A stretch of DNA of 64,000 nt from Laetmonice hystrix (Eukaryota), in NCBI GenBank assembly GCA_965235115.1, contig OZ249439.1, positions 7,440,001 to 7,504,000 on the forward strand, in the 5' to 3' direction. Below the pieces are notes generated by a model. The model had not been told where the DNA came from, searched no databases, and saw only the letters and a list, made by a program, of their open reading frames with translations. Below, one piece after another: positions 1 to 64,000 of this stretch (positions within the stretch are counted from its first letter, which is position 1; every line of letters begins with the position of its first letter). The position numbers and the translations under genes are program-made.

Positions 1-739
1 CCTGGTCTGCAATAATCTTGTCGTGTGTCCGCTGTTCCTCATGTAGACGCGACATCTCCTCCTGTTGACGACGGACTTTCTTGGCTATTGTATCCAGGCG
101 TTCGTCGGGTGTCTTCCTGCCTCCGTCCCTCCCCTCCCCGTGAATGACGCTGTTGTCCTGGTCCACCGTCTCCCGTGACCCCGTGACCCTCGTGCCACCG
201 GAACTGCCCTCGCTTTCGCGACCGACGTCACCAACTCGCAGACGTTCGTACCGTAACTCGAGTCGCCGAACGCGCTCTAGGACGTTATCGATGCTGGACG
301 TCTTGTCCATCAGTGACTGGACAGTTTGAATGAACTGGTCCCGTTCCAGCAGCTGCTCCATGACCTGTTTGTAGAGTTTGAGCAGATCGGTGTGAAGACT
401 GTGCTGGATCTCCCTCCCACCATCCGTGAAGGCGATTTGGATTTTCTCGGTCCGTGGCACTAGGAATGTGGTCTTGGGGTTGGGCTTGCCGGACCCGCCG
501 TCTGGGCGATGGTCGGGGTTGCCACTGTACATGGTTTGACCAGGAACCATGCCGGCCTCAGTGTCAATCATAGCCGGGCTATCCTCCATTGCCCGCTCCG
601 AGTGGGAATCCCTGCCTGTGTGCACGGGGAGGCGGGCCCTTCTCAGCAGAGTCTTGGCTGTTGCTGGGAGGCAACATCTCGTGTAGATCTCAATTAACGC
701 CAGAAGCACCCCAAATGTTAGTCTTGTGGACTCCTTCAT
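1..739 (-). CDS. Secreted coiled-coil protein, 5' part of the coding exon (runs off the left edge; product unknown)
   Basis: Manual translation gives 246 open codons from ATG at 739: MKESTRLTFGVLLALIEIYTRCCLPATAKTLLRRAR...LLKLYKQVMEQLLERDQFIQTVQSLMDK...ERLDTIAKKVRRQQEEMSRLHEEQRTHDKIIADQ. It has a hydrophobic signal-like N-terminus, an RRAR furin-like site and heptad-rich segments. In-frame TGA stops lie just upstream of the ATG, with an acceptor (tttgcataatcacag) at 770-771. Absent from the ORF track, presumably because no stop lies in the window. Confidence 0.8.
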   Translation of the reverse strand, partial: MKESTRLTFGVLLALIEIYTRCCLPATAKTLLRRARLPVHTGRDSHSERAMEDSPAMIDTEAGMVPGQTMYSGNPDHRPDGGSGKPNPKTTFLVPRTEKIQIAFTDGGREIQHSLHTDLLKLYKQVMEQLLERDQFIQTVQSLMDKTSSIDNVLERVRRLELRYERLRVGDVGRESEGSSGGTRVTGSRETVDQDNSVIHGEGRDGGRKTPDERLDTIAKKVRRQQEEMSRLHEEQRTHDKIIADQ

Positions 740-1959
740 GTTTCAGTCGTATCAGGCAACAAGCAGTGGCTGTGATTATGCAAAGCAAATAATTGTTCAG
801 TCGAATTGTTACTCTAAGTTTCTAATTAAACTCCCTACCGTTAGAAATCCATATTTGTCGTAATAGGAATTAGCAAGTTGCAGCACATCAAATCAGGGCC
901 GAAGATTAGATGATGTAGTCAATAGTCGGCCATAACTACTGAAATGTGCTGAACCTTGGATAACCATTTCCAAATGTAATGTCCTTTTCCACGTTTGATG
1001 AGATCCAGGTCTGATCCCATGTGTGGGAACCCCGCAGACGATACTGGTCCAGGGCGTTCTGGTGGCGCCACGCTTGTCTTTTACAAATGTTGCCTTAGCG
1101 ACCGTGCAGGACTCTAATGGCTAAATGTTGTCCTATGCCCCAGAGACCTTTGTTTCGTTGATATCATCTTTCCGTTGAGGTAGTGACGCTTAGTCAACAC
1201 TTAGGCGGAAGCCATCTCTGCAGGGAAACTTCCGCCGGTCCTTCCGTTATGCTTGCCGACTCGTTCCATAGTTGGCCGTCAGGCGGTGAGTTAGATACAG
1301 CCAGTGCCGGGTCAGGAGCCTCGCACGACAGGTCAACAAGCTTCTACCCAGGTCAACAGGTCTGAGGTTACCAGCGCCATCGTCTGAAATTAGCACAAAC
1401 ATCATGATCACTCATACGAATAGTGTACTTGCGTCTCGCCAGGGGGAAAGCTAATGATGTTGTGCTGTAAGAAGATTGACCAGAGAAAGAGCATAGGGTA
1501 TTCATCAATCGATGACAAACTGGTAGGTCTTCAACTTATATTCTTAACGGGCGAACCAGAAAATACAGCTACACACTGAGAAACTAGGAAAAGATGATAT
1601 TATAATCAAATAACATTAAAAGTATTTTAAGTTTAATGACAACAGTCGTTCAAAAGTTGATAACATTTTCACATCTGTTTTTCTTTCCTTCTGCTTCTTT
1701 TACATGTTCTATTTTACCACCGTAATTGGTGTGGAGCTAGACCGGTGGCCGTTGCCTCTTGTAGCCGTCTGGATTGATCAAGTATATACCTATGATGTTG
1801 CTGTGTGTACCTGAAGGTGGTCGCAGTAAGGTGGTTATCGAGTGATGTTGCCATGAAGAGACCACGTAAATCTGGCTCGCTTGTTTAATATCGATATCGC
1901 TAAGGGCTAAAGGCTCGTTAGTCTTACCCAGCGACGCTGTCTTAGAGGCCGAAATGTTT

Positions 1960-3032
1960 GAGGAATATACTAAAGTAACAGCGACAGGTACCGTGTCCGA
2001 GAGGAATATACTAAAGTAACAGCGACAGGTACCGTGGTCGAGAGGAATATACTAAAGTAACAGCGACAGGTACCGTGGTGGAGAGAAATATACTAAAGTA
2101 ACAGCGACAGGTACCGGGTCCGAGAGGAATATACTAAAGTAACAGCGACAGGTACCGGGTCCGAGAGGAATATACTAAAGTAACAGCGACAGGTATACCG
2201 TGGTCGAGAGGAATATACTAAAGTAACAGCGACAGGTACCGTGGTCGAGAGGAATATACTAAAGTAACAGCGACAGGTACCGTGGTCGAGAGGAATATAC
2301 TAAAGTAACAGCGACAGGTACCGTGGTCGAGAGGAATGTACTAAAGTAACAGCGACAGGTACCGTGTCCGAGAGGAATATACTAAAGTAACAGCGACAGG
2401 TACCGGGGTCGAGAGGAATATACTAAAGTAACAGCGACAGGTACCGTGGCCGAGAGGAATATACTAAAGTAACAGCGACAGGTACCGTGGCCGAGAGGAA
2501 TATACTAAAGTAACAGCGACAGGTACCGTGGTCGAGAGGAATATACTAAAGTAACAGCGACAGGTACCGTGGTCGAGAGGAATATACTAAAGTAACAGCG
2601 ACAGGTACCGTGGCCGAGAGGAATATACTAAAGTAACAGCGACAGGTACCGTGGTCGAGAGGAATATACTAAAGTAACAGCGACAGGTACCCGGGCCGAG
2701 AGGAATATACTAAAGTAACAGCGACAGGTACCGTGTCCGAGAGGAATATACTAAAGTAACAGCGACAGGTACCGTGGTCGAGAGGAATATACTAAAGTAA
2801 CAGCGACAGGTATACCGTGTCCGAGAGGAATATACTAAAGTAACAGCGACAGGTACCGTGGTCGAGGGGAATATACTAAAGTAACAGCGACAGGTACCGT
2901 GGTCGAGAGGAATATACTAAAGTAACAGCGACAGGTACCGTGGTCGAGAGGAATATACTAAAGTAACAGCGACAGGTACCGGGGCCGAGAGGAATATACT
3001 AAAGTAACAGCGACAGGTATACCGTGGCCGAG
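1960..3032. repeat. 41-bp minisatellite, about 26 copies
   Basis: Unit gaggaatatactaaagtaacagcgacaggtaccgtggtcga; period 41 measured between 2221 and 2262. Confidence 0.97.
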
Positions 3033-4880
3033 ACTGCGTGATCCTCGAAGGCATATATTGTCAGGAACACCACCTGGTCTGGCGGTGTGATGTCCCCCAG
3101 TAAGTACAGAGTATAAGTGCTGGGGATATCGATGTACTTTAATGCATTCCGACGTAATACCCAGCGCGATGTTTTGGACCAGCGTGTGTATTACGTTATA
3201 TATGGCACAGTTTAACAAATCGTTTGGAAACCTCGTCGGATTAATGATTATGTGTCTGTAGACTGGCGCCAATATAAGCGTCAGTGCATGGAAAGAGCAC
3301 GCGGGTTGGGCACGCCACTGTACCAGTGTACGACACTGTAAGCCACTGTAGTACGTTGTATATCCTGTCCACACATCAGTACACACAGAGATTCAAATCC
3401 CATCTCAATCAGATTAATAATAGCCTTGATATACAATAGAAAGTACGTAGATCTAATATACCGACTCGAATGACGCGATGTGGACTCAGTCGCACCTTCG
3501 TCAAGGTCAGCACTAAGTAAGTGAATTTAATTCCTTGTTTCGATAAACTCCACATCATTACGTTATTTGATTGAGGTAATAGCCCCTGTGGAGAGACGAG
3601 GCACGAGGCCGAGTGGTACGGGCCGTGAGAGCGGCGGGGCCGGTAACGACGCCCACCCCGGCGGCAGTACCCCCTCCCTTACCGCCAACCGGCCGCCGGG
3701 CACTCCGCTATGGTCGCCTGTCAGTCATGCCAACATAACCCGGCTTTCACTGCTCAATGCCAATAACAGATTAACCAGGACATTTCTGGGCAAGTTCCAT
3801 GGTTAGTGAGAAAGATGTTACCTGCTTTATTTCATGGCTACAGGGTGAACTATTTGATGAACTCGGAGTAAAGACAGAAAGAGGATATTTTATTCTGTGA
3901 TACCTTTACTATAGACGACTATAGACGTGTCATACAGGTGTGTCAGTGAGTTAAGGTTATATTAAGAAGGTTGTATGGGTGTATACGATTACTCACCAAC
4001 CCATAACTTAGATTGGCCGGGAGATACCATCACAGTATGGGTTGATGGCACGCAAGGTTCGACTCGAGTCATACACACGCTCTGTACGCCTATCTTTGTC
4101 TACTACTCACATGTCAAACAAAGTTTCCGAATTCACTCACTGCCTATAGCAACAGATATCAAACAACTTACATACAGAAGAAATCATCGAAAAACTTACC
4201 CAGAGCCGCGTGCTTCCTGTTCTCGCTGAGATGGACACCGCTCGGGTATGGGCCGGCGACAGGTCGTGTGTCCGTCGGTCTGTCCGTCATGCAGGCCGTT
4301 CGGCTTGGCAGGAGTTGCTGTCAGGCCAGACTTGGGTATAAGTCCCCACTGCCGGTCGTCTGCCACCGCCGCCACCCGCCGCCCGCTCCGACTGCTCCCC
4401 GACGCGATGCCAGTTGCACCTCGCTGGATTCGTCGTTACGCCACCTCCCAGCCGACCACCAGCGAACCCCACAACAAGAGCACAGGCAACGGAGAAGGTA
4501 CACTACCGTTACAACAGTAGTGGGAGCAGCTGTTCCTGCCAGGGCAACCAACGTGAGCAGATGGTAGTGGTAGTACAACTGTCGGAATTACTAAATCAAT
4601 TGCCTACGTTATGGCGCCTATGGCTGTGTGGTGGGTGCCTGCCTACCTTCCTACGGCGGTGGCCTCCACAGCCGAGGCTGAATCTCAGACACGCAATCTC
4701 ACTGAAGGGATAGATGGGTCAGACTGGTCAGATCATCTGAGGTCTACACCCTCCCCCCAAATCCTCCTTCATCTACCGCCTCGGGTAGAACAGGAAACAA
4801 TACAAGCGTATATATAGGGTGCCTGGTGAAGCGCCGGGTTTGTATATGAGGTTCTCTCTTTGTATTGAACATGTCCTTAA

Positions 4881-5400
4881 AGGGGCATATTATGAGGAAA
4901 CGTTGAAAAATCGGTATTTCAAAGAACTTTTGCTGTTTTCATAAAGAGATCCTTCATTAATATTGCTTGGTAAACAAAGACAGACTTATCAGTTTCATTT
5001 TGTGTGAGAAATTGAAGTTTATGAAGCTTCCTTGCCCGCTTTCGTAAAATATTTTTTAGGTGGCATTCTGATGCCGGACGATCGAGTGCAACTGCTGAAT
5101 TGTTTACAACTAAGCGAAGCACGTGACTAAGCACATGCAGAGAGTGCACACGCAGGATGTGACACAGTATGCAATTACACGGGTTAATGGGAGGTTGTCT
5201 ATAGCAAATTATGGCGGGAGATGTGCTATCGGGAGAAATCTATAGGTTTGGTCGTATAGAACCTACTTTTGCTGCATACGCAGCGAAAACACGTCGGAGG
5301 ACAAAATGCTGCTGTAGGATTATTTACTTAGTCCCCTAGTACACGGTCATGTTGGATAATCGCCGGAAATCCTCAAAAAGGTACATTTTAGTATGCCCCT
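4881..5400. mobile_element. Non-autonomous Kolobok-like DNA transposon (MITE, 520 bp)
   Basis: TTAA at 4877-4880 and 5401-5404 flanks inverted termini aggggcata / tatgcccct. A TTAA TSD with AG...CT ends is the Kolobok signature. Confidence 0.75.
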
Positions 5401-6389
5401 TTAATGGGGTTGTCCTCGGCCTAGCGCGCTTCTCCAAGAAGTCTATATGGACTTAGTTTGCTGCTTATACAAGATATGGTTAGGAGAAGGACGGATCAAA
5501 CAGCAGCGCGTGCTCTTCCCAAAACGACTCTGTCTGTATATGGTTTGGTTAAACCGTCGTGGGACCAGGTCTGAATTTATCACCATCAATGCTCTTGTTG
5601 CACGGCTTCGTTAAGAACTCTAGTCGACTGTCGGCCACTGACCACGACTGTAGAAGTGAGAGTTGCCGGGAGACAGCACCAGGCGCCAGTTGGGTGTTGT
5701 GTTGATGGCCTTGGGGAATAAAAGAACGGTGGACCTTGGCTAGAAGATTGAAGACGGGAGAAGGCGTGGTCAGCGGGATGGGTGAGGGGAGGGTGGGGGT
5801 TCCTGGAAGGCATGCTGTGACGTGGGGAGTGGTAGGATGGGTGGGGTTGGGGTGGGGTAAGGGTGGGTGGTGGACGATTGTTTCAAGAATTGCCCCAAAC
5901 GGAGCTGGTACCCCATCAATACAGAAACACCAGGCTTACAATGCCGGCGACCACCCTCCTGGGATGAACAGAACTAAGACCACAGCCAAGTTCAGCACCA
6001 GTCTCCGTGCTGTCTGGCAGTCGTTAGGTCAGAATGGCCTGGCCACCTACTGCTATTGACGACGAAAGTCGCAGGAGACAGAAAAAACTCGGCCTGTAGG
6101 AAGGTATGGAGCCAGGCAGGCGGCGACAGACAGGCCAACTAATTGCCAACTTAAAATGGTGACAGTCTCAGAACCACGTCCGATCCTTTACCAGATGTGT
6201 ACTGCCTGTCGTCCTGGGTCAGCTCAAGAGAAGAAGCGGTCTATTTTTACAAGTATAGATCTATGCTGTAATTCATCTTCCAATTATGCTCCAAAGGCAT
6301 CATGCGTCACCCTGTTAATGTTTAGAATGTTTCGAAGCTGAAATTAAACGGCACTTCATCCAGTGAAACTGAGCATGGGCCTATCAATC

Positions 6390-6550
6390 TAGGTAGGGAG
6401 GTAGGCAGGTATAGGTATAGGGAGGTGGGTGGGTAGGTAGATAGGTAGGTAGGTATAGGTAGGTAGGTAGGTGGGTAGGTAGGTAGGTAGGTAGGTAGGT
6501 AGGTGTAGGTAGGTAGGTATAGAGAGGTATAGGTTGGCAAGTTGGTAGGT
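6390..6550. repeat. (GGTA)n imperfect microsatellite
   Basis: Direct reading; explains the spurious PTY-rich ORF at 6322-6540. Confidence 0.95.
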
Positions 6551-9500
6551 ATGATAATACCAGACCAGACTTGGGTATAAGTCCGATTATATATTATAGA
6601 TTATATTGTGTAACGTACCCATAGGCCTACCTATGTGTGCGTTAGAGAACGGCAATGGTAGAGATCCGCAAAGGTGCATGAGGTGAGAATATATTTGACG
6701 ATAGGATTCCTCTGCAGTAGGTTCCATGGCCCTTAAATAATGCACTCCCTGAACATTATATTGGAGATTGATACAATAACATTATGAAGCGAGGCGAAAG
6801 GAATGGGCACGCGTCGTTTAAGGTGAACGTGGTGGGGTGGTGGCGCTGGAGCATTACAAACAGCGCCACCTGGTGTACACGAAAGGTACCATTCAACTAT
6901 GCTGACTCCTATAATACCATTTTCACGCCATCAATTTGATCAAGTTGATCTCCTTGTCCCAGAGGTCCCCTTGAGGCAGCTTATGCCTGGCCTAGTCTGA
7001 CCGAGTTAGATCAGTAAGGGAGGGTCAGATTCATCCGAAAATGTGGTATTTATGCAGCTTCTATAAAAAAAACCTGCATGTGATAATTTGGCTATGTTGT
7101 CCCATTACGCGATGAAAGCAACAACCCCGTTTTTCTTGCTTATAGATGTCACTTACCATCAACCACCAGGAAACGGGAGAATAGATCCAATAAACGACGT
7201 ATCCCACAAAGTAAGCCATATTTGAAGGTATTACTGAATGGAAGCTCTGCTGTACAGACTCTATAGTAATCTGATCTTGCCTTGCCTGACTACAGCTTTG
7301 GGTTCAGAGATTGAGGTCAGCAAACAAGGCTCCCATGAACGGTAACATCTTTGGTCACGACTAAATAGACAACAAACCATCCTGCGCAAAGATGTTGCGG
7401 CGTGTTTCAAAGGGTTGGAAACCCATAGAGGTAAAGTTCAGCTGCAGCTGTGGCCGTAGACATTGTGTGGTATTGAGAGGCAGTAGAGACTAGGAGAACT
7501 GCCCTGTTGAAAACACCCCCAAAATCAATATACATCAGTTCCCAGATAATGTTAAATTGAAGTCCACCGCACCGAGTGACTGGCATCTACCGGTGCAATG
7601 CCTGATTATGTTTCCCAGAACGCGCGAGTGTCAACATGGAGTTAACCTCACCTGTTCAATAAAATTAATTAAAGAAGGTGACGGCGGCATTTTTATCGGG
7701 TTTCCTCAGTATTTTGTACATATTTAATCCCTTTAAACCTTCCATCACAAATGATGTAAACTACTTTCTCACTATCTAGCGAAAGCATCATGACCTTTAA
7801 AGTACTCATACATGGTGGCCCCCACTGACATTACTCGATAACCATTCTCACGTTCGAGTCCTTTCGGCAATCTCCGGCCATCCATAGAAAGGACGCTCAC
7901 AGATTACATATCACTCACGACGCAAATGGGAACATCCGCGCCACCTCACTCGTCAGATTACTACACCAGTGACACAAAGTAGGCCTATAGTGCGTGCATG
8001 TCTGTAAGATAGTTGCTGTTATCGTAGAGGTGCGTCAAGCACTGATACTTCTCCATTTAAACTTACGCTGAGTGTTTGTCTTGGATTTACTGGTTCGACT
8101 GGTGTCACGGGGAAATCCGCCATAGCTTCTCAAAAGTACTAGGCCTAGTTCAGCAAGCGGTGTCCCCATTACCCATACGCCCCTGCGCCTTACCCAGGTT
8201 CCCATACGATATATATATGAGCGTTCATTTCAGCAAATGGGCGCGATCGTGAGCGTGATGGATAGCGTCAAGGGCGGAGAAATAAATGACTTCCGGTACA
8301 GATAAACCACATGCACAAATTATTGTTACATGTGTAAACGCGAAGTTTATTTTTAGCAATGACTCCCTTTAAGAATGCAATAGGGAACGAGCAGACATTG
8401 TCTGCCAGTCTCGCAGGACACAGCGTCGTTTTTCAGGGAAGATTTAAAAAATGCGGACAGAGAGTCATGTAGGCTGAATTTTAAATGACAATATGTCGTG
8501 ACGCCACATGCTGGTGTACTTACCCTGCATGCAGTTATCGCGGCCAGCTTTACCAGAATGGACATATATCTTTACTTCACCTCCCAATACAGACTGTAAA
8601 ACCAAATTTATAAGACCGCCTATATCGTACTTTATTTCCATATAAAATACGTCATGCCACCTTAATCTCAGCAGGGGGCCCGCGGGAGGGGAGTCCACCG
8701 TTTTCCGGAACCAGTCAAAGGTTTAGCCCCCCCCCCCCCCCCAACAACAAGAATGCCTTTACACATATTATTTAATAAAATGTACATTTTCCAGCCTTTA
8801 TTTTCAGTCTGATTTTTGGTAATTTTCTTGCCAAAACGGCAATAAAGCACTCCAATTTTTTTTTTTTTTGGGGGGGGGGGGGGCAAGCCCGGGCCCGCAG
8901 CCCCTTGCACGCCCATATTGGAAACCAGTCAAGAAACAGCTCTGGATCCGCCCGGCCTGCTAAGCACGATTTTTGCGTCATATATATAAAGCATGATCTG
9001 CTGAGTTGTTCAAGAGCTGGCGACCATACATTCTTGTTGTGTTTCACTGACTCAATCTGATCACACTTGCAGAAAGGTCTGTGGGGTCTGTGGGCCGGTG
9101 GTTTAATCAAGCGCAGATGGGTGTGACGGTAAATATTGTATGGGGCGACCCCTGTCGGGAGTAATGTACACAAGCCGCCCGGTAAATCTGACATCCTAAT
9201 GGCAACCAAGTCTGGCCCAGGCTCCACTCGCGTCACGTGGTCACTCTTGATCGTATTAGAGTAATTGAATATTATGTGATTTCCTCCTCAAATGCTTGAT
9301 GGACGAGCGTCTCATCATTTATTGTCCACTCAAGAACGCGCGTAAAGGGATAACCAGTTTTGGCGCGCAAAAGCAGACGACAGAATGAATACAGAACGCA
9401 GCGTGCACACCGCCTGCTGAACGCATCGATATTAATACAGGTTTTAATCCATTCTCTGTGGGAACACCACATTGTTAACCTTTTTCACGATATTGCAGTC

Positions 9501-11813
9501 TAGCTACAATAACTGACAAAATGTAGCGAGTTATTAAATAAAAGCATTGATTTCTTGAAATGTCTTCCGTCATCATTTGGCATCCTGGGTTGGGGAGGCC
9601 TGAGGCCGCTCTCAACCACCTCATCAGGTCTATATATCATAATGCGTTATCCACTTTACATTGATTAATGTTTATGCGTGTAACTCTTATAGGACCTTTA
9701 ACCTCTGCAAGTTTCTGAAACGTTCAAATGGATATCACGAGTACAGCCAACACGCCTGTCAGAAACTATAGGTATAGGCCAAATGACGGAACAGTGCCTT
9801 GCACTCCTAAAACTGACCGCCTTGATATGAGTCTGATTGTTGCGGAGGCGTAAAGCACCTATGCGAATCCAGACCCAAATTATTCACAACATTTTTTGGA
9901 GATTTCCGAACAATTAATGACTCCATACAAAACCGATCTCACAAAGTATTCAGGCACACACAGTCGAAGTAAACTTGTTCTTCTTTGGCTGATTCATTTT
10001 TCTCGCCTTTCTCTGGTGAAGTCACTTCTTCCTGCTTTTATCAGCCAAATGTAATTCAGTGTTTACACCTTATGGACCCCTCGCCATTATTGGGAGTTGG
10101 GCCTCCGTGCAAGCTAGCTGTCGCCTTCATTGGTGGTCCGGGTATGACCATATCACCTTCTCCTAGAGGATAGAGGATTATTAATCGAAATTTGGTACCT
10201 CGCAGTTATTTCGTGTGCTCGTCTCGACAAAATCGATTTGTGTATTCTTCAGAAAAGTCCGGGCCATCCGCAGGCCGGCAGCGGGGTACATTGGCTGATC
10301 TGTGATTATTGGCACCAGACGTCAGCCCCAAGTCATAGCGGTCCCCTCTCAGCGTCTGTTCATAGGGCCACCACGACGGCCCAGCCCCTGCACTGACCGC
10401 CTCCACAGTTTAATGGGCGCCCTTCAAGTGGCCCAAAAGACGTCGGGCCACGTTATTAAGTCATATTGATCCAGGCAGCCACTGGCGCAGACTTTGGTCA
10501 AGGGTCTTGACGCTGAAAGGCGTCTTTAGGAGAACGTGGGTCATTGGATTCCCAGTTTCCTGTAGTTGTAACAGGGTTTGGATTCGTTAAAAGGGCCACT
10601 CACTATACTAGCCAGCGGAAGTCTCAATCCATGCACGTCAGCAGACTCTTAGTCCTTTATTTGTCTGTCCTTTATTGGACTCAGGTGGCGTTTGTTTTAG
10701 AGACTTCTTTCCAAGTTAAGAGTTATTTAGCATATACGAAACACACGGTATGTTCTTCAAGAACAGGCCATTATAAGTGATATTGCGAACCCCAGTCATG
10801 GCGATAGTCTATGCAGGGTGCTTGGTAACCTTACGGCAGGTGGCCACTAACTACTAAATTAGGTGCAAGCTGGAGCCTGACAAGTTAACTAGATTTGTCA
10901 GGTTTACTCGAGAGAGAGGGCAGTATGCATTAAGTGGTGCTGGGTGCTGATAACCAGGCATGTCGCCTTCCCTCTGAGAGAGCGCCAAGTACGACCCATG
11001 TCGTGTGGTTCCCAAGTCAAGAGTTGTGGTCGTGGATTGGTGGTAATTTTACGTCTTGTCGGCAACTGTTGGCCATGCATCTTCAGTACAGGATCAAGTC
11101 ATTTTTTTATTTTTCTTCCCCATGGTGATTGACAAGATGATGCAGGGGAAACCCGAGCACCGGTCCAAAGCCCGATAAAGGCCAAGGGATCTTTTACGCG
11201 CAACACTGCAGGGACAGTGTTATACACGCCTTTGATTACCCAGGAGGCGACCGTGACAGCAGGGCAAACCCACGGAACGCTGAGTTAAACAAACCCTGTT
11301 CTCAAACCCACCGGGCCACCCACCCACCCACAAGTCAAAGGGACAAGGGCCTTCCCTCTCAGGACGTTCACAGACGCGCAAGAATTAAAATCTAAATATG
11401 ACAAAGAATCCTTGACACTGCAGGGGGTTCGGTGTACATAATCAAAGACTAGAACCAGTGCTGTCGCTGGCTTTCTGTGAACACAAAATCAATTGTTGTG
11501 CTACAGAGTTGGTTGGAGGAATTGAGCAAGGGCCTGCCACATAGGGCGGAAGTCAGGCGGGAGTGATTGTGTTGGGTGCCTGAGAGGACGTGGCGTCCTA
11601 CCGTCCCTGTGATAGAATCTGGCGGGAAGAACTCCGTAAATCCTGCATGACAAAACATGAGGATACTCCCTTTGAGGTGGGTGCCGGCCAGGGATGGACG
11701 TCACACGTCGCCTGTTTCATCAATGATCTTCTCAAACCAGCTTTGTGAAGTCAGGGTCACAAGGCTCACCCTCATTCCGCGTATTCCCCCATGATAACAT
11801 ACACACAAAACTC

Positions 11814-12007
11814 GGGGTGGAGGTTAGGGGTGGGGCAGGGATAGGGATAGGTTATGGTTGGGGCAGGGATAGGGATAGGGATAGGTTAGGGTTGGGGCAG
11901 GGATAGGGATAGGGATAGGTTAGGGTTGGGGCAGGGATAGGGATAGGTTAGGGTTTAGGCAGGGATAGGGATAGGGATAGGTTAGGGTTGGAGCAGGGAT
12001 AGGGATA
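11814..12007 (+). repeat. G-rich degenerate tandem repeat (ggttagggttggggcagggatagggata-like)
   Basis: Repeated GGG tracts with TTAGGG and GGGATA units. Confidence 0.85.
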
Positions 12008-15000
12008 CGTTCTTTTGAAGAGGTCTAGGAGCAGTGAAAGGAATGTACGTTGCATGGCCGGAATAGAGATTCCCTGTGGTTATGCAGGTACTCAACTTTG
12101 TGGTATAAGACAATATAATTAAGAAAATACAAATGGATTCACAGACTTCAAGTCATAGGAATGCTGGTCCGTAGGACTTAGACTTCAGGAATAGCAGATC
12201 CATCCGACCTGAATTTCAGGGGGACCCAGAAATCTGTGACACCGGTACTAGGTAGGATAACGTTCGGGGATATAAGGGAACAGGTTTTCCCCAACTTTCA
12301 CGGATATGTTACGGTGGGGAGCCACCTTATACCACAAACAACCAACCAACCCCCCCCCCCCCCCACCAAGAACCTAGCAGGGCCTCAATTCCTCTGTCTT
12401 TTGTTGCTTTGTCACATTTCTAAAAAGTCACCCATTTTCTGCGAAACGACCCTTTGGTGCTAATCGAATGTAGTCGCACACGAGTCCATTCAAGAGGTGA
12501 CCGTTTGGCCATCGACGCGCGTGGATTTTGATATAAGATCTTAGAGAATCGGATCGGAGCTAGGATGATGACCGACCTCCCGGGGCAGTCAGGGGTGGTT
12601 CGCTATAGACCCCAGCCCTGTCTCCTGGGGTTATCGATACTACTAGATGCCCTCACAATGGATTGACCCGGGCCAACCTTTGATGGGATCGACTTGGGGA
12701 AACCCCGTCATACAGTGGGTCGGATCAAGCACTCAATGCATGAGACAGCTGCATGGTTGGCTGTACGGAAACTCGTTTACCGTGAGGTCTTCCGACAGTT
12801 TGATATTAGTACAAAGCGACAGAAGGACAAAGGCTTGCAGTGTATCGACTACGTAACGGGTTCATATTTACAGGAATAGTATATTATAGGCCTATGGTAT
12901 TAACAGTTACCCCATGTTTGCTTACGTAGTACGGAATATAACCTAGCCTTGGTTGGCCATACCACATGAGGGCGAAGCCCGAATGTGGTATGGCCAACCA
13001 AGGCTAGGTTATACTCCGTACTTCGTAAAAGCAAACATGGGGCAACGATTTTATCACAGTTCCAATCCTCACATTATAGACGTGGTCATTGAATTCGGCA
13101 AAACGACTTTTGGAAGTTTTGCAGTCATTCGCTGCCATCGCGCTGTGTTTGCATAGATCTACGCCACCATGAAAACGAGGTTCAGGGCGCTGAAGCCAAA
13201 ACGGTAGGATAGAAAAATGACCTGTGTGACCGGCAGATGGCGCGACGACTACTACTATAGGATGGCCCATCCTACCCGTTTGGTGCGATGTCACCGAGTA
13301 CGGCTTCATATCGCGTGGGCCTGGACCAATCAGAAAGCGGCATTGTTACTGGAACTGTGATAAAATATCATAGCCGCTGGAAGATATTCTGAGTAGGGAA
13401 GGGGACAAGACCAACTCTCCTGTATAATATTTCAGGGGGCCGAACTCCAAGACCAAATTCAATGCCCCAACCTGGGAGTAGCCCCCTCAGTTTAAGAGTT
13501 GAGGGGCTACCCCCTGACTCCCCCCTGTGTCAGGGATAGACCTCGTCACTGTATATCTCATGTCTGACAGACGTATCGATCCAGTTAGTACCGAAACATT
13601 CAGTCGATAACCACTTACACATTGTCACTGCTCATACAGGCCACCTTTGATATATACACGGGGCTATACATTGACAGGAAAACTTTAGTGAATATCAAGC
13701 TATTGACAGAGGACATAAATTCCACCACCTGACACGTTCAACTGCGGTATATTGTATACATTTGTCTTTTTCCACAAACGGAATGGTTGGAAGATGATTT
13801 GTTTTGGAGACAGACAATCGTGCGTGGTTGCTGCTTCTGTCTGAGATTATACAGTATAAAGGCGGACAGAGAGCGGCGATGTTCGTGCTGTGAGCATCGA
13901 TCCATCAGGAGACATATAATAGCTAAACCAATGGCTACCTCGTCCCCAATCGATGTACGGCTTGCTCGCGCCGCATACTTCAATCAATGACGGCTAACAT
14001 CGTCAATCAGAGCCGCCTTAATGTTTTATCAAATCTGTCAGATTGCGCCTCCACACAGGTAATTCTCTTTCAAACGAACTTGGCGCCTACCTTTTGTCTG
14101 GTACAGATGTTTTTTAATGGGCCTCTGAGGCACAGGGACCTAGAGGGTGGTCTTGGCATACAGTGTGTGGAGGATAACAACCTCTGCTCAGGCTGATTGC
14201 CTGAATCTTCTCTTGGAGCAATATCGGGATTAAGAGATTACGAGACTGTGGCGGAATATGTCAGAGTACCGTGGGGGAGGAGGCCATTCATTCAGAGACA
14301 GTCACAGACGGGATATGCAGCAAGCTACTTGCATTGATCGGCTTCGGGTAATAAAGGGACTTATACCATAAGTTAGAGAGGTCTTTAATCGGCTGAGTGT
14401 GCTGGGCCGGGAAGTCGGGAGTCATTCTGGGCGCCTTGTCACGTGTGGCGTGTCCTGATCACAGTGAACAGGCAGGGAAGACATACATGATGAAGGGCGA
14501 AGGGCGAGGTTCATCTTAGTAGAGAGGGCGAAAGGACACAACATGAGGGTAACTGTACAAATGTAGGAGGGTGAGAGACAGAGGGGGAAACGAAGACAGA
14601 ACTGATAGACAAAGTCACGCTGGAGCCTCTAAGGAAAGACCGCATCCACTCCCATCGATTGGCAACTCTCCGGGGTCTGACAGTTATCAGGATCGAGAAA
14701 GCGAAGGTCGTGGCGAGGTGGTATATCGTTATGGGTATGGTCAATATCAGGTCATTGAGGTGAAGGGTACAAGTGTCCTAGTCACAATGGTAGGCAGTAC
14801 GTCGCGAGAACAGTTGCAAGTCTGATGTATGCCTAATAAAGCTAGACCTTTAAATAGGAGGAACGGACAATAGTTGTATACAATAATAGTCCTGTATAAT
14901 ATTATCTCATCATTATAACCAGAAAGAACAAAAACCAGAAAACTTGTGCTCATCCTGAAGGTATCAACAGTCACCGACAGGGCATGAAACCACCGAGTCA

Positions 15001-16170
15001 CCAACGATCATTATTTGTATCCGACAAAGTGCATCATGCACAGAAACGTCTCTGCCTGTATACTCCTCTCACCAATTTACTCACCCGAACGTCTTTACCG
15101 CTATGAAACTGCAAAAACCTGGTTTGCTTTCCTCCCACGGGGGACTTCTTGTCGCCTGAAAGAGTATTGTTCTTGTAACTGATTGCTCGAATCTGGCGCC
15201 GAGACAAGCGTGAAGCCCTTCGGGAACCAAGTGACAACTGCTGTACACACATCTATCTATCGTAAGCCTTTCTTGAATCAGCAACTGATAAGACGGAATA
15301 ATTAAAAACACCTCAGACCCATCGTGGCGCTAAGCCATCTCCATGGCCACGCCTTTGACTACTTGCCTGGCTTTTGGACCAATCAGACCAGGGACTGGGC
15401 GTTCAATTAATAAACAGCGCTGCACCATTGAAAGGCGAGACTAAACGAAGCCACACACATTTCTTTACAGGTCACTAATTTTGGCGCGAAGGGAAACATT
15501 GCAGTATCGATACAATAATAGGTGGATATTGGACGGTAGAAAATTCGACGATAAAATAGCCAGGAATAGATAAAAAAGAAATTATAGCCATGAAGAAGGA
15601 AAACTAATTGTGGTAATCCTCAAAAGAAAGTTTTAGGTTTGAAAGTAACCGGATGGAGAGCTGCATCCTTAAATAGGTCGGGGTTGTAGATAATTAAATC
15701 GTTCCGTTCTAGAGGTGTCCCCAGTGGAGACTCACAAATTACACGCCAAAGGTCAAAGTCAAAAGGTCCGGCCGGCCGGAACATGCAGTCGTTGGACACA
15801 TCTAATGCAATCTGCCACTGTGAAAAATGTTCACTCACTTTCGTTTACAAAACATTCTAATCATGCGAATTTATTATAAGTTTCAAAGAAATCAAGGCCG
15901 GGTTCTCAATCAAAGATGTCAATTAGGATATAACAATAGATACACAATGTGAGATAACTTGTCTATACCAAACCACTTTATAGACTATAGATCTATAGCA
16001 ACATGCACTGTGTAGGCCTCAATCCGTAACGAAGCATTAGATTGTAATCGTGATAAAATAATAATAATAAATTATGAAAGGTGAAAGACTGATGGAACAG
16101 TATTAGTTCGGACAAATCTAAAGAGGACAGATATAAAAATGGGTTGTTGACCCCCTCCTGTTTCAGGCTT

Positions 16171-17058
16171 ACGAGTGTTCCCCGTTACCCTCTGGTTAAG
16201 CTGCCCCAGTCATATACCACAGTCCCCTTGGTTTAACGGGTGTTCCCCGTACCCTCTGGTTAAGCTGTCCCAGTCCCATTCCACAGTCCCCTTGGTTTAA
16301 CGAGTGTTCCCCGTATCCTCTGGGTAAGCTGTCCCAGTCCCATTCCACAGTCCCCTTGGTTTAACGAGTGTTCCCCGTATCCTCTGGGTAAGCTGTCCCA
16401 GTCCCATTCCACAGTCCCCTTGGTTTAACGAGTGTTCCCCGTATCCTCTGCATGGTTAAGCCGCCCCAGTCCCATTCCACAGTCCCCTTGGTTTAACGAG
16501 TGTTCCCCGTATCCTCTGGTTAAGCTGTCCCAGCCATATTCCACAGTCCCCTTGGTTTAACGAGTGTTTCCCGTATCCTCTGGTTAAGCTGCCCCAGCCA
16601 TATTCCACAGTCCCCTTGGTTTAACGAATGTTCCCCTTCTGGTTAAGCTGCCCCAGTCACATTCCACAGCCCCCTTGGTATAACGAGTGTTCCCCGTTAC
16701 CCTCTGGTTAAGCTGCCCCAGTCCCATTCCACAGCCCCCTTGGTTTAACGAATGGTCCCCCTCTGGTTAAGCCGCCCCAGTCCCATTCCACAGCCCACTT
16801 GGTATAACGAGTGTTCCCCGTTACCCTCTGGTTAAGCTGCCCCAGTCACATTCCACAGTCCCCTCAACGAGTGTTCCCCGTATCCTCTGGTTAAGCCGCC
16901 CCAGTCACATTCCACAGTCCCCTTGGTTTAACGAGTGTTCCCCGTTACCCTCTGGTTAAGCTGCCCCAGTCACATTCCACAGTCCCCTTGGTATAACGAG
17001 TGTTCCCCGTATCCTCTGGTTAAGCTGTCCCAGTCACATTCCACAGCCCCCTTGGTTT
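16171..17058. repeat. 64-bp minisatellite, 14 copies
   Basis: Unit aacgagtgttccccgtatcctctggttaagctgtcccagtcccattccacagtccccttggttt; period 64 between 16301 and 16365. Confidence 0.96.
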
Positions 17059-17794
17059 AGCTCTCCGAGCCCGAGTCGGGGTCCCCTGCACACATCATTG
17101 AAGCCGAGTTGGTGTAATATGTTTTGACCATCTTTATTACGGAGGCGGCCATGTGTCCAGTATCACAGCTACATAATGTCATCGTGTTGACAATCGCAAT
17201 CAGATGGGTTATATATAGGGGACTTGAGGCGATTTATTCCGTCCAGGGTGAGAGTAATATTATACCGTACTATAGTATGTAAAAATGAGACAGTAATGGA
17301 GCCATGAGGCGACTGCCTATTGTATGAGCATCAATAGCCAGTGGCCAGCAGAGATAGATCTTGTCTGTGAGGTGTTATGCCGAATGTGTAATGTCCAGAC
17401 CATGTATGACAGATCCGGCCGGATCTGTATACTGATCTGAGCCGTGATTGCCGCCAGCCACCGCTCCATGCAGGGTGAACATCGACCCGACCCATTGTAG
17501 AGCTCAGTCAAGGTTCTTCATTTCACCGCTAGAGGCGACCTAAAACAATCCTGTGAACCCAGGATTTCTCTTTTGTGTCGAGCGCCTCGGGCATTGTGCA
17601 GTATCGTCTCAGAAACAGGACAAATTATAACGTCATCTCCGACCTGTTTTGAGGAACCAATCAGGTATCTGTGCGCCTCAATGAATCTTCCTGATTGGCG
17701 GACACTCTTTGGTCTTTGTACTTTTCTTTTGAAATGCACGGGCATCAGGGGTAACCCGATTACTTTGACAATGTCCCTAAAGAGAAAAGTTGTA

Positions 17795-17830
17795 TAGTCC
17801 TCTACAGGAATCGAACCCAGGCCCTAAGAT
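17795..17830 (-). mobile_element. tRNA-derived SINE remnant (Pol III B-box only)
   Basis: ggaatcgaacccagg is the reverse complement of a GGTTCGATTCC B-box; no cloverleaf could be folded. Confidence 0.35.
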
Positions 17831-18539
17831 TACTGCACCCATTCGCATAGCATAAGGTGTGTGATTGGCTCAAGTTCGTAGCTCTGAATTCAAGCGGGAA
17901 CCACCACGAGATGTCAGCACCAGTAACGTCGAGGACTGCGCTGACGTAAAACCGACGATTCCATATACTACTACCTGCCTGACGGCTCGGGCCAAACTCC
18001 TTCCCATGAGCTCATAGGACGGAGTTTGGGCGCTGTTACCCAATAAAAGGTGGCTTGTTATGCATGGCAAATAGCAAAAGCAAAGTAGCATCGAATTAAG
18101 CATTTGAACAAATTATTTAAAACATTTTTGGGGAACACGGACCTTTTAGAGAATCGTGGCTCTGTCTTCTACTTGCTGGTAGCCTATCGTTGGCCGACGT
18201 GCGCAACTGGTCCCGAGTATCCTTATTGAGTAACACCGTCTGTCGCTATGCTACTTTAATATTCCATTAGGCCCCTATGCCCGGATTTCCTAATTACGAA
18301 TGGCGTCTAAACAGTCGATTCACTGGACTTTTCATGCTGTGTTCGGTAACGAGCTCACGAGTTTTATATACGAGTTCACGACACGTGCACTTCTTCCCAA
18401 CGGTATTAGGCCTACGACTGGTGAACACCATCGTGAACTCGGAGGTTCTTGTCAAACGACTTTATGACCTTATCCGTATGACAACGCCCCGAACGCGCAG
18501 ATTAATTGCTTCTCACGAGTTTCACCGCTAGATGGCAAG

Positions 18540-18616
18540 CTAGCCTGGTTCCCCTGCCCGTCGCTCGCGACCATCAGCGCCAAGGAGCGGAGCGGCGGGC
18601 AGGGGAACCAGGCTAG
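18540..18616. mobile_element. 77-bp hairpin / mini-MITE with 27-bp TIRs
   Basis: ctagcctggttcccctgcccgtcgctc ... gagcggcgggcaggggaaccaggctag; 26 of 27 bases complementary. Confidence 0.75.
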
Positions 18617-19966
18617 GTAGCAACATTACGGTAGATGGCGCCTTCTGTGTTCCTAATTTCGTCGGCACCACGTTTGGGTGATCGATACCTCCTACATCAT
18701 GATCAGATACCTATTCCTACCACGGCTTCTTCATATCTGACATCCAATCAACAGGGTGCGTGTGTCTAATGAAGAAACCGCTCTTGATGTTCAGCAATCT
18801 CAAATGATAAATGACTATCCTAAGCCGGGTTCTGCAACTCCCGGGTTCTGCAACTCCTATCTAATGGTAATGCTATGTGCTACAGGTATCGGCAGTCTAT
18901 GTCAGCAGTTTGTCGCAGAGACTGATAAGGATTCAATTAGATTTTTATCGTACAACATTATTACATACGATGCAGAAGGAGGTCAGAATAAGAAACGACA
19001 AACAATCGTGGACATGGTCGTTACTGCGATATTTATTATCAAAGAAATGGCAGCCACGGTAGAAAAAAAATTCTACTCTAGAAGGCATACATATATATAT
19101 AAAAGCTACTCTACAAGCGTCCACGCCCACCGTAACCGTACAGTTTTGGTGCCAATACATCTTCACAAAAAGCCACAACTTCTGCTCAGTAAATATCAAC
19201 AGTGCGAAAGTCAAGTTCACAAGGCAATCGATCATTTTCAAATGAAACTTGTGTACATGTACCGTATGTGTAAATCCTGTACAAAATAGATCCTTCAAAT
19301 AAACTCTGCCATTATTTGTGAAAAAAAGAAGAGAAAGATGCATAATACCCACGTTCTACTTCGTGGACGGTCAACCGAATGGAAGCGTCGTGCTAACGTG
19401 CATATTTTGTAAACGGGACATTTCGCAGACCGCGTGTCGTCTGCTGCGTTATGTCATTTATCACCACCAGGTGGAGATATAGTGCTGCCACCTAGTGCGC
19501 TATCATAGCGTTTACTCCTGTTATAGGACGCGCCGAGGTCATTCTCCATAGCAACCATTTATCGTACATAAATCTCTGCCATGCAGTGGCAGTAACAAAG
19601 ACACCATGACCACACACTTGAGATCATCTCACGTCTTGGCCCGGCAACATGCATTAACAAAAAGCTCTTTGCTGTACAGGGTTTGAATGTTAAAGCAGCC
19701 CAGGCCTGACCTGGTCACTCCTATGACCAGTCGACACTGTAAACAAGACAGATTTTCACATCTAGAACTTGCCACCAGGATATCATGACAGAGGCTGGTG
19801 GAAATTGTTTTGTACATTCTCACTGACCATGACGCCATGTTGCAATAGTTGAAGGACAAACCAAACACCTGTAAATACTGTATACAATACTGCGGACTTA
19901 ACCATTATCTAACCGTATCATGTGGTCAAGCGAGTTCACCATCCAAGAAGGTCTACCAACGCTTAC

Positions 19967-20500
19967 CGTTTTCTCGTAATAAACTGCCGCCCCTCCTGTA
20001 GGCCTGGTTTCCATGACAACCATGGGGTCTCTCTTTACTAGCCTGACACAGTTTTAGAGATTTCTGCGAGTAGAGGATCCCAAAAATGCAAAGAGCCTCC
20101 AGATAGGCCAAAAGTGCATATGATCAGTCCCCTGGATTTCTACACCGATTTGAATGCAACATCACACATATTTTTGCAATAGGATTCGGTTGCTTGAACA
20201 AGCCTGAGAAACGTTTTCTATAAGTGTGTCACTAATCAGCCATTAGTCAGGGTCTGGGCTCCTGTCCCAACAACAGTCGTCCCTGATCAAGGTTCTGTGC
20301 CGGTGTAAAGTTTAATAAGTGCAGCTTAGTGTGTAAACAAATGACTATGGATCCACCTGATCTGGTGTGTCGTAAAGTCCGGCATGTGGTGACCGTCGTA
20401 CACAGTTCCCGACTGATGTCTTTTGGAGTTGACTAGATACTGGACAGTGATTGGTGGAAGTAGCCACCAGTGACCGATCACGTGACTGACGTCACACCGG
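19967..20500 (-). promoter_or_regulatory. Orphan promoter-like motif cluster with a spliced first exon
   Basis: GC box about 19987-19993; RFX X-box GTTTCCATGACAAC 20007-20020; ATTGG 20450; E-box TCACGTGA 20478-20485; CRE TGACGTCA 20487-20494. A minus-strand donor (G|GTAAGC) and acceptor (atttacag) define a 98-nt intron at 19869-19966. Confidence 0.45.
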
Positions 20501-23500
20501 TTCTACCAGACGAGGCCCGGTTTACAAACAGTATTTTGCGTACTTCAAAGTGGGTCATTGAACCAATAAACCTTTCTAGAATGGATTTCTGCGTCGATGG
20601 GATATCACTTCACAGCCAGCCAGCTTAGGCCTCTCTGAAATACTTGGTAGATTTAAACTTACTCTTAGGTTGACCCAAGATCGGAATTATGCCATAAAAT
20701 TGACAAGTCATGTTTCAATGTGCGAGTGGATGGGTAAGAGAACAACATACATACAAAGGTTCAATGTCAACAGTTTATAAAGTCTCTTTTTACACACATT
20801 CTTCCATCGCTTGGCTTGAAAAAAATCTTTACGGAATTACGGGGACTGAAGGAGGATGGGGGAAGAGCCCGTATGTAGAGTACACACAACAACCTCTACT
20901 CATGCAGTCTAACTAGACAACGTTTATAAGCATGGATTACATGGAACCTTCCCAATGTGATGGCACACAAACAAGAATTGTCACAAACACAACATCTGAC
21001 ACTGGATGCAACTCGGACCGTGATATGTCATAACCTAGAGTTGACACGGTGATCGATCAGACCATGATCCAGCAGGTCGTTCCCTGATTAGGTTTACTCT
21101 AACGATACTTGTCCCAAGAACATCGTTTCCCTTTGTGTTAAAAATTACATTCTGGTCTGGCAAAGGTCATGGAAGGTGGATCAGGTCGTCAAGTTGCAGG
21201 CAGGGAGATGGGAGCTTGTAGACAGCTTTGTCTCTTCAAAGGTACGTAAGGCTTTGATTTTCAACATTTCTCTTACATCTCAGCTTTCAACTTGACACCA
21301 TCCCTGATGAAGGCATTCAGTAAGGAGGGGAAGGGGGCTACATACACTTCTACTGTGGGTTTAGTGACTGGACCATGACAAACGTCTGTACAATATAATC
21401 TGCATATACAGAGATTAAAACTACCCAAGTTTGCAATATTTAGGATAACAACCAGTTGAACTGACCAGATACAACTGCTGTTCAATCCATGTACCCCACT
21501 CACGGACCATGTAAAAATACGACGTCCAATTACCCACTCCGTGAACCACAGACTAATGTCTGCTTCCTCTCCGTACCAACAGACTTCCTACATGTACAAA
21601 CACGCCGTTCTGTGAACCAAGTGTAATCAAAGAAATCGCCCGGACACCAACAAATCTTCTCGACACTGCGGTCTGGCAGGCCTTGCGTCTAACGTCAGGA
21701 GTTGTTTAATTTGATAACTACAGCTGACAATAGTGTCTGACTGGATCGGTTTACGATGTCCCAATGCAAACACAGTGCTGGAAGCTCATAGTTATAGAGA
21801 TATAGTAATCTGTACACAAAACACTTGTACCAATGATAAGCACACAAACCACATACCGGTACTGTTTGAACATATGGGAACTCTTCTCCAGCAAAACATT
21901 TCAATTCACCGGTCAACCAGATTTATCCACTGTGCCACATCAATGGTCACTTTCGTTGTTTTAATCCAATCCATTTTTCTGTATTCATATTTCACTTTAC
22001 TCGGATCATCAGACCTAAAGCCAGAAGCTGGTCCCGGGGGTGGTTCACTAAGAGCGTCGGACCATCCGACCAGCGATAGAGAGTCTGTCGCTTGGTTGTA
22101 GGGCCTGGTCCAACGTGCTTAGTGAAACACCCCCCAGTTTTTCAGCTGGCAAGAAATACTCTTGCAACAGTGAGAGCCTGAGAGGGCAATTTATATACTC
22201 AGTTCAACATGAAAATCATATGCATAGGGATTAACAGTCGATACTAAAATGTATAGAAATATCCTTTTTTTCGGAGGGTGGGATTTTAAGCACTACAATT
22301 AAGCTATAACTTTGTGCACCATTCAACAAATAGTGCTATCAATACAAAGCCTTTGCTGTGAAACACTTCACTCTCGCTCTAAAAATTTATCTACAATTTC
22401 AAGTCAATATGAGAACCAGCTCAACGGTGATCATTGTTAATCTTGATTTCTGCCCTATTTTTGTCAGCAATTTGAAGGTTACAAAGAGTCATTACAAAGA
22501 GTCAAGAGAGAGGTTCTATCAGTACTGTATCTGTTCCGTCAAACGGTCATTGATAATATTCTCGCATTAATTATCATTCCATTAACTCTCCCAAATATTT
22601 ACAGCCCAAATGTACTGCTCCATTCACGTCTTTTATCGTGGTACAAATTGCGTTTTAAGATTTCTAACAAAAAACTATAATCACGTTTGACACAGTGAGA
22701 CTGTCCCTCTACCCCCGTCCCATTCCATTTGTCACAGCAACACTTTCTAACCTGAAATTTGCGCCATGATCTCCATGCCAAACTCCATTCTTAAGTTTTT
22801 CAGTCCTATCGATGCAGGAGCCAAGGGATTCATGGCGTGTTGTGACTCTTGTGTAGGATGTACAACAAGACCCTGTACAGCCCGCGCAGGCTCAACTCGG
22901 CAGCGGGCTGTCGTCATGCCTACACAGGACACATACTCATTTAAATGCTGCCTACGGAAATTCTCTACTTTATTGGTTAGGATTTCATTGAACATTTATC
23001 TACATACAATCATAGTTGGACATTTCAACGGTCAAAGACCTGATTTCACATATGCCACAAAGCGGGACTACTGGAGGTCAAATTATAACCAAGACCTATT
23101 TAATTTTTCAGCCTGCCTGAGGAAATAACTGGACACAAAGACTGAACCACTGACCTACAAGCAGAGGAACTGCCTTGGCTCTAGTCTCCAAAGTGTGGAT
23201 TTATAATTGGGGAAAGCCATAGAACCAACGCACCCATCGATTGGGTGTGATTGGGCGATTCATTTCTCTGCAGAGGGTTCTGAGAAGGGGTCTGGCCGCA
23301 GCTTGTCTCTGGCCAAACGTTTATCATTCGTACGGCGGGTGCATGTTAACAATAATGTAAATAATGTAGGATGTGATTGGACAGCATCTGCTGCCGATGA
23401 AATGATGGGTGCAATGGTTTGATGGCCCAGGAGTCCACCAAGGTTATACACTAACACAGGACCTCCATTTTAATCTATTCTCTTTAAATCATCAAACATG

Positions 23501-23915
23501 CCAACTTGTTGCTAACAAAAACTTACAAAAAGGACCAGTACCTCCCAACCCCGTCTGTCAGTCTCAACCCTTACCCTGTATCTCAACCCCATGGGTGTGA
23601 GAGCAAAACATTGAAATGGTTGACAAGGCTTAAAGCCAGCAAGCCCAGAATGTAACATACATGGCAACTTGTGGAGATCAAGCCAACTCCCCTCTGCTAC
23701 CGAGATATCCTTGCTGCAGGTTGGATATGCTGGCCAGGATGAGTTCTCTAACCACTGTACGGGCAGTAACATCTGTATCGCTACACGACACCCTCGGCAG
23801 GTTTCAATCAACTGTCAATCGCTACATCGAAACACAAAAAAACACGTCTGCAGAATGCAGGTATGTGTGACTGCGAGCCCAGCTGTTTGTGTGGTTCGTC
23901 AACGAGTGACAGAGA

Positions 23916-40492
<16,577 letters not shown>

Positions 40493-40687
40493 TCACCTTT
40501 ATACTACAGGTTTTTAAATTCTGATCGCATTCAAAGATCTACCTTGGCTGTCAACACCACTTGTTCCTACCAGGCTGCCCCGTCCACACAGACCGCTACA
40601 CGCCGACCCGATCGGGTCGATCTGTGTGGCCAGGCCTTTAGTCCCATTCTCACCTCCTCCACTGTGGACACTAATCAGTTGCTAGTA

Positions 40688-41331
40688 CAGTCTTCCCTCG
40701 CTATAGCGCCAGCCTCGGGACATAGGCGCCGTTGGCGGTATAGCGAGGGTGGCGTTATAGCGAGGTATATACAGAGGCATGCACACGAGTGCATGGACGC
40801 CAATCTTGAACCTTACGTACAACCAGCCAACCACCGTTCCCCGTATTTTTTAATGGGCATGGGCCTGGTCAATTTGGTCCAGCCTGAGGTACAACCCTGC
40901 GTACACCTTGTGCATTACAAAAGAAGTTTAGTTCATCTCTGTAAGTCTAATAAAGGAAAATTGATCACAAAGTCCTTTGAAGTTTAGGTATTATTCGCTC
41001 CAACCATGCTCAGACATGATGGTGAACTGAACTGACCTCAAACGTGATGAAACCCTGCTTCCCGCCCACACTGCTGCCTCACCAAGTTCATTGCGTAACA
41101 CATAATGACCTAATAATATGCACTGGCCGTACACGCTGGCGGTATAACGAGGGCGAATCTAATAGGTTTTAATATAGATCTATTTGGACATGGAAGAGGC
41201 CTGGCGGATGGCGATAGTGAGGGTTGGCGGTACCTATGGGGAAAATACATTGGGATTTCTGTGCAAATACATTTTGGCGTTATATGCGAGGGTGGCGGTA
41301 AAACGAGGGGCGCTACAGCGAGGGAGGACTG
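40688..41331. mobile_element. Pogo/Tigger-like (Tc1-mariner superfamily) MITE, 644 bp
   Basis: TA TSD (40686-40687 and 41332-41333); TIRs cagtcttccctcgctatagcgcc / revcomp cagtcctccctcgctgtagcgcc; internal ggcgttatagcgaggg-type subrepeats. Confidence 0.8.
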
Positions 41332-42797
41332 TATCACAAATCAAAACCCTCACCATTATAAAATACAAAAGTTTAGTTTAAACGGGCTATAAAATTTTCC
41401 AGCCTTTAACACCTACTAGCTTTCTAGTGAGATCGTAGTGATATTTTAAAAGACTTTCAACCTCTTAGTTACATGCTTGACTAAAAAGTTTCGACCTGGA
41501 TTGAGGAAACCTAATGATGAAATGTTTGACAATAAATCAACACTGAAAGCCAAGAGTGGCAATGAAACGGGGGTAGGGGTTAGTGGGGGGGGGGGGGGGG
41601 GGGAGGTCAATCTCATGAGTGACATGCAGCATTGGTGGCGGGATGGAGGCCATCTGTGGGGCTAGTGGGGTGCTGCATGGCTCCCCCCCAGCCCATCTAT
41701 CAATGTCAAACTGATAGGCTCCATTGGACTGGGATGGAAATTACACCATTCCTCAGGCTTTGATAATTACACAAATTAAACTACACAGCTCATTACTAAA
41801 GTAAGAATAGCTCATCTAATTCCACACACTTTGCAGACTGCTTCCTGTGATTCCAAGGGCAAATTCTGATATAACCTAATAGATGCAATAAACAAAAAAC
41901 GCTCAACTCTATTTTAAAAAACCATGTCGGATTATGGGGCAAATTTTTAGCATTCCAAGGACAGTGCCAAAAGTACAATCATTAGCACAAGAAATATTAA
42001 ACTTGTTTTTATGCAGACTAATGCATGATTTGAAAAATCACTTTTTTCCCATTATTGTGGGACTTGTGGAAGCTGCAACATAGGTCTGTGAAAGTGACCC
42101 CTCTCAGATTAAATTGAACCCTTTCCTCGGCTAGTACCTGGGATGAAACAGGCCAACAAGAAAAAAAGAGGAAAAACTTTATAGATCCAAACTATACACC
42201 AGTCAGTGATGATACTTTGGTAAAGAAAAAGGCAGAAAATCTCATCCCTGGTGATACTTTTACACTGACTGAACGGAGACACCTAAGTTTCTTATCAGCA
42301 ATCAGCTGGTATGAAATTATCTCTCCAAACAGCTCTAATGAACTTGCACTTCAAAATGACTTTCCAATCCCAACTCACGAACACACTCTACATTAACCAG
42401 ATAACTAATCAGCATATTTCACTGCACCCAAACTATCTTGGTTAATTCCAACATGGCCCTGGCCTGGGGGTAGATGATATCAGCATCCCCTCCCTGCTCA
42501 TTTGGTCAAGTTCTAAAATCCTAAGGGCACCATGTCTGCACTGGTGAGATATCAAGTCAAATTTGATTGATCATTGGAAACCGATACCGTGTGCACATCA
42601 TTCATGCCATGGGAGCCATTGGGAGGGCGGCACTGTACCACTGGTGCTTCCACATAAAACCTGTTCTCTACATTTGTGCATTCATGCTTCCAAGCTGTAC
42701 TGTATAAAAAAAAAACAGAACACTAAAACCTTTGCTGTTGAATAGGGCTGAAAGGATACACTTCATGTGATGGAGCGCAATCGCACCCGTGCTCCAT

Positions 42798-42966
42798 CAG
42801 TGGCGGATCCATGGGGGGTGTCGGCAACGTCCGGACCCCCCTCAAATTTGCCAAATTAATTTTTTTATAACCAAAATGCCTTATTGTTTTTAAACGGACC
42901 CCCCCCCCCTCAATTTGCCCATTTCATGCTGGACCCCCTTGAATATAGACTCTAGATCTGCCCCTA
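42798..42966. mobile_element. Short MITE of the cagtggcggatcc type with G/C tracts
   Basis: Left end cagtggcggatcc, degenerate right end agatctgccccta, flanked by tccat on both sides (possible TSD). Confidence 0.55.
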
Positions 42967-43299
42967 TCCATTCAGTTCGTTATTTATTGTTATCCTGCGC
43001 AACTAACTGGGCTCCGTGAAAATGATCTTGTGGTTTGCGGGAGTATGACGGAGAGTGAAAATAGCTTGACAAATTTACAGACCTGAAAGCCTGCATAGTC
43101 TATTCTTTTTTAAAAGTATTTTTAACTGATTGTGTAATGCTGCAAGTGTAATTTGAGCCCTTGTTGGTCTTGTTCTTGGAACTGACTGATCAGATCATAT
43201 CATTCAGTCGGAGCAGAGCGCGTGCCGGTAGGGGTCGCTAGCGGTCGCCGCTGATCACTGCTGGTCCTCATGTCGTGATCTGCAGGCCTCGCGCTGTCA

Positions 43300-45144
43300 C
43301 TCACTCATGCCGGACGCAGGGTGTCATCATCCCACTGTCACGGCCTCCCATCACAGACCCCTGGCGTTAAGTTACATGCGCACTGCAATTGCTTTTTATT
43401 TATTCATTCCCAGTCCAGCTCAGTGTCTAGTATAAATATTGTAATAAAGCATTAGTGTCCTGCTTATATGACCTGCGTACACTGCCTTTTCAAAACAATA
43501 TCTCAAAATGGCGTCGCAAGGCGAGTAGGATCCGTGTTATCTGGTGATAAAAAACCATCAACCTACCTGCTCACATTGACGTTGCGACTCCCTAGGTGGT
43601 TGGTAAGTATCCAAAGGATAGGTCGCTACGGGGTTCCACTACCAAAACTGCATGTAATTGAGAGGAATGGAATTTCCATCAACTCGTGTTGCCCTGGGAT
43701 TCAAGAAATTCTCCTCAGTATTGAAGCTGGCGACAGTCTGACGGGAAGCCACACCACAGAATCCACAACTCTTAAATCCCTACACCTCTCCTTCCGCTGA
43801 ACCAGATATCGTGAGAAGTAACTGATATAAACCTGACTAAATCTATTCTTTCTATAGAAACAGTCCAATTTCTGCACCGAAACAGACTACTCCTTGGCAT
43901 AACCTTCCAAGGGTAGGATAAAATACATCACTGTAATCTGGGATTATATCAATGGCGCAATGCGAAAGACGGAAGTGAGTAAATAGGCAAGAGCAAGTGC
44001 GCGGACTTTTGCGTGACGTCACAATCTTGGCGACAGTCAGTCGGATCTCTGACCCGGCTCGGGAGGCAAGAGGCGGGGAGATTTTTGTGAAAGTATTTAA
44101 CAGATTCCATGCAATATTACTGTACCCTGAATAAAGGTTTAGATTTATAGTTTATCTGTCAGTAAAATCGCCTTTCCATGGCATCATTAGGTGTAGATAA
44201 ACGCATTTTGAGCACGAGGCGATGCTTCGCGCGGTCAAATATCCCACCACGGATTCATCAGCTGTAAAATTTCTCTCGAGAATAGCGGAGAATCTGCGAG
44301 ATTCAATATGGCAGCCTCCAGTGAACGTGGAAATGAATGATTGTAAACAGTGGCAGTGCAGCTGATTGATCCTCCGAGTCAAATTGAGGACTTGGTGGTT
44401 GGTCTTTAAGCGTCGGACTGGGCAGACTCAGTAAGATAGGATAAGTTTTCAGCATTCAGACCCACACTCATGCACTGAACGTTTGTGGCTACACAACTTC
44501 ACAAGTCACAATGGTCGTCACAACAACCTGTGTGACACAGTGTGTCTGTTCACTGTTTTAAGATACTGTTAATGAGTGTTAGTTACACCATAGAACTAGA
44601 CAAGTCAGTCTAGTTCTATGGTTACACTATCAATCATGTTGCATGACTGGTATATACGGACTGTACTGCCACAGAAGTTTGTAACGGGGAGGAGGTAGAC
44701 TATCTAAACTAAAGCCCATTGACCACCCAAAAATTCTGCGAGTATATGCAAGTAGGCATAGGCCGTAGTATAGGCCGTAGCCTCCATACGTGTGATCTAC
44801 GATAAGCTGATAAGCCAATGAGAGACCAATTCAAAAGAAGCAAAGAAATCTCAATATTGGCATGTCGTCACAATCCGTAGTTACGTACACTACCAATAGA
44901 CCCCTTGCATGTTTACAAACATTGGTGACGTAGGCGGCTAAGCCACCAATCAGAAACTTCAGTAAGGTTTCCGACAGGTGGCGGGACCGCCCATTTTCTT
45001 TGTTTTTTGCACCCAAGCTGCACACGCCTCATGTTGCTGATGTCACGTGCAAGGGGTCTATATTTTGATGGAGGAAAAAAGTGCACTAAAAACGAGGATG
45101 CTGTAAATAAAAAATTAAGATTATTTTCGTGAAATGTGTCCCAG
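43300..45144. promoter_or_regulatory. Divergent Smad / GSTCD promoter region
   Basis: ETS CGGAAGTG 43970-43977; CRE TGACGTCA 44014-44021; ATTGG 44921 and CCAAT 44946; GGCGGGA 44980; GTCACGTG 45042-45049. GSTCD UTR donor after 45144 (acceptor 45201-45202). Candidate minus-strand Smad UTR donors near 43304 and 43566. Confidence 0.55.
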
Positions 45145-45230
45145 GTATGTGATTTCATAATTATTGTTTATAAATGAATGATGTGTTCTTTTTATCTTTC
45201 AGAATATAAAGCGGGATCGGCACTGAAGGC

Positions 45231-48200
45231 ATGGCAGCAGATATATTGTATCTAGAAGGAGTTAAAAGTAATGATGGACACAGCACAGAGGATATCCTTT
45301 GTCCAGTTAGCAGCTACATCACTGTATTCCTGGTTAACTACTGCAAACCAAGACAGCTCCAAATAAACTTTGTGGCCAGTGGTCAGGCAGAGCCATCACT
45401 GACCATCAAACAACCCACACTTCCAGGTGTGGAGGTAAAATTTCTTACCGCTGACAAAGTTCCTCATTCTGTGCAGCAGTGTTGTTTACCAGCTGCTCAG
45501 CGAGGTTGTTTTACCAGGGCAGGTCTTTGTGCAGTATTAAGGAGCATTGTGAAGAAATGTGCTGACACAGATTCGGAAGGATCTCTCATAAGTCTGCTGG
45601 TATGTTATTCCTTGCATACGACCTGGCATGTTTACATACAGGAAGTGTATATTTAGATGGCAAAGGTGAAATAAGATTATCTTAATTTGACTAATTACCA
45701 AATCCAAACAAATTGCTTGGGTTAGGGTTAGGGCTAGTTTTATTTTTGTCTCAAATTGGGTGTTAATTAGGTGTTAATTGGATAGTCGGCTATATAGTCC
45801 TAGAGCATTGGCCAATAGGATTAAAGCTGAATGGTCACATGACCCTGCTAAATGTACACTGCCTTACATATGTTACACAACTTGAATGGCACAAGGCTCT
45901 TTTTTCATTAAAATTTGACACTCCCGAAAGAAGTGTGGGAAAATCAAATGTGCATTCCAGTTTGAAGTGTGGGGACTCAAACTCTACATGTAATAGTTTT
46001 TAGGCTTGAGTGTATTAAATACAAGAGATTTAAAGCGTCCTTCAAAAGAAATATGCTCACCAACATAATATCATTGTTTCAGGGTTACAAGGGTATTTGC
46101 TTGAAGTCCTGTGCTGAGGTTTCAGTATGGACCAAGTTTTGTGAAGTGGAAATGCCACAGTCCACCTCTAGTATACTTCAGCAAGACAAGTAAGATTCTA
46201 CATGCTATGTTCATGTCAAACATAGATCATGATTTTTAAATTATCTAGAAAAGCATTGTTTTTTTGTTGGCACTCACAAAGGAAATATTTTTCAGAGGTA
46301 CTAATCATCAAAGCAACAATCAGATGCTGCCCGAGTTGTTAAAGCTGGAGAACCACCTTAGGCAACCTTCCATCATACCAAATGTGAACAGAAAACTACA
46401 GCAAATCAGGAAGAAGCAACAAGAACAGAAAGGAAAGAGGGAAGCAGCTCTTGAGAAGACAGTTGAGGAGATGGAAGCATTATCTCTAACAGGACTAGAG
46501 CACTGTTATGCTGAGGGTACAGAGATGACGTTAACCGATCTCGTTCTCTACCCCTGCCTCACATGTATGCTGGTATGTCTTGACATGATTTTTTTTTGCC
46601 TTCTAAGAGCCAATTAGAAAATGTTTGTTAAATATATTAGAACTGCCATGAACAAAGACAGGACTTCTAGGTCTAGACTACATACAGAATGTTTAATTTG
46701 TAGAATTCAGGTGAAGCTTTCCTGCAATCCCAGATGGCACACCTCCCTAAAATACAGCAGTGGTACACCCGTATGAGCAACCTTCCATCTGTCTCAGAGC
46801 CAAGCACGAGATGTGGGCTGATGATTCCAGTGTTACATAATACAGATGGTTTAACAGACACACCCACGTCATACAAAATGCTCAACCCTTCCTTAGACAT
46901 CAGGTACAGTCTTATTATATCCAGTTTATCCCTTGGCTTCATTGCCAAGGAAACTTGGTCTGAATGATCTACTATCAGTAAATTGTAAGGGAATTAATAT
47001 TATAATCTAGCACAATGGAGTGTACACAAAGAAAATAGGGATACTCAAAAGATTGGCTAACTGTGAGTTCAGGTAAAAGTAAAATAGAGGTAGGCCTACT
47101 GTGAGGATTGAAGATGCACTAATTTACAGGTTGGTATTTCAGAGACCAGAACAAGAAAAAGGTAAAAGCCAGTGCAGCTGATGTCACAAAGACCTTGGAC
47201 AAACTTAAGGTAAGGGCTTGACCCATTTACTGCCCTACAAAGGTAAACCCCAGTAACTGACTTAAGACCCAAACTGAGAAAAATCAGTTTGAAGTTTGGC
47301 ATAAGGGTGTATTTTACCAGATACTGCAGAATCTGCCCATCTGTTTCTCGGAATTGGGGGCCTGTAGAACCAAGGCAGTTACTGCAAGGTACAAAAATGG
47401 CGATAACTCAATTTGACCCAATTAGTCAGATACTGCGGTTTACCTTTGGAGGGCAGCATACCTCTAAAGATTTAACTGAAACCTCAATCCTTAAAATTTT
47501 ACCTGCATCATTACCTGCATCAATTCATGATGTGGACATCAGATATGGGCTAGTATTCAATTTGTAGGCTGGCTTTGAAAGCTTTTAACATCTTGTCATT
47601 TTTCAGATAAATGGAGTAGTTGTTGCAGAGGATTGGCATCCATGTGGAAGCAATGTTCAGCTAGAGTGGAAAGAGTTGCCATCATCAGTACATCCTTCTG
47701 AAGGTCAGAGATTCTGGTTTTTGTGCAGTAACTTGAATATTTCACACAAAAAGTAAAAAAAATGACACTGAAGTTACCTCTTTTATTAGACCCATTTTAA
47801 ATAATTTTCATAAGTTTTGAACCTACTAGAAAATCAGACAAGCATGCTTTTCATTCAGCTATAGATAGGAAAGGGCAGACCCCTAATTCAAACTCTCTTT
47901 CAGGTGACTTGCCAGTGAGTCGTGCTGCACGTAAATGTCAACAATTGGAAAACCTGGCACAGGCTGTCCTTCATATTGCTGCTCCTGGAGATGTTATCGT
48001 GGACTTCTGTTCTGGTGGTGTACGTCTTCAAAACTTATACAATTTCTGGTTTATGTAATATACAATTTCTGGTTTATGTAATACATGTATAAGTAAAGTA
48101 GGACTTCACTGAAAAAGATTCTTACAAGTTACATTTCATCAGCTCCCCGAGTTCTAAATACCCTAGTATACAAGATTTACTTATCACAGCTGGTTTTAAA

Positions 48201-49778
48201 AGATTTGTGCGAGGAGAAAACATTTACTTTGGTGTTTTTTAGGGTCATCTTGGGATTGTGCTTGCTCATCTCCTGCCTCAGTGTCAAGTAGGTACACTCT
48301 CTGAGCTGCAGAAGCCAACTTAATTTTTTTATGCCCTTAAAAACTGTTGCAAAGTCAGTTTTCTTTAAAGCCATATAAAACAAAGTTTGTAAGTATTACC
48401 TGGGGTAAATGCCAGTTGGTTGCTCAACTAAAAGCCTGTTTGTAGGAAGAGCTAGTTTATTTACACAGAGTCCGATCACCTCCCCATCAGATTACAAACC
48501 TTTATAACAGGCCAGTTTTACAACTTATGCAATCACATGGATATCCTAGGTCGCTCTGGTGGAAAACAAAGAGGAGTCAATCTCCCGGGCACTCAGGCGA
48601 ATTCAAGACCTTCAACTGACTAATGTACAGCTCTATCAGGTGAGACATCTAAACTCGGGCAAATATCAAATTATGATCTTGGTAAGGCCTGAAATGTAAC
48701 TGAAAACTTTTAGATGTTTCAAAATAGCTAAATTATACAGATACAAGAAGCTTTGATCTGATCAGTCATGTACTACAATATTATGTTTGTCTTTACCCTG
48801 TCTTTACTAATTTACACTTTCCAGTGCAACATGGATTACTTTATTGGAAGATTTGATATTGGCGTCTGCCTTCATGCATGTGGTGTGGCTACCGACCTCG
48901 TCCTTCAGCGTTGTCTTGACAACGCAGCATCGTTTGTAATCTGCCCATGTTGCTATGGCAGCATCCAGAATACCCATACTGTGACCTATCCCCGAAGTGC
49001 AACCTTCAAGGATGCAAACATTAACTACAAGGTGACTGACCTGACTTTTTACAAGAACATAATGCCTGTCATGTGAATCCGAATGGTTACATTATAATGA
49101 ATAATGTACGCAGAGCAGAAGTTACCAGTATGATCATGTAATATTTCATGATTGCTACCAGTTTATTAAGGGCAACTATTGAAATTGAATTTCCTTGCCC
49201 AATGCCATTACAAAGATATTGCAAGGTTTAACTATATCAGACTTTTACTTATAAGAGAAGTGAAGAAAATGTGTATTCCTAGTATTTCACTCTCATGAAC
49301 TTTAATTTGACCAGATGCTGGTAATCTCTGAAGAAACATTGGGTGCTCCAAATTGTAAGTTGTAAATTGTTCTGGATCATTGGCAGGAGTACGTGGTACT
49401 CGGACATGCAGCAGACCAGACAGAAGTTGGAATCAAGCAGGCACTAGATGGTAAGAACCCTAGTATATCAGATTTGTGTGTATCACTGGGACCTTCTTTG
49501 GTATTCTATGTTCTCACTCTCTCCAGTATACATTCAACTAAAGAGATGGATCCAAGTTACCAATTCTAGAACAGAAAATGAGCAATTTTGTAATCGAGTT
49601 TATCTCATCCAGATATGATTTCACTGTGCATTTTTTTGTTTCAGGCAAACAATGTATGCTGACCATAGACACTGACCGGGCAAGCTTGGCAATGGCACAC
49701 GGGTACAAAGTTACACTGTGCTCTTTACATCCTTTGACTTGTTCCCCTAAAAACAATCTTCTTATTGGCACAAGGTGA
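45231..49778 (+). CDS. GSTCD: Glutathione S-transferase C-terminal domain-containing protein (GST-C-like plus SAM-dependent methyltransferase domain), 590 aa, 12 coding exons
   Basis: Exons 45231-45599, 46083-46189, 46296-46572, 46704-46903, 47143-47209, 47607-47703, 47904-48019, 48243-48287, 48550-48639, 48825-49031, 49387-49450, 49645-49778; phases consistent, 1773 nt. Motifs CLKSCAEVSVWTKFCE, YAEGTEMTLTDLVLYPC, RKCQQLENL...IVDFCSGGGHLGIVLAHLLPQCQV, LHACGVATD...CPCCYG, SPKNNLLIG. Confidence 0.93.
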
Positions 49779-50092
49779 CTGCCCAGAATGAATCCCACAG
49801 CTACTAGTATTTACCGGAAATCTTAAAACAGTGCTGATCATCAACCAGACTGCTAACATAAAAGATATCAATAACATAAAAGATGGAGTATTTCTAACAT
49901 GGTGCCAAATTCAACTGTGGTTGACAAGTCTCAACATTTGTTTTGAACATTATAATATAAAGATAATATTTAGTTGGATTGCTCACCACAGATTTAAATA
50001 CAAAACGGGGATCAATCAACAACAGTGAACGGACTAGAAATACTTCACAGGTGCTTTGTGAGAAAAATAAACTTGACAACGTTATGCCAACA

Positions 50093-52522
50093 TCATGTTG
50101 AGTCTTTTATAATTGCTTTCCAAGCTAGGCTTTGGCCAGTGTCAGCAAGTCTGTCCAGGGATTTCTTTACCACACTACTCAAGTAGGGCTTTGATGATTG
50201 TAGGTGTACAAAATGCTGAACTATCTCCTTATATGGCGGCCCGGTCACCCCTGGTGGACACCTGCAGTTAAAAATACAAAATGTTGTAAAACATTCATTT
50301 TAGATATCTGGTATGTTTTAATATCAGTATCTTTCACTTTAAAATGTACTTCTGTGTGTGATTTTTTTCTAAGTTCTGACAGAAACATATCAGAGACGTG
50401 CATCTTCATTCCAATTTCTTTGGGAAAGTATTCCCTTATTACCTCCATGTTGGACTGCCAGGTGGCGCCACTGGCATTAACACCATAGTGTTTGTAGCCT
50501 CCACTAGATGTCGCATATAAGAGGTGAAGAATATGAAAGAACTGGCAGCGACCTTGGACAAGAGTGGTTTAGATACATCCCAGATTCTGTAAAAGTCATA
50601 TCACACCAGTGTGTCAAAGAATTAAATTCCATGTAGCCATATAATCAAATGCCACAATAATAAAGGCCCTGCCAATGGTGTGCTTACCTGCAGTCTGACT
50701 TGGCTATCTGAAGGATGTAAGTAAGGATTAAACTGTCTGGATCTAGCAAGGATCTTTTCGTTTGACGTGTTTGGCACCCAGCACTCGCATCATTCACAAG
50801 GATACTATGCAGGAGGATTTCCTATAAATCCGTAAAATAAAATGATATCAATTGGGACCTTTTTACATCCTACAACTGCCGACCAGCAAACTTGCTACCT
50901 GGTCTGACACATCTAGAATTTACCTATAACTTTTGTGACAGATGTGCTTCTGTTTAATGGCTTGTATTGCTAAAATACCCATCATATCTCTATTCATTAT
51001 TTTGTCAGGGGTGTAACTTAGGCTCGATAACCTTACCAGTCCATGCTCTTGGTCTGCTATTTCCTTTAGCTTGCCTTCCAGGACATTAACTACCCTATAA
51101 AATAAAATAATCATCTTTTCGTGTCAATGCAAATGTTCCCCGATTACAAATCTCAGCATTCCAACTTGCACCTTTCAAAAGCCAAAGGGGAGCCTGGGAC
51201 AAAACGTAAAGTACCAGACCCTTTACCATCAGATTATAACATGTATATTAAAATGCTGGTCCTTTTCCATGGCTGCTGGTATCCCAAGCCCTGGGGTAGA
51301 TCAATTGCCCTCCCCCTCTAGGTGGTACTGTTGTATTTGTATATCAGACTGACCTTGTGCTCTCACCAGCAGACCTCAGAGTTTTTTTCATGTAGTTGTG
51401 AAGTAAACGGCCCTGGACTTGTAAACTCTCCTCTGGTAGTGGCTGTACAATAGACGGTTGAGTACTACTGCACTCCTCGTCAGGATGAGAATCTCTAGTC
51501 CAACCATTCTTAATGATATCAACAACTTTCACAGCTGACTTTATCTGGCTCATTTTGAAGCATGACTGAAAGAACGAAATAGAAGAGGTTTAGCAAACTT
51601 GGAACAGAATCACAAAAATGTCTGGTACCAAGGTCCTCAATCTTTTTGCCCACCCCTTTATTAAAGAAATGGTGCAACAGCTTGTATACCTGTATTAGAT
51701 GGTGCTGACCTCTGGTGAGACATGACTTCACTACCTGGTCATACAGATGGCTGCTAAGATGTTGGTTTTGGAGTAATGCCTAGGATGAAAGATACACTGA
51801 CACATTACATTTTGGTCAGTTACATCTATTTTTGGCAGAATGATAATAATCTGGAAATATTTGTGAATTTTCATAACTACAGTTGTGTCCAAATTGGAGA
51901 CCAAGCACAAAGCTTTGCAAAATCCCACAACTAGCCAATCTGTGCTTTGAGGATTTCCCTCAGTTACCATGGCAAATCGATGTTCACAATGATACCTTAG
52001 TGAGTAGGTCTTCCGAGTGCTCGAGTAAATTTAGTTTGATCCACATTCCACCCAGTGACCATGGCCGTCGGTTAAGCATCTGAACCCGCTCATCTAAATC
52101 TGAGGCATATGCCTTGCCCTTTGACTGTGTGAAGATCTTGAAAAACAGAATACAGATTTAAATAAGGAACTATGGACTATGGTGGAGGGTTGGTTGATTT
52201 CTTATACAAAACGATGAGTAGAGTAATATATTATTAGCACAATATCATTTATAGTGGGGCTTAAAGCTGGTTAGGGAAGTAGTAGGATTGGTCTAAATGA
52301 TTGCAAAATGAGAAAGTTTTCAAGGAAACTGATAAAGTAGATTGAATCGATGTCAAGATGAATGTAGATAATGTACAGTGGTACTACCTGTGCACAGTAT
52401 GCTGCCCATTTGAAGGCATTGAGTAAAGCTGTTGTATCCCAGTTACTGACCACTTGTAAGTGTGCTGCCTCCAGTACTTCTAGGTATGAATATATGTTTC
52501 TGAGAACAGTCTCAGCTGACAT
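50093..52522 (-). CDS. FANCF: Fanconi anemia group F protein-like, about 363 aa, 9 coding exons
   Basis: Exons (minus) 52388-52522, 51996-52136, 51690-51779, 51367-51565, 51172-51193 (22 nt, least certain), 51037-51094, 50688-50821, 50443-50586, 50093-50261; 1092 nt. N-terminus VSNWDTTALLNAFKWAAYC resembles human VSTWDPATVRRALQWARYL; C-terminus YKEIVQHFVHL...GQSLAWKAII resembles WEELHNRFQSL...GLSIWTDLL (human sequence recalled from memory). Confidence 0.78.
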
Positions 52523-52890
52523 TTTGTCTGAAACCCAAGAAACATGATAATTAAATCAATGCAGTGGTTATTTTGCCGGAAGACGGCAGGATTCTCGAAT
52601 GGCCTATTCCTGGCCCGCATGTGCACTTATTGCAGGTTTGGACAGTTTAGAAATGTTTCCTTCATACGAGTAACTCGGTCATAGTCACCAGTATACATGT
52701 AGTCAAGTGATACGATAGTCCTGCCAGCAAGCGTTCAACGTACATGTCAAGGGGGCGTGGGGTGGGGTGGGGTGGGTGGGTGGGTGGGGGGGGGCGGGGT
52801 ACACGTCGACGTCAGTCTGGGGCGGTGGGGGGGGGGGGGGCACTCACGCCAGTCCCGGGGGTCAGTCGGGGGGGGGGGGGGGGGCAGGTC

Positions 52891-52970
52891 AGGGGCCGTT
52901 CAAAAATTACGTAACACTATTTTGGGCCAAATCTGACACCCCCACCCCCTGTATGTAACGCTGCAGCCCC
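52891..52970 (+). mobile_element. Single terminus of a PIF/Harbinger-like MITE amid G/C tracts
   Basis: aggggccgttcaaaaattacgtaacac resembles GGGGCC-type TIRs; the partner TIR was not found. Confidence 0.35.
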
Positions 52971-53559
52971 CCCCACCCCCCCCCCCCCACCCCAGCGTGG
53001 TATATCGCCCATGATAACTTAAACCCCACGAAATTTGGTGGAAAGTAAAGATCCATGGCCCTGACCTTATCCCTAACCCCTAACCCCAGTCCCTACAGTA
53101 CACCTCCCAAAAACATATCCCTATCCCTATCCTTGACCTTAACCCTAACCACCTGCCCAAAGGCAAAGGCAAAGCCAAGGCCAAACATTTCGTGGAAAGT
53201 TATCATGGGGGAAGAACCCCCAGCGTACGTTCAGTTTGGGGGTCAGTCCAGAAGGGGATCAGTTCAGTTCAGGGGGCTTAGTCGGGGGGCAGTTGGGGGG
53301 GGGGGGGCATGACATTATTATGGGCCTTGGCGGGGTTCAGCGCAGATTGCCACTGCCAGCTTGCCTGCTTGAGACTGAGTTTGACTGACTGAGTCAGCGT
53401 GTCGCCTAGCCCTAGGCCTAACGTTAGCCCTAGCCGAACGGACGAGGCTCTGTGACTAATTCGCCCTATTCTTTAGTTAAAATCCCAATATTCTTGGTAA
53501 ACAGTGCACGGTTACTCATGATCCTGACCAAGGACTAGGTCCTATCCCGAGCGGGTATG

Positions 53560-54172
53560 CTTACCGGGAGGCGGGAAAATAGCAGCATTTGAAGCTATCT
53601 GCCAGCTTGCACCTGCTGGCCTAACATTTCGACACACTTGCGCCACCTGGTGAGTATGACATTTCGACGGAAATACCCGTTGCGCATGCGGGAATTCCTG
53701 GGCGAAAATAGCAGCATTTGAAGGGTGTTGTTTACCTTGGGAACATAATTTGTCTTTTATTTATAGCGGTATTTACACTAGTTATCTCGACCAAACGCTC
53801 CATCCCTGAAATCAGCTGGCTAGCGGGGAACAGTGACAGGGTCGGTGACACAGTCTGTGTCGTGTGTGGCTAGCCGCCGTAGCCGGGACTGGTGACAGTC
53901 GTGTGGTGACACTGACACAAAGTGACACTGACAGTCTGTCAAAATCTCACCTGTTCCCGGCGGCGGTGGCGGCGGCTGCGACCTCGCCCCGCGGACGGCA
54001 GCCCGACCCAAAGTAAGGACGGGACTGACCCGATTGCGACCCACGGAGAATTAAAATGGAACCAGTTTAACATGAAGGAGTTATACGGTACCTAGATCTA
54101 CCAGGATAATTTAGAATAATGTCTTAAATTAACAGCGGGTGATTGCAGGCGTGGCAGATTGACCGATTCAAT
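53560..54172. promoter_or_regulatory. Divergent FANCF / kinase promoter
   Basis: E2F-type GGCGGGAAAA 53570-53579; 20-bp direct repeat gaaaatagcagcatttgaag (53575-53594 and 53704-53723); minus-strand donors near 53564 (GTAAGC) and 53950 (GTGAGA); GC-rich stretch. Confidence 0.55.
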
Positions 54173-57100
54173 ATGGCCCTCGCCCGGCACATGGCGATTG
54201 AACGGAGGTGAGTAGATCAATCAAGTTAAAGTGGATCATCGATCATGTTAATATTTGTCAAAGTCCCAGGTAAATATAACTGGTACTTTGGCTTTATTGT
54301 GTCTCCCGGCCCATTTCATGTTTATTTATTATGATACAAAGCAAGCGGCCAAATATGAAATACAAATTAAGTGAATCAATTCAAGATGAAATGATCTCTT
54401 TTCCAGTACCCGGTAGCCTGAAATAGCAGTATATAGTGCTGTTACTGGACGAGTACCAGGGCAGTCTTTTTCAAATAGATCTGTAAATGTACCGTACGGT
54501 ACCCCGGTAGTGAGAACCTCAAATTTTTCTTGTCCTTTTCCTGTCCAGTGCTGATTTCTGGTAAGAACAGTATTATTGCAAACAGAACGTTAAGCATCAT
54601 GCAGCTAGCCAGAGTTATAATTATAGGCTCACAATTATCGGATGAGAATGATGTCACATTCTTATACAGAGCACTGGTCTATGTTAATTTAGACATTTGT
54701 TTTTTTTTATTCAAGCATTTACCTGAATGATTAGCATGACAGACAAATATATCAGACATGAGAGTGAATGCAAAAATTTGGAAAATAGTTGGAAACCTTG
54801 TTTTTGAATTAGTACTTGGGTTCATGCAAGGTCAGAAAAAATCAGATTTCGAGATTTTTTGAAAATCAGAACACTCTCATCCCTGATAATATGCATATGA
54901 TATTATATTCACCTTTAAAACTGCTTGCATTATGTAGAGTCTTAAGTTTTTCTAAACAAAATTTGTAGGTCAATGATCGTTGATTCTTAAATTGCAGGCC
55001 TGCATGAGCCTAGATATTACATTATTTGGACACATGCATGGTAATTAGATAACTTTCCTAGAATGTGAGAGTGAGTCTTTAGCTTGAAAAACTCTAAATT
55101 GTGCAGAAAAACTTTTTAAAAAAGAACAGTAAAAATGGACACCTTTTATTTCACCCTTGATCCATATATTGTTTCAAGCAAACCAAGCGTGTGTTATATG
55201 ATGAATAGAACTCCTAAGAAAATGACATAAGCCAGTTGAATGAAGATCCATTGGAAATTTCCCCATTATAAAAAGCTATTATATATATTTGACATCTCAT
55301 TAATTAGGTCTCAAAATGTAGGTTAAAAATGTTAATTATTCAGTTCATTCATCTTATTTTTTCACCATTACATTGCATTGTCATGGCAGACTGCTAGAGC
55401 TTGCTCAGGACAATGAAGATTTGGATGCAGACATAACCAAGCTAGAGGATACATTCAAGCAACACAACACGTTGACATCAGATAAAGATAATCCATTGAC
55501 ACCTTTAAGGTAAATCTATGAGAAGTGACTCTTGTAATTTCCACCTTCTAGTGAAAAAATAAATCTAAGCCAATTTTTCTATTGAATAAACCTGAAAGTA
55601 ATTAGTTCTCAAATTATCAAAACGTTACTTTTAATAGATTTCTAGATAAAGCAAGTTGCAACAAAAAGAAACTTTTCTGCATTTCACATGATTCTCAGAA
55701 CAGCAGTTCTGACATGGCTAAGCCTAAAGGAGGCATGCTAGATACATTCATTACCAGAAATACATTGTGTCATTTCTGTTGTAGGAAGGAGATTGGAGGT
55801 TCAGTATGGAAGCAAGGATTACAAGGAAAACTTAAGGTTTACAGGAGTTCACAAGATGTACAGGACAATCCAAGACCTCTAAAAACAATGATACCAGTTT
55901 CAATCCTTCGAAACCCATTGACTTCTGGACAAAGGTCCAGATATGGGCTTACAAGTAAGGAGAAACCTGTAGAATCTATGAAATTTGCAGCAAATGGAAG
56001 CACACCTTCAGAAGAACGGGATCAAGGATCTAAGAAACAACCATTGAAGGGCAATACCCAAGCAGAAGGTAATGGAGATGTTTCCAGAGAAAAATCAATT
56101 AAGACTAAACCCACAGATTCCAAGGAAAGACAGGACGATGAGGGTGAAGTTTCTGTAGAGAAACGGATGCATGCATCTAGGACCACGTCTCGTAACCCAA
56201 GGATACATCAGAGATCACAGTCATTGAACAGACAGAGATCAAAATCACTAACAGATCCAGAAAAAACAAAGGTGGCAGATGATTGTGGGATTACTGAGCA
56301 AAAGCAGATTTCTTCAAACAGTCTGAGAAAGGGTAGGTCTTTCACAGGTCTTGCCTTAGGCACTTCGTCAGTGTCTGACTCCGAAGATGATCATTTATTT
56401 GATCCTAATTTTGAAAAGAAATCTTATGAAGAAAGAGTTACTGCTATGAAAGAAAAGGTACTGAAGAAAATGCTTCACAAGACAGACTTACAGAACAAAC
56501 TGAAAGACTTTAAGAAACACCCAAAAGTAAAAAAAGAAAAAGTGGATGTAACATCAGAAATACCACTGCAAACGAATAGTTCCAATGGACGGCGGAGAAC
56601 TGAAGCTCGGCATGCTTCTCTCAACAATAAATCTAATGACCAGATTGAATCAGTAAAGAGTGATAAGTCATCAACTCCTGAAGGGAAAGAAAGTAGTCCA
56701 GAGCAGTCAGAAGATCTAGAAGGCCTCCAGATCCAGGAGTGGTTGAGGGGCCTGGAACTGAAGGAAGCTAGCAGGTATACTGAGATATTACGAACTCATG
56801 GAGTCACCATGGACGGCGTGAGGAAACTCAAGGAGAAAGACCTCCAGGCCATGGGAATACATTCCTACCTTGTGCTCAACAGGCTTCTCGGTGGAATCAA
56901 AGACTTGAGGATTGCACAAGGATTACGTCGAGAAAGCAAGAGTGACACCAATAGCTACTCTAGTGGAACAAAAGACACCCTGTCCCTGCACTTTACTGAG
57001 AGCTCTGTCTCAAATAGTGAAAGGGAATGTAGTCCCTTGGATAATAAATCCAGGAAGTCAGAAACCCCAGGTGAAGAGGACTCTCAGGGAAAGCGAACAT

Positions 57101-60100
57101 TTTCAAAAACAAATTCCCCAAAGAAACCACCATGGGGCTCTGGTATTGGATCAAGATCCAACACAAAGATCAAACCAACTTCAAAACCATCATCTGAGAC
57201 GAGACCCAGAACATGTAAGCATTGTATAGAGACCATTTCATGAGTATTCAGTCTTGACCTCAAAGAGGTTTCAGGTTAGTTGTTAATTATGGCCTGTGAT
57301 GTTTGAGTCAATAATTACTGAATATGTTTTAAGTAAGCCCAAATGACTATTACAATGGGCCTACATAATAATTCAGTTCCAATGTTATTCCCTTAGGCCC
57401 GGGTTCCATGTCCAATGAAACCACCCAAAAACATCCACAAGCAGCATGGGGGAGGACTACACAGTCAGAGCCACAGGTTGGTAAATATAAGCCAGGCCTG
57501 GGCTTGACATGCACTGCTTTGTGTCTCTCAGACTTGGCAAACTTTTCTTTGTCTTGATCATGGACACTATTACTATTTTCCCATTCTTAGATATGCCATG
57601 TCCCAAAGAAAACTTTCTGTGTTTTGTTCTAGTCTTCTGAATCAAGTGAGGAGACCTTAGAAGATGAAGAGAGGACGGAAGTGAAAGTGTTGACGATTAA
57701 ATCTCGCCCACAGCCTCCAAGTCAAGAGACTAAATCTATCAGTTCTCAGCGAAGCCCACGCACTCGACTCTACCGTAGACCTGCACCCGTCCGCAAGAGC
57801 CTTGCACTCCCAGTGGCTTCATTTGATGTTCGAGATGATACCACAAGTTTATGTAAGTTAAACGGGGAGGATTACCATTAAAGTAAAATCTTTATGAAAT
57901 TGTAATTGTCTAGATACTTGGCAGATGGTCGTTATGTGGTGAAAGGAGATAAAAATGTTTGCCACTTATATATCAGTTTGATTTGATGTATTAGTAAAGT
58001 TGACATGATCATGTTATTTTAATTAGTCCTGAGATATTGCGTCAGGGATACCGAATAACGATAAGCAAATGATATCAAGCTTATGTAACCAGCCCTACTA
58101 TAAAAGTGGAGTAAGTAGTATATGAAAAGTGAAATTTTATTCAGGCTGCCTTGACATGTTCACATCTCAGAGACCTACATTATGTCTCCCAGGAGATGAA
58201 AAAAATCACATACTCACATATAAGTGACATAGTAATTTCCATTCCCAGTAGGTGGAGCAGAGGGGAATAAGTTAAAAGTTCCGGATCAGGATAAAGATAA
58301 AAGTTTACAAGGATCACCACAACAAGATGTGTCGCCACGTACTACCACAGCCCAGACAGCATTCCAGGCCATGGAATCTCAGGTGAGAACTACCTCAGGA
58401 TCCATGGCACCTGTCGACTCCCATTCAATATGCTGTGGTATTGTAATTTGATATATCTAGAGGTCACCAGGGAACAGTGGTCTATCAACATTGTGGTCTG
58501 TTTACTGTGGTCTAATTAACACAACTTGCCCATCAGCCACTTGTCCTGACACCAAGTCTGCATTAAGGATCATTCTAATCCTGACACCAACTCTCCATTA
58601 CGGATCATTCTAACCTTGTCTTAATTCTCCTTCAGATTCACATCCTACAGGAGCAGGTGGCTGTCACCGGGGACCAGGCGACTACAGACATGATCTGCCA
58701 ACTGCAGCAGCAGCTTGGACAGCTTCAGAACGCTGTGATCCAAGACCATACCACCACCAGCACCACCAGAAGCACCACTCCAGGCATCATAAAAACAACC
58801 CAGGGTAACAAACAAACTGGTCCTGGAAACCTCATCACGGCAGCATTACAAGGTAACCTCCGCCCAGTCAGCAGCAGAGTAGCACCACCACCACAACCAC
58901 CATCACCACCACCAGTACCACCACCACCGATCCCACAGGACCCACTTCAGGACCAAGATCACCATCAGACATTTCCAGGTGATTTTCTTCAAGCTAACCA
59001 TCAGTCAAAGAGATCACCGAATGGTCTATTGTTTTATCTTGTGTAAAATAATCATGAAAACGTTTTAGATGTAAAAGGGCATACCAAAACAGCTTCTGTG
59101 AGAATAGAAAGGTGACTAGAAGATAACTCCAACTTGTTTTGCCACAGCCTACACAACAACTATTGATGTGATTTGGTGGTGAGAGGGTTCTTTATTGATG
59201 AGCTAAAAGAGTGTTTACCAGGGTCCCTGTACACAAGCATATTTTGTAGTCAGAATTTAAACTTCCATTATCTAGATGAGGACTGGTCAGATCATGAGGG
59301 AAATGTTGTCTCTCCGACGAAACCCATGACCAGGCCAACGTCTGGCTCCACTGTAAGTGGAGGTCAACGGAGGTCACAGGGGTCAACTCCTTCCAAGGTC
59401 AAAGGATCCATACTCAGCCTGTCGATGAGCAAACAACAGATCCTGAAGGAAGTTCGCAAACAAACTGAAGAACACCGACGTACAGTCAGGTGAAGGAACT
59501 AATAAATCACAAAAACGTTTTGTCCATTGCTGTGACAAAGTCAGGTGACTGTTTAACAGCGTCACTCTTAACTCTGTTTAACAGCGTCACTCTTAACTCC
59601 TCTTATCTATAACTCAATAACCAGAACGTTTGGCTCTATCTTCTTGGGAAAACTTATTGTTACATGATGTTAAGAATAATGTTTGCGTCCTGTTGTAGAA
59701 ATATTCATAATCTGATTAACTTTGTTTTAGACATCTTGAGTCAGAGTTGTCACGGCTTAAACACAAAGATCCACTGAAGGCATGTGAGATTCCCGCAGAG
59801 GAGGTGATCTTTGATGAGGAAGGTGGGTGAAATATAAAGGACTTAATTTTGATCAGATACACCAGTAAATTGAAGGTTAACAGAACCATGTAGATAGCGT
59901 ACCATTATTCGTGTGCCTGATGTTTTTTCCCTTCCAGATTTAATTGGAGAGGGAGCCTTCTCCAAGGTCTTTCACGGAGTGTTTCAAGGGTCAGAGGTTG
60001 CGATTAAGAGATTAAACGTACCACTCAACTCTCAGGACAAAAACTATTTCACAGCAGAGGTACACCATTTCATACCATGTTTAAGAGTATAAGAATATGC

Positions 60101-62535
60101 AGTCACTATAAGTTCCGATTATTTACTCTTGGATAGCTAAATTTTTGCCTCAGTCACCTCCGTGTAAATGTGCCTAAATTGTTCTAGGTGAACCTACTGC
60201 GTGAATTGAGACATCCTCGAGTTGTTCTACTGATGGGCGTGTGTACCACATCACAGCGCCCCCTAATGGTTCTTGAGTACATGAACGCAGGCAGTCTCTA
60301 TGGTTATCTCCACGACAAAAACAAGTAAGGATAACCCACTGTGGAGAGGTATCCACAGCAAGCTGTGTTCAATCAGCTCATTGTTTATATCTTTCTCGTC
60401 CTTTCTTAATTTGTTGTCCGTGTCTGACGTTCGAATGATATTTAACCTACTCTTCCATCAGACCATCCCTGGATCATGCAGCCTATTATTTAGTGGCACG
60501 TGACATTGCCTTAGGCATGAACTACTTACACCGGCATCGACCAACCGTCCTTCATCTTGACCTCAAGTCGATGAATGTCCTCCTCACCAACCACCTTCAT
60601 GCCAAGATTGCAGACTTTGGTTTCTCAAAGCTCAGGTAAAAACATGCAACGGAGAACTGCAGTTTCTTGAAAGAGTGTGACTGCATTTCATCCATGTCAT
60701 GTCTTTCTACGTACGAAATAAAACACAAATTTGAATCCTGAATAAGAGCTGAGCCATTTCCGCATGAAATGTGAGTACGTCAAGCTATTGATATACCTTA
60801 AAATTTCTCTGAAACTCTTCACCAAATAATGAAATGATGGAATGTAGCCCATATTGGTATATAGCAGGATAGAAAGCTGACCATCCTGGAACATGATTTC
60901 AGTAAAAATTAATCTTTTTTCCCCATCGGATTTGACAATCAGACATGATGCAGAAGTTGTGATGTCAGAGAGAGGAGGCTTGAAGGGGACACCCTCGTGG
61001 ATGGCTCCAGAACTCCTAGACACAGGTGACATCACACCCAAGGCAGACGTGTACAGCTATAGCATCATCTTGTGGGAGATGGTGACACGCAGCCACCCGT
61101 ACCCAGGCTGTTCCATGTTCCAGGTCTGTAAAACCCACATAAACACCAGCCAGCATGTCAACTGGGACAATGTGCTTCCATTTCAGGCTTTTCTATCATG
61201 GTCCGAGATTTTGAATTGAAAGCTCTTCAGGGAATATTTTTCTAACTTTGTTCTATCTTTTACTTTTAACTTCGTCTTTAACATGCATGTGCTTGCCTTG
61301 AAGATAACTTGGCCGACATGGTGTCAAATCAGCAGTACTCTCTCACTTAGTCACCATTACTCTGAAACCCACATAGATATTGAATGTAGACTTTGTTTAG
61401 GTGTTGGAGCGTGTTCGTACCAGAAAGCGACCTACCATACCCACGGATTGCCCTGATGGACTGGTTGCACTCATCATTCAGTGCTGGGATCATCTCCCAA
61501 CAAAACGTCCAACATTTGAGGTAAGCATGCCTTTCTAGTTCTCTCCGTCATGATGAAACATGTGGTGTAAACTGTATGAGTAGAAACGTTTTCTAGTGTT
61601 AGCAAACTGGTGTTGATGCGTTGGTACATGATCTGGTATGTTGATAAAAGTAGGTTTCCAAACTTTGCTTCTAGTTTTAGAGTTCCCTGCCACAATACAC
61701 ACAATTCAAAACAGAATTACTCAAGAAATTCCGTTTTATTACTTATTAGATTATCTTGAACAAACTGGAAGAGCTCCAGTTCCCCAGGGAGTGGAAGTCT
61801 CTGTTTGCTGCAGCAGGAATACCCCAAGATGCACTTGATGACCTCGAGGCCACAAGGACCCTAATTAACATTGTCACAGAGACTGTGTCGGGAGATATCC
61901 TCGATACAAACGGTTCTGTTGTGAACCATTGTCAATCTGACACTGACCCAAGATCCAAGGAAAGAACGAAAGCGTCAAGGTCACGGGTGTCATCAGATCC
62001 AAGGTCAAACACTCCCTACCAGGACAGTGCAAGCGTCCCCCGTGGGAAAGGCAAACGGACATCTGTGAAGAGTTCCGCTGGAGATAAAAATTCCTCGGCT
62101 GCAAGGCTGCCTCCTCCGGCACCACCCCCACCAATGGCGCCCCCACCACCACCACCACCACCGTTACCACCACAACAGGTGCTGCCATCTAGCACACAGC
62201 CACCTGCGACAACCGACTTTTTGCTGGCATTGAAAGCAGGCATTCAAGATGTCAGACTGAAGCGAACTGAGAGAGACCCCGATAAGACAAACCAGCCATC
62301 CACGGGTTTCCTTATCGCAGCCTCTGAGCTGCAGCAGAGGAAGAATGAGCTGAAGCCCGTCCAACATCCACACCCGAGCTGTCTACAGGACCTGAATGGA
62401 GTCAGTAAGGGCACAATCAGTGGACTGACCGACGTCCTCAGACGGGCTGTGAATGAACGCAGGGTGGCACTCAACGAGTACAGCAGCAGTGATCAATCAT
62501 GTACAGACAGCGTCTGGTCGGTGGGCGACTGGTAA
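54173..62535 (+). CDS. Coiled-coil / SAM / TKL protein kinase with a C-terminal WASP-like GBD-polyproline-WH2-WH2-C-A module, about 1395 aa, 15 coding exons
   Basis: Exons 54173-54207, 55390-55509, 55785-57214, 57397-57476, 57633-57852, 58249-58382, 58636-58978, 59276-59489, 59731-59822, 59938-60059, 60188-60324, 60462-60635, 60943-61123, 61401-61520, 61750-62535; all GT-AG, phases consistent, 4188 nt. SAM: IQEWLRGLELKEASRYTEILRTHGVTMDGVRKLKEKDLQAMGI. Kinase: IGEGAFSKV, VAIK, FTAEV, HLDLKSMN, DFG, GTPSWMAPE, DVYSYSIILWEM, CWDHLPTKRPTF. The 5' exons are less certain than the kinase and C-terminal exons. Confidence 0.85.
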
Positions 62536-62547
62536 CTCCTGCTCACT

Positions 62548-62866
62548 CAGTAAGTGATTGGTAATCATTAATTAACACTGGTTAGTGAGTGATTGGTAAA
62601 CAGTAATAAACACTGGTTAGTGAGTGATTGGTAACCAGTAATGAACACTGGTTAGTGAGTGATCGGTAAACAGTAATGAACACTGGCCAGCGAGTGATTG
62701 GTAACCAGTACTGACCACTGGTCCGTTAAAAGTGATTGGTAACCAGTAAGGAACACTGACCAGCAAGTGATTTGTCATCAGTCATCAACACTGCTCAGTT
62801 AGTGAATGGTAACCAGTAAGGAACACTGGGCAAGTGATATCGGTACCCAGTACTGACCTCTGGTAG
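62548..62866. repeat. 35-bp degenerate tandem repeat, about 9 copies, directly after the kinase stop codon
   Basis: Unit about gagtgattggtaaccagtaatgaacactggttagt; period 35 between 62587 and 62622. Confidence 0.9.
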
Positions 62867-64000
62867 GTTAGTGGTCAGAATGATAGAGAAGTACTGGGAG
62901 GTTGGGAGAGGAGAACCAGGGGCCATCCCCATTAGAATTCCTGATGCTTAATGCAGTAAAACTGTACATGTACGTGTACACATGTGTATAGAAAACAGAC
63001 AGCCCTGTTAGAAAACCCAGTGCCGGGAAACTATGAAGGAGATTGATTTTCCTGCACATGATTGATAGAGAATAGTGAACAGACTTGATTGAGTCTTACT
63101 GTCCATCGATTACTCAACTCCTGTTTGGGATACTCTCAGTGTCCACACCTCTCGGCTGCACTGGAAAGTGATATTGCTTAGTAATGTTTAAATACTGCTA
63201 CATTTATTACAACATGGGATCGGGGTTATATACAACACATACTCAGCGATTCTGTTTCAATTTTTCCCCTCCAATTAAAAGAATCTTGACAACTGACCTG
63301 TAAAAGAATATGCATCATGTTCTTTTTATATCACAGTTTTTAAGAAAGAAGGAAAAAAGAGAGAAAGCTTGTAACCTAGGGTGACCGTACTCGTGTCTGT
63401 AAGAGGACAGATTTCAAATTGAGATTGTATACAATGTAAATGGTTGTTATTAACTTATGCAGAAGTCAGTGCTATGACTCCACCATTATGTGATGTAGGT
63501 ACCGCTTCAGTGCCACGTTAGAGCATGTCCAACTACCCACCCTTCTACATGAAAAGCAAGGCTATTGCATCTTATCCTCTTCACAAACAAGGCGTGAAGA
63601 CATGAAAAAATAATGAAAAAAAAAAATCTTTTGAAATACACGTTCATTTAGCTTAAACCTATATTATATTATATGTAAATGTTACAAATGTTGAGTCACA
63701 ATGTTACTGTTTAGATTATGTACAGAGCACCAGACTGTGGATCTCATGCTGGTATCAAATGTTGCCAATAGATAGAAATTAAGAATATTCAGGTAAAATG
63801 CCACCTTGCGACCACCAAATCCGCCAATAATCTAGCTTGCCGGGGATATTACCCCAAACAACAGCATTGGAATGTAAACATTTTACCGAGTTTTTAACGC
63901 AGTGTGTTACTGTTTCCATGTTTGATGGGCACACTCAGGGTGAAGCTTAGTTACTGAAAGTCAAGCGCAAAGTTTGAAACCTCATTTTCACCCCACATAT

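What the first reader, a model, noticed from the sequence alone, without database searches (positions are those of the whole stretch)
59938..62535. TKL kinase fused to a complete WASP-like actin-nucleation tail: candidate kinase-type Arp2/3 activator
Seen: the kinase ends RPTFE|IILNKLEEL across the 61520/61750 junction, and the same exon continues without a stop through four elements. These are a polyproline tract (about 62110-62170, [21 protein letters not shown]), two WH2-like motifs (FLLALKAGIQDVRLKRT; IAASELQQRKNELKPV), an amphipathic central helix (GLTDVLRRAVNERRVAL, 62419-62472), and a Ser/acidic tail ending SSSDQSCTDSVWSVGDW-stop. Known: PRD-WH2-C-A with a terminal Trp is the VCA module by which WASP, N-WASP and WAVE activate Arp2/3; N-WASP has two WH2 motifs; the WASP C-A linker reads HSSDE. 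Inference: one polypeptide joins SAM oligomerisation, kinase signalling and actin nucleation. I know of no characterised animal NPF with an integral kinase, but cannot check novelty here. The acidic tail is weaker than in WASP and may need Ser phosphorylation.
Basis: partly seen in the sequence, partly recalled or inferred. Interest (0 to 1): 0.9.

Follow-up and report, generated by a model that had tools for sequence, protein, structure and literature searches.

The report
Kinase fused to a WASP-like tail
This animal gene joins a SAM domain and an intact protein kinase to the C-terminal half of a WASP-type actin regulator; the fusion is conserved but unstudied across molluscs, echinoderms, hemichordates and amphioxus, and it may link kinase signalling directly to Arp2/3 actin assembly.

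Summary
Six exons with canonical splice sites give one open frame from the kinase glycine loop to the stop. The last exon (61750-62535) holds the end of the kinase domain and the whole tail, so the fusion is not a gene-model artefact.

The tail is homologous to the C-terminal half of WASP/N-WASP:
- The post-CRIB GBD helices match genuine WASPs (hhalign P 1.5e-12; the top PDB hits are WASP GBDs).
- The connector helix and Trp tail match the WASP CA region (P 7e-6; best column shuffle 9.7 against 28.1).
- The whole tail aligns collinearly with 11 genuine WASP tails (P 3.6e-12).

- The WH2-like motifs are degenerate. They show no Pfam, pattern or HMM support, and V alone gives P 0.14. An actin docking test gave weak support (0.48 against a best control of 0.02).
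- The tail is only weakly acidic.
- The conserved Trp is W256 ("WS"), not the terminal W261.

There is no CRIB motif and no WH1 domain. The gene is single-copy. Orthologues with SAM, kinase and tail occur in molluscs, echinoderms, hemichordates and cephalochordates, all annotated "uncharacterized". No paper describing the family was found.

My verdict is a new WASP-family-like subfamily whose Arp2/3 activity is untested. The scan did not find this on other DNA.

The parts
55660..55866 (+). Conserved N-terminal coding segment inside the large exon (open frame 55606-57240)
   Evidence: tblastn matches to Haliotis residues 48-76 and Mytilus residues 8-79
56728..56910 (+). SAM domain
   Evidence: Pfam SAM_2 E 1.6e-7 and SAM_1 E 4.6e-6 on window:55606-57240 residues 375-435. 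The same domain is found in orthologues.
59179..59490 (+). Conserved pre-kinase exon (...SKQQILKEVRKQTEEHRR...); exact borders not determined
   Evidence: tblastn matches to Patella, Haliotis and Ptychodera. L001 has the equivalent exon.
59726..59821 (+). Exon just upstream of the kinase glycine loop (approximate borders)
   Evidence: tblastn matches to 8 of 9 named orthologues
59938..60059 (+). Kinase exon with GEGAFS glycine loop and VAIK lysine
   Evidence: AG/GT borders, in frame. About 70% identical to orthologues.
60188..60324 (+). Kinase exon (alpha-C Glu, hinge)
60462..60635 (+). Kinase exon with catalytic loop HLDLKSMN and DFG
   Evidence: Pfam Pkinase E 2.8e-12
60943..61123 (+). Kinase exon with activation segment and APE
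   Evidence: Pfam PK_Tyr_Ser-Thr E 1.3e-11
61401..61520 (+). Kinase exon ending ...KRPTFE
61750..61776 (+). Last residues of the kinase domain (IILNKLEEL), at the start of the tail exon
   Evidence: In orthologue P0018 the Pfam kinase match runs to profile position 258 of 258 at residue 1343. That is inside the segment LSTLESLSFPPDW, which starts the tail. The same exon start is seen in L001 and L002.
61777..61893 (+). WASP-type GBD/autoinhibitory helices without a CRIB motif (QFPREWKSLFAAAGIPQDALDDLEATRTLINIVTETVSG)
   Evidence: Profile A3 against the PDB: the top 7 hits are all WASP, N-WASP or PAK GBDs (2k42_A E 0.0039, 1ej5_A E 0.0085). Pfam PBD is sub-threshold in 16 of 25 members, matching profile positions 25-53. 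hhalign against the WASP post-CRIB region gives P 1.5e-12. AF2 predicts helices at 13-21, 26-30 and 32-51 with pLDDT about 80.
62107..62172 (+). Proline-rich region ([22 protein letters not shown])
   Evidence: Read directly from the sequence. Conserved in position across the family.
62215..62268 (+). Motif 1: WH2-like helix plus LKRT (DFLLALKAGIQDVRLKRT); present in only a subset of species
   Evidence: A relaxed WH2 pattern matches; the strict pattern fails. Aligned to the Cobl WH2 in 3tu5_B at E 0.003, with polyproline contributing. Placed on WASP WH2-1 in the collinear hhalign. AF2 helix 157-166.
62305..62361 (+). Motif 2: family-wide ...ASELxxQKxxLKP motif, a degenerate WH2 candidate
   Evidence: L194 and L201 are invariant. 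Placed on WASP WH2-2 by hhalign, but V alone gives P 0.14. AF2 helix 191-200.
62365..62394 (+). Conserved PHPxQLxDL motif preceding the C helix
   Evidence: Near-invariant in the family. Aligns with LPDL/PDI preceding the C helix of the Plasmodiophora and Acytostelium WASPs.
62422..62472 (+). C (connector) helix GLTDVLRRAVNERRVAL
   Evidence: Meets the published C-domain pattern in 18 of 20 members (pattern from PMC3298513). R71, R72 and A74 of alignment A4 are invariant. hhalign against the Plasmodiophora WASP C region scores 60.2, against a maximum of 20.2 in 100 shuffles. CA against WASP CA gives P 7e-6.
62473..62535 (+). Ser-rich, weakly acidic tail with the invariant Trp-Ser (W256 at 62515-62517), a non-conserved terminal W261, and the stop at 62533-62535
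   Evidence: W and S are invariant in 13 of 13 complete tails. Acid minus basic over the last 25 residues is 2 here and -1 to 6 in the family, against 7 to 19 in intact WASPs.

Best explanation
The stretch is the 3' half of a single-copy gene. The gene is this animal's orthologue of a conserved, uncharacterised bilaterian family with the architecture SAM domain, TKL-type Ser/Thr kinase, and a WASP-derived tail.

The tail keeps these WASP elements, in WASP order:
- the autoinhibitory GBD helices, without the Cdc42-binding CRIB motif;
- a proline-rich region;
- one or two degenerate WH2-like motifs;
- a well-conserved connector (C) helix;
- a Ser-rich, weakly acidic end with an invariant Trp.

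Most likely mechanism, which is inferred and not shown:
1. As in WASP, the GBD helices hold the C helix in an autoinhibited latch.
2. Because there is no CRIB, the latch is opened by something other than Cdc42. Candidates are phosphorylation by the adjacent kinase, possibly in trans within SAM-mediated oligomers, or SH3/profilin ligands of the proline-rich region.
3. The freed C helix and Trp tail engage the Arp2/3 complex, while the WH2-like/LKP motifs contact actin monomers. Branched-actin assembly is then triggered where the kinase is active.
4. Phosphorylation of the Ser-rich tail could supply the negative charge that the sequence lacks.

Shown here: the gene structure, an intact set of kinase catalytic motifs, homology of the GBD and CA parts to WASP, conservation across phyla, and absence of CRIB and WH1.

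Inferred: the latch, Arp2/3 and actin binding, and regulation by phosphorylation.
For: Gene structure:
- One clean spliced frame; the kinase end and the tail share one exon, as they do in two other species.
- Catalytic residues are intact: VAIK, alpha-C Glu, HLD..N, DFG, APE. The closest solved kinases are CTR1 (E 2e-52) and DLK.

Homology to WASP:
- GBD helices: all top PDB hits are WASP/N-WASP/PAK GBDs. Pfam PBD positions 25-53 match in 16 of 25 members. hhalign gives P 1.5e-12. This genome's own genuine N-WASP post-CRIB half scores only 19.4 bits on Pfam PBD, so the sub-threshold scores are what a CRIB-less GBD should give.
- The whole tail is collinear with 11 genuine WASP tails, 224 columns, P 3.6e-12.
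- CA alone gives P 7e-6, score 28.1 against a column-shuffle maximum of 9.7.
- The C region against the Plasmodiophora WASP scores 60.2, against a shuffle maximum of 20.2.
- The tail profile independently retrieved a genuine WASP (WH1 + PBD + 2 WH2) at E 1.6e-4 out of 1.84 billion proteins.
- Protist WASPs share the family's IPPDWRKLFQSAGI, LPDI, MQRRGNMRED and GWSDSE features.

Conservation:
- The invariant residues (C-helix hydrophobics, RR, A, Trp-Ser) sit at the positions that define the WASP C and A regions.

Independent leads:
- ESM Atlas nearest clusters are WASL for the whole tail (0.87) and WHAMM/WH2 clusters for residues 146-261 (0.87).
- Actin plus residues 150-216: ipSAE 0.48 (runs 0.60, 0.48, 0.44) against a best control of 0.02. 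The tool's verdict was 'weak support'. The runs agree in at least 53% of contacts and partner pLDDT is at least 45. The mark was reached by 51 of 78 solved complexes and 2 of 108 mismatches, but passes at or below 0.60 are rated weak.

Distribution:
- The SAM + kinase + tail architecture occurs in molluscs, echinoderms, hemichordates and cephalochordates.
- The gene tree follows the species tree.
Against: - The V region is not statistically WH2-like. There is no Pfam WH2 hit. The strict WASP-family WH2 pattern matches 0 of 20 family members. A WASP-WH2 HMM does no better than on shuffled tails. V against V gives P 0.14.
- The better WH2-like motif 1 is absent from the named deuterostome and mollusc orthologues.
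- The tail is far less acidic than any intact WASP in the comparison.
- The AF2 model of the tail gives no sign that the GBD helices and C helix pack together. Its fold matches are weak: the WASP GBD 2k42 at Z 3.2 is tied with unrelated helices.
- The profile of motif 2 to the C-terminus found no PDB chain at E <= 10.
- No RNA data exist for this organism.
- No binding or activity has been measured anywhere.
Confidence: 0.5

Rival explanations
1. The tail is WASP-derived, but it has been re-purposed. The GBD helices and C helix survive as an intramolecular latch or docking module that regulates the kinase, in the manner of the PAK autoinhibitory switch, or that recruits partners. The degenerate WH2 and weakly acidic end no longer activate Arp2/3. 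At most they bind Arp2/3 or actin as a localisation signal.
For: - The two best-conserved tail segments are exactly the two that bind each other in autoinhibited WASP.
- The V region is not significant.
- Acidity is low.
- The GBD helices directly abut the kinase C-lobe.
- A PAK GBD (4mit_E, FPPEWREKLIKAGL) is among the top PDB hits.
Against: - The invariant Trp-Ser near the C-terminus and the invariant RR doublet are hallmarks of Arp2/3 engagement rather than of GBD binding. That rests on established knowledge of WASP C/A regions and the pattern in PMC3298513.
- The whole order GBD, PRD, V, C, A is retained over a very long time.
- Actin docking passed its controls, though weakly.
- The AF2 model gives no positive support for any latch either.
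Confidence: 0.33
2. The resemblance to WASP is convergent or due to chance. On this reading the tail is a disordered linker with short linear motifs (an SH3-binding polyproline, amphipathic helices, an aromatic C-terminus) unrelated to WASP.
For: - No Pfam family passes its cut-off on the tail.
- Fold searches are weak.
- Polyproline inflates several of the scores.
Against: - With the polyproline removed, the GBD part (P 1.5e-12) and the CA part (P 7e-6) remain well above the column-shuffle, reversal and cross-region controls.
- The order of the elements is identical to WASP from end to end.
- The seven best PDB hits for the GBD-like profile are all GBDs.
Confidence: 0.05
3. The fusion is a gene-model artefact, and the tail belongs to a separate neighbouring gene.
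For: No RNA runs exist for this organism.
Against: - The tail exon starts with the last nine residues of the kinase domain, in frame, behind a canonical acceptor.
- The same arrangement is seen in L001 and L002.
- RefSeq models of at least ten species carry the same architecture.
Confidence: 0.02

Closest known systems
WASP / N-WASP (WASL)
   Same: The tail keeps the post-CRIB GBD helices, the proline-rich region, the position of the V motifs, the C helix and a Trp near the C-terminus, all in the same order. It is collinear with 11 genuine WASP tails by hhalign (P 3.6e-12). The GBD part and the CA part are each significant alone.
   Different: - There is no WH1 domain, no basic region and no CRIB.
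- The N-terminus is SAM plus a TKL kinase.
- The WH2 motifs are degenerate.
- The A region is Ser-rich and only weakly acidic.
- The Trp sits 5-9 residues from the end, followed by an invariant Ser.
WAML proteins of Entamoeba (Kollmar et al. 2012, PMC3298513)
   Same: WAML is a WASP-family subfamily in which a different N-terminal domain is joined to a CRIB-less autoinhibition domain (WAID), a proline-rich region and VCA. Its authors also concluded that release from the WAID must be GTPase-independent.
   Different: WAML carries an IMD domain rather than SAM plus kinase. It is restricted to Entamoeba and has recognisable WH2 motifs. No sequences were available here for a direct comparison.
WAWH proteins (WASP without WH1; amoebae, Apusozoa, Anolis; PMC3298513)
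   Same: Both have GBD, PRD and VCA without a WH1 domain. The family's tail looks closest to protist-type WASP tails, sharing PPxW+xLF, LPDL and RR.xM..ED...GWS features.
   Different: WAWH proteins keep the CRIB-containing GBD and have no kinase. Membership was not tested because no sequences were available.
PAK kinases (CRIB/autoinhibitory switch plus STE20 kinase)
   Same: Both have a kinase and GBD-type helices in one polypeptide. The FPPEW+ start of the helices matches an Entamoeba PAK GBD (4mit_E).
   Different: - In PAK the GBD is N-terminal and carries a CRIB; here it is C-terminal and has none.
- The kinase here is TKL-like, with CTR1 and DLK as best matches, not STE20.
- PAKs have no PRD-V-C-A continuation.
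ACK1/TNK2 (recalled from general knowledge, not tested)
   Same: ACK1/TNK2 has an N-terminal SAM domain, a kinase, a Cdc42-binding element and a proline-rich tail, and it is functionally linked to WASP.
   Different: ACK is a tyrosine kinase with an SH3 domain and a true CRIB, and it has no C helix or Trp tail. It is not among the 60 best PDB matches of the kinase domain.
CTR1 / MLK-DLK type TKL kinases
   Same: The kinase domain is most similar to Arabidopsis CTR1 (3ppz, E 2e-52) and to MAP3K12/DLK (E 4.5e-43). All catalytic motifs are present.
   Different: None of these kinases has a WASP-like tail.

Membership tests
WASP family of Arp2/3 nucleation-promoting factors (PRD + VCA; Kollmar 2012, PMC3298513; Campellone 2023, PMC10330494) | Proline-rich region N-terminal to the VCA | tested here: met
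   [22 protein letters not shown] lies at 62107-62172 and is conserved in position in orthologues.
WASP family of Arp2/3 nucleation-promoting factors | [quoted passage not shown] | tested here: not met
   - The strict pattern matches 0 of 20 family members, against 6 of 11 genuine WASPs.
- Pfam WH2 gives no hit.
- A WASP-WH2 HMM scores at most 1.2 bits, against a shuffled maximum of 2.0.
- V against V by hhalign gives P 0.14.
- The window's motif 1 is a near miss (FLLALK...LKRT, 7-residue linker) and matches only a relaxed pattern.
WASP family of Arp2/3 nucleation-promoting factors | V region binds G-actin | tested here: inconclusive
   Docking of actin (L016:1492-2619) with window:62197-62397 gave ipSAE 0.48 against a best control of 0.02. 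The verdict was 'weak support'. The runs agree in at least 53% of contacts and partner pLDDT is at least 45. Passes at or below 0.60 are rated weak. A Cobl WH2 chain aligned at E 0.003, with polyproline contributing.
WASP family of Arp2/3 nucleation-promoting factors | C (connector) helix: three large hydrophobics at i, i+4 and i+8, then an R/K doublet, then a terminal hydrophobic | tested here: met
   - L-TDV-L-RRA-V-NE-RR-VA-L in the window. The pattern is met in 18 of 20 family members, against 8 of 11 WASPs.
- CA against WASP CA by hhalign gives P 7e-6, with a shuffle maximum of 9.7 against 28.1.
- Against the Plasmodiophora WASP C region the score is 60.2, with a shuffle maximum of 20.2.
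WASP family of Arp2/3 nucleation-promoting factors | Trp (or another aromatic) at or near the C-terminus | tested here: met
   Trp-Ser is invariant in 13 of 13 complete tails, 5-9 residues from the end.
WASP family of Arp2/3 nucleation-promoting factors | Strongly acidic A region | tested here: not met
   Acid minus basic over the last 25 residues is 2 in the window and -1 to 6 in the family, against 7 to 19 in intact WASPs. The region is Ser/Thr-rich instead, with 4-8 of the last 25 residues.
WASP family of Arp2/3 nucleation-promoting factors | Activates the Arp2/3 complex | not testable with these tools
   This needs biochemistry, or a docking run with the seven-subunit complex, which exceeds the size limit.
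WASP/N-WASP subfamily proper | N-terminal WH1 domain | tested here: not met
   Pfam on six full-length orthologues finds only SAM and kinase domains. The window's upstream exons encode SAM.
WASP/N-WASP subfamily proper | CRIB motif (ISxPxxFxHxxHVG) in front of the GBD helices | tested here: not met
   There is no CRIB in 17 family members or in the window's three forward frames from 54001 to 62600. The same pattern finds it in 4 of 5 genuine WASPs.
WASP/WAWH/WAML autoinhibition domain (post-CRIB GBD helices, 'WAID') | Sequence homology to the helices that sequester the C helix | tested here: met
   - Against the PDB, 2k42_A scores E 0.0039 and 1ej5_A E 0.0085, and the top 7 hits are all GBDs.
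- Pfam PBD positions 25-53 match in 16 of 25 members.
- hhalign gives P 1.5e-12.
- Helices are predicted at 13-51.
WASP/WAWH/WAML autoinhibition domain | GBD helices physically bind the C helix | tested here: inconclusive
   In the fold searches of the AF2 tail model no match spans both segments, so a packed latch is not predicted. The alignment is shallow and there is a 170-residue disordered linker, so this is not evidence against a latch.
TKL-group protein kinases | Kinase fold with intact catalytic motifs; closest relatives in the TKL group | tested here: met
   - Pfam PK_Tyr_Ser-Thr matches the exons and scores E about 1e-62 on orthologues.
- VAIK, HLDLKSMN, DFG and APE are all present.
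- The best informatively named PDB matches are CTR1 and DLK.
PAK family | CRIB-containing N-terminal regulatory region plus an STE20-type kinase | tested here: not met
   There is no CRIB. The GBD helices are C-terminal to the kinase. The kinase matches TKL and TK chains best, and no PAK or STE20 kinase is among the top 60.

The most novel reading that the evidence does not exclude
This would be an unrecognised subfamily of the WASP family, present in many invertebrate phyla. In it a SAM-oligomerised Ser/Thr kinase replaces the WH1 domain and the CRIB as the regulatory input. The kinase opens a CRIB-less GBD:C latch and charges the Ser-rich 'A' region by phosphorylation. The result is a GTPase-independent, phosphorylation-gated Arp2/3 activator built into a kinase.
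Probability: 0.3. Interest if true: 0.85.

Novelty: new variant of a known kind. Interest (0 to 1): 0.72.

Why it matters
All characterised WASP-family factors are scaffolds that receive signals from GTPases, lipids, SH3 adaptors or kinases acting in trans. None carries its own catalytic signalling domain. The 2012 census of the family (PMC3298513) and a 2023 review (PMC10330494) list none with a kinase.

If this family engages Arp2/3, it would be a direct, single-polypeptide link between a MAP3K-like kinase and branched-actin nucleation. It would also be a natural example of a CRIB-less GBD:C latch that must be opened without a GTPase.

The family is old. The split between the mollusc and deuterostome copies follows the species tree. 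It is present in tractable embryos (sea stars, amphioxus, hemichordates, oysters and scallops) and appears absent from the usual models, which may explain why it was missed.

Even if Arp2/3 activation has been lost, the family shows how a WASP regulatory module can be re-used to control a kinase.

Tried and rejected
- **Pfam and single-sequence PDB searches on the tail exon.** Pfam gave no family. The PDB search gave only polyproline noise.
- **Profile of motif 2 to the C-terminus against PDB and Pfam.** Nothing was found.
- **Genome-wide Pfam WH2 and PBD searches.** Neither reports the window. They did locate the genuine N-WASP-like gene on contig C13.
- **Structure route.** The AF2 model of the tail has mean pLDDT 62.7 and pTM 0.25. 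Foldseek's only PDB match is the WASP GBD 2k42 at E 5.9. In the VIA search it scores Z 3.2, tied with many unrelated short helical chains. No match joins the GBD and C helices. The fold evidence therefore neither confirms the GBD fold nor supports a latch.
- **RNA evidence.** No RNA run holds the stretch. The three holders look like DNA runs of one sample.
- **Shared exon border as a sign of exon capture from N-WASP.** The N-WASP post-CRIB exon starts about 8 residues before the LKALF motif. The tail exon starts 15 residues before WKSLF. The borders are not the same, so the idea was dropped.
- **WASP-type WH2 HMM built from 13 genuine motifs.** It matches only half-motifs in the family, at background level.
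- **Paralogues.** The GBD and CA profiles find only this locus in the genome.
- **Literature.** Six searches for a kinase joined to WH2, VCA or WAID found no description of the family. The oyster kinome paper does not mention it.
- **Actin docking.** It passed only in the band the tool rates as weak, so it is reported as weak support and not as a finding.

Full report
**1. What is in the sequence**

Reading 59800-62700 and splicing by eye gives six exons: 59938-60059, 60188-60324, 60462-60635, 60943-61123, 61401-61520 and 61750-62535. Each has an AG acceptor and each internal one a GT donor. Joined, they give one frame of 505 codons without a stop.

The frame starts at the kinase glycine loop (GEGAFS). 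It carries VAIK, the alpha-C Glu, HLDLKSMN, DFG and APE, so the kinase looks catalytically competent.

The last exon begins with IILNKLEEL. In orthologues this lies inside the Pfam kinase match; in P0018 the profile runs to position 258 of 258 at residue 1343, within LSTLESLSFPPDW. The end of the kinase domain and the whole tail are therefore encoded by one exon. The same holds in two other species' genomic contigs, L001 and L002. The fusion is not an annotation artefact.

Upstream exons in the window:
- A large exon holds a SAM domain at 56728-56910.
- Conserved exons lie at about 59179-59490 and 59726-59821.

**2. The family**

The tail exon finds orthologous open-frame fragments at E 1e-16 to 1e-22. 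A profile of the tails searched against 1.84 billion representatives gave 96 hits at E <= 1e-3 and 51 at E <= 1e-10.

Full-length members all have the architecture SAM, PK_Tyr_Ser-Thr kinase, then tail. They come from these groups:

| Group | Genera |
|---|---|
| Gastropods | Haliotis, Patella, Pomacea |
| Bivalves | Mytilus, Potamilus, Solemya, Pecten, Mizuhopecten, Argopecten |
| Sea stars | Patiria, Asterias, Acanthaster |
| Brittle star | Amphiura |
| Crinoids | Antedon, Anneissia |
| Hemichordate | Ptychodera |
| Amphioxus | three Branchiostoma species |

Every source name is 'uncharacterized', 'hypothetical' or an automatic kinase label such as 'pakF-like', 'splB-like' or 'BCK1/SLK1/SSP31-like'.

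A kinase-domain tree separates molluscs from deuterostomes as the species tree does. The window sits on a long branch between them. This indicates vertical descent from before the protostome-deuterostome split. No vertebrate, arthropod or nematode appeared among the named hits, but the searches were not exhaustive.

In this genome the gene is single-copy.

**3. Is the tail WASP-like?**

*GBD helices.*
- A 25-sequence profile of the first 55 tail residues hits only GBDs at the top of the PDB list: WASP 2k42_A (E 0.0039), 1ej5_A (E 0.0085) and 1cee_B, an Entamoeba PAK (4mit_E), and three N-WASP chains.
- Pfam PBD is the commonest weak hit, in 16 of 25 members, always to profile positions 25-53, the part after the CRIB.
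- This genome's own N-WASP-like gene scores only 19.4 bits for the same half of the profile. Sub-threshold scores are therefore what a CRIB-less GBD should give.
- Against an alignment of 11 genuine WASP/N-WASP proteins retrieved, hhalign gives P 1.5e-12 for this part alone.
- No CRIB motif exists in 17 family members or in the window.
- This agrees with the companion first-stage note s1-317224.

*Whole tail.*
- The family profile aligns with the WASP tails in one collinear stretch from the GBD helices to the C-terminal Trp: 224 columns, probability 97.6%, P 3.6e-12.
- Motif 1 falls on WASP WH2-1 and motif 2 on WH2-2. The conserved helix falls on the C region and the Trp on the WASP Trp.

*Contribution of each part.* Polyproline inflates such scores, so I cut it out and tested the parts separately.

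| Comparison | Score | P | Controls |
|---|---|---|---|
| Residues 146-261 vs WASP VCA | 29.9 | 9e-5 | column-shuffle max 18.4; reversed 12.0; cross-region 13.8 and 6.9 |
| CA part vs WASP CA | 28.1 | 7e-6 | column-shuffle max 9.7 |
| V part vs WASP V | 10.1 | 0.14 | column-shuffle max 9.9 |

*Independent hit on a genuine WASP.*
- The tail profile retrieved a Plasmodiophora protein with WH1, PBD and two WH2 motifs at E 1.6e-4.
- Against that protein the best hhalign segment is precisely its C region. It scores 60.2, against a maximum of 20.2 in 100 shuffles.
- Protist WASPs share features with the family that animal N-WASPs have lost. Acytostelium, for example, has IPPDWRKLFQSAGI, LPDI...LAMMQRRGNMRED and GWSDSE.

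*Published definitions (PMC3298513).*
- The C-domain pattern is met in 18 of 20 members.
- The WH2 pattern is met in none, against 6 of 11 WASPs.
- A WH2 HMM built from 13 genuine motifs finds only half-motifs, at background level.
- Motif 1, the better WH2 look-alike (F[LM][DE]x[LI]K.G.....LK..), occurs in the window, in L002 and in some unnamed contigs. It does not occur in the named orthologues.
- Motif 2 (ASELxxQKxxLKP) is universal in the family but lacks the WH2 hydrophobic triad.
- The tail after the C helix has an invariant Trp-Ser. It is Ser-rich and only mildly acidic: -1 to 6 against 7 to 19 in intact WASPs.
- The window's final W261 is not conserved.

*Other lines of evidence.*
- ESM Atlas feature searches place the whole tail nearest WASL clusters (0.87). 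They place residues 146-261 nearest WHAMM/WH2 clusters (0.87). These are leads only.
- Docking this genome's cytoplasmic actin with residues 150-216 gave ipSAE 0.48 against a best control of 0.02. That passes the tool's mark, but in the band it rates as weak. It may also reflect memory of solved WH2-actin complexes.
- The AF2 model predicts helices exactly at the GBD, motif 1, motif 2 and C segments.
- Fold searches on that model are uninformative and show no packed GBD:C unit.

**4. Mechanism**

*Shown:*
- an intact TKL kinase, nearest to CTR1 and DLK;
- a SAM domain;
- a WASP-homologous, CRIB-less GBD;
- a proline-rich region;
- a WASP-homologous connector helix with a Trp tail.

*Inferred:*
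- The GBD helices latch the C helix, as in WASP.
- Release is GTPase-independent. It may come from the adjacent kinase or from ligands of the proline-rich region.
- The freed CA engages Arp2/3 while the LKP motifs contact actin.
- Phosphorylation of the Ser-rich tail compensates for its low acidity.
- SAM oligomerisation raises potency.

*Probabilities:*

| Reading | Probability |
|---|---|
| Arp2/3-engaging module | about 0.5 |
| WASP-derived module kept only as a kinase-regulatory or docking latch | about 0.33 |
| Chance resemblance | about 0.05 |
| Gene-model artefact | about 0.02 |
| Unassigned | about 0.10 |

**5. Comparison and novelty**

The nearest precedent in concept is the Entamoeba WAML subfamily: IMD + CRIB-less WAID + PRD + VCA (PMC3298513).

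The family fails membership of WASP/N-WASP proper because it has no WH1 and no CRIB. Of the general WASP-family hallmarks, it fails two: a canonical WH2 and a strongly acidic A region. It meets the others: the PRD, the C helix, the Trp and the GBD helices.

No paper in the searched library describes a kinase joined to such a tail. The sequences are in public databases but are uncharacterised.

I rate it a new variant of a known kind. Interest is fairly high, but function is untested.

Noticed in passing
window 62547-62864: A 35-bp tandem repeat with 9 copies at 77% match starts 12 bases after the stop codon, in the presumed 3' UTR.
   Followed up: partly
G000:C13:23300100-23302250 (-), loci L009, L015, L029, L033: This is the genome's genuine N-WASP-like gene. 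It has a CRIB exon ([24 protein letters not shown]), an intron, and a post-CRIB exon (LDPSLKALFDQVGISENQLQDQETAQFIYDFIDKHGG). These are followed by a PRD, two canonical WH2 motifs, a C helix (GIAGALARALASRAKKVQ) and an A region (DSDEEEDEEDVEDDDDWDD).
   Followed up: partly
G000:C4:8022502-8022555 (+), locus L006, about 520 kb beyond the window on the same contig: A 277-residue open frame has a Pfam WH2 match over the cut-off (24.1 bits; IIDRLLNDIRKGFSLRKT). It is followed by tandem AEESLQSARSHTT repeats.
   Followed up: no
L001 10880-11107; P0003-P0016 C-termini: Most orthologues have an intron inside the C helix, right after ...ILKK. Their open-frame fragments end in ILKKV plus junk, and L001's last exon at 11021-11107 encodes VVNGRRIVIETKESLDTSINESSWSDYED. 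The window and L002 have lost this intron.
   Followed up: partly
window 58657-59046 (+): A second proline tract (APPPQPPSPPPVPPPPIP) lies in an open frame between the SAM exon and the kinase exons. It follows a Q/L-rich segment that resembles an L001 exon. The exon borders were not determined.
   Followed up: no
PDB 9p9u_A against P0054:755-1015: The best PDB match of the family's kinase domain is a 678-residue chain labelled 'Epidermal growth factor receptor'. It scores E 4e-55 in two stretches, ahead of CTR1. The label looks odd for a TKL-like kinase.
   Followed up: no
kinase-domain tree: The window's protein sits on a long branch (0.59) outside both the mollusc and the deuterostome clades. 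Its host is probably from a phylum not represented among the named orthologues.
   Followed up: partly

Follow-up and report, generated by a model that had tools for sequence, protein, structure and literature searches.

The locus studied here raises the question of what a WASP-type autoinhibitory segment does when it lies directly behind a protein kinase. Autoinhibition of WASP is the textbook case of a clamp that is released by a GTPase. For the window, by which we mean the whole 64,000-nucleotide stretch of Laetmonice hystrix DNA that was analysed (contig OZ249439.1), an earlier note had proposed that the clamp helices of the WASP GTPase-binding domain (GBD) are kept, that the Cdc42-binding CRIB motif ahead of them has been replaced by a kinase domain, and that the clamp may be released by this kinase or, alternatively, fold back on it as in PAK. 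The part of the domain following the CRIB is referred to as the WAID (WASP autoinhibitory domain), a name used by Kollmar et al. 2012 (PMC3298513).

Reconstruction of the gene's 3′ half gave forward-strand exons 59726-59822, 59938-60059, 60188-60324, 60462-60635, 60943-61123, 61401-61520 and 61750-62535, all introns being GT-AG and the spliced frame remaining open up to a stop at 62533-62535; tblastn with annotated Lineus, Haliotis and Ptychodera proteins recovers these exons in the same order. Of the sequencing runs, three contain the locus and these look like genomic DNA, none being an RNA run. The overall layout is SAM domain, TKL-type kinase, WAID segment, polyproline, two WH2-like motifs, C helix and a Trp-containing end (Table 1). 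The catalytic motifs of the kinase (GxGxxS, VAIK, HLD-L-K-x-x-N, DFG and APE) are intact, and it is probably active; its best Pfam match is PK_Tyr_Ser-Thr and its closest relatives outside the family are TKL kinases. It carries HLD in place of HRD, i.e. it is a non-RD kinase, a type that usually relies on controls other than activation-loop phosphorylation. The exon encoding the end of the C-lobe stops at position 252 of the 258 in the kinase profile, and αI is completed, after a GT-AG intron (61521-61749), at the start of the last exon (61750-61776, IILNKLEEL); the WAID core, which is in frame within that exon, thus begins 10 residues after the kinase.

Table 1. Positions of the features of the kinase–WAID gene within the window
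Feature	Position	Strand	Basis
SAM domain, in large 5′ exon 55714-57240	56728-56910	+	Pfam SAM_2 E 1.4e-7, SAM_1 E 4.2e-6; same position in homologues
Conserved pre-kinase exon, RHLESELSRLKHKDP...	59726-59822	+	tblastn with P0071, P0005 and P0012
Kinase exons 59938-60059, 60188-60324, 60462-60635, 60943-61123	59938-61123	+	Pfam per exon; tblastn collinearity
Last full kinase exon, C-lobe, αH to αI	61401-61520	+	Pkinase_Tyr profile positions 214-252 of 258
Whole conserved module, L-E-x-L-x-FPxEW ... LV-T-x-T	61765-61899	+	Alignments A1 and A4; AlphaFold2
Core of the CRIB-less GBD/WAID-type module (32 residues)	61780-61875	+	Translation FPREWKSLFAAAGIPQDALDDLEATRTLINIV; profile matches to WASP/N-WASP GBDs
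Polyproline region	62104-62178	+	Read from sequence
WH2-like motif 1, DFLLALKAGIQDVRLKRT	62212-62268	+	Predicted helix 156-166; aligns with the WH2 of P0047; kept in closer relatives
WH2-like motif 2, F-x-I-x-A-S-E-L-x-x-Q-K-x-x-L-K-P	62305-62361	+	Kept family-wide; predicted helix 191-200, pLDDT ~89
C (connector) helix, candidate clamp partner	62416-62472	+	Alignment A3; predicted helix 220-240 (AlphaFold2)
Ser/Asp-rich C-terminal end, weakly acidic 'A' region with invariant Trp (W56 of A3)	62473-62532	+	Alignment A3

The translation and coordinates of the core as first quoted are exact, and the WASP core string that the earlier note had given is real, being present in 2k42_A and 1ej5_A and aligning with the family profile without gaps. 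S-L-F, A-G-I and L-x-D-x-E are, as it had claimed, common to the segment and the WASP core, with identities at 9 of 32 positions. The gapless alignment likewise places Ile at the position of WASP Y291, and this Ile is conserved across the family; the position of WASP S277 is a nearly invariant Pro. The full module has a mean column identity of 49-51% across phyla, with W and P invariant (alignments A1 and A4), and in the family alignments the WAID is conserved on a par with the kinase. The family consensus, L-E-x-L-x-F-P-P-E-W-R-x-L-F-x-x-A-G-V/I-P-x-x-A-L-E-D-x-x-S-T-R-x-I/L-I-x-L-V, forms the best-conserved block among the matches to the last exon, and AlphaFold2 predicts helices within the module at tail residues 13-21, 26-30 and 32-50 (pLDDT 82-86).

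Searches with the single sequence are close to silent. Run on the complete last exon, Pfam reported no family at E ≤ 10, phmmer with that exon against the PDB returned polyproline noise only, and BLASTP against the WASP exon of the same genome, which had been located at L006 by a whole-genome scan for the PBD family, gave nothing at E ≤ 100. Against fish WASL, BLASTP gave E 0.001 at the correct place, and the sole Pfam family touched by the window piece is PBD (PF00786; positions 26-54, 12.5 bits, E 0.19), below the gathering cut-off of 21.3 bits. As a single pairwise match, the segment is barely above chance. In protein-atlas features the tail lies nearest to WASL clusters, an observation that is a lead only.

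Comparisons at the family level give a different picture. A phmmer search with the last exon against 1.84 billion representatives found 54 matches, 23 of them at E ≤ 1e-10. Profile A1 (49 positions, 39 sequences, the segment block alone, its members picked inside the phmmer matches by a regular expression from the query's own motif, which may sharpen it slightly) had eight matches among 177,635 distinct PDB sequences: six constructs of the WASP/N-WASP GBD, the PBD of an Entamoeba PAK and a designed protein. The two strongest, 2k42_A (E 0.0052) and 1ej5_A (E 0.01), align without gaps in the register proposed in the earlier note. In hhalign, A1 matched a profile of true PBDs, made from fungal PAKs and the genome's own WASP and PAK exons and covering CRIB and post-CRIB parts, with a probability of 96% and P 3e-9 (P0047, a CRIB-bearing relative discussed below, left out; P 4.3e-9 with it included). 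The match spans 37 columns, the first of them adjoining the end of the CRIB, and the post-CRIB helices are recognised at template columns 27-64. The negative control, the same PBD profile against the C-helix profile of the family, gave 0.1% probability and P 0.56. PBD is also the commonest Pfam family in A1 members (7 of 39, best member E 0.011), and the amphioxus orthologue matches PBD positions 24-52 with E 0.009. The profile similarity to WASP/PAK GBDs on which the earlier note had staked its reading is present in both types of search.

These results bear on whether a short amphipathic helix following a kinase merely resembles the WASP GBD by chance. The empty BLASTP comparison with the genome's own WASP exon and the sub-threshold Pfam match could be taken that way, as could a wide structure search with VIA-align, which was non-discriminating for a helical unit of this small size (best Z 3.6; the WASP GBD 2k42 ranked 18th at Z 2.7 and N-WASP 8s5t 33rd at Z 2.6, among unrelated helical matches). 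Chance is, however, contradicted by the hhalign result with its clean control, by the preponderance of GBDs among the PDB profile matches and by the alignments to CRIB-bearing proteins described below, and we consider it highly improbable. On these profile comparisons, the segment is a genuine CRIB-less remnant of a GTPase-binding domain, homologous to the post-CRIB, autoinhibitory half of the WASP and PAK domains, as the earlier note had supposed.

The loss of the CRIB and its replacement by the kinase C-lobe are borne out as well. Neither a CRIB (I-S-x-P-x(2,4)-F-x-H-x-x-H-V-G) nor a Pfam PBD match turned up anywhere in the last exon. The whole-genome PBD scan recovered the WASP and PAK of this genome and gave no match in the window, and Pfam found no CRIB elsewhere in long members of the family.

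Related segments occur in CRIB-bearing, WASP-like proteins that lack a WH1 domain (WAWH-like). P0047, from the representative search, has EF-hands, a canonical CRIB (Pfam PBD E 2.5e-15), a WAID, polyproline, two WH2 motifs, a C helix and an acidic-Trp end; its relatives include P0194 and P0196, with the layout CRIB-WAID-PRD-WH2-C-A, and fish N-WASP. A further match in the representative search, P0030, was discarded as a low-complexity repeat protein. By BLASTP the window tail aligns with P0047 collinearly from the WAID to the C-terminal Trp (E 8e-12), with P0194 collinearly from the WAID to the C helix (E 3e-9), and with P0196 over the WAID alone, beginning right after the P0196 CRIB (E 2e-6). 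All three share the WAID pattern P-x-E-W-K-x-L-F/L ... A-G-I/V with the window gene, and P0047 and P0194 also share the C-helix pattern G-L-x-x-V-L-x-x-A-I-N-x-R-R; unlike the window gene, the three have a canonical CRIB immediately ahead of the matching segment, no kinase and a strongly acidic end.

The C/A profile of the family, A3, matches P0194 in hhalign with 93% probability (P 3.1e-7) and P0196 weakly (15.9%, P 0.0016), while against the PDB it reached designed coiled coils only and no WASP or WAVE C region. In the C helix the first Arg of the R-R pair is invariant, and the second Arg and the Ala are nearly so (A3). Pfam WH2 has no match on the last exon; the second WH2-like motif aligns with the WH2 LKPV motif of P0194, whose acidic D-W end aligns with the Trp-containing end. 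That end is Ser-rich and weakly acidic in the window protein and most members, and more acidic in crustaceans. The clamp-type helices and the C helix share their flavour with the CRIB-bearing proteins, and the whole tail is, by these alignments, a WASP-type module in which the place of the CRIB is now taken by the end of a kinase.

The same arrangement, in which a SAM domain and a TKL-type kinase are followed by the WAID, a linker or PRD, a WH2-like motif, the C helix and a Trp end, is seen in echinoderms (Antedon, Anneissia, Amphiura, Acanthaster, Asterias and Patiria), the hemichordate Ptychodera, three species of Branchiostoma, the nemertean Lineus, many molluscs, the brachiopod Lingula (from a truncated gene model), the acoel Symsagittifera, many malacostracan crustaceans (with a diverged motif) and, in a degenerate form, the tunicate Styela. 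Outside animals it is present in the nucleariid Parvularia, there with a canonical WH2. A family profile search found one copy in the Laetmonice hystrix genome. No vertebrate, insect or nematode protein was among the best 120 matches, which suggests that the family was lost from these groups. Every member bears an automatic or 'uncharacterized' name and the searchable literature yielded no description of a kinase–WASP fusion or of this old and so far undescribed opisthokont family.

Between WASP/N-WASP and metazoan PAK, the module is the closer to WASP/N-WASP. The module aligns with the GBDs of 1EJ5 and 2K42 (PF00786 positions ~25-59) without gaps over ~30 residues, sharing R/K-S-L-F, A-G-I/V, L-x-D-x-E, S/T-S/T-K/R and L-I-x-x-F/L-I/V, and downstream of it, as in those proteins, lie polyproline, WH2-like motifs, a putative C helix and an end that contains Trp. 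By contrast with WASP/N-WASP, the window gene has no CRIB, basic region or WH1 domain and has a kinase upstream; besides the Ile and Pro substitutions described above, the first hydrophobic position has Trp in place of Leu, and the acidic region is weak. Metazoan PAK PBD chains, including those of human PAKs, were not reached at E ≤ 10 in the A1 search of the PDB, on which basis the segment is nearer to WASP/N-WASP than to metazoan PAK.

The helices could nonetheless work as in PAK, packing on their own kinase (either in cis or, in oligomers formed through the SAM domain, in trans) to inhibit catalysis, and so regulate the kinase and not the actin tail. They are homologous to those of the PAK1 switch domain (PDB 1F3M), which has P-E-x-W-x-x-L-L ... 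I-S in its first half and likewise shares a polypeptide with a kinase. In its own first half the motif of the family (P-x-E-W-x-x-L-L/F) is closer to fungal PAK PBDs (LPKEWQxLLQEAGIS), with which it is nearly identical, than to metazoan WASP. The adjacency of the kinase and its non-RD character also fit, and an AlphaFold2 model of the kinase and tail of a crinoid orthologue has clamp helices at pLDDT 84-87, a C helix at ≤88 and a pTM of 0.68, more than the kinase portion of the chain would account for, which hints weakly at a wider confident placement. However, the order is the opposite of that in PAK, where the module is N-terminal, after the CRIB and before a kinase-inhibitory segment and a STE20-type kinase, whereas in the window gene it follows a TKL-type kinase; a PAK kinase-inhibitory segment was not recognised in the window gene; and the segment is inherited together with a WASP-type C helix also in the CRIB-bearing relatives that have no kinase. 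Taken with the missing human PAK matches, this makes a PAK-like role unlikely.

The most likely function is, by analogy, that of a WASP-like clamp acting on the C helix and released independently of GTPases, a reading to which we give a probability of about one half. It is favoured because the segment is nearer to WASP/N-WASP in the PDB, because it is inherited with the C helix whether or not a kinase is present, and because binding the C helix is, to our knowledge, the only role of the WAID in WASP. In such a mechanism the WAID helices and the amphipathic C helix ~180 residues downstream would fold into a closed bundle, as in WASP, hiding the putative Arp2/3-activating tail.

Structure predictions render the helices with confidence and add little on whether the two elements meet. 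The tail model (33-sequence alignment) has WAID helices, WH2-like helices and the C helix at an overall pTM of 0.24, too low for a confident arrangement of the whole; structure matches to it span residues 1-55 or 185-247 and never both, and Foldseek found nothing for it in the PDB. A complex prediction with the WAID and C/A pieces, made with the alignments unused, scored 0.09, a result that speaks neither for nor against contact, and correlated substitutions between WAID and C helix, viewed by eye over few independent lineages, gave no readable signal.

The segment might instead descend from a GBD without having any autoinhibitory role, and serve to dock some other partner or to cap the C-lobe of the kinase structurally. 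That the module directly abuts αI would suit a cap, and GBD helices of WASP accept foreign helices, as the PDB titles of the EspFU (2k42) and SemD (8s5t) complexes indicate. Such a role would nevertheless leave aside the strict co-occurrence of WAID and C helix in ~40 members from many phyla and the nucleariid, as well as the one known role of the module in WASP, and we regard it as rather unlikely.

If the WASP-like clamp is the correct reading, its opening would not come from docking of Cdc42 or Rac and, since the CRIB is absent, must come from another input. Candidate openers would be phosphorylation by the adjacent kinase, SH3 proteins binding the polyproline stretch, and clustering driven by the SAM domain. 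Release by the adjacent kinase, as the earlier note had suggested, is compatible with the anatomy of the predicted protein, including an end that is rich in Ser and stands in the place of the acidic end of WASP. It may even be, though we think it improbable, that the family represents an ancient subclass of WASP-family nucleation factors in which a built-in kinase replaces Rho GTPases as the operator of the clamp; the kinase might then phosphorylate either the clamp or the weakly acidic, Ser-rich end, with only a phosphorylated tail binding Arp2/3. That such a subclass has escaped notice would be explained by its loss in vertebrates, insects and nematodes.

A clamp that is kept when the CRIB is lost is not unprecedented. 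CRIB-less WAIDs are documented in ascomycete WASPs and in Entamoeba WAML (IMD-WAID-PPR-VCA), which likewise have another N-terminal module in place of WH1, and the question of what releases a clamp of this type was already raised by Kollmar et al. 2012 (PMC3298513). By contrast with these, the family described here has an N-terminal SAM domain and an apparently active TKL kinase, and is found in many invertebrates and a nucleariid, not in amoebae. What is new is the placement of the WAID directly after a kinase, in an undescribed family.

The clamp helices and their likely partner helix have been kept since before the animal–fungus split without a GTPase-binding motif and beside a probably active kinase, a natural experiment in rewiring of the WASP switch. 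For most marine invertebrate phyla, the finding indicates a candidate, as yet unstudied way of assembling branched actin that is coupled to a kinase, and the groups that carry the family include tractable ones such as sea stars, amphioxus, molluscs and amphipods.

The catalytic loop of the kinase encoded in the window reads H-L-D-L-K-S-M-N, with Leu at the position where the HRD motif has Arg; judged by this sequence, the enzyme is a non-RD kinase. Across the family, i.e. the relatives sharing its kinase, CRIB-less post-CRIB GBD helices (WAID), WH2-like motifs, C helix and terminal Trp, the His, Lys and Asn of this loop are invariant and the Asp is retained in at least 90% of aligned members.

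In the canonical WASP/N-WASP and PAK genes of Laetmonice hystrix, found by a whole-genome Pfam PBD scan, the CRIB motif and the post-CRIB helices are encoded by separate exons, and in the WASP gene the exon boundary directly precedes N-L-D-P-S-L-K. The last exon of the window gene begins 10 residues ahead of the point equivalent to that boundary.

Many database entries of the family, including P0001, P0002, P0007, P0010 and P0015, stop soon after I-L-K-K-V and continue with unrelated residues. The C helix is interrupted by an intron in the species concerned, and this intron is read through in many of the gene calls or transcripts. In the window gene the entire tail lies within one exon. The minisatellite downstream begins 12 bases past the stop codon of this kinase-WASP-like gene and presumably lies within its 3' UTR. 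Elsewhere in the window, a GC-rich stretch, in which Gly-rich open frames overlap in several phases, looks more like simple repeat than coding sequence.

Features located in the window and in the L. hystrix genome (G000)
Feature	Position	Strand	Description
GC-rich stretch	window 52744-53312
Kinase exon with the catalytic loop	window 60462-60635
Minisatellite	window 62547-62864		9 copies of a 35-bp unit, with 77% matches
Canonical WASP/N-WASP gene (L006)	G000:C13:23300676-23303747	minus
Canonical PAK gene (L004)	G000:C10:20237430-20240504	minus

Among database WASP proteins, a predicted WASL isoform X1 of the fish Nothobranchius furzeri (P0195, 466 aa) carries the basic-CRIB-GBD unit three times in tandem (around residues 30-95, 155-225 and 280-345), reflecting either an annotation artefact or an unusual duplication.

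The family's kinase-WAID-WH2-C-Trp tail is also present in P0099, a protein of 1171 aa from the nucleariid Parvularia (Nk52; Holomycota), the WH2 motif of which is canonical (NLLAEIQGYDISKLKK). Either the fusion is older than animals or it has moved between lineages.
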